DNA from: the human T2T-CHM13v2.0 reference genome, Homo sapiens
Reading direction: 5' to 3' (one strand)
NCBI RefSeq assembly: GCF_009914755.1
Contig: NC_060926.1
DNA: 64,000 nucleotides
This document shows positions 1 through 64,000 of the stretch, one piece after another (within the stretch, counting starts at the first letter, position 1; the number at the start of each line of letters is the position of its first letter). The notes under the pieces are model-generated. The model was not told the origin of the DNA and ran no database searches. It saw nothing but the letters and a program-made list of their open reading frames with translations. The translations under genes and the position numbers were made by a program.

Positions 1-908
1 AAAGCTTGCCTTTCACATCGTGTCCTCTTCAGAGGGAATAAAACACTCTAATTTCTTATATCAGTGCATTGGCTAGAAACACTACTTTCACCAGTGGTTT
101 ATTTGAGAGAGACTTGTGCTGAGGGTGAGAGGCCTCAGAGATAGGGCTGATCTCACAATGCACTGAGATCAATATGTAAGAACCTGTTCTCTGTGGAGAA
201 AACAGAAACAGGAATTTGTACACAATCACAAAGGCAGCTTAGGCTGGCAGACAGTGTGTTCTGAACCTTACTGGTTCTCATAACCTCTCTCCATATGTTT
301 TCATAACCTCAGGACTGTTATGTCATGAGGGTGAAGGTCGGGGAGGAAAGACTGGCCCCCAAAAAAGTCAGTTAGGTACTTAATTTGTTGGAAAAAAATT
401 CCTACCAGTATGATAAATCATTGCTAACACTTATTAATCCAATTGAATCTTTTAAGAATGAAAGATGGAGTCACCTATGGTGTGGTGTTTCCTCTGTGTT
501 TGTCTAACTATATGTCAGGCAGCTGGCAGGAAATCATGATGGAAAGGAATCCAAATAAAACAGAATCTTCTCTATCCCTCTCTCAATCTCCTTTATCACT
601 AGTAAAGTCAAATTATACCTAAAAATCAAGTGTTAGAGAATTAAAGTGCGGAAAGACTTTATTTTACATAGCCAAAAAGAGGAGCAGTGATGAATTAACT
701 TTAGTTGCTCGGGATTAAATAGAGAATTTGAATGAATACCTCCTAAAGCTGGAAGTGCAGTATTTAATTGGAAAGCCAGCTTACTACCGCAGTAGGATGA
801 AGAGAGGGAGCGGGTGTGGCTGGCTGCGTCCTCTCAAGTGTTGCTCTGACAGCCAGGAGGCACAGGCTCATAGTGGTAGGTTCCTGTCCCCTCAGAAATG
901 GGGGAAGG

Positions 909-1060
909 GGCTTGGCATGGCATCTCATGTCTGTAATCCCAGCACTTTGGGAGGTCGAGGAGGAAGGATTGCTTGAGGCCAGGAGTTTGAGACTAGCCTG
1001 GGGCAACATAGCAAGACTGTGTCTCTATCCTCCAAAAAAAAAAAAAGAAAAAAAAAAAAG
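909..1060 (+). mobile_element. Alu left monomer (FLAM-like) with A tail
   Basis: TGTAATCCCAGCACTTTGGGAGG...GAGACTAGCCTGGGGCAACATAGCAAGAC followed by an A-rich tail; no right arm. Confidence 0.9.
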
Positions 1061-1199
1061 GAAAAGGAAGCTGCTACCTCTGGAAATACTGAAATGGTGG
1101 TAGAGCACCTCTCAGGTATAGAAATGCAAACATAGCATTATAGGAGATCCTGTAAAATGTCAGGAAGGATTGATTGGCAAAGACTGAAATAAACGCCAA

Positions 1200-1520
1200 C
1201 GCTTATGTTGGGAAGGAAGAATGCAGTGACAGACATTTTCATATAGTGCTAGTGGGAGTAAAGATTGCTGTCATCTTTCTGGAGGGCACTTAAACAGTTT
1301 TATCAAAACTTTGTGCATTTCCTTTGATTCAGAAATTTCATTTCTAGGAATTTCTTGAACAAATAAAGATGTATGTCCAAGGATGTTCATCCCAGTATTT
1401 TTACAGTAGGAAACTAACTATGGAAAGAATTGTTAAGTTAGTTATAGTGCATTCATACACAGGCATAGTACACAACCATTATAAATGATATCTGGAAAGA
1501 CGTACAGAAAAATGTTATCA
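1200..1520 (+). mobile_element. old L1 (L1ME-like) 3' region fragment
   Basis: Degenerate L1 3' motifs GCTAGTGGGAGTAAAGATTG, TTTCTGGAGGGCA, TTCTAGGAATTT, GGATGTTCAT. Confidence 0.6.
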
Positions 1521-1929
1521 GACATTTTCTTCTATGTAGAAAAATTCCAGGATTTTTTAAATAAGAGGAAAAGAAAGAAATTCAGGAGAACTCCTTACCC
1601 TTCAATAACTGCAAAATAAAGCTATTTCCCTTCTTTAATATTAGGGCTACACCGTGAGGCACGTATGCTAAGGATTAAGAAAGCTATTTGCTATAGTTTT
1701 CCCATTTAGAGGGGAAGCCTCGAGTAATTAATTCTCAACTCTTGGAGTCAAGAGACCATTAGAGAGTTCTGCTAAGGGAAAACTTTCTAGCGATTATGCG
1801 TTTAACAAAGCCTTAGAGTGCTTTGCTAACAGTGAATATATTAAGGTTATTTATAGAATAAATGTACATGCAATGAATGAACGAATGCAGTGAATGCTTT
1901 GTAGGGATAGAAGGGACAAGAGAAACCAT

Positions 1930-2050
1930 CAAAACTCTCATTCTACAAATGAGATACTCAGAGTGGGCAACTAGAGACTTGCACAGGTGCACACAGCTAG
2001 TAGGTGGCAGTGACAGAACTAGAGTCCAGGGCCCCTGACCCTTAGCACTT
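1930..2050 (-). mobile_element. MIR
   Basis: CATTCTACAAATGAG...CACACAGCTAGTAGGTGGCAG, reverse complement of the MIR core. Confidence 0.7.
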
Positions 2051-3058
2051 AACACTGCTAAGATCTGTTGTGACTTCACAGAATCAAGAAGGAGCTGTGG
2101 TGTGTCAGATCCCTTCTGTCTCCAGGCCAAGTCCAGTAAGGGCCACTTGGATGCAATCACTAGCTGTTGGCAGGACACTGTTTAAGGCTGTGGTTTAACT
2201 GAGGGCTGCTGATAACCACAGTATTTCATACATGGATGATTCCCAGTAAACACTGGTGGTAATAGTGGTGAGAATGCTGTTTCTTCTGCCCTGGGAAGAG
2301 ACACACTGAATATCTCCTACACATCATCCAAGTCACCTGTGACTGCAGCCACTGAAAGCAGTCAGGGTGGGCTGAGGTTTGCAGTTGGGGAAGTCCAGTA
2401 ACCTCTTTCCTCTTGAAGGACACACCCCTAGCAAAGTCCTGGAGAATGTGGTTTTCGACTGTTTTAATATTCCTTCCCATGATTCCCCTTTTCTATCTGT
2501 TACATTTCCTTCTCCCTACCTCTTTCTTCCCATGTTTTCCAAAAGCCTCCCAGCATGTATATCAAAGGACTATAAATGGCATCAAATAAATCTATGGTTC
2601 TTAAACCATATTAAAAAGTGTTTTAGTATGGAAAATTTCAAATATACACAAAAGTAGAAATCATGCCTATGTCCATATTACTTACTCTCATCAATTGCCC
2701 AAAATTTGCCAAACTTGTTTCAACTATTCCCCCTTTGAACTCTTCCTTTTGAGTATTTTAAAACACATTCTAGACATCATTGAATCTCTGAGAAGGAATT
2801 TTTTAAAAACACAATCTCTTAACACAAACAACTTAACAAATTAACAATAGTTCCTTAATATCATCTAACATTCAATTCACGTTCAAGTTTCTCCAGCCAC
2901 CTCAGAAATGTATTTTTATAATTGCTTTGACTCAGAAACAAAACAAGGTGTAGGTCTATTGTACTTGGTTGATATATTTCTCAAGTTTTTTTAAAAAATC
3001 TATCAATCATGAACTTACCTATTTTATTGAGTAAAATTTACATAACATAAAATTAGCC

Positions 3059-3358
3059 TATTTATTTATTTATTTTTCAGACAAAGTTTTGCTCTTGTTG
3101 CCCAGGCTGGAGTGCAGTGGTGCAACCTTAGCTCACTGGAACTTCCGCCTCCTGGGTTCAAGTGATTCTTCCACCTCAGCCTCCAGAGTAGCTGGGACTA
3201 CAGGCATGAGCTGCCACACCTGGCTAATTTTATATTTTTAGTAGATACGGGGTTTCACCATGTTGATCTGGCTGGTCTTGAACTCCTGACATCAAGTGAT
3301 CCACCCACCTTGGCCTCCCAAAATGCTGGGATACAGGTGTGAGCCACCACACCCAGCC
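3059..3358 (-). mobile_element. Alu (S-type), full length
   Basis: Full antisense dimer with (TTTA)n tail; TSD AAAATTAGCC at 3049-3058 and 3359-3368. Confidence 0.95.
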
Positions 3359-3743
3359 AAAATTAGCCATTTTAAAGAGAAGATTTCGGGCATTTAGTGT
3401 AGCCACAAAGTTGTGCAAATACCACTTCTTTCTAGTTCCAAAACATTTTCCTCATATCAAAAGGAAACCCAAAACCCTATTTGTTAAGCAGTTGCTTTTC
3501 ATTCTCCCCTCCCACCAGCTCCTGGCAACTATCAATCTGCCTTATGTTTCTATGGATTTACCTATTCTGAATATTTCATAAAATAGAATTATAAAATACG
3601 TGTCTTTTTGTCTGGCTTTTTTCCCTTAGCATGCTTTTGAGTTTCATCAATATTGTAGCATGTATCAGTACTTCATTCCTTTTTATGGCTGAATATTTCA
3701 TTGTGTATATATACCACACTTAATACATTCATTTGTTGATGGA

Positions 3744-4110
3744 TGTATTAGTCCATTCTCACACTGCTATAAGGGTTGTACCCAAGAAGAGGTAATTTAT
3801 AAAGCAAAGAGGTTTAATTGACTCACAGTTCTGCATGGCTGGGGAGTCCACAGGAAACTTACAATTATGGCAGAAGGGGAAGCAAACACGCTCTTCTTCA
3901 CATGGCAGCAGAGAGAAGAAGAATGGGCGCCCAGGGAAGGGGGGAAGCCCCTTATAAAACCATCAGATCTCGTGAGAACTCACTCACAATCAGCAGAACG
4001 GGATGGGGGAAACCGCCCCCATGATTCAATTATCTCCACCTGGTCCTTGTCAATTATGGGAACTGCAATTCCAGCGGAGATTTGAGTGGGGACACAGTCA
4101 AACCATATCA
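3744..4110 (-). mobile_element. THE1-family (THE1D-like) MaLR solo LTR
   Basis: TGTATTAGTCCATTCTCACACTGC...ACACAGTCAAACCATATCA termini; 5-bp TSD ATGGA/ACGGA; splits the host L1. Confidence 0.9.
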
Positions 4111-4899
4111 ACGGACATTTCGGCTGTTTCCATCTTTTGGCTATGGTGAATAGTGCTGCTATAACATGCATATACTTGTATTTGTTTGAATACCAGTTTT
4201 CAATTCTTTTGGTTATATACCCAGAAGTGGAATTGCTGGGTCATATGGTAACCTTGTTTAGCTGTTTGAGGAGCCACCAAACTGTTTTCCACAGAGATGG
4301 CACCATTTTACATTCCCATCAGCAACGTGTGAGGGTCCCAAATGTCTCCACATCCTTGCCGCACTTGTTATTTTCTGTATTTTTGAGCAGAGCCATCATA
4401 CTGTGTGGAGTGGTGTGAAGTGGTACCTCCTTGTGGTTTTGATGTGCATTTCCCTAGTGACTAATGATGTTGAGCATCTTTCATGTGCTACTTGGCCATT
4501 TATATATCTTATTTGGAGAAATGTCTATTCAAGTCCTTTGTCCATTTCTAAATTGGGGTTTTTGTTGTTGTTGTTGTTGTCTTTTAAAATCTAATAGTTC
4601 TCCTGTTCTGTCTCCTTTTTTATGCTATTTATTTACTGAATGAACCAGGTCATTTGTCCTGCAGAATTTCCCTCATTCTCCACTTGGCTGTTTACTCATG
4701 GTAAATTATTTGTGGTGTAATTTAACTCGTTTCTCTATCCTCTTACTTCCTGTAAACAGATAATTTAGAAGTAGAGGCTTGATTAGATTTGTTTGTTATT
4801 GTTTTACGGGGGTACTTCACAGATGGTAAAGGTCCATGCCATTTCTAGTGCATTACACTGAGAGGCACATGATACCTAGCTGTCCACTTTTTAATTATC

Positions 4900-5145
4900 C
4901 CCAGTGTATGCTGAGGAACCCTAAGGTTCTGCAGGGTTGCTTAAGGGACACTGAAAACGTTTAATTCAAATTTTGTTTTAAAAACACACAATTGACTATT
5001 GTTTTCTGGACTTCCTTAGGTTGGAGAGGAAGCCAAGTAGGTGAGCCGTTGCCCTCCATCCTCCTTCAGAGTTGCTCTGCATTTGTGTATTTGGGTTCTA
5101 GGTAAGATTTCATCAGAAAAAGTATTATACTAATTTTTAAAAATA
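4900..5145. mobile_element. hAT-Charlie MITE remnant (Charlie4z-like)
   Basis: GAGGAACCCTAAGGTTC and GGGTTCTAGGTAAGATTTCAT motifs recalled from Charlie4. Confidence 0.4.
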
Positions 5146-6109
5146 TAAAATAAAATGAACAGTATAATAAAATACACCTCTTAGCTGATTATGTTACTCC
5201 ATCATAACTGGAGACTTTCGAAGTCAGCAAGACCTTAAGACTCAAAGAGAAAAAAGTTATTTAATGAAGCAATAGGTACACTTAATGGGAGACAGGGTGG
5301 AATCTTTTTGGTGTCCCTGAAATCATACAATAAGGGAATCATCATAGTCTCCCCAGATCATACTCCCCAGATTGCCTCCCATTCATATCATATGTTCCTG
5401 CCTCATTAAATGAAAGTGGACTTTTAATAAAAGCAATCCACATTTTACAGTACAGCCCAAAGTTTTATGAGAGAACCACAATAAAAAATGGAAGGTGATG
5501 TGGTAAGAATAGCTGAGAACCTGGCAATTGCCTCTGGTGTAGTACATAGTTGCCCTTCAGATGCCTTTTGCTGGAAAGATCTCTAATTCTGGTCACAAGA
5601 AAAGATCCTCTATCTTTCTGACACAGAATATACACACTTTTTGTAATATCTTAAATCAATACCTGATAGTCCACTAGGCCTCTTTCCTTGGCATTCTATT
5701 AAAATTGAGCTCCTCTCTGTAACTGAATGTTGAACACATCAAGGTGATGGATAGTTCATCAGTCCCTGTTCCCAGGATTCTGGAGGCAAAGTCTCTAGCC
5801 TTCTTGTGGCAAGAAGGAGATTTATGAATCTTTGCCTCAATTCCAGTTTAATCCTCAAGTATCTGCTTTTAAATTGTCGAAGACCTGTAAAGTCTGCCCT
5901 TCATGAAAACAGGAACAGCAGGATGGACACAGAACTGGATCACATTGTAAGGAGACAGAATGATCACTGAATCCCCGTATTTCTTCTGGGATGAGAAGAC
6001 TTCGGTTCTAATTATCCTATTCGTCTGCTCTGTAGTATTGTTTCTGGACTAGAAGATTTTGCCAGTAGAAGGAACACTTTAGCCATGGTCATTGCTTATT
6101 CATTAAATA

Positions 6110-7203
6110 CAGTCATACGCCATGCAATGATATTTTGGTCAACGATGGACCCCATATACGAGGATGGTCCCATAGGATTATAATTGAGCTGATAACTTCT
6201 TATCATCTAGCAACATTGTAGCCACTGTAACACGTAGTGCAACACATTACTCATGTGTTTGTGATGATGCTGGCATAAACAAACGTACTGCCCTGCCAGC
6301 TGTATAAAAGTATAGCACATACAATTCTGTACAGTACATAATACTTGATAATGATAATTAACTAAGTTACTGGTTTATATATTTACTATACTATATATTT
6401 TTTACTATTAGAGTATACTCCTATTTTTTTTTTTAAAGTTAGCTGTAAAACAGCCTCAGGCAAGTTCTTCAGGAGACGTTCTAGAAGAAGGCATTGTTAT
6501 CATAGGAGATGACAGCTCCATGTGTGTTATTGCCCCTGAAGACCTTCCAGGGAGACAAGATGTGAAGGTGAAAGACAGTGAAATTGCTGATCCTAACCCT
6601 GTGTAGGCCTAGACTAATACATGTTGCTTGTGTCTTAGTTTTTTTTTTTTTTTTTTAACAAAATTTAAAAAGTAAAAAATAAAAATAAAAAAATTAAAAA
6701 TTAGAACAAAGGTTATAAAATAAGGATATAAAGAAAGAAAATATTTTTGTACAGCTGTATATGTGTGTTTTGAGCTAAATGTTATTGCAAAAAAGAGAGT
6801 TTTTTTTTTTAAGTTTCTAAGGTAAAAATGTTACAGTAAGCTAAGGTTAATTTATTACTGAAAAAAATTAAAAATCAATTTAGTGTAGCCTAAATGTACC
6901 ATGTTTATAAAGTCTACAGTAGTGTACAGTATGTCCTAGGCCTTCCCATTCACTCACCTCTCACTCACTAACTGAACTCACCCAGAGCAACTTCCAGCCT
7001 GCAAGCTCCATTCGTGTTAAGTGCCCTATACAGGTGTGCCATTTTAAAAAGCTTTTTATAAAGAATTATTACTATACCTTTTCTATGTTTAGATACAAGA
7101 TATTTACCATTGTGTTACAGTTGCCTATAGTATTCAGTACAGTAATATGCTGTACAGGTTTGTAGCCTAGGAGCAATGGCTATATCATACCCTCCAGGTG
7201 TGT
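6110..7203. mobile_element. Tigger3/Golem-family DNA transposon (Tigger3b-like), left ~1.1 kb
   Basis: TA|CAGTCATACGCCATGCAATGA TIR, then GGTCAACGATGGACCCCATATACG..GGTCCCATAGGATTATAAT, GAAGGCATTGTTATCATAGGAGATGACAGCTCCATG and GCCTAGGAGCAATGGCTATATCA. Confidence 0.9.
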
Positions 7204-7224
7204 CTTCACTCAGACATGATCAAG

Positions 7225-7420
7225 TCCCCACTCTACCCCTTGGTCAGTGTCTGATTTTAGACCAACCACTTACTCTCTCTGTGCTTAAGTTCTTATCGTT
7301 ATAATGGCAGCAGCTGCCTCATAGATTTGTGAAGAATAAAAAAGTTACCCCACACCTACTGTTCATAGCAGCGATGAATACATTGTAAGTACACTTTAAA
7401 TGGTACACATTCATATATTG
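7225..7420 (+). mobile_element. MIR remnant upstream of the V1R
   Basis: ACCACTTACTCTCTCTGTGCTTAAGTTCTTATC..TATAATGG..CTCATAGATTTGTGAAGAATAAA resembles the MIR core. Confidence 0.55.
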
Positions 7421-7590
7421 GAAACCTGTTAATAATAGAAAAAACTTCAGCTAATATTTCTAAGTGTGAAACTAATGGTCAGTGAAGAATACTGGATTTT
7501 AGTTGACATTTTAACTGTAGCACAGGCCTCACGTTCCCCTGCGGGTCCTCTGGCTCTGATGATAAATATCGGTCTGTGGGAACTGACAGA

Positions 7591-8527
7591 ATGGCTGCCA
7601 AAGATCTGGCAATAGGAAGGATCTTCTTATCACAGGCTGTGCTTCAAATCCTGGGGAATTTCTGTTTTCTTTACCGTTATCTCTTCCTTTACTTCACTGG
7701 GCTCAGGTTAAGGTCTACAGAGTTGATTATCAAGCACCTGATTGTAGTCAACTCCTTATTCTTCCTCTCTGGAAGAGTTTGGCAGATAATAGCAGTTTTG
7801 GGGTGGAAACCTTCCCTGAGTGATTTCAGATGCAAACTTCTTTTCTATGTTCACAGAGTGGCCGGGGGTGTTTCCACTGGCACCACCTGCTTCTGAGTGT
7901 CTTCCAAGGAATCACTATCAGTCCCAGGAACTCCAGGTGGGCAGAGCTGAAAGTAAAAGCTCCTAAGTACATTGGTTCCTCCATATTCCTGTGGTGGATC
8001 CTCTAAATTGTGGTAAACATCTTTTTTCCTATGTACGTGACTGGCAAATTGAGTAACAAAAACATCACAAAGACAAAAGATTTAGGATACTACTCTCCTG
8101 TTCATCCTGACAAAAGCAGAGAGTCACTCCGTGCCACATTGCTACTGTTCCCAGATGTTTTATGTTTGGGGATCGTGCCAGTGGCATCATGGCTTTCATT
8201 CTTTACAGGAACAAGCAGCAAGTCCAATACATACATAGGACCAATATCCGCCCCCAGATTCTTCCCTGAGTCCAGAGCTACCAAAACCATCCTCCTTCTG
8301 GTGAGTACTTTTTTTTTCAATCAACTTTATGCCTGCTTCTTCAACTTTCAAGTTTGTTTAGCTCTTTTTAATACTCCTGGTTGGCTGATGGTGCACATTT
8401 GTGTAACAACCAAGTCAAGTTTCCCAAATGTCAGCCCTTTGTTCTTAGGAGCAGAGACTCCAATGTATTCAAGCTTTGCTTTTTCTGGGTAAGTAATACA
8501 AAACTCCCTAATCTCAGAAATGTGTGA
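7591..8527 (+). pseudogene. vomeronasal type-1 receptor (V1R/VN1R family, VN1R2/VN1R4-like) pseudogene
   Basis: Translation MAAKDLAIGRIFLSQAVLQILGNF..RLRSTELIIKHLIVVNS..CKLLFYVHRV..GTTC / LSVFQGITISPRNSRWAELKVKAPK / NIFFPMYVTGK..DLGYYS..FPDVLCLG / ILYRNKQQVQYIHR / PESRATKTILLLVSTF / FPNVSP / FVL..CFFW gives the hallmark V1R motifs. Frameshifts at ~7890, ~8177, ~8250 and ~8437; in-frame TAA at 8004-8006. Confidence 0.95.
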
Positions 8528-8533
8528 ATTATA

Positions 8534-8646
8534 TGTGTATGTACAATCTAAGTCTGTATAGGTACAATCTATGATGTTCTCACAATGATGACACCTAACA
8601 ATCCATTGCTGAGAATGTATCCCCAACATTAGGTGACATATGATTG
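8534..8646. mobile_element. Tigger3-family right terminus (continuation of 6110-7203)
   Basis: TACAATCTAAGTCTGTATAGGTACAATCTATGATGTTCTCACAATGATGA..GAGAATGTATCCCCAACATTAGGTGACATATGATTG; its reverse complement CAATCATATGTCACCTAATG resembles the left TIR CAGTCATACGCCATGCAATG. Confidence 0.85.
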
Positions 8647-8667
8647 AAGTTCTATTATCATTGCTGA

Positions 8668-8714
8668 CATCATCATCATCATCATCGTCATCATCATCAT
8701 CACCATCATCATCA
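8668..8714. repeat. (CAT)n trinucleotide microsatellite
   Basis: About 15 imperfect CAT units seen directly. Confidence 0.95.
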
Positions 8715-9169
8715 ATACGCCTGTATTCCAACATAATGTTGGAAGAGAGGACAACTAATGCCTCTCTTAACCTTCTGTAACTCAGAAGAAAAGGGCTCAG
8801 AAGCCAAGGAAGAAAAAGCAGCCAGTCCAAGGCTCAGATCAGCTGCTGGCCCCACAAACTCCATATATACTGTAGGAACTTGATTGCCTTTTTAATTGCC
8901 CAGACAGAATTCTCATGGATTGGCCATGAGAATTTTGGCTCGATTTCACCCGCTTTTATTGAAACTGATAAAAAGAAGTATATACAATAAAAGTGAATTT
9001 TTAGACACAAATATCAAGGTTTATCAGGCCCCAAGCCCTTTCCCCAAGTCAGTCCCCAACTATGACTGTAAGCCAAGGTGAGCAGATATTGTTAAAAGAA
9101 AGGTCACCTCAGGCACACACACAAAATAAAGCTGCATAACAGGCCTTCTAGGGGCCTCCTCCCTATTTA

Positions 9170-9490
9170 CCAAGGCTGTGTTCCTTATAATATAGAAATC
9201 ATGCTTTGTGTGTACAGAGTTAGGTGTAAAATGTTCATCATGTCCAACAACTGGAGAAAACCTATATGCTCAACAGTGGGAAGACAGGGAAGTATAAGTG
9301 AATTTTGAAACATTAAAAAGGATGCTACAGAAAATGAATTGATGGGGGAAGGTTTTCATGATAAATTACTTACAAAATAAGGCAGGGGGCATTTTATATA
9401 TTTGTACTATTTCTTTTTGGTTTTAGATATGTTTAGTCTTGAAGGAACTATGTATAGTTTATTTGGGAAGAGAAAGGAGATTCTACTCTA
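9170..9490 (+). mobile_element. old L1 3' end fragment
   Basis: AACTGGAGAAAACCTATATGCTCAACAGTGGG and related degenerate L1ME 3' motifs. Confidence 0.45.
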
Positions 9491-10439
9491 AGCCTTTTGG
9501 TATATTTGCATGGATTGGCTTATCAGGCTAGCTAACTGTAGAAGGCACAGACATTTTGGAGCAACGTGAATGAGGCAGAGAGTGAGAATGGCTCCACTTG
9601 GGAAGAGGAGGGAAAGGGCTTGGGGAACAAGCCTAGATCACATAGAAGCAGTGCTGCCTGGTTAATGGGGGAAAGTGCAGATGGAAAACTCGGTGGAGTA
9701 AATGAAGGCTTGGTGTGATGCACCAAACTCCAGACTTTGAGCCCTTCTTAGTTTGGAATAAGTATGTGGGGTAGTAGGGTAATGTCAGGGCCTGGGCTCC
9801 AGCTGATATGAGGTGGGATAGGAGCGACCCTGTGATGTTTCTATTTTGGTGGTATTGTTTTGACCTCTATATTCTTTCTTTAACCTACTTGGTTCTGAGT
9901 GGGGAGACTTGACTGTCCCCTCTTGAGTATCTTAAAGCCCAGGAGTGATGCAACAAACATCAGCTAAAAGAAAACAAGTGGGTTGAGAGGGAGGGTGATA
10001 ATGGCGACAACACATATACGGATCCTTTTCTCAAGTAGCAGTTCACTGCCCTAAATGTACTGCCCCAGGTAGAAGGTGGGTTAGGATTCAGAGCCTAACA
10101 TCAAAGATAGGGTACTTTGTTTCAACAAGTTAAAAAGAAACTCATGGTGTCACTGCAACTATATCTGAAAGGTGTTGGCAGCTTCAAAGGGATTCATTAA
10201 GAGATTTTCCCATTAAAATACTTGGAAGTTTACTAAACTGCATAAAGGTGCTTTTATAAAAGCAGGCCCAGGAGGCATTTTAATAAAGACCTCCAGTTAG
10301 ATAACTGGACCAAGAGAGCTGTGATAAAGGCTTGGAAGGGAGAGCAGTTTGTTGTAATACATCTTCAAGGGTGAAGTTCTTAACCCTTCTCACCTCGGCT
10401 TTCCCTTCTTTAAAATGGTAATAAGAATACCCAGCCTAA

Positions 10440-10580
10440 ACTGGGTGCTGTGTGGAGTGCCTGTTGTCCCAGATACTCAGGAGGCTGAGGCAGGAGGATT
10501 GCTTGAGCCCAGGAGTCCAGCCTGGGCAACATAATGCAGACGTTTGCTCTAACAATAAACAAACAAACAAACAAATAAAA
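10440..10580 (+). mobile_element. FLAM-type Alu monomer inserted in a MIR (MIR ~10380-10620)
   Basis: CAGGAGGCTGAGGCAGGAGGATTGCTTGAGCCCAGGAG, (AAAC)n tail; TSD-like AATACCCAGCCT/AATACTCAGCCT. Confidence 0.85.
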
Positions 10581-11539
10581 TACTCAGCCTTACAGTGATG
10601 TTGAAAGGATTAAATACTATTTTTATTTATTTGTGAACAAAGTCTATTATTACATTGTCACTAATTAATGTTAATTCTTTTATAGGTAATACAAAAGGTA
10701 CTCAACATTACCATCTGAACCAAAATCTGTGGCACTTGGTTTAGAAAGATCCTAGGTTTTCTCTCAGTGACTCATACCTAAAAGACAAGTGATAGAAGAG
10801 GAAGGTTCAACTCAACCCACTCCTCAAGGCTCAGAAGGATGAAAATGGTGAGATGTTCAAGGAAGGAGGTAGTCAGAAGGTCAGGATTTGAATAAGAATG
10901 GAAATATTTTCTCATCCCCATCATGTTCAAGTGATACTTGGTCTTAAGAAGTGAAACCTATAAGGTCTGATAAAATTTTGGAGCTTTCTGAAAGAGTGCT
11001 CAAAAAAGATAAGAAAGAAGAGAGGAGCCATTGTTGAAATGACATACACACACTGTAATAGTGAACCCTGGACAAAGAGATACACCATGATTACAATTTG
11101 GCTTCCAGTCCAGAGACCAGTTCAGCCAAATACTTTGTTCATGTTTTTTAAAACTCAGTGGCGAGTACATAAAAATGTCTGCAACCCTGAAGAGGTTGTT
11201 AAATTCTTTCTTAAGAACAAGACAGAAAGGAGAAGTGATTTACTGGAGTAGGTTGCTGGGTTTTTTATTTTTATTTTTGCTCTTCTAATTCCCAAGCCCA
11301 CAGCAGCCTGTCTAGTTGAATCTTGATTTGTTTTTGTCTTATATGAATGTGAACATCCATCCTCCCAGCAGAGATGGTAAATAGCTGTACACATGTCTGT
11401 CATGAAGTAGTTCATAAATAACCATCATTTATGGGGCTGGTGGGAGGGCAACCTTTGGGCTTACAGAACTACCTGCAGAAACATTATTCTGTGAAGTTTT
11501 TTTGTAACTAAAGGAGAAAAAACATTGATTTTTGTTGTG

Positions 11540-12147
11540 GTTGCTTAAAAGTATTATTTTAAAGTAATACATATGTGCAGTAAAAAAAAAGAAGTTGCTA
11601 TGTCATAGAGTGGCATTAAATGAAAAGACTGTGTCCTGTGTGGTATCCACTTCTCTGCCCCAGCGGTATCCACTTATGGATTATAAGTTTTAGGTTACAC
11701 AAATCATGCGTGAACATGATTGTAAAAATTTCAAACCATACAGCATACAGATAAGCTTGAGTCCCTCTTGACTATCACCCCAATTACATTGCCCTTCTCA
11801 GAGGTAACCACCATTGTTAACACTGATTGGTTTTCTCCCAGATCTCTATGATCTTTATAAGTATGCATGTTTTGGTTTTTATTTTACAGAAATGGTACAC
11901 CACATTTGTTATCTAGCTTCTTGCTTTTTTGACTTAACAATATGTTTTGAGCATCTTTCCATGTCAGTAAATATATCTTCATTTTGCTTCTTTAAACTGC
12001 TGTACACTATGAATGTGGGATAATTTATTTATGTACAATAAACATTTAGACACTTCCAATTCTTTGTTATTACAACACGGAGCTGCAATGAACATCATTG
12101 TCCCTACTTTTTGGTATATATGTGGAAGTTTTTCTCTGAAATAGATA
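11540..12147 (-). mobile_element. old L1 (L1ME-like) 3' fragments
   Basis: CAGAGGTAACCACCATTGTT, AACATTTAGACACTTCCAATT and GCTGCAATGAACATC antisense L1 motifs. Confidence 0.6.
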
Positions 12148-12167
12148 AAAAGTATCAATTTTCAGTT

Positions 12168-12317
<150 letters not shown>

Positions 12318-12339
12318 TTATTTGTATTTTTAGTTTTGT

Positions 12340-12641
12340 GGTTTTTGTTTGTTTGTTTTTTGAGACAGGGTCTCATTCTGTTGCCCAGGCTGGAGTGCAG
12401 TGGCGCAATCTCAGCTCAACCTCTGTCTCCCAGGCTCAAGTGATTCTCCTGCCTCAGCCTCCCAAATAGCTCGGACTATAGGCATGTGCCACCACGCCCA
12501 GCTAATTTTTTTTGTATTTTTGGTAGAGACAAGGTTTCGCCATGTTGGCCAGGCTGGTCTCGAATTCCTGACCTCAAGTGATCTGCCCGCCTTGGGCTCC
12601 CAAAGTGTTGGGATTACAGGCGTAAGCCACCACAGCTGGCC
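12340..12641 (-). mobile_element. Alu (S-type)
   Basis: Full antisense dimer. Confidence 0.95.
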
Positions 12642-13649
12642 TATTTTTAGTTCTTTTGTTGGCTAGTTATCATGATCATTTAGAACAATATGCCAATTAT
12701 TTATTTCTTGATTTACCAAATATAGATCTTATCAATTGACTTCTTACTAGGAAAGATGAGGAATTTAGCCATATATATGATGTTTCACTCCCAAGTTTTA
12801 TTAATTATATTTTTATTATTGGCTCTTCTATTGATTACCTTTACAACTTTATAGAAGAACTTAAGTGTCTAGTTCTTATACAGTCAACTTTAGGCAATAT
12901 CTTTTCATTCTCTATGATTAACAATGAAGATATTAACATTTCTACTTCATCTGCTCTTCTCTTCTCCCAACCTGGATCAGTTATAGTACTACTTTTCCTC
13001 TGTCCAGGTGTATAAATTTTCCATTCTATTCTATAATTATTTCATTACTTCTTATACAACTGTGCCTTCATCTTTTATGTGCTTTTGGGGCTACCAAATG
13101 CGCTGCTTTTACCTGTAAATTAAATCTTAATCACTCTCTCTTTTCCAGAAAGTCATCAAATTCACTGGTATATTAATGGATTCTCCCTTCTATTCTTTTT
13201 TGTCTATCTTTAATATTGTTTCAGTAAGAATTTGGATGAAGGGATTGTAAATGCATGAGTCCAGACATCCATCTTGAACCACACAAAGCAGGAATTTTAA
13301 AAAGATCCTCTTTAGTATCGCTGTTTCTTTTAAGGCATTTTCAACATTTCATGGCAGCCAGTTTAAGCAAACAAGGCAATTCGTAGTTTTTAATTAGCTA
13401 GAGACAAATGAAAGTGATCTATAAAAACCACAGAAGCAAATCTTAAAACCCAGCAAAAATGGTGTTCATCACCGATTCTGTTACAAGACACCTAGTTTAA
13501 AAACTTACCTCTAACTCTTATCTGTCATCTTGGATAACAAGGGGAGGGACTGGGGGAAACCCCAGTGATCATAACGGAGCTAGGAAGATAGGTCGTTTAA
13601 TGGCGCATGCTGTACTGGGGCTGCCTCCGAGAACTGGCACTGCTCACAG

Positions 13650-13875
13650 TCCAGGGAAAGGCAGTGATTCCGAATTTGGAATCCAGGAATTCTGACACTT
13701 CAGAGCTGCATGAGTTTTCGCTACTTAATTTCTTAAGTTTCAGCTTCCTTATCTATAAAGTAGGAGTAATAATAGTGTCCACCTCATAGGGTTGTTATGG
13801 GTATTAAACAAAAATACACGTAAAGCATTTGGTTCAACGCCGACAAATACTAAGCATTCAATAAACGTTAGTTGT
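13650..13875 (+). mobile_element. MIR
   Basis: TTTCAGCTTCCTTATCTATAAAGTAGGAGTAATAATAG..CTCATAGGGTTGTTATG..TAAGCATTCAATAAACGTTAG. Confidence 0.85.
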
Positions 13876-14934
13876 TTTTATAATGGACCTTGCATTCTGA
13901 ATATCACAGTCCTTTATGGAATTCCAGAAGGAAACAATATGATCCCGACCCTCCATGGAGCTCCTAGTCTAAGATGGAGATGCGGCCAATATTTTCACTC
14001 ATGGCAAGAGTTTAATGGATATCTGTTGGATAAGGAATTGGAAAACCCACTGGTCCAGATGGAAGAGATAGCTCTTCCTTTCAGCGAATACTCAGTCTCA
14101 GGGAATTTCTATTTCTTAGGGAATATGTGAGAAATAAGACATATATTATATAAACAAATATGGAGTACATTTAATCACAGTTCACTCATATAATTCTTTC
14201 CGCCAATATTTGTTACTCTTTTCTATGTGAAGAAATTATGTTAGAAAATGTAACAAGATATACTTCCTGCCTTCGAAGGGATTAAAGTCTAGTAGATAAG
14301 ATTTATACACAGAGCTAAATACATCAATGTGAGGACATTACTGATTAACTGGGGTAAGGCAATTTTCCAATTTTTCACCTCATTCCCATGTCCGAGTCCT
14401 CCCTCCCCTCTTTGGTCACCAGCTATCTCTTATGATGTGTCTGTAGCAATGTTTATTTCTGAGGTCATAAAAAATTCATGTGACCTGTGTCTGAAAAAAA
14501 ATGGGATAGGTACATAGCTTCCTACCTCCCTAGATAAATCCATGGGTTTAATCTCCTTTTAGGCCAATGAATTTCCCAGAGACTACACATTCATATTGAC
14601 CTCCTAACCCTAACCATTCATCGATTTCTTTTCTATGTGATAGAAACCTTTCACTTCATTAGTTATCTTATTAATACATACCTATGGAGAAGTTGGGAAA
14701 AGTCTTCTGCTTGTACTTTTTCTCCACCATCACCTCAAAGTCAGTGTGTTATATTTCTGGAGGGAGAAAATGGTGTGAAGAAAAAAAAAGTGAAGCCAGA
14801 CACACATGGGTCCAAATCCAGTCTATCCCTTACCATAGTAATGGAATTTTTAGCTGGCTATGAGGTTGCCTGGAGTAGAACAAGCCCTCCTTGTCTAGGT
14901 AAATAAATTCTGGTCAAAGAGATGTAGGTGGAAG

Positions 14935-15800
14935 CAGTGGTATGCTGGTAAATGTGCAGCTGGCTGTACACACACACACTGATCGCACAGTGGTGAGATC
15001 ATGACTCCTGCAGCCTTGACTTTCTGGCCTCAAGCGATCCTCCCACCTTAGCCTGCTCGGTAGCTGGGACTACAGGTGAGTGCCACCATGCCCGGCTAAT
15101 TTTTACAAAAATTGTGTAGAGACAAGGTCTTGCTTTGTTGCCCAGGCTTGTCTTAAACTCCTGGGGTCAAGCAATTCTCTCTTCTCGACCTCTCAAACTG
15201 CTAGGATTATAGGCATGAGCCACCATGTACTGCCCAGAAGGGTTTGATTAATTTTTGCTGAACTCTTACATCTGTATGCAACCTATGCAATTCCACCATG
15301 GCTTGACAAATGGAGTTGCATTCCAATTCACTAAGTCTTTCCCTAATAGTTGTATTGTTATTAAACCTGAGATGTGATCTACTATTAAACTATTTTTCAC
15401 CCTTGTACAAATTATATTCATTAAATGGAAATCTCAGCTTCAGCACTATATATCAGAACTTCACTTATTTATCAGTGAGGGAAGTGATTTCTCTGCTGAA
15501 TTGAATAACAATTTCTAAATACTGGAATAATATTTCCTTAATGTTTTATTCTATTCATAATGTAATCGTTACAGACACACCATGCTTTTAAGTTGAATCT
15601 ACATTTCTAACATTTTTCTCTATCATGTTCTTAAGTTTCGACCATCAATAAAGTAGTAAATCAAACCCTGACCTGCAGCAGTTGCTGATTTCTATGGTGC
15701 AAATATTCCCATCATGTCTATGTTCAAACTGCCAGGAGGTCACTGAACACAGAGTTGGGAAGAAATATGCAGTGTTTCTACCATATGAATGCAATAGATC
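14935..15800. mobile_element. hAT-Tip100 DNA transposon (Arthur1-like), interrupted by an Alu
   Basis: Start CAGTGGTATGCTGGTAAATG; end GTCACTGAACACAGAGTTGGGAAGA..ACCATATGAATGCAATAGA. Confidence 0.6.
14985..15236 (-). mobile_element. AluJ-type, 3' end missing
   Basis: Antisense Alu with J diagnostics (CTGCAGCCTTGAC, CAAGCGATCCTCCCACCT). Confidence 0.9.
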
Positions 15801-16539
15801 TTTTGTATCTTTATGGTTATTTGGAATACTTCTCTGAATTGCCTATTCATATTTTCTTATCATTTTTCAATTAGGTTGTTTCTTTTTCTCTCACTTGTAA
15901 GAACTCTTTGTATATTATCAGTCATATGTATCATTTGTCAAAAGAATGTAAACTCCATGAATGCAGGGATGTTGTTTGCTTTATTTAGCACTGAAATCCC
16001 ACAGCACCTATCACATAAAAGTTATTCAAGCAAATATTTGTTAACTGAATAAATGTGTTGCAAATATTTCCCCAGACAATCACTTGTCTTTTTACTTTTA
16101 TGCTTATGTTTTTTGCTATACAAAAATGTTAAATTGTATGTTGTCAAATATGTCTGCCTTTTTCATTTATTGCATCTGAGTTTTCTGTCCTATTTAAAAA
16201 TGTTTCTCTCATCTCAAGGTTGATTATTCTCCTAAATTTTCTAAAAATTTTATTTACTTTTTTGCTACATTCAAATCTGGAATCCATCTGGAATTTATTT
16301 TGGTATACGACATGGATTTCTTCCAGATGGCTGGCCCATTGTGCCACTTCTGTAAATAAATTACTTTTCTCCACTAAACTAAAATTCTACCTTTATGGTA
16401 CATTAAGTTTCCATGTATACTGGACTCTATTTATGGTTCTTTACTTTGTTCTCTTATATATTTGCTTACTTCTGGACCTTTGTGGTACTCTTTTGATGCA
16501 CTGACTTTATGGTAATTGTAATATAATAACATGCTGCAA

Positions 16540-16765
16540 ATTGTAGTATTTGCCATATATTATTCTGAGGAATTTACATTAAATCCTCACACAAACTGTA
16601 TGAGGTAGGTACTATAAATATCCCCATTTTACTGATAATGAAAGTAAGGGACAGAGAGGTTAACAAACATGCCCAGCATCATACCACCACTAACAAGCAA
16701 AGCCTTAGTTTAATCCATGCATTGTAGTTCCAGAGTCCATGTTCTTAACCGTTATGCCAAAGTGC
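16540..16765 (-). mobile_element. MIR
   Basis: AATCCTCACACAAACTGTATGAGGTAGGTACTAT..CCCCATTTTACTGAT..AGAGAGGTTAACAAAC. Confidence 0.85.
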
Positions 16766-16799
16766 TTCCCTGTACAGCATGTGACCCTTTACTTATCTT

Positions 16800-17329
<530 letters not shown>

Positions 17330-18577
17330 TAAAATAATTTTGTCAGTTCAAAAATTAAAAAAACTCTATTGGAATTCTGATTAGAATTGCATTAACTTTA
17401 TGTATTAATTTTGAGAGGCACATATTTTTATAAATTAGGTTTTCCATTTAGGTACATGATAAACTTTTCTGTATGTTCAAGTCTTATTTTATGTATTCTT
17501 CATTAAGATTTTATAGTGTCTATTATACAGGTCCTATACCTAATAACATTTTATCAAAATATTTTTTAAGTTTTGTCACTGTGAATGAAATTTTCCCCCA
17601 CTGTGAAAAGTATAGAAGAAAACTTATCAATTTTTTGTTCATGTGTGTGTAATGTGTGTATGTGTATACATAGTGCTCACTCATCAAATTCTCTCATTAA
17701 TTTTATAGTGTTTTACATTTTATCACTTAAGTTTTCTAGGTTCACAATTACATCCCTTGCAGTCGAAATAATACTGTTCTCTGCCTATCTTTTCCTTCCT
17801 TCCTTCTCTCCTTCCTTCCAACTTTTCATGTGAGAATATAATCCCAGGTTGCCATATCATTCAGTCTTTTAAAAGGAACTAGATAGGCTCTTAGGAGGAT
17901 CTGGAAAAAAAAATAATAAAAGGAATTACAAACTTGATTTTAATATTAGATCTTCTAATTTAAATATTGTTTTGAATTTTGAAAAGTACTTTTCAGGTCA
18001 AACAACAAAAGGCTAGAAGATGCCAGTTTTTTTTTAAATTTTATTTTTATTGAGATATTGTCCTTTATTTTAACATATTTGCAGTAACTATATATTTTTT
18101 TACACTCTATGCTATTAGCTATGACCTTCAAAATATTGAGTTTTAATGGTGATAGCATTACTATTTGGTTTTGCTTTTAATAGCAATGGCTTAGTAAATT
18201 CACTTTTTAGCATGATTATTGCTATTAATTTTTGGTAATAGGGCTTATCATAATTAAGTAGTTTTCCTTAAGTCTTTATTAGAAATAGATGTTGATATTT
18301 TTCTCTTTTACTTGTTAATAACATTAATTATATTGATACATTTGCTACACTTAACTCAGTCTTGAATTCTTGGAATAAACCTAACACACCATGGTGTATT
18401 ATATTTTTTGATATACTAATAAATTTAATTTTTCATATTTCATTTAGATTTTAAAAATCTTCCTCATAAGTAAGATTGGTCTATTATGGTCATTTGGGGG
18501 AGGAGTTCTATTTGTATGAGGTTTAAGTATTAAAGTTATGTTAGCTTCATAAAATAATGACTTTTACATATTTTTAA

Positions 18578-20068
18578 TTTGTCACCACTAGACCAGCCCT
18601 ACAAGAAATGCTAAAAGAAGTTCTAAATATTGAAACAAAAGTTTGATATGCATCAGTATGAAAACCCCTTGAAAGCATAAAACTCACAGGGCTTATAAAA
18701 CAGTAATACAATGAAGAAAATAAAGCAACCAGGTAACAGCATGATGACTGGAACAGTACTTAACATATCAATATGAATGTTGAATGTAAATGTTTCTACA
18801 TGCCCCATTTAAAAGATACAGATTGGCAGAATGAATTAAAAAAACACACAAACCAAATATCTGCTGTCTTCAAGAGACCCACCCAACGTGTAAAGATTCT
18901 TACAGGCTCAAGGTAAATGGAAAAAATATTCCATGCAAATGGAAACCAAAGGCAAGCAGGAATAGCTATTCTTATATCAGATAAAACAGACTTTAAAGCA
19001 ATAATAGTAAAACAAAAAAGAGAGAACGATAAGGTCTTTATATAATGATAAAGGGATCAATACAACAAGAAAATATAACAATCCTAAATATATATGCACC
19101 TAAGTCTGGAGATCCTAGATTCATATAACAATTACTACTAGACCTAAGAAGAGAGATAGACAGAAACACAATAGTAGTGGGAGACTTCAACACTCCACTG
19201 ACAGCACTAGACAGTCATTGAGGGAGAAAGTCAACAAAGAAACACTGGGTTTAAACTGGATTACAGAAGAAATAAACTTAACAGACTTTTACAAAACATT
19301 CTACTGACAAACTGCAGAATATACATTTTTCTCATTAGCACATAGAACATTTTCCAAGATGGACCATATGATAGGCCACAAAACAAGTCTCAATAAATTT
19401 TAAAACAGAAATCATATCAAGTATCTTCTCAGACCACAATGGAATTAAACTAGAAATCAATTCCAAGGAAAACCCTACAAACTTTACAAATACATGGAAA
19501 TTAAACAATTTGCTCCTGCATGATCTTTGGTTAAACAATGAAATCAAGATGGAGATTAAAATAATTTTCAAAATGAACAACAGTGAGACAAATTATCAGA
19601 ACCTCTGGGATATAGCAAAAGCAGTGCTAAGAGGAAAGTTTATTGCACTAAATGCCTGTGCCAAAAAGACAAAGATCACAGATTGACAAACATAACATCA
19701 CACATCAAGGAACTAGAGAAACAAGAACAAACCAAACCCAGAGCTAGCAAAAGAAAAGAAATAACAAAGATCAGAGTAGAACTAAATGAAATTGAAACAA
19801 AAAAATATATAAAGGATCAATGAAACAAAGAGTTGGTTCTCTGAAAATAAAAACAAAATGGATAGACCACTGGCTAGATTAACCAAATAAAGAACAGAGA
19901 AGATTCAAATACACTCAATCAGAAATTAAAATGGAGACATTACAACTGACACCACAGAAATACAAAGATCATTTGAGACTACTGTGAACACCTCTATGCA
20001 CACCGACTAGAAAATCTAGAGGAAATGGATAAATTCTTGGAAACATACAACTCTCCAAGCTTGAATCT
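18578..20068 (+). mobile_element. L1 (L1PB/L1MA-age) internal fragment: ORF1 end, spacer and ORF2 endonuclease region
   Basis: TTTGTCACCACTAGACCAGCCCTACAAGAAATGCTAAAAG (ORF1 end); ATGATGACTGGAACAGTAC (ORF2 start ~18741); GTGGGAGACTTCAACACTCCACTG (GDFNTPL); TCAGACCACAATGGAATTAAACTAGAAATC (SDH motif). Confidence 0.9.
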
Positions 20069-20920
20069 GGTATGAGATCATTTAAATAGCACTGGAATAA
20101 CTGATTATTTAAAAGTTAGCTATAACTTAATTGCAAGACTGTTAGAACCTACTGACTTAAAAAACATAGACCCTTAATTACCTTTAAAACTTTAAAAAAG
20201 CATAATTGGTTTATATGAATTTCCTGTTTCTTCTTGGGACAATTTATATTTTTATAACCAGTGTGTTGAACAAAAACTCCTGAGTGAAATTTTGCTTTTC
20301 AACTGTCCCTTTAATCCTGCCCAGTGGGGTAGTCTTGGATAGGTCTAACTTAGGCAGGTCTTAGAAAACAGAAAGTTCAAAATCACCCAGAGTCACAAAA
20401 ACAATCCCAATTGTTTAATTACACTAGTTCAAAACACTAATTAACACTTAGTCCTCTTTAAAAGGCATGACTTTTCCCCTGCTTTTCCATCTGGGGTAGG
20501 CAGTAAGTAGGAGAATGTGCTCAGCTTTCTTTGGTTGCTGTAGTTGCTGCTGCCACTTTGTTCTTTTGTTCTTTTTTTTTTTTCAGGGGGAAAATATATA
20601 ACTTTATTTTAACATAATAATTAAATTCCTCCACAGAATAGGGACACTATGGGATTTGTTTTTCCATTTAATAAATACAAATGAATAAAAATTGTTTTGT
20701 ACAGAGAATGCTTCTTCTCTCTCTCCATGTCTCATAGAAGCCTGCAGGCAATTACCTGCCCCTCTGGGGCCTATGATCACAGCCCCTGTATATTCACACA
20801 AACCACTTTTCTTTACCCTGTGGGCTACATCTCATTTGCCTGCAAATATTACTTAGGTACAATAACTCTCCTTTCCACATCTTCCAAATACAAGTTCTTG
20901 TACTGCATTTCAAATTTTCA

Positions 20921-21331
<411 letters not shown>

Positions 21332-22155
21332 TCAACCATGACATTATGTGTGAGGTCTCAGTTAAACAGACTACAGTCCACTGGATCTATTCTGAAAGAG
21401 AAGAAAAGGATCATGTAAAATCTACTGTATGCTTCATAAACCATCCCTTATTTGAAAAATAGAAATTCCTATTTAAATTTAACCTGTTTGAAATAGGCCA
21501 AATATTTGATTCTGCATGCAATAGATCTGTTGCTGCTTAGAATGTGACTTCCTGACCCTGTGCTGCTCAACTGGCCATGTTAGAGAACATTAGAATCACA
21601 TCAAAATCATAAGTCACAAAAAAGTGGTCTGTCTCCAGCCTGGGGCCAGGGGACCCCACATGCCTACCTCCACAAGCCCATTCACGTTTGGGGACAAGGC
21701 ACTCCTCTGTGCTCTGAGCTAAGTAATGGCAGAGTCCCTCTGTGAGTTTTGAAGAATGATTTTGTGCCAATAGTTAAACTTCCAGTGCAACAACAAAAAA
21801 TGTACAAAATGCTAGAGCTTCTAGTTTTTAGATTGGAAATGAAAAACTCCTGTAGATCCAGAAGAAACTTTTACTGAAACCTTAAAGATTTCACTTGCAC
21901 CTGCTGTAGTAAAGCACTAGTAACTAAGACACAAATGTAAAATTTTGATAAATGTGATCAGGAAAATACTACCAGTCTTTGTGACCAGCAATAAATTTCT
22001 TTTCTATATGCCCCATTTCTTATTAATCCACATTAAATAAAAAGGCAATTCCTGAAAGTATTTCTAAGTGTGATGGTTTGTAATACAAAACAAATGAAAA
22101 AGATGTAACTAGATTATAAGAAAAACATTTGCTTGTAAAATATGAAATAAGAAAG

Positions 22156-22515
22156 GGGCCCAGCACAGTGGCTCACACCTGTAATCCCAGCACTTTGGGA
22201 GGCCGAGGCAGGCAGATCACCTGAGGTCAGGAGTTCAAAACCAGCCTGGTCAACATGGTGAAACCCCATCTCTACTAAAAATACAAAAAAAAAAAAAAAA
22301 AAAAAAATTAGCCAGGTGTGGTGGCAGGCGCCTGTAATCCCAGCTACTCAGGAGGCTGAGGCAGGAGAATCACTTGAACCTGATGGTTCAAGGTGGAAGT
22401 TGCAGTGAGCCTAAATGGCACCATTGCACTCCAGCCTCGGTGACAGAGTGAGACTCCGTCTCCAAAAACAAAACAAAAAAACAACAAAACAAAACAAATA
22501 AACAAACAAAACAAA
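22156..22515 (+). mobile_element. Alu (S-type) inserted in the retrocopy
   Basis: Full dimer with expanded middle A run; TSD-like AATAAGAAAGG/AATAAAAAGG. Confidence 0.95.
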
Positions 22516-23977
22516 GTAATAAAAAGGAAGCGATGGATTCCTCATGCGTGCACAGAGGGAACTAGGAGGGACCTACAAAGAGCACCCCAGCCCTTTCCCT
22601 GTGATGTAGCTACAAGGTCTCATTTCTTCGGAGGGAACATGGTTGGTATTCCATTATCTTCTGGAAGCCTGGCAGGTACAACCCCTCAACACTCCAGGCA
22701 GGAAGAGAATTCACAAGAAGTCATGAACTGCTGGGTTTGCTGGTGCTTCAGCTGGGAGAGGTAGTGCTAATAGCTTTGACAGTCTACCTGAACCACCTTG
22801 TGAGGAATGCTGTAAAATTGCAGTAAGCTGTCAGTATTTTACATAAGCTGCTTTGTTCTTGCTCTTGTTCTTGTTGTCTTCTTCCTCTCTCTCCTCCTGC
22901 TCTTCTTCCTCTTCTTCTTAACATTTTTTATTGTAAAATAAAACACAAATATGGAAATTTGCATAAAATAAACATATTAATTAATGAATTACTTGTAAGA
23001 CAAACACCCTTGAAACAATCACCCAAGTCAGGAAGTAGGACTTTGTCGGCCATCCCAGAAGCCTCATCCATGTGTCTCATTCCTGTCACACCTCTCTCTC
23101 CCTGCAACCACCATCCTGACTTTCAGAGTAATCACTTTCTTGTATTTTTCATAGTTTCATCACCTATGGTGCATCCCTAGACATGATTGATAGATAAGTC
23201 TTGTCTATTTAACATTTTTTTGCATGCTTTAAAAGTAATTTTTAAACTGTAGTTCCTCCTCCATGTCTTTCTTTTTCTTACAATTTGTCTTTTAAACACC
23301 CAAGATGTTTCATTTGTAGCATTTCCCAAGGTCTGGATGTTGCTGACTGCAAAGTCATGTGCAGGTCAACATATTCCTCTGGTCACTGTATTTTCTGAAA
23401 ATTGGCAACTGTATTCATGTATTTGTGGTTTCTATATCAACATTCCAGGTGGTGGCATTTTCTTTCACCAAGTGACACACAATTGCAGGGTTTTTTTCTG
23501 TTGTGGTATTAGCAGTGTCAATGACCAATGCTTGTGTCTATTAATTCAGTGTGGGTTTGAAAATGGTGATATTCTAATTCTACCATTTTGTTATTTTGTT
23601 TTCATTGTCACCTGCAATACTTTATGAAAAAATGCTTCCCATAACTACTTTTTGGTTATCCAGTGGTAAAAATGTATATAGGTAAGGCAGAATAAATGCT
23701 TGATTCTTTCTCTTTTATTTACTAGCTTTCAAGATAATGAATTAGTTTCCTATAATTCTCTGAAGGTTATCAATTTTTGGGTTCTTCAAATTTTGGGGAA
23801 TTTTTTGGGTTATCAAATTTGGGGGGAAAATGGGTTTTTCCCATTTTTTAAAAGTTGTGGTAAAATACACATAACATACAATGTACCATTAGTGACATTT
23901 AGTACATTCACAATGTTGTGCAACCATCACCGCTGTATAGTTCGGAACATTCGTTTATCGTCCCAAGAGGGACCTCC

Positions 23978-24448
23978 TGTGAACAAAAGTTTTGTGCAAA
24001 GGAATTTGGAAGAAAGAGACTTTATTCCAATGAACCGTTTGCAAACCAGGGAGACACAGCCTTCAGTGTAAAGCAAAGGTGCATTCCAGAGAACAAAGAG
24101 AGGGTTTGGGTATTATGGCAAAAGTTCCTTCCCAGGTTCTCACTCAGATTCCCTTATTTAATTGAAAGATTCAAACTTGCTTCATTCTGATTGGTTGATG
24201 AGCTGAGTTCTGATTGGTAGATAAAGCTGAACCCTGGTTGGCTGAGGCAGGTGAGTTCTGATTGGTTGATTTAGGTAAGCTCTGAAAGTCCTGAAATATA
24301 AAAGATATGAGACTAAGTGGAACTCAAGAGTACTTGTGTAACTTTTGGTCAGCAAATGGCCACTTGGCTCTGTTTTAAATATAGGCCCAGTTAGTCACTC
24401 AGGATCCATCTTGAAGGATTGGCTTTTTCAGGTTCACCTTTGTTCAAA
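23978..24448 (-). mobile_element. ERV1 solo LTR (MER31-like)
   Basis: Termini TGTGAACAAA...TTTGTTCAAA; internal array of CTGATTGG(T) repeats; TCAGCAAATGGCCACTTGGCTCT motif. Confidence 0.7.
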
Positions 24449-25680
24449 ACCCCTGATCTTTAAGCAGGCATTTCCCTTTCCTCCTGGCCCCTAGATAGTG
24501 GCAACCACTCATCTGCTTTCTGTCTATATGCATTTACATACTCTGGATATTTTATACAAATCACATAATATATGGCCTTTAGTGTCTGGCTTGATCAATT
24601 AGTTTTTTAAAAATATTATAAATTTGTGAATTTAGACATATTTAATGGATTTCAATCAATTACAGTTATTCTCTTTTGAAGCTCCAATTTTCTTATGGTT
24701 GGTCAGCATAAGTCTCTTCAAGGTGGCTTCTGGGTCCTTTCCATGTGATCATACTATTCCTTGGCAAATGGCATTACAGGATATTCTAGGCTTATCTTGC
24801 ATATTTGTTGCTGCAGACTCGTAATCAGCCATTTCTCTAAGAAACAGGTTTCTTCTAGTGAGTACATTTTGGGTACCAGATTAGCTCACTGCTATAGGAT
24901 TCGTCATTGTTTTCAGTTATTGTTTTCAGTGGACAAAGTTAGATGGTATCTATGTCTAAATCTATATTTTCTAAGATACAATACTCCATGAGTTTATAGT
25001 GATATTTCCAATTCAAATTCAGGTCTACAGGTTTTTACTTACCCTCTTTGATGTTATAATTGTATCTATTGATTTCCACACTAAGAATCCTGCTTCTCAA
25101 GGTCACACGGGATAATAGAACATCCCATGATTACTGATTTGTTTTATCCCATGTATCACACATACAATCTCAGTACAACAATATTTAGTGAGAACAATTA
25201 AAATGTTTTGTTTTACATTGTGTAATCCCTATTCCCCCTCATTTTTTTTTTACAATTGTACTATATCTACATTGCTTAAGCATATAAGCATTACATACTA
25301 TACCTGCTTCCTTATAACTCTCATTTAGTCTTAATTCCATAGATAATTATATATTGTATATTTAATGTTTACCAAAAGTCCTAATGTTGATATCTCTCCA
25401 GTCATTTTATTTGTCTAAAGTTCATTCTCTAGTAGATTTTGGGGAAGGGCTCATGGGTACAATATTCCCTGAATTGTTGCTTGTCAAAAATATTTTATCT
25501 ATGTCTTTTGTACTTGAAAGTCTGTTTTTCTGAATATAAAATACTTGGCTTAAATTTTCTGTTTTTGAGTATCTTAAATATGTTACATCACTTTTTTCTG
25601 CTGTTGAAAGTTTTGATGTTAATCTGATTTTCCTTACCTAATAGGCCACTTGCTGTTTTTGCCCAAATAACCAAGGGATG

Positions 25681-26064
25681 TTTTCTTTCTCTTTCCTTTC
25701 TTTTCTTTTTCTTTTCTTTCTTTCCTTCCTTCCTTCCTGCCTGCCTGCCTGCCTTTCTTTCCTTTCCTTCCTTTCTTTCTCTCTTTCTTTCTTTCCTTCC
25801 TTTCTTTCTTTCTTTTTCTTCTTTCTTTCCTTCCTTTCTTTCTCTCTCTCCCTTCCCTCCTTCCTTCCTTTCTTTTTCTTTTCTTTCTTTCCTTCCTTTC
25901 CTTTCTTTTTTCTTTTCTTTCCTTTCTTCTTTCTTTCCTTCCTTTCTTTCTCTCTCTTTTTCTTCTTTCTTTCCTTCCTTCCTTCCTCCTTTCCTTTCCT
26001 CTTTTTCTTTTTTTCTTTCTTCTCTCTTTCTTTCTTTCTTTCCTTCCTTCCTTCCCTCTTTCTT
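25681..26064. repeat. CT-rich polypyrimidine low-complexity tract
   Basis: ~380 bp of TTTC/TTCC/CCTG units. Confidence 0.95.
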
Positions 26065-26261
26065 TGTCATTCTAGAATATATCTTGGTGTTGGTTGTTCT
26101 GGGTTGATATTCTCAGGAACAGATGAGTCCTGTAGTTTCAAATCTTTCTGCGCTTCAGGAAAGTTTTTTCGATTAGATTTTTTAATAGTTGTTCTGCTCC
26201 CTTGCTTTGGTTTTCTCCCCCAGGATTTTTATTTTCTGTACGTAGAATCTTCTTTGCCTAT

Positions 26262-26579
26262 CTTTCTCTTTCTTTTTTTTCTTTTTGAGACAGGTTCTCA
26301 CTTTGCATCCAGGCTGAAGTGCAGTGGCATGATCACTCTCACTGCAGCCTTGACCTCCTCAGCTCAAGCAATCCTCCCACCTCAGTCTCCCAAGAAGCTG
26401 GCTGGACTACAGGCACACACCACCATGCCCAGCTAATTAGATATATATATTTTTTTTCTGTAGAGAAGGTGTCTCATTGTGTTGCCCAGGCTGGTTTTAA
26501 ACTCTTGAGCTCGAAGCGATCCTCCTGCCTTGGCCTCCCAAAGTGCTGGGATTATAGGCATGAGCCACTGCTCCCAGCC
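26262..26579 (-). mobile_element. AluJ-type
   Basis: Antisense dimer; TSD-like TTGCCTATCTT/TTGTCTATCTT. Confidence 0.9.
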
Positions 26580-26936
26580 TCTTGTCTATCTTCAATATGT
26601 GTTACTTTCTCTCAAATCCTTTTTAAAGTTTCTTCATTTATCATTCATCTTTAAAAATTAGAAAAAGTTCCTTTTCTTTACCTTCTATTTCCTTGGAAAC
26701 CTAATGTATTGTTTTTATTAGTTCTAGGTTAGTGTTTACTTTTGAAATTTTTCTTCTTTCATTTCTAATTATTTCCTGAGATCTGTTACCTCCTGTATGA
26801 TTCTTTTCTATGTTTTATTTATGTTGTTTCTTCAAATATTGTATTCTTTTCTTTATGTCCTTTAGCTCATTTTGAAATAGTTTCAACAGTTTTGATCTGT
26901 TCTGTGAGCATAACTGAGTGCTTTCATTGTGGATAG

Positions 26937-28594
<1,658 letters not shown>

Positions 28595-29254
28595 GATCAT
28601 GGAGATGCTATCCTATTTCTTATTTTCTTTTATCATATAATATTATAACTGTGTGAAATTTGATCGCAATTCTTCTTTATTTTTTTGGTAAGAAAGGTTT
28701 TTATTCTTTAATATAAAACTAATTATTCTGAACTTTTGCAAGAAAGTGTAACTGAGCATAACTTCTGTTGTTTTCATGTAGCATTAAAAATGATGGCAGC
28801 ATGTTTTCTGAAATTTTAATAGAAAAATATTGATTTCTTCTATTTTCAAATATATAGCCATAGAGTTCAAATTAATATTCACTCACAATATATTCTCATA
28901 GTATCTATTTTCTTGTGTTTCTCTCTTCTATATTTTTTCCCTTAATTAGGTTTGAGGAACATTTACCTATTAAGCTTGGTGACTTTATTTATACTTCCAT
29001 AATTTTAGAAACATTTCAATAATTTTAACATTTGTCTTTATTAATTCATTTCTTTTACTTTCTTTTGGTTTCTTCATTGTTATTTTACTACCTTCTTAAA
29101 AGTGGAACTCTTTTACTTTTGGTACTCAGGCTATAAATTTTCCTTGGAGTAAAATTTTAGCTGTTCCCCATTGGTTTTCTTGTAAAATACTCTCCTTTTC
29201 ATGATTTTCTATAAAATTTGTAATTTCAGTTTTAATTTCCTCTTTGGTCAAGAA

Positions 29255-30172
29255 AATTTCATATAAGAATTAATGGGATATGAAACAAAAGCCATACAGA
29301 TAAGCAATTATACCACAAAGTGAATTTGACCCCCCACATTTTAGATTATATCAAAGCAGTACAGTAATTCACTAAGAGGAAGGGATACATTTTGAATAGA
29401 ATTAGTGAATACATTCTTGGATTGTTTGATAATTCAATTAATGAAGATCATAAAATCACATAACATAATGGAAAAGGATTTGTGTTACTTAGTGATTTGA
29501 CATAAAATATTGGACAAAAAATAATTATGTAAAATCTATGTAAGTCTTACAATGAGAGCAATGATGACAAACTAGCTAATGAAGGTCATCAATTCAAAGA
29601 GAACTTAAAGTTAGTCACTGAACAAGGAAAATTGAAATGACCTGAAATCTTAGTTCATATATGAAAGAAACTTGATAGAGAGTTCCCCAAATTTAACAAA
29701 AATCCTACAAAGTTACATGACAATAGCAATATCACACTGTAATGTTGCAGGTAACTTTTCTAAACCATCATTAATAAAAAGCAAATTTTAATCAACCATG
29801 CTAGAAGAAAAACTAAAGTATCTATTTTTACTATGAAAAAAATATAAAATAATTGCCATATAAAGATACAATCAAAGAATCTGTGGCAAAAATATTATAG
29901 AGGTATATCAATATTAATTGCCTATGTCAGGCAGTTAATAAAAATATTATTTTCTTTTACTATTTTAGTTTTCTGTATTTTCTAATGTTTGCAGAATGCA
30001 TTAGCTTTATAAAATTTTAGTTTACTATCATTTCTCTTTTCATTCAAAATAAATATTCATGTTTATATCTAGTTTTGTATTTGGAATTTTACATGATGTT
30101 TCTTAAAGAATACCCCTTCTTTTCCCTTCCACACATTTATATGCTTTAGGCCTCATGAAGCTTGTCTGCCCA
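29255..30172 (+). mobile_element. hAT-Tip100 (Zaphod-like) transposon 3' part with transposase C-terminal domain remnant
   Basis: ~29669-29822 translates NLIESSPNLTKILQSYMTIAISHCNVAGNFSKPSLIKSKF*STMLEEKLKYL, matching the hAT dimerisation-domain pattern (FPNL..L...MT.P..S..ER.FS.L..IK...RSTM..RL). Confidence 0.75.
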
Positions 30173-30701
30173 GACTTGGACTAATCCCAGTTTCTCTGCT
30201 TCTCATTCATAAACATACTACTTATACTAGCTTTTTTCTTGAGGGATAATGATGGTTGATTTCCATGTATTACTTGCGCTGGGTTTTCCAGAGGATGTGA
30301 AGCTGAAGATAATACCAATTTAGTTTTCTTACTATGCTCCCAAGCACTGTCTAAAAAAGATGAAATGCAAAATGGCTTTTGAACCACTTGGCAGCCATTT
30401 GGAAAACTAAAATGAAATTGGATCACTACCTTGCTCTTTGTATCTAATACATTCCAGGTGGATCAAAGATATAAACAAAAAAAAATGAACTTACAAAATG
30501 CTAGCAAAAACATAGCAGAATTTCTATATAATAACAATGTGGCAAAAGGCTTTTTATGTTTGATACAAATCCCAGAGGCCATAAAAAAGATTGATAAATT
30601 TTAATGCAAAAAAATGAAAAAATTTTACTTGTCAAGAAATAATAAAGTTAAAAGACTAATAAGTTGAAAAAATGACTATAACGCATATCCCATAGGGTTT
30701 A

Positions 30702-31187
<486 letters not shown>

Positions 31188-31529
31188 TCAGATTGAAGAA
31201 GCTCTCAAAGTTTGTAACACATTGTATAGGTGAGGATATTGGGAAGTAAGTACACTATTGGTATAAGTGTAAACTGATAAACTTCTGGAAAGGGCAGATT
31301 AAATTTGACACAACAACTTCATTTCTCAGAATTAATATTATAGGTACATTTGTAAATTGTTGCAAGTGGAAGGGCATTCACTGTAGCATTGTTTATAATA
31401 GCAAAATGTCAAAACAACCTCAATCTCTATCAAAAGGGGACTTGTTAAATGCATTATGGTATATCTACCAATGAAACATTTTGCAGTGATAAAAAAATAG
31501 AGTAACTCTATATATGCAGACATGAAATC

Positions 31530-31919
31530 TGGTATGGTTTGAATGTGTCTCCCCAAAAGCAGGTGTTGGAAACTTAATCCCTAATGCAACAGTGTTAGGA
31601 GGTAGGACATAATAGGAGGTGTTTAGGCCATGAGGGCTCTAACCTCATCAATGAATTGATGGCAATTATAAAAGGGCTTGAGGCTTTGAGTTTGATCTCT
31701 GGCTATCTCTTTTTCATGAGTGCCCTCTTGCCTTTCTATCTTCTGCCATGCGGTGTGCTCTCTTGCCCTTCCATTTTCCACCAGGAAGGCTCTAGCCAGA
31801 TGTGGACCCTTTAACCTTGGACTTCCCAGCCTCTAGAACTCTGAGTAATACACTTCTTTTCTTTATAAATTACCCAGACTGTGGTGTCTTGTTATAGCAA
31901 GACAAAATGAATGAAGACA
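31530..31919 (+). mobile_element. MST-family (MSTB-like) MaLR solo LTR
   Basis: TGGTATGGTTTGAATGTGTC..GGAAACTTAATCCC..CTTGGACTTCCCAGCCTCTAGAAC..TTATAAATTACCCAG..AAGACA. Confidence 0.85.
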
Positions 31920-32649
31920 CCATCCTAAAGACACATTGTTAAAAATGCAATATTCAGGGTAGGACACTGACATTTAAATGGATAAATTCAAGGCTTAAAC
32001 CTAGTGGTTGCCTCCAGCAGAGAACTAGGGAGTTGGGGGATGGGGGACAGGTAATGAGGTGGGTAGGTGGGTGGGAAGACTTACTTTTCACTACATATCT
32101 TTCCGTACTTTTGAATATTCTTTCATGTACCTATATTACTTATCAAAATGATACAATTATTTATTAAAAATAAGAGCTACCCAGTAACTAGGCTAGTTCC
32201 TGGCCTAGACAATATATCCTGTGGGCATCTGAGCACTGTTGGTAGTTCTTTCCCTGAAAATACATATTTAGTACATGGAGAAAAAGCAAGGTAGCCCCAG
32301 GCTGAAATATAACATTATCCTCTGTAAAGAAGATCGTCACTCCAACAGTGATCTGTGAATGATTGCTTAGGAGTTTCTTAGCTGTTGAAATACCAGTCAT
32401 GGTCTAAGCTCAGGAGAACATAGAGAGCTTAGCATGTCTAAAGTGGAAGTCTATTCAGCTGTCCAATGTGGAGGAAGACTGAGCTGATAGATGGGATCTG
32501 GGCAGTGTGTGATCTAGAAAAGGGAGTCAAGAATAGAATTTGACAGTATTCATCTAGTACTGACTGAGGGAGAGGATGCTCTCTGTAGTGTACAGTTATG
32601 TCTTTTAGTTTTCCTGTAAAATTAGTAACTGCCATTTCAGGGATCTTTG

Positions 32650-32892
32650 AGTAGTGGCTAAGAACATGGCCTTTAGAGACAAACAGACCTGGATTCAAAT
32701 CCCAGTTTTTTTCTATCAGCTAGATGATTTTAGGCAAATGCTAATTCTCTGAGCTCCAGTTTATGTATTATTAAAATGTGGATAATAACCTCTACCTCAA
32801 ATACTCTTGTGGATTAAAAAAAAAAACAACATAGAAAAAGTCTAACACAGTGTCCAGCATATAGTTGGTGCTCACTAAATAATAACTATTAT
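32650..32892 (+). mobile_element. MIR
   Basis: CAGACCTGGATTCAAATCCCAG..CTCTGAGCTCCAGTTT..ACAGTGTCCAGCATATAG. Confidence 0.8.
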
Positions 32893-34876
32893 TTTTATTT
32901 ACAGATGGCTTTTATCTTCTCTACCACTTAAGTGCCTAAAGATCAATTAATAATTGGAATGAATTAAATTGAATCAAACATTTAACATCTTGCTATTAGC
33001 AAGATAAACATAGCCTTCAGACAGGGTCTCCCAGATGAAGAGGGAAACTTAGACCTTTTTCTTTCTTTCTTTTGTTCCCTTATTTATTTATTTGGAGGCT
33101 TTTAGTATAAAAAATAAATGAAAAATTTCAAAACTGTGTTCCAAAAAATCGTGGTGTCTTTTAAATATTGTTTACATGAAACATAATAAAATATATTTGT
33201 GTTATTCACATGAAAATAGTATTTGAAATATGAACTGTATAGTGCACCACAGGTAGGACACAACATAGATGAAAGTTTCTTTTAGTCACTGTGCGCCTCT
33301 GGAACTGGATGAATGGTCTCCTTCGATGATAAAGTCAAATGTCTAAAGTTGAAGTTCTTCATGGAGATGAGAACCAGCCAGATGGCCATCTTGAATCCCC
33401 AGGCCCTGTTCTATGGAGCAAAGCAAAATAGAAAGGCAAACTCCTCTAATGGGCTACAAAACTTAGCATACACATTTTTCTCTTCCACTTGCTCAGCATT
33501 TCTAAGTTGCTAATGACAAAAGCCAGCATTTGTGTCTCATGTCTTCCTCTCGGCTGGTGTGACACAGTCTTTAATCTGGGCAGGCTGCCCCTTGGGGGCC
33601 AGGATAATGCCCTTGTAATGCAGGGAGCACTCAATCCACTCACATTTCCCTGTATCATGGTGAGTTGCTTCATCCCAGTTAAAAATCAAGAAATGATACA
33701 GTTAAAAGACTCTTCAAGAACCAAGAAATAGCTCCTAAGTGGGGTCTTCAGTTGGATGCCAAAGAGAAATGGCTCATTTTCTCCTTGGTTGAGTGAATTT
33801 TTGCTGCTGACCTGTAAATTCTAAACTATTTGAAAGTTACTGGCTGGGAAATTAATGGAAACTGAGCTGGAAATTTTTTCTTTCTTACCCTTATGTGTGA
33901 TGCCTTATTTAAAATAATTCAGACTCAAAGTGAATTTCTAGCAAATGGTGCTAGGCTGCTATTAAATTTATTGATGGTGAATACATCATCCTTGCTTTTT
34001 ATGTATGATGTCGCTGATGTGGTGATTTTTTTTAAGCCTCATGGTAAGACTTTTTAAAAATTCACCTTTTCCATGTGCCCCATAGTGCTAAGTGAGTTCA
34101 GGTTAAGACGCCATTTAGCAAATTAATTTACCATGTTGATATTTTATGGTAAAGCTTTGGAAAACCATTAAAGAAACCACATTTACTTTTTATATATTGG
34201 GATGTTTTTTATGTGCTAAGATTTTATATAAATTTGTTATTTATCTTGATGAAAGCCAGATAAATAAATGCTCCTATTGTGCCTAATAACTCAACTCTTT
34301 GCTTTCACAAGGCCAGAGCAAGGCTGAAAGGAAATTCATCTCAAAGCTATTAAGAAAAGCCAGATAGAAGGAGAGCATAAAAATGAAATGAACGATGGTG
34401 AAAGGGCCAGACCCTCTTCCAGCCTGCTCTACATCATCCCAGCTACCCAGATGGAACAAAGATTTAGAGTTCCAAACAGAATTCAAGAATAGAAAGAAAC
34501 AATGCGGGATGGTCTGAGAAAGGGATCAATCCATCCTGTGTTCATAGGAGACACAGGGAGAAAAAGAAATCATTCGGTGAAAAGTCTCAGCAGCCCAAAG
34601 CAGAAATAATATGACCACCCGCAAACTGCCACCATGGCCCCCATTTGAATACACCTCAAAAGCAGCCCTTGCTTCTATTACTCTCTTTATTCCCCATATG
34701 TGTGAGGAGATGAAACAAAGGAATGAAGAAACTACCTGGGTGCCTCCTCCTTCATACTTAGGGGAGGGTTTGGTCCCAACGTTCAAGTTTACTGAAGCCC
34801 CTGGTGGCCAGAATGCAAAGAACATGATAGGTGATACGGACTTTGAGAATTTTCTCTAATAACCTACGGTAGGTGA

Positions 34877-35272
<396 letters not shown>

Positions 35273-35519
35273 TGAGTCTGCATATCTTATCTTTCCATCA
35301 AGTTGGACGTCATTCCAAATTCCTGAAGAATCCAGTTTTTAGTTCCCACCTACCTAATGCTGTTCAGTCAGCTGTCATGTTCTTCTCATTTTTCTTGGTC
35401 CAAATCCTGTCTACCCCTCAAAGAGTAGCTAAAGCTATTTCCACTTTGAGAAACCTTTTGTAACAGCATAGGTCATTCATCGTGGCCACCTTTTTCCTAT
35501 GTTTGGAGAATGACAGCTC

Positions 35520-35930
35520 TAAGGCACGTCTACTTTTCCCTACTACCATAATCATGCTGGATACCCATGTCCTCGGCTTCCTTTGCAGTTAGGGTGTGGT
35601 CATGTGACCTAGACTCTCCCAGTGAAATGCCCACACCCTAAACTAGCTGTGAGAAGAAGCTGGGAAATTGTAGACTCCTTTCTGGTGGCCAGTGGGGCCA
35701 GCAGCAGTGGCAGACCACCTGGCTCCCAGAGGCAGTAAATGGCTGTGTTTCCTGCAGCTGAATTCTGCTTTGGTGGTGGTGTCTTGGTAAGCAGCACAGT
35801 CTGTGCTCAGCAGTAGTGGCTGTGATATCTTTGCTGTTCCAGTTGCCTGCATAATTTGGAGCATTGTTTCTGCCTGCACGATCTAAGACTGGTTCTCCAG
35901 CTTCTCAGAGATTCTGTAATACACCTTCTA
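35520..35930 (+). mobile_element. ERVL LTR (LTR33/LTR16-like); probable 3' remainder at ~37035-37090
   Basis: CTTTGCAGTTAGGGTGTGGTCATGTGACCTAGACTC motif; AATAAATTCCTTCTGCTT tail after the L1/Alu insert. Confidence 0.55.
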
Positions 35931-35934
35931 GTGT

Positions 35935-37029
<1,095 letters not shown>

Positions 37030-37374
37030 TAATTTTTAAATAAATTCCTTCTGCTTTAATTGAATTTCCTACAACTAGAATCCTCACTGATCCATTCTTT
37101 ATTCAGTCCACTGAATTTATCCAAGTGTGGATAAATCCCTGGATGTAAGATGCATTTCTCCTTTCCTGGGTTGTAACCTACTGGGGATCAGAGAGCTGAT
37201 CACCTACTTCTGTGTGTTTCCCATAGTGCCTAACCTGTAGCTGAGCAATTACAAGACTTTAAATGCACACTTGTTCATTGGGGGATTGTTGATTGGTTAA
37301 TCCAAACAGTTCCTTACTTACCTCAAAATTCTGGAAACTTGTCTTTTATTCTCTCAGTAAGCAGACTCAATCAT

Positions 37375-37625
37375 GGAGATATGTAGCAGGTACTAAGGAC
37401 ATGGATTTTGGAGACTGGTCAAATTTGATTCTAATTCTATCTCTACTTATTACTAGCTGTGGAACCCAGAACTAATTAATTAACCCCTCTGAGCTTTGGC
37501 TTTCCTATTTACAAATAGAGATGACAACAGGTATCTCAGATAAGTGTTATGGGGATTAAACTATATCCTGTATGTAAAATAATAGAACAATGATGCATGA
37601 AAATTGCTCAATAAATGTTAGTTTC
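37375..37625 (+). mobile_element. MIR
   Basis: TTATTACTAGCTGTG..TAACCCCTCTGAGCTTTGGCTTTCCTATTTACAAATAG..GCTCAATAAATGTTAG. Confidence 0.8.
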
Positions 37626-37707
37626 CTCTGCACCCCCACATCTCTCCCAATCCTGTCCCTAGTTATCTGGCTGAGAGATGCACCCTAGCTAAATTTGCTG
37701 TTTTACA

Positions 37708-37928
37708 TTGAGTACACAAGGACACAAAGGAGGAAGTGATAGACATTGGGGCCTACTTGAGGGTGGAGGGTGGGAGGAGGGTGAGGATCAAAAAACTACC
37801 TGCTGGATACTATGCTCATTATCTGGGTGACAAAATAATCTGCACACCAAACCCCTGCAACACATAAATTCCCTGTGTAACAAACCTGCACGTATACTTC
37901 CAAAACCTAAAATACAAGTTGGAAAAAC
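37708..37928 (+). mobile_element. short L1PA/PB 3' UTR insertion
   Basis: GGGGCCTACTTGAGGGTGGAGGGTGGGAGGAGG..GTAACAAACCTGCAC; perfect 16-bp TSD AATTTGCTGTTTTACA at 37692-37707 and 37929-37944. Confidence 0.9.
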
Positions 37929-39029
37929 AATTTGCTGTTTTACAGAATTATCAGGAGGATAGAGCAATGCTGCTCCTTACATGACTTAATATTCTTGCAA
38001 ATGAGTATTATGTCAAGGGGTTACAACCATCTGGGGGAGAGAGGGAAAGACCTTACCCAAACCCAGTTTAGAGAGCAGAAAGCTGTTGATTTTAGAGAGC
38101 GCAAAGGTAAAGTTGCCACTGGAAAGGAAGGAACAGGCTGCAAGGGAGGCCTGAGCTCTGCTGTTTACATGTCCTGTTTCCCCAGAGGACTCTTTTTTTG
38201 GGTTATGACCACATAGGCATAGAAACTTTTCGAAGCAAAGTTGATGTTTGTTTCAGATGACCTATTTCTAGGGGGCATTGTGGGATCTGACTTGAAGAAG
38301 CCATGTGTATACCACAGGCTGAAGGATTAATTGTGGGGGGTGTCTTGCACGAATGTTGGTGTGTTTTGTGAAGACTGTTGTCTGTCACAGCTGTTTTTAT
38401 CCATAGTACATTCAGAGAAAGTTTCCATCCTGGGGGGCTTAAAATAAAGCATCTAATTGAGTGAAACTTTTCCTGTAATGATTGTGAGAGGGTTGAGCTA
38501 CATCTTTGTGATAAACTAATGGGAGTTGAATCTGGCTTTTGAATGAAGCTTACTTGGAGGACAATATAACTTGATATTTTGTGTTAAAATTTTCTTTATC
38601 TTTTACCAAGTAATTTAAATTCCATCAGCAGAGGTCAATATCCTGCTACAGGTTCCTCAGTGAGAGCTCAATAAATAAATCTAGAGGCGTTAACAGACAA
38701 ATTTTTTTTATTAATGTGTAAATTATTGCATGGAAGGCCTTTGTGAGAGTGGGTTTTAGTAGTGAGCAGAGGGAAGTGATCATGGCGGGGAATCAGATTC
38801 CTAAACACGACACAGTGAATGAGAAAACAGCAGGCAGGATGGAGAGGCTGCAGATACAGAAGTTAATTTAACGTCTTGGTTTCCCAGAGACGGCTCTATC
38901 TGGCTTCATTCAGTCATTCAACATTTAGTGAGCACCTATTATAGACCAGGTTCTGTGCCAGGAACTTCAGTGACAAAGCAGGGCCTTTATTGTGAAAATC
39001 TTTTTGTTGTGTACGGACCTGAACCTAAT

Positions 39030-39205
39030 CTTCCTTCCGTAGATTAGATCCTGGAACTCAGGAACCTGAATTCTAGCTTAACCCACTCGAACTGTAGCCA
39101 GCCTTTAGATCTGTGAGCATGAGAATAAGGGACTGTTGTCGTAAGCCTCTGGTTTTTGGGGTAGTTTGTTACATAGCATCATTGTGGCAATAGCTGATTA
39201 ATACA
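39030..39205 (+). mobile_element. MLT1 LTR 3' fragment
   Basis: TAAGCCTCTGGTTTTTGGGGTAGTTTGTTACATAGCA..GCAATAGCTGATTAATACA. Confidence 0.7.
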
Positions 39206-40058
39206 TTATAATAGATTTGGATTGTCTTCTGAAAGCATCAAGGAGCCACTAAAGAATATTAATCAAGGGAGAAGTAGATAACTTTTACCTTTCAGAATGA
39301 TCTCTCTGGCTGCAATGATCTCCTGGGTAGCCACTGCTCCTCCATCTTGGGTGCCAGCATGAGATACATGGAGCAGCACTCAAGCCCAGAGTAGCTGCCA
39401 GTCCAAAGACAATGAGAGCCAAGTAGAGCATATCCTAACCAACCTGTAGCTTGCAACCTAAAGAATGGATTGAAGATGGCAAGACTAGACAGAGAGAGAC
39501 CATCAAGGAGACTGTTGCAATCATGTAGGCTTGAACTTGGGAAGTGACAGTGGGAGAGAGGGGACTATTTAGGAGATAGAATTCATTGGCTATGGTGATG
39601 ATCAGATGTGAGAGTTGCAGGAGAGAAAGGTCAAGGATAACTTGGTTGGTCAATAGGGCAGACAATAGTGCCCTTCACTGAGATATAACACTCAGGGGAA
39701 CATATTGTTTTCCAGGGGGAGATGGCAGGAGAGGCAAACAGCAGATTCACTTTAGAGCATATTGAATTTGTGTGTTCATGAGATGTCCAAGTTATGTCTA
39801 GAAGACATTTAGATATTTAGTTGGCGTTATCAGCAAACAACAGCAAGAGGACCCCAGCAAATAGATGAACCTTCCCAAGGAGATTATGTAGTCTGAGAGT
39901 AAAAGAAGTCCAAGGACAGAACTCCAGAGAGCATGGACATTTAAAACATGGATCAAAGAAAAGGAGACTGAGAAGATGTTGCAGAAAGGAGGAGACAGTA
40001 GAATCATGCAAATTGAGAGAGTAAAGAGTTGCACAAAGGCGGGAGTGGTAATGAACAA

Positions 40059-40367
40059 TTTTATTTATGTGTTTATTTATTTATTTTTAGATAGAATCTC
40101 TCTCTGTTGCCCAGGCTGGAGTTCAGTGGCATGATCTCAGCTCCTGTAACCTCTGCCTCCTGGGTTCAAGTGATTCTCCTGCCTCAGCCTCCCAAGCAGC
40201 TGAGACTACAGGCACGCGCCACCACACCCAGCTAATTTTTGTATTTTTAGTAGAGATGGGATTCGCCGTGTTGGCCAGGCTGGTCTCAAACTCCTTACCT
40301 CAAGTGATCTGCCCGCCTCAGCCTCCCAAAGTGCTGGGATCACAGGTGTGAGCCACCAGGCCCAGCT
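40059..40367 (-). mobile_element. Alu (S-type)
   Basis: Full antisense dimer with (TTTA)n tail. Confidence 0.95.
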
Positions 40368-41132
40368 ATGGGCAAATTTTGCAGAGAGACAGAGAGTGTA
40401 TTAGTACATGAGCTAAAGTGATTTAATAACTGGTACTGGAGTGAAAAAGAATTGGGTTTGAGTCCTGGCTCAGCAGTTTATGGCTATGTAATCCTTATCT
40501 TACTTTTCAAAGGCTATTTAGTCATCTATAAGTTGGGAACAATCTCAGTATCTATCTCATATGGCTGCTGAAAGGACAAACGAGATTGTGGATATATGAG
40601 TACTTACCTAGGACAGTTTCTGATGGATAATGAGCCCTCATTAAATTCTAAATATTATTGTTATTGTTAGTCATTACTTAGCAAAAGCAGATCATTGGTG
40701 ACCAAGATGAGGGCAGTTTCAATGACATGGTAGGGCAGAAGCGAGGACACAGTGGGTCAGGGAGTGAATAGGAGCTGAGGAATTAAAGAAACTCTTGCAG
40801 AAAATTCTATTGCCTGACATGAAGAAGAGAAAATATATAGGATAGTAACTTGAAGAGAAGCACAACTGAAGACAATTTTGCTTTGTTTTGTTTGTTTCTT
40901 TTACAAGAAATAAAGTTGGCGTGCTTATAAGCTGTGGAGAGAGTTTCAAGAAAGGAAAGAGAAAGACAATTGGCAAAGTAGGGTCTTATAGGAAAAAACA
41001 AATAGAACCCCAGGAATGAGTGGTGAATTAAGCCTTCAATTAGTGAAGACAAAAACAAAAACCACCCAGGCTTTCCACTGGAAAGGGAAATAAAGAAAAG
41101 TTTTTTAAAAGGTAAGTACAATGAAATGTTAA

Positions 41133-41437
41133 ATTTTTTTTTTTGTTTTTGTCTTCTTGTTTTGTTTTGCTTTTTTTGAGACAGAGTCTTGCTGGAGTGC
41201 AGCGGCATGATCTCAGCTCACTGCAACCTCCGCCTCCCAGGTTCAAGCAATTCTCATGCCTCAGCCTCCTGAGTAGCTGGGACTACAGACATGTGCTACC
41301 ACACCGGGCTAATTTTTGTATTTTTGGTAGAGATAAAGTTTTGCCATGTTGGCCAGGCTGGTCTTAAACTCCTCCTTGAACCTGCCTCAGCCCTCTCAAA
41401 GTGCTGGGGTTACAGGTGTGAGCCACCAGGACTGGCC
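41133..41437 (-). mobile_element. Alu with small internal deletions
   Basis: Antisense dimer; TSD-like AAATTTTT on both sides. Confidence 0.9.
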
Positions 41438-44303
41438 CTGAAATTTTTATTTTCCAAATCCCAAAAAAGCTGGAGACGGTCAACTGGCCAGGCAGGGCTG
41501 CACCTCCAGGGAGAAGCCTTAGGAAGTGGGCTGCACTTCCCAGAAGGCTGTTCACGGATGTGAAGGTCATCTCAGGAGCAGGGGTTTTGGATGACTCCTG
41601 AGATAGGAGGCTGGGTATAAGGACACTGCCTTGGTGAGAAGCAGTGTGTGTTCCATGTGATACCATCCCACAACTCCTCAAGCCTTCAGTGAAGTTATGA
41701 AATTCACAAAATCGCTATTGTAATAGAATTTCCTGCAGAAAATGATGAGAGGAGTTAAGGTGAGCCTCCTAGCTGCCAGGGATTCTGGAGACAAAACACA
41801 TGCAGAAGGAATAGACAAGCCCAAGGCAAGTAAGTGTTATATTTGCATAAACCTTAAGGAGGGTCTTTAGACTCATACTGGGAGGGAAGTTGAGAGTTTG
41901 GGTTAGGTCAAGTTACTTAAGTCTCTGCTGGGCAGAGGGACACCCAAAGTAACATCTCAGTCATATAAGTTTGTTGGGGAGGGTTGAACAATTTTGTCGA
42001 GGTTGTACCTATCTTACTACACACTCCCCTCACCACACACTATATATATATAAAAATATATACATACATAATTATTTTGTATTTTCCAGCTAAGTGAAAG
42101 GCAAAGGCATTCAGGGTTTTTAGGCAGGGTCTTTATTTCAAGTCAGGTTAACCTGGCCAAGTTTTTTTTTCTTCTTTTCCAGTCCCTACTGTATATTTAA
42201 TTTCACAACTGACAAACCCATATTAAACTTTAAATCATGAAATTTTAAAAAACTCAATTGATGAAAGCTCATTTTCATCCAAGTTTCAGGACCATGTCAT
42301 TTGTGTAAAGTGAGGTGCACCTGTGCCAATAATTTACAGTAAGCTTTTATTTAAAGACATGCATATCACATAATTAAAAAAACCAACAGCAATAACAACA
42401 ACCTTCTCATCTCCCAGTGTAGCAGAGACCAGCAAGTATGATTGTCTCCACCTTGCAGGTGAGAAGCTGAAGCACAGTGAGACTGAATGACTTCTTCAAG
42501 TGTCCTTTGTATTCCAGAGCATCCCAGCTACTGAATACATGGTAAATCATGTAAACTCCCAAACAAGAGCAGTGAACAAATAAGCTATCATCTGTTAATA
42601 TTTATGGAGCCCTTGTGTCATGCTCATCCTATGGTGATGCTATAAATTATTAAAATAAAGATGTGCAATGCACATTCCTGGACCTAAAAATCCTATAATC
42701 TGGTTAGGGAGACCAAACTTCAACACTTAAAAGTTTACAAAGAATTTTAGAAATAAATAATAACCTTTGGAGACAATGACAGAAAAAATCCTGAGGCATT
42801 TGTGATGTGAGTAGAAAGTAGAATAAAAAATAAATTGGAGGTCAGAAGAAAGGAGAGGCCAGAACGGGCTGGAGTTGACAGAGAAGACATCATGTGGGGG
42901 AGGGAATTTAACTGGACCTTGGAGAATGGAGAGTGGTTGTAGGGTCATCTTATCATTATTGTCTTGCTTATACAAGAGCAGATGTATAAACATGGAACCT
43001 CGTGAGTTTCCATTTGAGAGGACACTTTCAGACCAAATTCTGAAAACAATTCAGACTTCTGAATTAGCGTCAGTAAGTGTTAAGGGGAGGAGGAGATGGG
43101 AAGAAATGCACTGAAAGCTAACTTTCCTAAGATCCCATTTTCCCCCCTGGCAAGAACCAGCTCTGGGGATTAGGGGAGTTTACTTAGGATTATCACAACC
43201 CTGGATCTCACACATGTTCCCTTGTGCCTCAGATCTCTGGACTTGTGACATGAATGAATCCTCCAGCTGCCCTAGTTCTTGATGCTCTATTATAGTTTGC
43301 TCTTCCATGAGGTAAAAGTAAGAGAACTCTTTCCTAAACCTGTGCATTTTCCAAAATGTTCACTTCAGAGTTTCCTGAGACAGCCTCCTGGGATTGGCAA
43401 ACACTGTGGCCTGCATAGAATCACGGCAGGGCAGGGTGTTGCTACCACTCATTTCTCAACTGGAAATCTGGTGGGCAAGAGCTATAAGAATAGATAGCTT
43501 AGAGACTCTACCCATCTGAAGACTGGATGGTCAGTTGGTGGGTGTAAAAAGTTGTTGAGTCCTCTGGACTCACTGGGTCCATTCTGGGCAGTGAACTTAC
43601 TTACATCGGAACAACTTTTCAAGAATAGGTCCCTGGCATCCGTAACCAGAACTCAGCAGGCTCCGAACTTGTCCATTCTCTCGCAGGCTTTCCCAAATAC
43701 ACACCCTTGCCCTTTGTTATTCCTGAACACAAATGCCTTATTCCCTTATTATCTCATACAGTGAGGTTAGGTGACCCATAGAGAAGAACTTATTTGTAAG
43801 TATGTAGCCAACCTTGTTAGTAAGAAATAAAAATGCTGGTGTCAGAAATTAAGAGAATCTACAGAGGTGGAAGTATTTACATTTCATGAGCAATCTCATT
43901 ACTTTAGAGTACGGATTTTAACAACTGTCAAGGAGGATGGCCAAGTGTCGAAGTCTCTTGTACATGGAGACAGGTTATACCTGGTCTTCCTACAGAGCAT
44001 GGGTCAGGCCTTCATCCCTGGGTTATGAATGTCAAAAGAGTCAGCTAAGAGAACCCAAAATCCTTATTCTGTGCTACCGATGCAGGCTCAATTTCTCACA
44101 ATATTCTTATGATATAGAAGCCCTGAGCCAAGCTTATAAACTAAATATTTGCATGGAATCAGAGAATCCTGTTGAAACCCCAGCAAAGAAAGCTATGGAA
44201 AATCTCCATGGAGTCATCTTCACAATCTAGGACACAAAGCAAAATAGACTTCAAGTGTGTTTTAAAATGTTCAAAGAAAGAGAGGAAGGAATAGAACTTG
44301 TAA

Positions 44304-44634
<331 letters not shown>

Positions 44635-44689
44635 AGGACATTATTTTTTTTTAAAGGAGGAATTTGAAAAAGAATCATGCCAGACTGTA

Positions 44690-45258
44690 TCTTCCAAAGT
44701 TTCTTGCCGATAGTGGCCACAACAATGCTTTCCTATCTTACATGCTTTTCTTATAATGTGTACTTATATTTTTTCTATTAAGAGGTAGGGTCCCCTCCCT
44801 TGAGGGACATGCTTATGACTCTGTTGTGATTAATAGAATGTGGTATAAGTGATGCTGTGTGATTTCTGAGGCTAGATAGAAATGTGAGTCCATTTTTGCT
44901 TGCTTACTGGATCACTTGTGCTGGAGCTCTAAACTACTGTGTAAGGAGTCCACCTGCTTGGAGATTGTCACATGTGAGGAAGCCAAAATTAGCCCATGCA
45001 AAGAGACCACACATAGAGAGGTGCTGTAACTGCAGAGAGGAAAAGAGCTATCTGGCCACTCCCCAACTTCTCCAGTCCTCTGCTCTTCCCGCTGTAGGCA
45101 TAGTCTGACTGCAATTACTTAAGAGACCCTAAGGCAAAACCTCTAGCTGAGCCCTTTTTGAATTCCTAACCCAAAAAATCATGAGCAAAATAAAATGATT
45201 GTTTTAGGCTGCTAAATTTTGAGGTAATTTGTTATGCAGTAATAAATAATTGGAACAT
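44690..45258 (+). mobile_element. MLT1 (F/G/H-like) MaLR LTR
   Basis: TGGCCACAACA..GAATGTGGTATAAGTGATGCTGTGTGATTTCTGAGGCTAG..GTAATTTGTTATGCAGTAATAAATAATTGGAACA. Confidence 0.75.
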
Positions 45259-46170
45259 ATAGAAATTCTAGAAGTTAAAAATTTGAGGAAACCAATGAAT
45301 AGGTTAAATAATAACTTAGATTAGTTGAAGAGAAATGACAGAATTAGATATATTCTAATCGCACAGACTGGAGAGAGAAAAGATAGAAAAAGTTAAAAGG
45401 AAATTAAGAGACATGGAGTTTGAAATAAAAGGTTACATTATACTTCTAGTAGGGATTGCAGAGAAAGACAATAGAGAAAGGAGGACAGAAAGTTTTGAAG
45501 AGACAATGGCTGAAAATTTTCCTGAATCGAAAACATGATTCCTCAGGCAGAAATTGCACAAATAATTGAGTAGAATAAGTAAAAATAAATCGAGATCTAG
45601 ACATGGTATAGTAGACATATAAAAAGTCATGTGAAAAGAGAAAATCTTAAAGCTTTATGATGGAAAACACAGATTATCTATTCAGTTAAGCAATACGAAA
45701 TATAGATCAATTGTAATTTAAAAATGATTTAGTAGGACTTGTACTTATGCGTATGAAGGATTAACTGCTATGGGAATTGCCCTCCCTATGTAAATAGCTA
45801 GAAAACCAGATAAAATGTATTAACCCAAATGTTCACTAATTTGTGAACAAATAAACCGATTGTGATTTATCCACACAGTGGAATAATAGTCTGCAATAAA
45901 AAGGCACTAAATAACATGAACGAACCTCAAAAGCATTATGCTAAACGAAAGGAACAAGATACAAAAGAGCATATGCTGTATGAGTCCACGTATGTGAAAT
46001 TCCAGAAAATTCAATCTAATCTTTAGTGACTAAAAGAAGATTAGTGGTTGCCAGGAGTCAGAGGGGAGAAGAGGGACTAGAATATAAAGGGTCAGGAGGG
46101 AATATTTTTGGATGATGGAAATATTTTATACCTTGATTATGATGATGGTTATTTTACTGTACATTTATCA

Positions 46171-46472
<302 letters not shown>

Positions 46473-46674
46473 AGGTAGATTTTATTGTTTGTAAATTTAC
46501 CTCAATAAAACATGGTCAAATACTAGAAATTTTATATGGTTCAACTGGCTAGAAACACAGAATGACAGCAGACTTTTCATCTGTAACAATAGATGCTGAG
46601 AGACCATAAATAATATTTTCAAAGCCCTAAGAAAAAAAATAGTATCCACGTACGAGTCTTTAGCTAGTTAAATG

Positions 46675-46862
46675 AGGAGTTTTCCAACATTAGTGATTTT
46701 GCATCAAAATCATCTGGAGGGTTTATAAAAATGCAGATTGCAGAGGCAATCCCTGGAATTTCTGCTTCAGTAGGTCTTGGGTGGGCTGAGAATATACCTG
46801 TCTAATAAGTTCCCATGTATTTCAGATTCAGCTATGAAAGGAACTATACTTGAGAACCACCA
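46675..46862. mobile_element. MER5A-like hAT MITE
   Basis: GCATCAAAATCATCTGGAGGG..AAAATGCAGATTG..CAGTAGGTCTTGGGTGGG..ACTTGAGAACCAC. Confidence 0.75.
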
Positions 46863-47306
46863 AGATAAACCATCACGTGAGGGGGCTAAAAAAGAAAAAC
46901 TTCAGCCTTACAACAGCTAAGAGAGTTTAGCACCTACACACCCTCTCTGAAAGAACTAGTAAGAGCTTCTTCAGTATAAAAAAGACCAAATCAGAGCCAG
47001 TGAAAGGGAGGTAAGAAGCCCTTCTTTAAATATTACCGACACATCTCTCCCACCAAATTGCCAAAACAGCATTCTCTGGAGGAAAGAGAGTCTCTTTTAT
47101 TCCATCCCGTAGAAGGTTCCCTCCCACTTGCCAAGAATACGTTGAATCACTTCTTATGGCAATAAAAAAGCAGAAAGGAAGGGAAGATTTGTTCTCTTAC
47201 CCTTAATAGACTGAGAATTATCTTCTTGCTATAAATGTAAGAAGCAGTTAGCCATCAGTAGGAGAGACCAATCAGGGTATACGTTATAGAAGCCAGACCT
47301 TTTATG

Positions 47307-48365
47307 TAGTGGCAAAACAAGTGTGGGGTGGCGGGAGTGATCCCTGGGTGCAGGCCATAAAAGGTGCATTTTCTCTAGGGAATCCAAAAACAATAATAGA
47401 GTCAAGCTAAAGTAGATATACTTACTATTATCACTACATGTCATCAATTCTAAATAACGTCAGTGATAAAATACCCTTCCCCAGTAAAATATTTTGTTTG
47501 GTCTAAGTTCTAAACAATTGCTGAAGTTATCTGTTAAATTTTAATAATTTATGCAAACTTCAAATTAACACATTTTTATTACTTATCCTTTATCAATATT
47601 ATATTAAACATGATAGCTAATATGGAGAGTTGCCAGTTATACAGTTGGCTCCAAATATATTCAGACTTAGGTACGTGCTTTTGTTTTAAGAGTAAGTTAG
47701 TAATGGTTCAAAATCATGTGAACTTGCTTTGTGTCTCCAACTCAAGAGATATTACACATTCCTACATTTAAGTAGTAGATTAGAAATAAATGGTCATACC
47801 AAAGTGATTATAAAAACAAAGAAACAAACTTGAGTTACTAAAATTGCATCTTTCTATGTAACCATTTAGACTTCTAAATTATTTTGGAAATTTAAATCAG
47901 TGGAACAAGATATAAAATTTGGGGTGATATATTTTGTTTAATAAGTGCAAATTTTAGTTTACTCATTTTTTTTACCAACTAATGTCTTTAAAATGAAAAT
48001 TTCTGCCTTTTGAGTTTTTCTGTTGTTTTAAACTGTGTCATTATTCATTATTGTAAAACACCAATATGTAAGTATAAATTTTTCCAAATCTTTGACTCCA
48101 AAAATGTGTTATAATCAAAAAGAGTTAATCTATTACTGATTTCCTTTTATGCATTACAATATTTATATGCAGTATTTACTTTTTTACTGGGATGTATGTG
48201 CATACATACATACATATATCCATACACATTTAAATAAAATAAAACCCCCGTTATCTGTGTTTTTTTTCTAGCCATCATGATTATTTGTTCAATTTCATGA
48301 TTACTACTGAAAGCAATTTTGTCATATAGAGGAGATGTTAAAAATGACCTGCTCTGGTGTGGGCA
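47307..48365. mobile_element. hAT-Blackjack (MER63-like) DNA transposon
   Basis: AGTGGCAAAACAAGTGTGGGG..CCTGGGTGCAGGCCATAAAAGGTGCATT..AAAAACAATAATA..GTCAGTGATAAAATAC. Confidence 0.65.
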
Positions 48366-48948
48366 GATAGGAGTAGGTGTATGTGCCTTCCAGTAATGAT
48401 CTCCTGGACACTGGGCCCAACTCTTTCAACAAAAAGGACAGAAAAATGGAAATAAATTTAATTTTGTGATTTTAACTCACTGCATTAAGTGAGAAAGCAT
48501 CCCTTTAACTCCAGGGAATATGGGGTGGTGGCAGTGATGGGTTGGAAATGGGGAGCTGATATTGTAGCAATGGTGGTGATGTACTGGCCGCTGCACAGGG
48601 AGGCTATGCACAGAGAACAGCAACAGGAAACTCGCAAAAACTGAACGAACACCATTTTTACAATGGGGAATTGACTAGATGAGGGCATACACCACCTATA
48701 ATCTCTGGAAGAGAAGAGACAGGGAGGTTTGGAGGGAAATCAAAGCCAAATGTTATTTCACTTGTCCTTCAAGCCTATAAATGTCACTAAAGCAGATGAG
48801 GCTTCAGTAAACAAAAGGTTATCTTGGCTTGAAAGTAGTCTTCTCTGAGTATAGTCCTATGACAAGAATCAATTATATTTTGAGTAGCAGTAGCATGAAA
48901 GATATATCGTATTTAAGAGTATATATGTGTTGACCTATTAAGAAATTA

Positions 48949-49278
<330 letters not shown>

Positions 49279-49968
49279 TTATGCAAAGGAAACTGCCAAA
49301 GGCAGCTCTCAACTTAATTTAAAAGTTGGTGAAGTTCAGCTTCTGTATCTGGCCTCATTCTGATGCTTTTAACCTCTGTTGTGCGTCCACTTTCTTTTCA
49401 CAAGGCACCCAGGGTCATCCTGTTCTCCCTGAAGGATCGTCCGTCAAAATATTTTTTACACTAAGGTCTAAAAGACTAAAAACAGCCAAATATGATCTCA
49501 TCTGGTGTATTCATTTTTTAAAAAATAAGCTTTTTATTTTGCAATAATTGTACTTTCACACACAGTTGTAAGAAATAAAACAGAGATCGGGTGCACCCTC
49601 TACTCAATTTCTTGCAAAACTAGAGAACAATATTACAACCAGGTTATTGAAATTGATTATCAAGATACAGAACATTTCCATCAACACAAATATCCCTCAT
49701 GCTTGTCCTTTGAGAGCTTCACCCCCTTCCCTCCTGCCCCATCCCTTCCTTAACTCCTGGCAACCACAGATCTGTTCTCCATTTCTGTAATTTTTTCATG
49801 TCAGGAATGTTATATGAATAGAATTATATGGTATGTAGCCTGTGGGGATTGGCTTTTTTCACTCAGTATAATTCTCTGAAGATTCATCCAGGTTGTGTGT
49901 GTCAGTAGTTTACTCCTTTTTATTGCTGAGTAGTATCCATGGTATGGATATATCACATTTGGTTGGAC

Positions 49969-50652
49969 TTTTTTTTAAAATTTATTTTACTTTAAGTTCT
50001 GGGTACATGTGCAGAACATGCAGTTTTGTTACATAGGTATACATGTGCCATGGTGGTTTGCTGCACCTATCAACCCGTTATCTAGGTTTTAAGCCCCACA
50101 TGCATTAGGTATTTGTCCTAATGCTCTCCCTTCCCTTGTCCCCTACCCCCGACAGGCCCCCATGTGTAATTCTCCCCTCCCTGTGTCCATGTGTTCTCAC
50201 TGTTTAACTCTCACTTATGAGTGAGAACATGAGTGTTTGGTTTTCTGTTCCTGTGTTAGTTTGCTGAGAATGATGGTTTCCAGCTTCATCCATGTCCCTG
50301 CAAAGGACATGAACTTATTCTTTTTTACAGCTGCACAGTATTCCATGGCATATATGTGCCACATTTTCTTTATCCAGTCTATCATTGATGGGCATTTGGG
50401 TGGGTTCCAAGTCTTTGCTATTGTAAATAGTGCTGCAATAAACATACGTGTGCATGTGTCTTTATAGTAGAATGATTTATAATCCTTTGGGTATATACCC
50501 AGTAATGAGATTGCTGGGTCAAATAATATTTCTGGTTCTAGATCCTTGAGAAATTGCCACACTGACTCCCACAATGGTTGAACTAATTTACACTCCCACC
50601 AACAGTGTAAAAGCATTCTGATTTCTCCACAGCCTCACCAGCATCTGTTGTT
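49969..50652 (-). mobile_element. L1PA (primate L1) 3' end
   Basis: TTTAAGTTCTGGGTACATGTGCAGAAC; the ORF at 50215-50616 is the L1 ORF2 C-terminus ([41 protein letters not shown]). Confidence 0.95.
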
Positions 50653-50927
50653 GTTGAACTATTTACTTGTTGAAAGACATTTGTGTTCTTCCAGTTTTTG
50701 AGCATTATGAATACAGTTGTTAGAAACTTTCATGTGCCAGTTTTTATGTAGACATACATTTTCATTTTACCGGAACAAATGAGTAAGAGTTCAGTTTTTT
50801 GGTCATGTGACATTTGGGTGTTTTGGTTTTTTTTTTAAGAAACTGCCAAATTATTTTCCAGAGTGGCTGTATCATTGTGCTTTCTCACCAGCAATGTACG
50901 GGTAATCCAGTTTCTCCACATTTTTAG

Positions 50928-51413
<486 letters not shown>

Positions 51414-51466
51414 TCTCCTGCTCGTTTTGTGATCGGATTGTTGGTTTATTTACTGTTCAGTTTTGA

Positions 51467-51650
<184 letters not shown>

Positions 51651-53684
51651 TTGTTTTGAGAGTTCTTTGTAGTTCTAGATATTAGTCTCTTGTCAGGTAT
51701 GTGGTTTGCAAATATATTCTCCCAGCATGAGGCCTGCCTTTTCATCCTCATAACCGTCTTTCACAGAGCATATGTGTTAAAATTTTTATGAATTTCAATT
51801 TATCACCTTTTCTTTTTATGGATTGTGCTGGTGGGGGCTCTAAGATAGGGCCAAGGTTTTGTTTTTTTCTGAGGTGTTTGGCTGCAGCACAGCAGTTATT
51901 GTCTAAAAGTTTTCTGTCTTCCTAGTCCTTAGCTAGGTTTTTCTCCACACGTCTTAGGTCTGTGCTCATTGGCATTTCCATGTTGCCATTGTCTTTAGTA
52001 CCCAATCTGGGACATATAAGGCAAAAAGAAAACTGAGGGAACTCACCCCCATGTCACTCCTTGGGTCTTGAGCTCCCTAGTCTCTACCTTCTTCTCTCTA
52101 CCACTCAGAGTTCTTTTGTTTTTTTATACATTATCTAGAGTTTTAGTTGTACTTAATGGGAAGAATAGGGAAAAGTGTATCTACTCCATCTTCCCCAAAG
52201 AAAAAATTCTGCATTTAATTTTTATTAGGAATTTAGAAATAAAGTCAGATATAGGAATTTGGGATGTCAGATTTTTAAAAATAATAAGGCCAGTCTTAGT
52301 AAACTCTAAGAACACAGTTCCTTTGAAGTCAAAGTCAGGTTCATGGAGATGGATGTACACACAGAGGATTCACAGATCTAACTTAACACATTAAGACAAG
52401 CCACAGATAAGTAGGGAAATGTGTATGTTAATACAGGTCAAGAATAGTTGCTTTTAAGGCAGGCTGAACCAAGTCAAAATAGAGGAAGTAACTATAGGAG
52501 TGTCATGAGCAGAGCTCTTTCTTTGCATCAATCTGGGAAGGCTATCTAGAGGAAATAATGTTTCAAGAGTTGCTTTACAGTATGGGAAAAGGATTTGCCA
52601 ACTGGATGATTAAAAAATCTGCAAGATGTGATATTTTCTAGTGCATTTCAAATTTCAGATATTTTGGGTTTTTGTCTCTTAAAGTTTCACTTATTTTTTT
52701 TTTCCGTTTTCCACTACTCTTCATTTTATGCATGTTTTCAACTACCTGATTAAATGAATGGAACATATTTATCACAGTGTTTCTCTGTGGAAAAAGCACT
52801 GAGTAGAAAATGGGTTGTGGAGGAGCTTTGAGATAAGTTGAAGAAGGTGATTGGGATGTAAAAGGTGAGAGAAAAAAGGTAAAATTAGACTCAGAAGTTT
52901 TCAGATGAAAATCCATGTGCGTGCACACCTATACATACATTTTTTTGCAGAACGATTTGAGAACATATTATAGACAGCGCCCTTTATCCCTAAATATTTC
53001 AGCCTGTCTTTTCTCAGCAAAATGTATAATTACTATCCAATAATCAAATTCAGGAATTTAACACTGATAACAGTACTATTATCTAATATTCAGTATATAT
53101 TCAAAAGTTGAACATTCAAATTTTGCAAATTTCTCCAATAATGTCCTTTATAGTAATTTCCTTTTCCCTCTAATTTACCATCCAATCTATGATTGTGTAT
53201 TGCATTTAATTATCAGGTTTCTCTAGTCTTTAATCTGTAACAGCTTCTTAACCTTTCTTTGTCTTTTACGACATTAATATTTTTGAAGACTATGAGCAAG
53301 TTGTTTTGTACAGTGTCTTTCAGTTGAGGTTTGATTCCAGATGATTACATTCAAGTAATATATCTTTGGCATGAATACTACATAAGTGATGTGTGTCCTT
53401 TTTAGTATCAGGAAATGCATAATGTCAATTTATCTCATTATTGGTGATAACTTTGATTACTTGGTTAAGATAATGTCCCCCAGAGGTTTCTCAGCTGTAA
53501 AGTTATCATTTCTCTCTTTATAATTAATGAGTACTCATTTCTGGCATGCTTTTCTCTCTTGTGTAAATCCAAATTTCCACCTCTTACCATTTTCCATCTG
53601 CCTGAAAATTTTTGTTTATCATTTTTTATAGGAAAGATCTGCTGTAAATAAATTGTCTCAACTTTGTGTAAAAATGTCTTTATT

Positions 53685-54010
53685 GGCTGGGTGCAGTGGC
53701 TCATGCCTGTAATCCCAGCACTCTGGGAGGCTGAGGCAGGTGGATCACTTGAGGTCAAAAGTTCAAGACCAGCCTGGCCAACATGGGGGAAACCCTGTCT
53801 CTACTAAAAATACAAAAATTAGCCAGTCATGGTGGCGCACACCTCTAATTCCAGCTATGTGAGAGGCTGAAGCACGAGAGTCGCTTGAACCTGGGAAGCA
53901 GGGGTTGCAGTGAGCCAAGATTACATGACTGCACTGCAGCCTGGGTGATGGAGTGAGATTCTGTCTCAAAAAAATAAAAATAAAAATAAATAAAAATTAA
54001 AAAAATAAAA
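53685..54010 (+). mobile_element. Alu (S-type), copy 1 of a tandem duplication
   Basis: Full dimer; TSD AAAAAT(G/A)TCTTTA. Confidence 0.95.
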
Positions 54011-54059
54011 ATATCTTTACCTTCATTTTTGAAATACAGCTTTGTTGGAGAAATAATTC

Positions 54060-54340
54060 ACTTTGGGAGGCTGAGGCAGGTGGATCACTTGAGGTCAAAA
54101 GTTCAAGACCAGCCTGGCCAACATGGCAAAATCCTGTCTCTACTAAAAATACAAACATTAGCCAGCTATGGTGGTGCACACCTCTAATTCCAGCTACTTG
54201 GGAGGCTGAAGCATGAGAATTGGTTGAACCTGGAAGTGGAGGTTACAGTGAGCCGAGATTGCATGACTGCACTGCAGCCTAGGTGATGGAGTGAGACTCT
54301 GTCTCAAAAAAATAAAAATAAAAATAAATTTTAAAACTAA
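54060..54340 (+). mobile_element. Alu, copy 2 of a tandem duplication
   Basis: Shares private substitutions with copy 1 and is followed by the same L1 flank. Confidence 0.9.
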
Positions 54341-54511
54341 AAATGTCTTTACCTTCATTTTTGAAATGCAGTTTTGTTGGAGAAAGAATTCTAGGTTTTT
54401 AGTTTTCTTCTTTCAGTAAAGATGCTTCTCCATTGTCTTCTGGATTGCATAGTTTCTGATGAGAAATATGTTGTAATTCTTAGTGTGTATCATGCCTTTC
54501 CTTTTATTCCC

Positions 54512-54768
54512 TTTTTTTGAGATGGAGTCTTACTCTGCCACTCAGGCTGGAGTGCAGTAGTGCAATCTCGGCTCACTGCAACCTCCAGTTCTTGGGTTCT
54601 TGGGATTACAGGTGTGTGGCACCACGCCTGGCAAATTTTTGTATTTTTAGTAGAGACAGGGTTTTGCTGTCTTGGCCAGGCTGGTCTCAAACTTCTGACC
54701 TAAAGTGATCTGCCCACCTCTGCCTCCCAAAGTGCTGGAATTATAGGCATGAGCCACTGTTCCTGGCC
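54512..54768 (-). mobile_element. Alu with internal deletion
   Basis: Antisense dimer; TSD-like TATCATGCCTTT. Confidence 0.9.
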
Positions 54769-56302
54769 ATATCATGCCTTTTCTTAATTCATTTGAAATT
54801 TTCTCTTTATTTCTAGTTTTCAGAAATTTGATTATAATGTTCTTTGGCATGGTTTTCTTCAGGTTTATACTGCTTCTGGAGGTGGTGGCTTAGATTATTT
54901 TAGATTTTTCTGCCTTCTAACATAAGTAATGAAAGCCACGAATTTCTCTCTAAGCATTGCTTTGCCTTCATACCATAAATTTTGATATGCTGTGTTTAAT
55001 TTTCATCCAAACCAAGATGTTTTTGAAGTTCCCTTGTGATTTCTTCAATCACCCATGGGTTATTTAGAAGTATGCTGTTTATTTTCTAACAATTTGAGAT
55101 TTTCACAATTTCTTTCTGTTGACTTCTAATTGAATTCTGTTGTGATCAAAGAACATACTTCAAATAATTTCAGTCTTTTTAAATTTATTGAAACTTGTTT
55201 TATGGCCTAACATATTGTCTATCCTGGAGAATGTTCTATAGGCACTTGAAAAAAAATGTGTATTCTGCTGTTGTTGGGGTTGTGTTCTACAAATGTCCGT
55301 TAGGTAAATTGGTAGATAGTGTTGTTCAAGTATTCTATATTCTTACTTGTTTACTGTTTAGCTCTATCAATTACTGAGAAGGGAGTATTGAAGTCTCTAA
55401 CTGTAACTGCTGAACTATTTTTTCTTTCAATTCTGTTAGTTTTTGCTTCAAGTATTTTAGAGCTCTATTATTAGGTGCATTTATACTTTTATAATTCTTG
55501 TATCTTCTTACTGATGTATTTTATCCTAATACAATAACCTTTCTAGTAATATTTCTTGTCTGAGTGTTTGTTTTGTCTGATATTAATTTGACCACTTAAG
55601 TTTCTTGTGTTTACTGTAAGTATGATATGCCTTTCATCATCTGTATTAGCTGGGTTCTCCAGAAAACAGGATATGTATACACATACATATACCTAGATAT
55701 ATGTGCTATACAATACATCTTAATTATCACAATCTACTTCAGATTAATACTGATTTAATTTCAGGAAAATATAACAACTATGCTCAAATATAACTCAATT
55801 TTCACCTCTTTTCTTTGTGCTAGTATTGTCATACATTTTAATTTATATGTGTTATAAACCCAGTAATAGTGTTATAATTATTGTTTTATACAGTCTTGTA
55901 TTTTCAAAGAAATTTAGAAAGAGAAAATATATTTATGTATATTTTATATTTTATATATTTATATATATTTATTGTAGATCATATTTCTTTATCTTTTTAA
56001 TTTGTGCACATGTTTACTATTGCTGTGCTCTTTGCCCTGTGGATTTAATTTACCACCTGGTATCATTTTCTTTTAGCCTGAAGGACTTCCTTTGGTATTT
56101 CTTGTATGAAAGGTCAGTTAGCAACACATTCCCTGAGTTTTTGATAATCTGGAAATATCCTTATTTTTAGTTTTGATGGATAGAGAATTCTTGATTAAAA
56201 AGTTTTTCTTTCAGCATTTTGAATATGTCAGTCTACTGCCTTCTGTCCTCCATTATGTCTGACGAGAAGTCAACTATTAATCATACCTTTTTTCCCATGT
56301 AA

Positions 56303-56669
<367 letters not shown>

Positions 56670-57269
56670 GGTTTCAACTTTTTTTACTATGATGTTTCTA
56701 GTGGTGGATCTTTTTTATTTTATTGTACGTGGGGTTTGTTGAACTTCTTGGATTTGAAGATTAATATTTATAATCAATCCTGGAGAATTCAGAGTATTGT
56801 TAGTTATTTCTTTAAAAGTTTTTTCTGAATATTTCTCTCTCTCCTTACCTTCTGGTGCTCCTATCACAGGTACATGGCTATGCTTGATGCTATCCCACAG
56901 GTCTTTGAGACTGGTAATTTTTCATCAATTTTTTTTTTCTTTTTATTCTTCAGATTAAAAAATTTCTGTTAATCTGTCTTCAAGTTGCTCATCGGCTAAT
57001 TCAATTTTGTTGTTGAGCCCATTTAGGGAATTTTTCATTTTAATTATTGTACTTCTCAACTCTAGAATTTCCATTTGATTCCTTTTTTAATAGATACTAT
57101 TCTTTTATTGAGAGTTATTTTTAGACATTTTCATATTTTCTTTTAATTCTTTAAATATGTTTTCTTTAATTACTTGAATATATTTACAAAGTCTTCTTAG
57201 AAGGCTTTACTCAATACAGTATCTGGGCCTATAAAGTTAGTTTCTACTGATTGATTATTTTTCCCCTGA

Positions 57270-57812
<543 letters not shown>

Positions 57813-59054
57813 GTCTTCTTGCATTCTTCTAATTCTTGTCAATGCTATACTGTAGCAACTCTGCATTCTGATTTTTTCCCCTGATTAAAAAGAAATTTGT
57901 TTGAACTTAAATGGTGGAATCTTTTTTCCCTGTGGGTTTCAGGCCACTGCTGATGTCTCTGCTCAGATTTTTTATTCTGATTTTTATTCTTTATCGAGGC
58001 TAACTAGAGTTCATCACTGTATCAGCATAGCTTAGTGGTCAGCCAATGATTTGAGCAGAGATTTTGCTTAAACACCTTGAGTCCACAGGCATTCACTTAC
58101 CCTTCTGCTGGCCTATCTATCTGTAGATTGAGGAGTGGGTACATTCAAAGTTCAGCTAGTTCTCAAGTGTGCCTTGACTTTTTTCTTTCCACTGGGGCTC
58201 GCTTGGGTTTTCCCTGTGTATGTGTATTGTTTTCTAGTCAGTCAGGGATGGGTGGAGGGCTAATCTAGATCATCTGTGGCTATGGCATTTCTAGGATCTC
58301 CTTGTCTACCTTTTCTCACTGATTGACCCAACTGTGATCAGAAACTCAGGCTAACAGGGTTGTGAGTTTTACCTCTTCATTTCCTACCAAACTTGCTTTT
58401 TTTTTTTTTTTTTTTTTTGACTGACAATGCTGCCATGCTTCCAATGCCTTTTGCTTCCTGTCCCAAGTCTAGTCTGCCCTCTCTGGCAGCAAAGCTTCTG
58501 ATTTTTACAATCTGCCTCACCTTTTTAAGGTTATCATTCTCAGCAACTAAACTGGGAATGGGAGAATGGGAGTGGACCCAGGCAGGAAGACCACAGATTC
58601 CTGAGGTTCTGATCTGAGGTCCCAGCAATTAAAAAAAAAATCAATAAATGCCTCATAATTTATTTCCCTTTGGTCATTTTTCAGGGTCCTGAAATAGTTG
58701 TTTTTGACAATTTTGTCCAGATTATACTTGTTTTGTGAAAAGAGGACTTACCTACCTCTTAATTCTGCTATAGCCAGAAGCCCTGTCTACATGTTTGACA
58801 ATTTTTTAATTGGATGCCAGACATTGTGTATTTACCTTGTTTGTTGCTGGATTTTGTTTTATCTCTGTAACTACGATGGATTTTGTTCTGGTGCACAGCT
58901 GTTACTTGGCTTCATTTGGCTTATTTTGAGGCTTACCTTTAAGCTTTGTTAAGGCAGATCTAGAGCAGCCTTTAGGCGAGAGCTAATTTAACGTTACTGT
59001 TAAGGTGTTGCCCTTTCAAGAACTCTACTCAAGTCCTCATGTACTATGAGTTCT

Positions 59055-60006
59055 TTTTTTTTTTTTTCTTTCAACTTTTAAGTTCCACGGTATATATGCA
59101 GGATGTGCAGGTTTGTTACATAGTAGGTAAACATGTGCCATGGTGGTTTGCTCCACAGATCAACCGTCACCTAGGTATTAAGCACAGCATCCATTAGCTA
59201 TTCTTCCCGATGCTCTCCCTCCACTCACCCCTCCAACAGGCCCCTCCATCTGTTCATGTGTTCTCATCGTTCAGCTCCCACTTACGAGTGAGAACATGCA
59301 GTGTTTGGTTTTCTGTTCCTGCGTTAGTTTGCTGAGGATAACAACTTCCAGCTCTACCCATGTCCCTGTAAAGGCCATGATCGCATTCCTTTTTATATCT
59401 GCAGAGCATTCCATGCTGTTTATGTACCACATTTTCTCCATCTAGTCTTCATCAGTAGGCACTGGGGTGATTCCACGTCTTTGCTATTGTTAATAGTGCT
59501 GCAGTGAAGATATGCATGCATGTATGTTTATAATAGAATGATTTATATTCCTTTGGGTATATATACTCAGTAATGGGATTACTTCTAGATCTTTGAGGAA
59601 TCGCCACAGTGTCTTCCACAATGGTTGAACTAATTTACATTCCCACCAACAGAGTAAAAGCATTCCTTTTTCTCCTCACCCTCGCCAGCATCTGTTGTTT
59701 CTTGACTTTTTAATAATTGCCATTCTGACTGGGTAAGATGGTATCTCATTGTGGTTTGGGGTTGCATTTCTCTAATGATCAGTGATGTTGAGCTTTTTTT
59801 CAGTTTTGTTGGCTGCATGAATGTCTTCTTTTGAGAAGTGTCTGTTCATGTCCTTTGCCTATTTTTAATGTGGTTGTTTTCTTGTAAATTTGTTTAGGTC
59901 CCTTGCAGACTCTGGATATCAGACCTTTGTCAGTTGGATAGATTGCAAAAATTTTCTCCCATTCTATGGGGTGTTTGTTTGCTCTAGTGATAGTTTCTTT
60001 TGCTGC
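59055..60006 (-). mobile_element. L1PA 3' ~950 bp
   Basis: CAACTTTTAAGTT..ATGTGCAGGTTTGTTACATAG; ORF2 C-terminal remnant ([15 protein letters not shown]); TSD TGAGTTCTTTTT at ~59047 and ~60007. Confidence 0.92.
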
Positions 60007-60499
60007 TGAGTTCTTTTTACTCTGAGTAGTAGGAGCATGAACTATTTTAAGATCTATGAATTGTTCTGCCTACTCCTTTCAGTTGGTTCTTTCTCTGGCT
60101 TAGGGTAGATTCTCTACACATGTTATAGATCAATACTCAGCGAGAGACTTGATGAGATTTCTCTGCAGACTTTCGGAGTGCACTCTCTCCCTATGCTGCT
60201 CACATCTTCTCCAATACTCTACTCCACAAATTATAGCCATCTTAATCTTGCCTAGCTAGATCTCTATCTGTGAAATTCATGGAGATCTGTTTGGTTTACC
60301 CCTCCCAGTAATATGAACTAGAAACTGCCTGCAATTGTAGGGCTCACCTTGTTTGTTTCCCTTCTTCCAGGGACTACAGTCTTGTACTACCTGTCTGAAA
60401 TAGTTATTTTATATATTTTGTTCATTTTTTCTCATCTCTTAGGGAAGGAGAGTAGATCTTATCTCTGTTACTCCATTTTGGCTGAAAATAAAAGCTAAA

Positions 60500-60810
60500 G
60501 ATTTTAATTAGGGAAGAGAAGTCAGTTTCTTCATGATTTGAGATTACTGTGGTTGCTTTGTAGATAATGAATTATATGGAAGTAAGATTTGTCAGTTAGG
60601 AGGTTTTAAGTAGTAGTCCAGGGCAGAGATGAATGGTTGCCTGGTCTAAAGAAGTTGTGATTAATGAAAAGCAAAAAAAAAAAAAAAAAAAAAAAAAAAG
60701 GAAAAAGAAGATAGATTGAAATGTGTCTTGGACATAAAATGGATAAGACCTGCTGATTATTTGGATGTAGTAGGCGATGAAGGAAAGTGAGCAGAAAAGG
60801 ATGACCCTGA
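60500..60810 (-). mobile_element. L2 fragment
   Basis: GTAGTCCAGGGCAGAGATGA, GACCTGCTGATTATTTGGATGT, GGATGACCC. Confidence 0.6.
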
Positions 60811-61639
60811 CTAGCCTGAAGCCCAGCCAATTTTTATTTCCTTTAGCCTCTTTTAAACCTGTAACTTGACTTCTTATTCTGCCTTTACCATTCTGTTCTT
60901 TGAGCCCAATTTCCTTCCTTATTTCTTGCTTCCTTCTCTGACAACAGAAAATGCTGAATGGTCAATCCTGTAAATATGGAAGAGAATGTATTAGTTATGT
61001 ATTTGATGGGCATTGAAGCCCCAGTAGAGACAACTGATTCAGTGGCCCATGTCAAATGGCCCCAAAGAGTAGATGAGGACTCAATAGAACCAAATCAGGT
61101 AGGACGTATAGGATCCACTATTATAATCTAATCAGCAAGATTTCAGGCAAGCAAAGATTTAAAATAGGTCCCACTTTAAGGAGTGTTCCAAAAAAGGGAA
61201 GGGTTCTTCCACTGATTGAGGCTTTAGCTGAGGAAAGCTCAGAGCCATGTGGTTGGCCCTATCCTGGGGCTGACAGTCATAGCAAGCATAACTTCCCTAG
61301 ATATGAGGGGTTTTCTTGTTTATCCCAGTAGTCTGTGGCATTTGTGCTCAAAACAAGAGTCACTTCCCCTAAGAAGCGTGGCCTTTAATTACAGGCTTTG
61401 TATTGGGAGATCCCAGAGCATGGAGTACAAGAGGCCGGAGAGATATCTTAAACTTTGTGTCAATGCAGTGAACAAAAACCAGTCACCCTTGAGGACTGGG
61501 CGTGAGTCTGGAGATGGAAATCAGGCTGTTCCTGGGAGTCTCTGGAATTCCTCTGCAGGTCTTAGTGCCACATAGTTTAACATGGCATTATTTTGTGCAT
61601 TATTCTGTAACTGCTTTGTTATGTCTCAGTTTTTAAATC

Positions 61640-62505
61640 CTCAGTTAGTTTCTGAGGGCTGCCACAACAAAGTACCACAAACTGGGTGGCTTAACATAAA
61701 TTTACTGTCTCACAGTTCTGGAGGCTGGAAGTTCAAAATCAAGGTGTCAACAGGGCTATGTTTTTCTTCCATCAGCAAGAAAGACTACTCAGGGACCGGC
61801 ATATTTACTTTATTGGACCAGTTATGTCAAGTCTAAAGCTACATTTTCCTATGAAACCTATGGGGAAGAATTCTGCTTTGACTCATTTAGCTTCTGTGTT
61901 TGCTGGAATCCTTGGCATTCCTTGGCTGATACGTACGTCATTCCAAAGTCTTCCTCTGTTGTCACATAGCTATCTTCTTCCTCTTTGTCTCTGCACCTTT
62001 TCTCCTCTTCTTATAAGGACACCAGTTGGTTATATTGGATTAGGGACTCACCCTACTCCAGTATGACTTGTTCTTAACTAACACATCTTCAGTAACCCTA
62101 TTGTTAAATAAGGTCACATTCCGAGGCACTGGGAGTTAGGACTTTTTTTTTTTTTTTTTTTTTTTTTTGAGACGAAGTCTCGCTCTGTCGCCCAGGCTGG
62201 CGTGCAGTGGCGCGATCTCGGCTCGCTGCAAGCTCCGCCTCCCGGGTTCACGCCATTCTCCTGCCTCAGCCTCCCGAGTAGGTGGGCTACAGGCGCCAGC
62301 CACCACGCCCAGCTAATTTTTTTTTTGTATTTTTAGTAGAGATAGGGTTTCACCGTGTTAGCCAGGATGGTCTCGATCTCCTGACCTCGTGATCCGCCCG
62401 CCTTGGCCTCCCAAAGTGCTGGGATTACAGGGGTGAGCCACCGCGCCCGGCCGGGAGTTAGGACTTTCACATTTCTTTCTGGGAGACACAATTCAACCTA
62501 TAAGG
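61640..62505 (-). mobile_element. MLT1B/C-like MaLR LTR interrupted by an AluY
   Basis: GGCTGCCACAACAAAGTACCACAAACTGGGTGGCTTAA..CACAGTTCTGGAGGCTGGAAGTTCAAAATCAAGGTGTC..ACACAATTCAACCTATAA. Confidence 0.85.
62146..62452 (-). mobile_element. AluY, CpG-rich and young
   Basis: AluY diagnostics, many intact CpGs, pure T tail; perfect TSD GGGAGTTAGGACTTT at 62131-62145 and 62453-62467. Confidence 0.97.
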
Positions 62506-62630
62506 TTGAGGACCGTGTCTCGGACTTTCTTCACATCAAGGAAACTTAGAGCACTGCTAGGCAGTTTTCTGCTTTGGGTAGAACTGAAGGAAAATTAAGG
62601 ACTATGATTTCTTTTAAATAAACAGATTTC

Positions 62631-62806
62631 GGCTGGGCACAGTGGCTCACACCTATAATCCTAGCACTTTGGAAGGTCGAGCCGGGAGGATCTCTTGAGC
62701 CCTGGAGTATGAGGTTACAGTAAACTATGATCAACTCCACTGCACTCCAGTCTGGACAACAGAGTGAGACCCTGTGTCTAAAAAATTAAAATAAATTAAA
62801 ATAAAA
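62631..62806 (+). mobile_element. FRAM-like Alu monomer
   Basis: Single monomer ending CACTGCACTCCAGTCTGG..GAGACCCTG with an A-rich tail. Confidence 0.85.
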
Positions 62807-64000
62807 TGAAACAAATTTTATATAAGGATATAATATGTTTAATTGTAACAGAATAGTACTTTGATATTAACTGATATAAGTTCCCTATGATTCTTTTTAT
62901 TTATCTTACAGCCCTTCCCTCATTCTTGAGATATAGATTGTCTTAGGAAAGGTTGTTGCAGAAAAATCGGAGAACAAAAGAGTGAAATTTTACCTTTTGA
63001 GTTTTAAAAGCTTAGGTCCAGAAAGAAGGCAAAAACATTAAGAATAATACTTGATTAATCAAAGATAGTTCTTTCTCCCTCCTTTCTATCTGAGATTAGA
63101 TAAAGTGTCCAGAACTGGGGGAGGAATAAGAGGAGCATCTGAGAGAAAGCAGGACCAGTTTTTTGTTCCTCAGCAGGGGTCATATGGCTTGCCCCCAGGT
63201 CAATTCCTGAGGAGTATGAAGGAAGCAAGATCTTCCCCAGATGGGAATAGGGATTTAGGAGAAGAGGAAGATTATATCTTGCTTTCAGGGAAGTTTTAAT
63301 ACTTGTAGAATTTTCCTGTCCAGGTAGGATAGAAGCAGAGTTGAGTGTTTCCTCTATCTCTGAGAGGGGCACAGAAGTACTCAAGGTAGAGCCAGCCTGG
63401 AGAGACCTAGTGGTCAGGAGCAAGAGGCTGAGAAGGGCTCTGGGACCAAGGCCCAGCTAAATGATGGACATCTCAACACATGCAGTTACAGAGAGATGAC
63501 GGTGCCTCCCTTCCTATGCCATAAACTCATGTAATCCCAAAGATAGGTCCCTGGATTGACTCACTAGGTTTCTACTACTATATGGAATGAGGCTCATAAA
63601 GTAAATTATGTTTGGTTATTAAAAAATAAAGTTAATTTCTTTCAATCCTTAATTTGTGACCTGAGATTTATTTCAACTCCATAAAGAAAATGATCATTCT
63701 ACACTTGCAAGCTGCCTCATATTTCTAGGTGGCCAGTGGGAACTGAAACTGTTCTCTGGGCAGCCAAGTGTAACATCAGCATTTTCCCAGACTACAGAAG
63801 TTATTTCTGTACCATGTTACCCATGTTACCCATTATTCTGAAGCAATCGATGTGTTAAAATGGTAGAATAGTCTTTGAAAGGCTCAGTTATCACACTAGC
63901 TGGGTGGCAACACCTTGTGGGACTGGGTCAAGGTCCTTCAGGTTGTGGTTAATGTTCTAAATCAATATCCATTCTATAGTGCTATTTCTACCATGGCAAG

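What the first reader, a model, noticed from the sequence alone, without database searches (positions are those of the whole stretch)
6110..8646. A whole vomeronasal receptor gene lies inside a Tigger3 DNA transposon (Pack-TIR-like gene capture)
Seen in sequence: the element starts TA|CAGTCATACGCC at 6110, runs to ...CCAGGTGTGT at 7203, stops, and a matching terminal segment resumes at ~8534, ending in the right TIR (...GTGACATATGATTG, 8646). The ~1.33-kb insert between the halves holds ~390 bp of upstream DNA (including a MIR remnant) and the entire V1R CDS, ending only ~7 nt past the reconstructed stop (TGA 8525-8527). Both junctions share TGTGT. There is no polyA tail and no long TSD, which argues against L1-mediated retroposition. 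Established knowledge: Tigger elements are Tc1/mariner-pogo transposons with TA target duplications; TIR elements can acquire host sequence by gap repair (Pack-MULE/Pack-TIR); V1Rs have single-exon CDSs and many dispersed pseudogenes in primates. From recalled consensus, the two Tigger pieces are colinear. Inference: a V1R was copied into a Tigger3b, and possibly moved with it. This would be a DNA-transposon route for dispersing pheromone receptor genes.
Basis: partly seen in the sequence, partly recalled or inferred. Interest (0 to 1): 0.85.

Follow-up and report, generated by a model that had tools for sequence, protein, structure and literature searches.

The report
V1R pseudogene patched into old Tigger transposon
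A dead pheromone-receptor gene copy sits inside an ancient Tigger DNA transposon on human chromosome 2, but it looks like a one-off DNA-repair patch of a kind already catalogued in primates, not a gene that the transposon carried around.

Summary
6110-7203 and about 8548-8646 are two colinear, same-strand parts of one ~1.2-kb Tigger-type TIR element. A profile built from 19 other genomic copies hits the 64-kb window exactly twice (model 8-1118 and 1125-1249), so only 6-15 element positions are missing. Between the parts lies a 1.34-kb unprocessed piece of a V1R locus: 387 bp of upstream DNA, a full-length but broken coding region (VN1R18P, with 4 frameshifts and 1 stop), and 20 nt of 3' flank.

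Two details change. V1R homology runs to ~8547, not 8533. The right-hand TGTGT is V1R-derived, so it is not a target-site duplication.

No other place in the T2T genome shares either junction. 0 of 29 V1R-bearing loci carry Tigger flanks, and the nearest relatives are 75-82% identical. The tiny target deletion, the candidate microhomologies, and the lack of a poly-A tail or TSD fit a transposition-independent break-repair or template-switch insertion into a resident element. That is the single-copy "Pack-TIR" class of Tan et al. 2021 (33-199 human cases, several in Tigger3b). This locus is not among their 33 listed cases. Mobilisation is unsupported. Orthologous loci could not be checked.

The parts
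6108..6109 (.). TA dinucleotide flanking the left terminus (target-site duplication of Tc1/mariner-pogo type). The matching position after the right terminus, 8647-8648, reads AA.
   Evidence: (flanks printed); other copies show TA at both ends in the alignment
6110..7203 (+).
   Evidence: 5867 candidates, copies 74-77% identical; profile positions 8-1118, E 4e-301; 14.3% from the 19-copy consensus
7200..7203 (+). Candidate left-junction microhomology GTGT. These bases match both the Tigger copies and the start of the V1R-locus homology (the chr1 relic reads GTGA here).
   Evidence: chr1 alignment starts at 7200; Tigger copies read GGTGTGT here; chance of >=3 nt is about 0.05
7204..7590 (+). 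387 bp of V1R upstream genomic DNA. It begins inside an old interspersed repeat (MIR-like, by recall only) that the paralogous V1R loci carry at the same place and continue further upstream.
   Evidence: L031 7200-7512 at 82%; L022/L023 from 7211; L024/L025 from 7314; L041 from 7267; six paralogous loci remain alignable to each other upstream of the window's junction
7591..8527 (+). Full-length V1R coding region, pseudogene VN1R18P. It has frameshifting indels near 7889 (-1), 8178 (-7), 8250 (+1) and 8434 (-1), and an in-frame TAA at 8004-8006.
   Evidence: Pfam PF03402, profile 2-279 of 292 in three pieces; tblastn with the intact 301-aa paralog covers residues 1-299 in three frames; indel list
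8528..8547 (+). 20 nt of V1R 3' flank. It still aligns with chr19 paralogs L022/L023, which then continue with unrelated-to-window sequence.
   Evidence: alignment; L022 and L023 matches end at 8547
8538..8547 (+). Overlap zone at the right junction where both V1R paralogs and Tigger copies can be aligned (candidate imperfect microhomology; only the last 2 nt, AT, are exact in both).
   Evidence: Tigger matches begin at query 59-82, i.e. 8538-8561; profile hit starts at 8539
8548..8646 (+). Right terminal ~100 bp of the same Tigger-type element, including the right TIR.
   Evidence: profile positions 1125-1249, E 2e-14; 7 of 19 copies; (termini: 28 of 51 aligned columns identical between the arms, 10 of the first 13)

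Best explanation
A Tigger-type (probably Tigger3b) non-autonomous element inserted here and became a fossil. Later a break, or a stalled replication fork, inside it, about 100 bp from its right end, was repaired by copying in a 1.34-kb stretch templated from a V1R locus on another chromosome. The copied stretch runs from the middle of an old repeat 387 bp upstream of the ATG to 20 nt past the stop. The patch was joined by end-joining or template switching at short microhomologies, with loss of 6-15 bp of the element.

The result is a single-copy 'Pack-TIR' made without transposase. The V1R copy then decayed, or was already decayed, into VN1R18P.

Shown here: the anatomy, the uniqueness of the junctions in this genome, the truncated nature of both insert ends, and the absence of L1 hallmarks.

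Inferred: the order of events, the repair pathway, and whether the template was DNA or a reverse-transcribed unspliced RNA.
For: (1) Colinear halves with only 6-15 of ~1220 positions missing. This is 0.5-1.2% of the element. Tan et al. report a median gap of 4.6% and argue that small internal gaps indicate breaks within resident TEs rather than excision (section 8).

(2) Both insert ends are arbitrary cuts in a larger paralogous unit.
- Six paralogous loci (chr1, four on chr19, chr4) continue to align with each other upstream of the left junction.
- L022/L023 continue with each other downstream of the right junction.

(3) There is no duplicated target, no A-tail and no poly-A signal. The element sequence at the break in other copies is not a TTTT/A site.

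(4) Candidate microhomologies are present: GTG(T) on the left and AT (TACAAT versus TACCAT) on the right.

(5) The structure is single-copy.
- The genome search with the insert scored all 39 candidates, and the best non-self match is 75% identical over the gene and 82% over 314 bp upstream.
- 0 of 29 fetched V1R loci carry Tigger flanks.
- None of 39 scored non-self matches spans the left junction and none of 39 spans the right one.

(6) Dating at the same locus leans towards the insert being younger than the element. The insert branch since its split from the chr1 relic is JC 0.120 (95% bootstrap 0.072-0.176). The element against its consensus is 0.156 (0.133-0.181).

(7) There is precedent. 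Tan et al. list 33 human Pack-TIRs, 199 under relaxed criteria. Two of the 33 are in Tigger3b, and there are whole-exon captures of about 1.3 kb. They conclude that single-copy cases are mostly transposition-independent.
Against: - The dating does not reach significance. In 12% of bootstraps the insert branch is as old as the element, so capture close to the time of Tigger activity is not excluded.
- The microhomologies are short and were read in sequences 12-17% decayed. At least 3 nt arises by chance at about 5% of junctions and at least 2 nt at about 16%.
- No high-identity parental copy exists. The chr1 relic retains only 314 bp and the rest is gone, so the source cannot be named.
- The break lies near one terminus (relative position about 0.10). 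Tan et al. associate that with excision-type repair, although the deletion here is tiny.
- Orthologous loci in other primates and mammals were not available, so the predicted empty (uninterrupted Tigger) state was not seen.
Confidence: 0.75

Rival explanations
1. Transposase-dependent capture (classical Pack-MULE-like). While the Tigger family was still active, excision of an element was followed by gap repair that switched template to a V1R locus. The chimeric element formed in place, or formed elsewhere and then transposed to this chr2 site.
For: - Intact-looking termini, with TA on the left flank.
- The break is near a terminus.
- The age intervals of the insert branch and the element overlap.
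- Cut-and-paste movement need not leave a second copy.
Against: - Only 6-15 bp of the element are missing. After excision, two independent repair tracts would have to stop within a few bases of each other.
- No second copy of either junction exists in the genome, and 0 of 29 V1R loci have Tigger flanks.
- A sister copy would be expected at >=~77% identity, well within the search's reach, since hits down to 64% were returned.
- Only 4 multicopy cases (1.4%) were found in the published survey, none in a mammal (section 7).
Confidence: 0.12
2. L1-mediated retroposition of a V1R transcript (a processed or unspliced retrocopy) into the Tigger, with the poly-A tail and target-site duplication since eroded.
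For: - V1R coding regions are single-exon, so a retrocopy would look like the gene.
- The copy is old enough (about 12% branch length) for some erosion of hallmarks.
Against: - The insert ends 20 nt after the stop, in sequence still homologous to genomic paralogs, with no A-rich tract and no poly-A signal.
- The target lost 6-15 bp instead of being duplicated.
- The element sequence at the break is not a TTTT/A site in other copies.
- The 5' end lies inside an upstream repeat shared by genomic paralogs, and there is no sign of a transcript 3' end.
Confidence: 0.04
3. Chance juxtaposition: two unrelated Tigger fragments happen to flank a resident V1R gene.
For: None found.
Against: - The two pieces abut in family coordinates (1118 then 1125-1134), on the same strand, with similar divergence. 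They are the only two Tigger-profile hits in 64 kb.
- The V1R homology is cut off at both ends exactly where the Tigger sequence starts.
Confidence: 0.01

Closest known systems
Single-copy Pack-TIRs of animals (Tan et al. 2021, Nat Commun 12:4280, PMC8277862), e.g. the human DDI2-exon copy inside a Tigger3b on chr11
   Same: - Host, non-TE DNA is flanked on both sides by colinear parts of one TIR element.
- It is single-copy and interchromosomal, with a small gap in the TE, microhomology at the breakpoints, and a fossil TcMariner host element.
- The element's length (~1221 here versus 1231) and divergence (0.149 versus a median of 0.142) agree with their Tigger3b entries.
   Different: - This locus is not among their 33 listed human cases (Supplementary Data 4 read whole).
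- Its nearest relatives are only 75-82% identical, so it is older than the 'young, with parental copy' cases they required.
- The cargo is an entire receptor coding region plus upstream DNA.
- Whether it is among their 199 relaxed-criteria cases could not be seen. No such list turned up in the readable supplements, and one PDF supplement could not be read.
Class 2 templated sequence insertions (TSIPs; Onozawa and Aplan, PMC5110952, passages read)
   Same: There is no TSD, no poly-A tail and no L1 target motif. There is a microdeletion of the target and microhomology at the junctions, and the donor is on another chromosome.
   Different: - Those are recent polymorphisms, and an RNA-derived patch is favoured for them.
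- This one is fixed and tens of millions of years old.
- Its template type is undetermined.
Pack-MULEs and other Pack-TYPE transposons of plants
   Same: A gene fragment lies between the termini of a DNA transposon.
   Different: Plant Pack-MULEs are often multicopy with distinct TSDs and were mobilised. In Tan et al.'s comparison 36% are multicopy. Here no second copy exists.
L1-mediated processed pseudogenes (class 1 TSIPs)
   Same: An ectopic copy of a gene on another chromosome, now a pseudogene.
   Different: The defining poly-A tail, TSD and TTTT/A target are all absent, and upstream non-coding genomic DNA is included.

Membership tests
Pack-TIR (structure as defined by Tan et al. 2021) | Both flanks are parts of one TIR element, in the same orientation and colinear in family coordinates | tested here: met
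   model 8-1118 and 1125-1249, + strand, the only two hits in the window
Pack-TIR (structure as defined by Tan et al. 2021) | The internal sequence is non-TE host DNA with an identifiable parental copy elsewhere | tested here: inconclusive
   The host origin is clear (V1R locus). The best relatives are only 82% (314 bp, chr1 relic) and 75% (chr19) identical, so no parental copy can be named. The case would fit only their relaxed criteria.
Pack-TIR, transposition-dependent (multicopy) subclass | Two or more copies of the same chimera at different sites with distinct TSDs | tested here: not met
   none of 39 and none of 39 scored non-self matches spans a junction; 0 of 29 V1R loci have Tigger flanks. 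Human T2T genome only.
Tigger3b (Tc1/mariner-pogo, non-autonomous) | Match to the curated Repbase/Dfam consensus | not testable with these tools
No TE library is held. Indirect support: ~1221 consensus positions versus the published 1231 bp, and 14.9% divergence versus the published median of 14.2%.
Tigger3b (Tc1/mariner-pogo, non-autonomous) | Terminal inverted repeats and a TA target duplication | tested here: met
   the arms share 10 of the first 13 nt; TA on the left flank, AA (one change) on the right. Other copies show TA|CAGT...ACTG|TA.
V1R vomeronasal receptor (Pfam PF03402) | Significant full-length match to the family profile | tested here: met
   E 3.7e-21, 2.7e-11 and 2.7e-17 for three pieces covering profile positions 2-279 of 292. 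All are above the 25-bit cut-off. The gene is broken by 4 frameshifts and 1 stop.
L1-mediated retrocopy (class 1 TSIP) | Poly-A tail, a flanking target duplication of >=5 bp, and a TTTT/A target | tested here: not met
   no A-run, no signal; target deleted, not duplicated; target sequence in other copies; the right-hand TGTGT is V1R-derived
Break-repair patch (class 2 TSIP-like) or template switch | No TSD or poly-A; microdeletion of the target; microhomology or short filler at the junctions | tested here: met
   The microdeletion of 6-15 bp and the absence of L1 hallmarks are met. Microhomology is only a candidate: 3-4 nt on the left and 2 nt exact on the right.

The most novel reading that the evidence does not exclude
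The V1R was captured while the Tigger family was still mobile, and the chimeric element transposed to this chr2 site as a true Pack-TIR carrying a complete chemoreceptor gene with its upstream region. Sister copies would survive only in other mammalian lineages or would have been lost in humans. That would be a DNA-transposon route for relocating whole receptor genes in mammals.
Probability: 0.04. Interest if true: 0.7.

Novelty: new member of a known kind. Interest (0 to 1): 0.2.

Why it matters
The locus adds one old, well-delimited example to the catalogue of host sequences lodged inside fossil DNA transposons in primates. The cargo here is an entire single-exon receptor coding region plus 387 bp of upstream DNA.

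It shows how a solitary V1R pseudogene reached chromosome 2, far from the chr19 cluster, without L1 and without a large segmental duplication. It does not open a new mechanism. The class, its frequency in humans and its transposition-independent origin are already in print, and nothing here shows that the transposon moved the gene.

Landing in a DNA transposon is also not improbable by chance. These elements make up roughly 3% of the genome (recalled figure).

Tried and rejected
- Pace and Feschotte 2007, for the age class of Tigger3: not held under the id I tried. Any statement about that paper would be recall, so I make none.
- Positive control with a published human Pack-Tigger3b (the DDI2-derived case). 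I asked for 200 kb around the expected T2T place on chr11. I did not pursue it, so the element's family name is not anchored to a named published copy.
- The rest of the V1R at the chr1 relic. BLAST of 7000-8700 against 9.9 kb around it found only 7200-7512. The relic ends at a 5'-truncated Alu. The chr1 locus therefore cannot serve as a full parental copy.
- TSD reading of the shared TGTGT: rejected, because paralogs show the right-hand copy is V1R flank.
- The 21-nt direct repeat at 8534-8550 / 8555-8571 (D4), considered as a junction duplication. The first copy lies mostly in V1R-derived sequence that resembles the Tigger segment. I treat it as the source of the alignment ambiguity, not as a repair footprint.
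- Dating by molecular clock: done. It is too imprecise to order the events (bootstrap fraction 0.12).
- Literature: 'VN1R18P' gave 0 papers. 'vomeronasal' plus 'Tigger' gave 3 papers, none relevant by title or abstract.
Full report
**What is there**

The window is human T2T chr2:47,988,001-48,052,000.

**The transposon**

- 6110-7203 is a high-copy repeat. A search of the window's own genome found 5867 first-look candidates, of which 40 were scored. I fetched the 19 best non-self copies, which are 74-77% identical.
- BLAST of window 5900-8900 against these 19 copies matched the left part in all 19. In 7 of 19 it also gave a separate match to 8540-8646, always on the same strand and starting 12-53 nt after the end of the left match in the copy. 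The other 12 gave no separate match at E<=1e-3 for this short, diverged piece. Most of them do show the terminal segment in the multiple alignment.
- A profile HMM built from the 19 copies, without the window, and run over the entire 64-kb window gives exactly two hits: model 8-1118 = 6103-7203 (E 4e-301) and model 1125-1249 = 8539-8660 (E 2e-14), both on the + strand.
- On a majority consensus the element spans positions 15-1235, about 1221 bp. The left part ends at 1118, and the right part resumes at 1134 if 8548 is taken as its first base. So 6-15 positions are missing, 0.5-1.2% of the element.
- The window copy differs from the consensus at 14.9% of sites: 14.3% for the left part (n=1070) and 18% for the right part (n=99). 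The other copies have a non-CpG mean of 13.7%, sd 1.6%.
- The termini share 10 of their first 13 nt as inverted repeats. TA flanks the left end, and AA stands where TA is expected on the right.
- The name Tigger3b could not be tested against a TE library. It agrees with the values that Tan et al. list for Tigger3b, a 1231-bp consensus and median divergence 0.142. Repbase lists Tigger3b among Mariner/Tc1 families (PMC5753468, passages).

**The insert**

- Three ORF pieces match Pfam V1R (PF03402) at profile positions 2-94, 93-132 and 136-279 of 292, with E-values of 3.7e-21, 2.7e-11 and 2.7e-17.
- An intact 301-aa paralog ORF from chr19 (locus L025) aligns by tblastn over its residues 1-299, in three reading frames.
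- A nucleotide alignment lists frameshifting indels near 7889 (-1), 8178 (-7), 8250 (+1) and 8434 (-1), in-frame indels near 7622 (+3) and 8319 (+6), and an in-frame TAA at 8004-8006.
- So the coding region is complete in extent but dead, as the annotation (VN1R18P) says.

**Where the insert begins and ends**

A genome search with 7204-8533 scored all 39 candidates. The nearest relatives are:
- two chr19 loci (L022, L023) at 75% identity;
- two more chr19 loci (L024, L025) at 70%;
- a 314-bp stretch on chr1 (L031) at 82% that matches 7200-7512 only.

Left end:
- The chr1 stretch is cut short by a 5'-truncated Alu. No further V1R sequence lies within 9.9 kb of it.
- All six paralogous loci examined (chr1, four on chr19, chr4) remain alignable to one another for some 40-60 nt upstream of the point where the window switches to Tigger sequence.
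- The left end of the insert is therefore an arbitrary cut inside an old repeat that the V1R family carries upstream.

Right end:
- L022 and L023 stay alignable to the window until 8547. In the 22 columns from the stop-codon GA to 8547, 18 are identical to L023. The two paralogs then continue with each other but not with the window.
- The insert therefore runs to about 8547, 20 nt past the stop, not 7 nt.
- The TGTGT at 8534-8538 is V1R flank, not a duplicated Tigger target. Paralogs read TATGT or CATGT there.
- Tigger copies begin to match between 8538 and 8561. So 8538-8547 is an overlap zone in which both sources can be aligned.
- At the left junction GTGT (7200-7203) is likewise shared with the V1R side, where the chr1 relic reads GTGA.
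- By the standard random-junction formula, at least 3 nt of microhomology arises by chance at about 5% of junctions and at least 2 nt at about 16%. These are candidates, not proof.

**What it is not**

- There is no A-rich tract at either end of the insert and no AATAAA/ATTAAA in 8400-8547.
- The target lost bases instead of being duplicated.
- The element sequence at the break in other copies is not an L1 endonuclease site.
- A classical L1-mediated retrocopy is therefore very unlikely.
- Chance juxtaposition of two Tigger fragments around a resident gene is excluded by the abutting family coordinates, and by both V1R ends being cut exactly at the Tigger boundaries.

**Was the chimera mobile?**

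With 7150-7300, 40 of 48 candidates were scored. The 39 non-self matches cover either query 1-54 (Tigger only) or, for chr1, query 51-148 (V1R side only). None spans the junction.
- With 8480-8646, 40 of 258 candidates were scored. All 39 non-self matches start at query 59-82, on the Tigger side only.
- A spanning match would have scored highest and been listed first.
- BLAST of the whole region against the 29 fetched V1R-bearing loci (L022-L050, each with 1.5 kb of flank) found Tigger flanks in 0 of 29. The only hits inside 6110-7203 are two short low-complexity matches.
- A sister copy from the same capture would be at least as similar as the chr1 relic. It would have been found, since the search returned hits down to 64% identity.
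- These searches cover the human T2T genome only.

**Order of events**

The element and the insert now share one locus and one local mutation rate.
- In the non-coding upstream stretch (273 three-way ungapped columns), the window's branch since its split from the chr1 relic, with L022 as outgroup, is JC 0.120 (95% bootstrap 0.072-0.176).
- The insertion cannot be older than that split.
- The element's non-CpG distance from its consensus is 0.156 (0.133-0.181, n=1151). This is a lower bound, because the consensus was built from the copies most like the window's.
- The insert branch reaches the element's value in 12% of bootstraps (K2P values).
- This leans towards the V1R arriving after the Tigger had been resident for some time, but it does not settle the order.

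**Mechanism**

The strongest argument is geometric.
- After excision of a whole element, repair tracts grow inward from both ends. For them to stop within 6-15 nt of each other, 1104 nt from one end and about 100 nt from the other, would be a coincidence.
- A break or a stalled fork inside a resident element gives adjacent ends by construction.
- Small target loss, short microhomologies, no TSD and no poly-A are the marks of end-joining capture or template switching.
- Tan et al. 2021 used the same reasoning. I read the abstract and outline, passages, sections 7 and 8 whole, Supplementary Data 4 whole and Supplementary Data 1 part 1 of 4, and ran a term search over 11 supplementary files. One PDF supplement could not be read.
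- They report 370 Pack-TIRs in 100 animal genomes. Only 4 are multicopy, and none of those is in a mammal.
- For humans they report 33 cases, 199 under relaxed criteria, and 22 of the 33 arose after DNA transposons had become inactive.
- Across their set the median gap is 4.6% of the TE, and 67.6% of cases show microhomology at one or both breakpoints.
- For 91 of 97 primate cases an uninterrupted TE is present at the orthologous site in outgroups.
- Their human list includes two Pack-Tigger3b cases, one of which carries a 1.28-kb DDI2 exon copy.
- The chr2 locus studied here is not in that list. No list of the 199 relaxed cases turned up in the readable supplements.
- The junction features also match class 2 templated sequence insertions (PMC5110952, passages). 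An RNA-derived patch is favoured for those. Whether the template here was DNA or an unspliced transcript cannot be told from this sequence.

**Verdict**

The locus is a Pack-TIR in structure. It is most likely (about 0.75) a single-copy, transposition-independent repair product in a fossil Tigger. It is not evidence that DNA transposons dispersed pheromone receptor genes.
- Transposase-dependent capture keeps about 0.12, and actual mobilisation of the chimera about 0.04.
- The locus is a new member of a known kind and of modest interest.
- No paper in the searched library mentions VN1R18P, and none links vomeronasal receptors with Tigger elements in a relevant way (3 papers, judged by title and abstract).
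- The decisive test, which is the state of the orthologous site in other primates and mammals, could not be run with the genomes held here.

Noticed in passing
window 8664-8713: An (ATC)n/(CAT)n microsatellite of about 50 bp begins 18 bp after the right end of the Tigger element. It reads as poly-Ser/Asp ORFs, which is a repeat artefact.
   Followed up: no
L051 4443-4700 (G000:C1, the chr1 V1R-upstream relic); L022 about 1332-1500 and L023 about 1324-1500: The chr1 relic and the two chr19 paralogs each carry an Alu-type insertion at the same place in the V1R upstream region (window equivalent about 7508-7512, ACATTTT|AAC). The inserts differ in length and sequence, so they look like independent hits on one L1-endonuclease-type site. 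The chr1 Alu lacks its 5' end, and the V1R gene that should follow is gone.
   Followed up: partly
L022/L023 and L024/L025 (G000:C19 56.35-56.58 Mb): The closest V1R relatives come as two recent duplicate pairs. L022 and L023 differ by K2P 0.04. L024 and L025 differ by 0.005-0.03 and lie on opposite strands. Only L025 of these four keeps an intact ORF (301 aa). L027 nearby has a 395-aa V1R ORF.
   Followed up: partly
L051 8121-9059 (minus strand), about 3 kb from the chr1 relic: A 312-aa C2H2 zinc-finger ORF. The V1R-upstream relic on chr1 therefore lies just beyond the end of a KRAB-ZNF-type gene cluster member.
   Followed up: no
window 6420-6440, 6633-6720, 6790-6815: Long T- and A-rich low-complexity tracts inside the Tigger body. 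They produced the only spurious matches to V1R loci.
   Followed up: no
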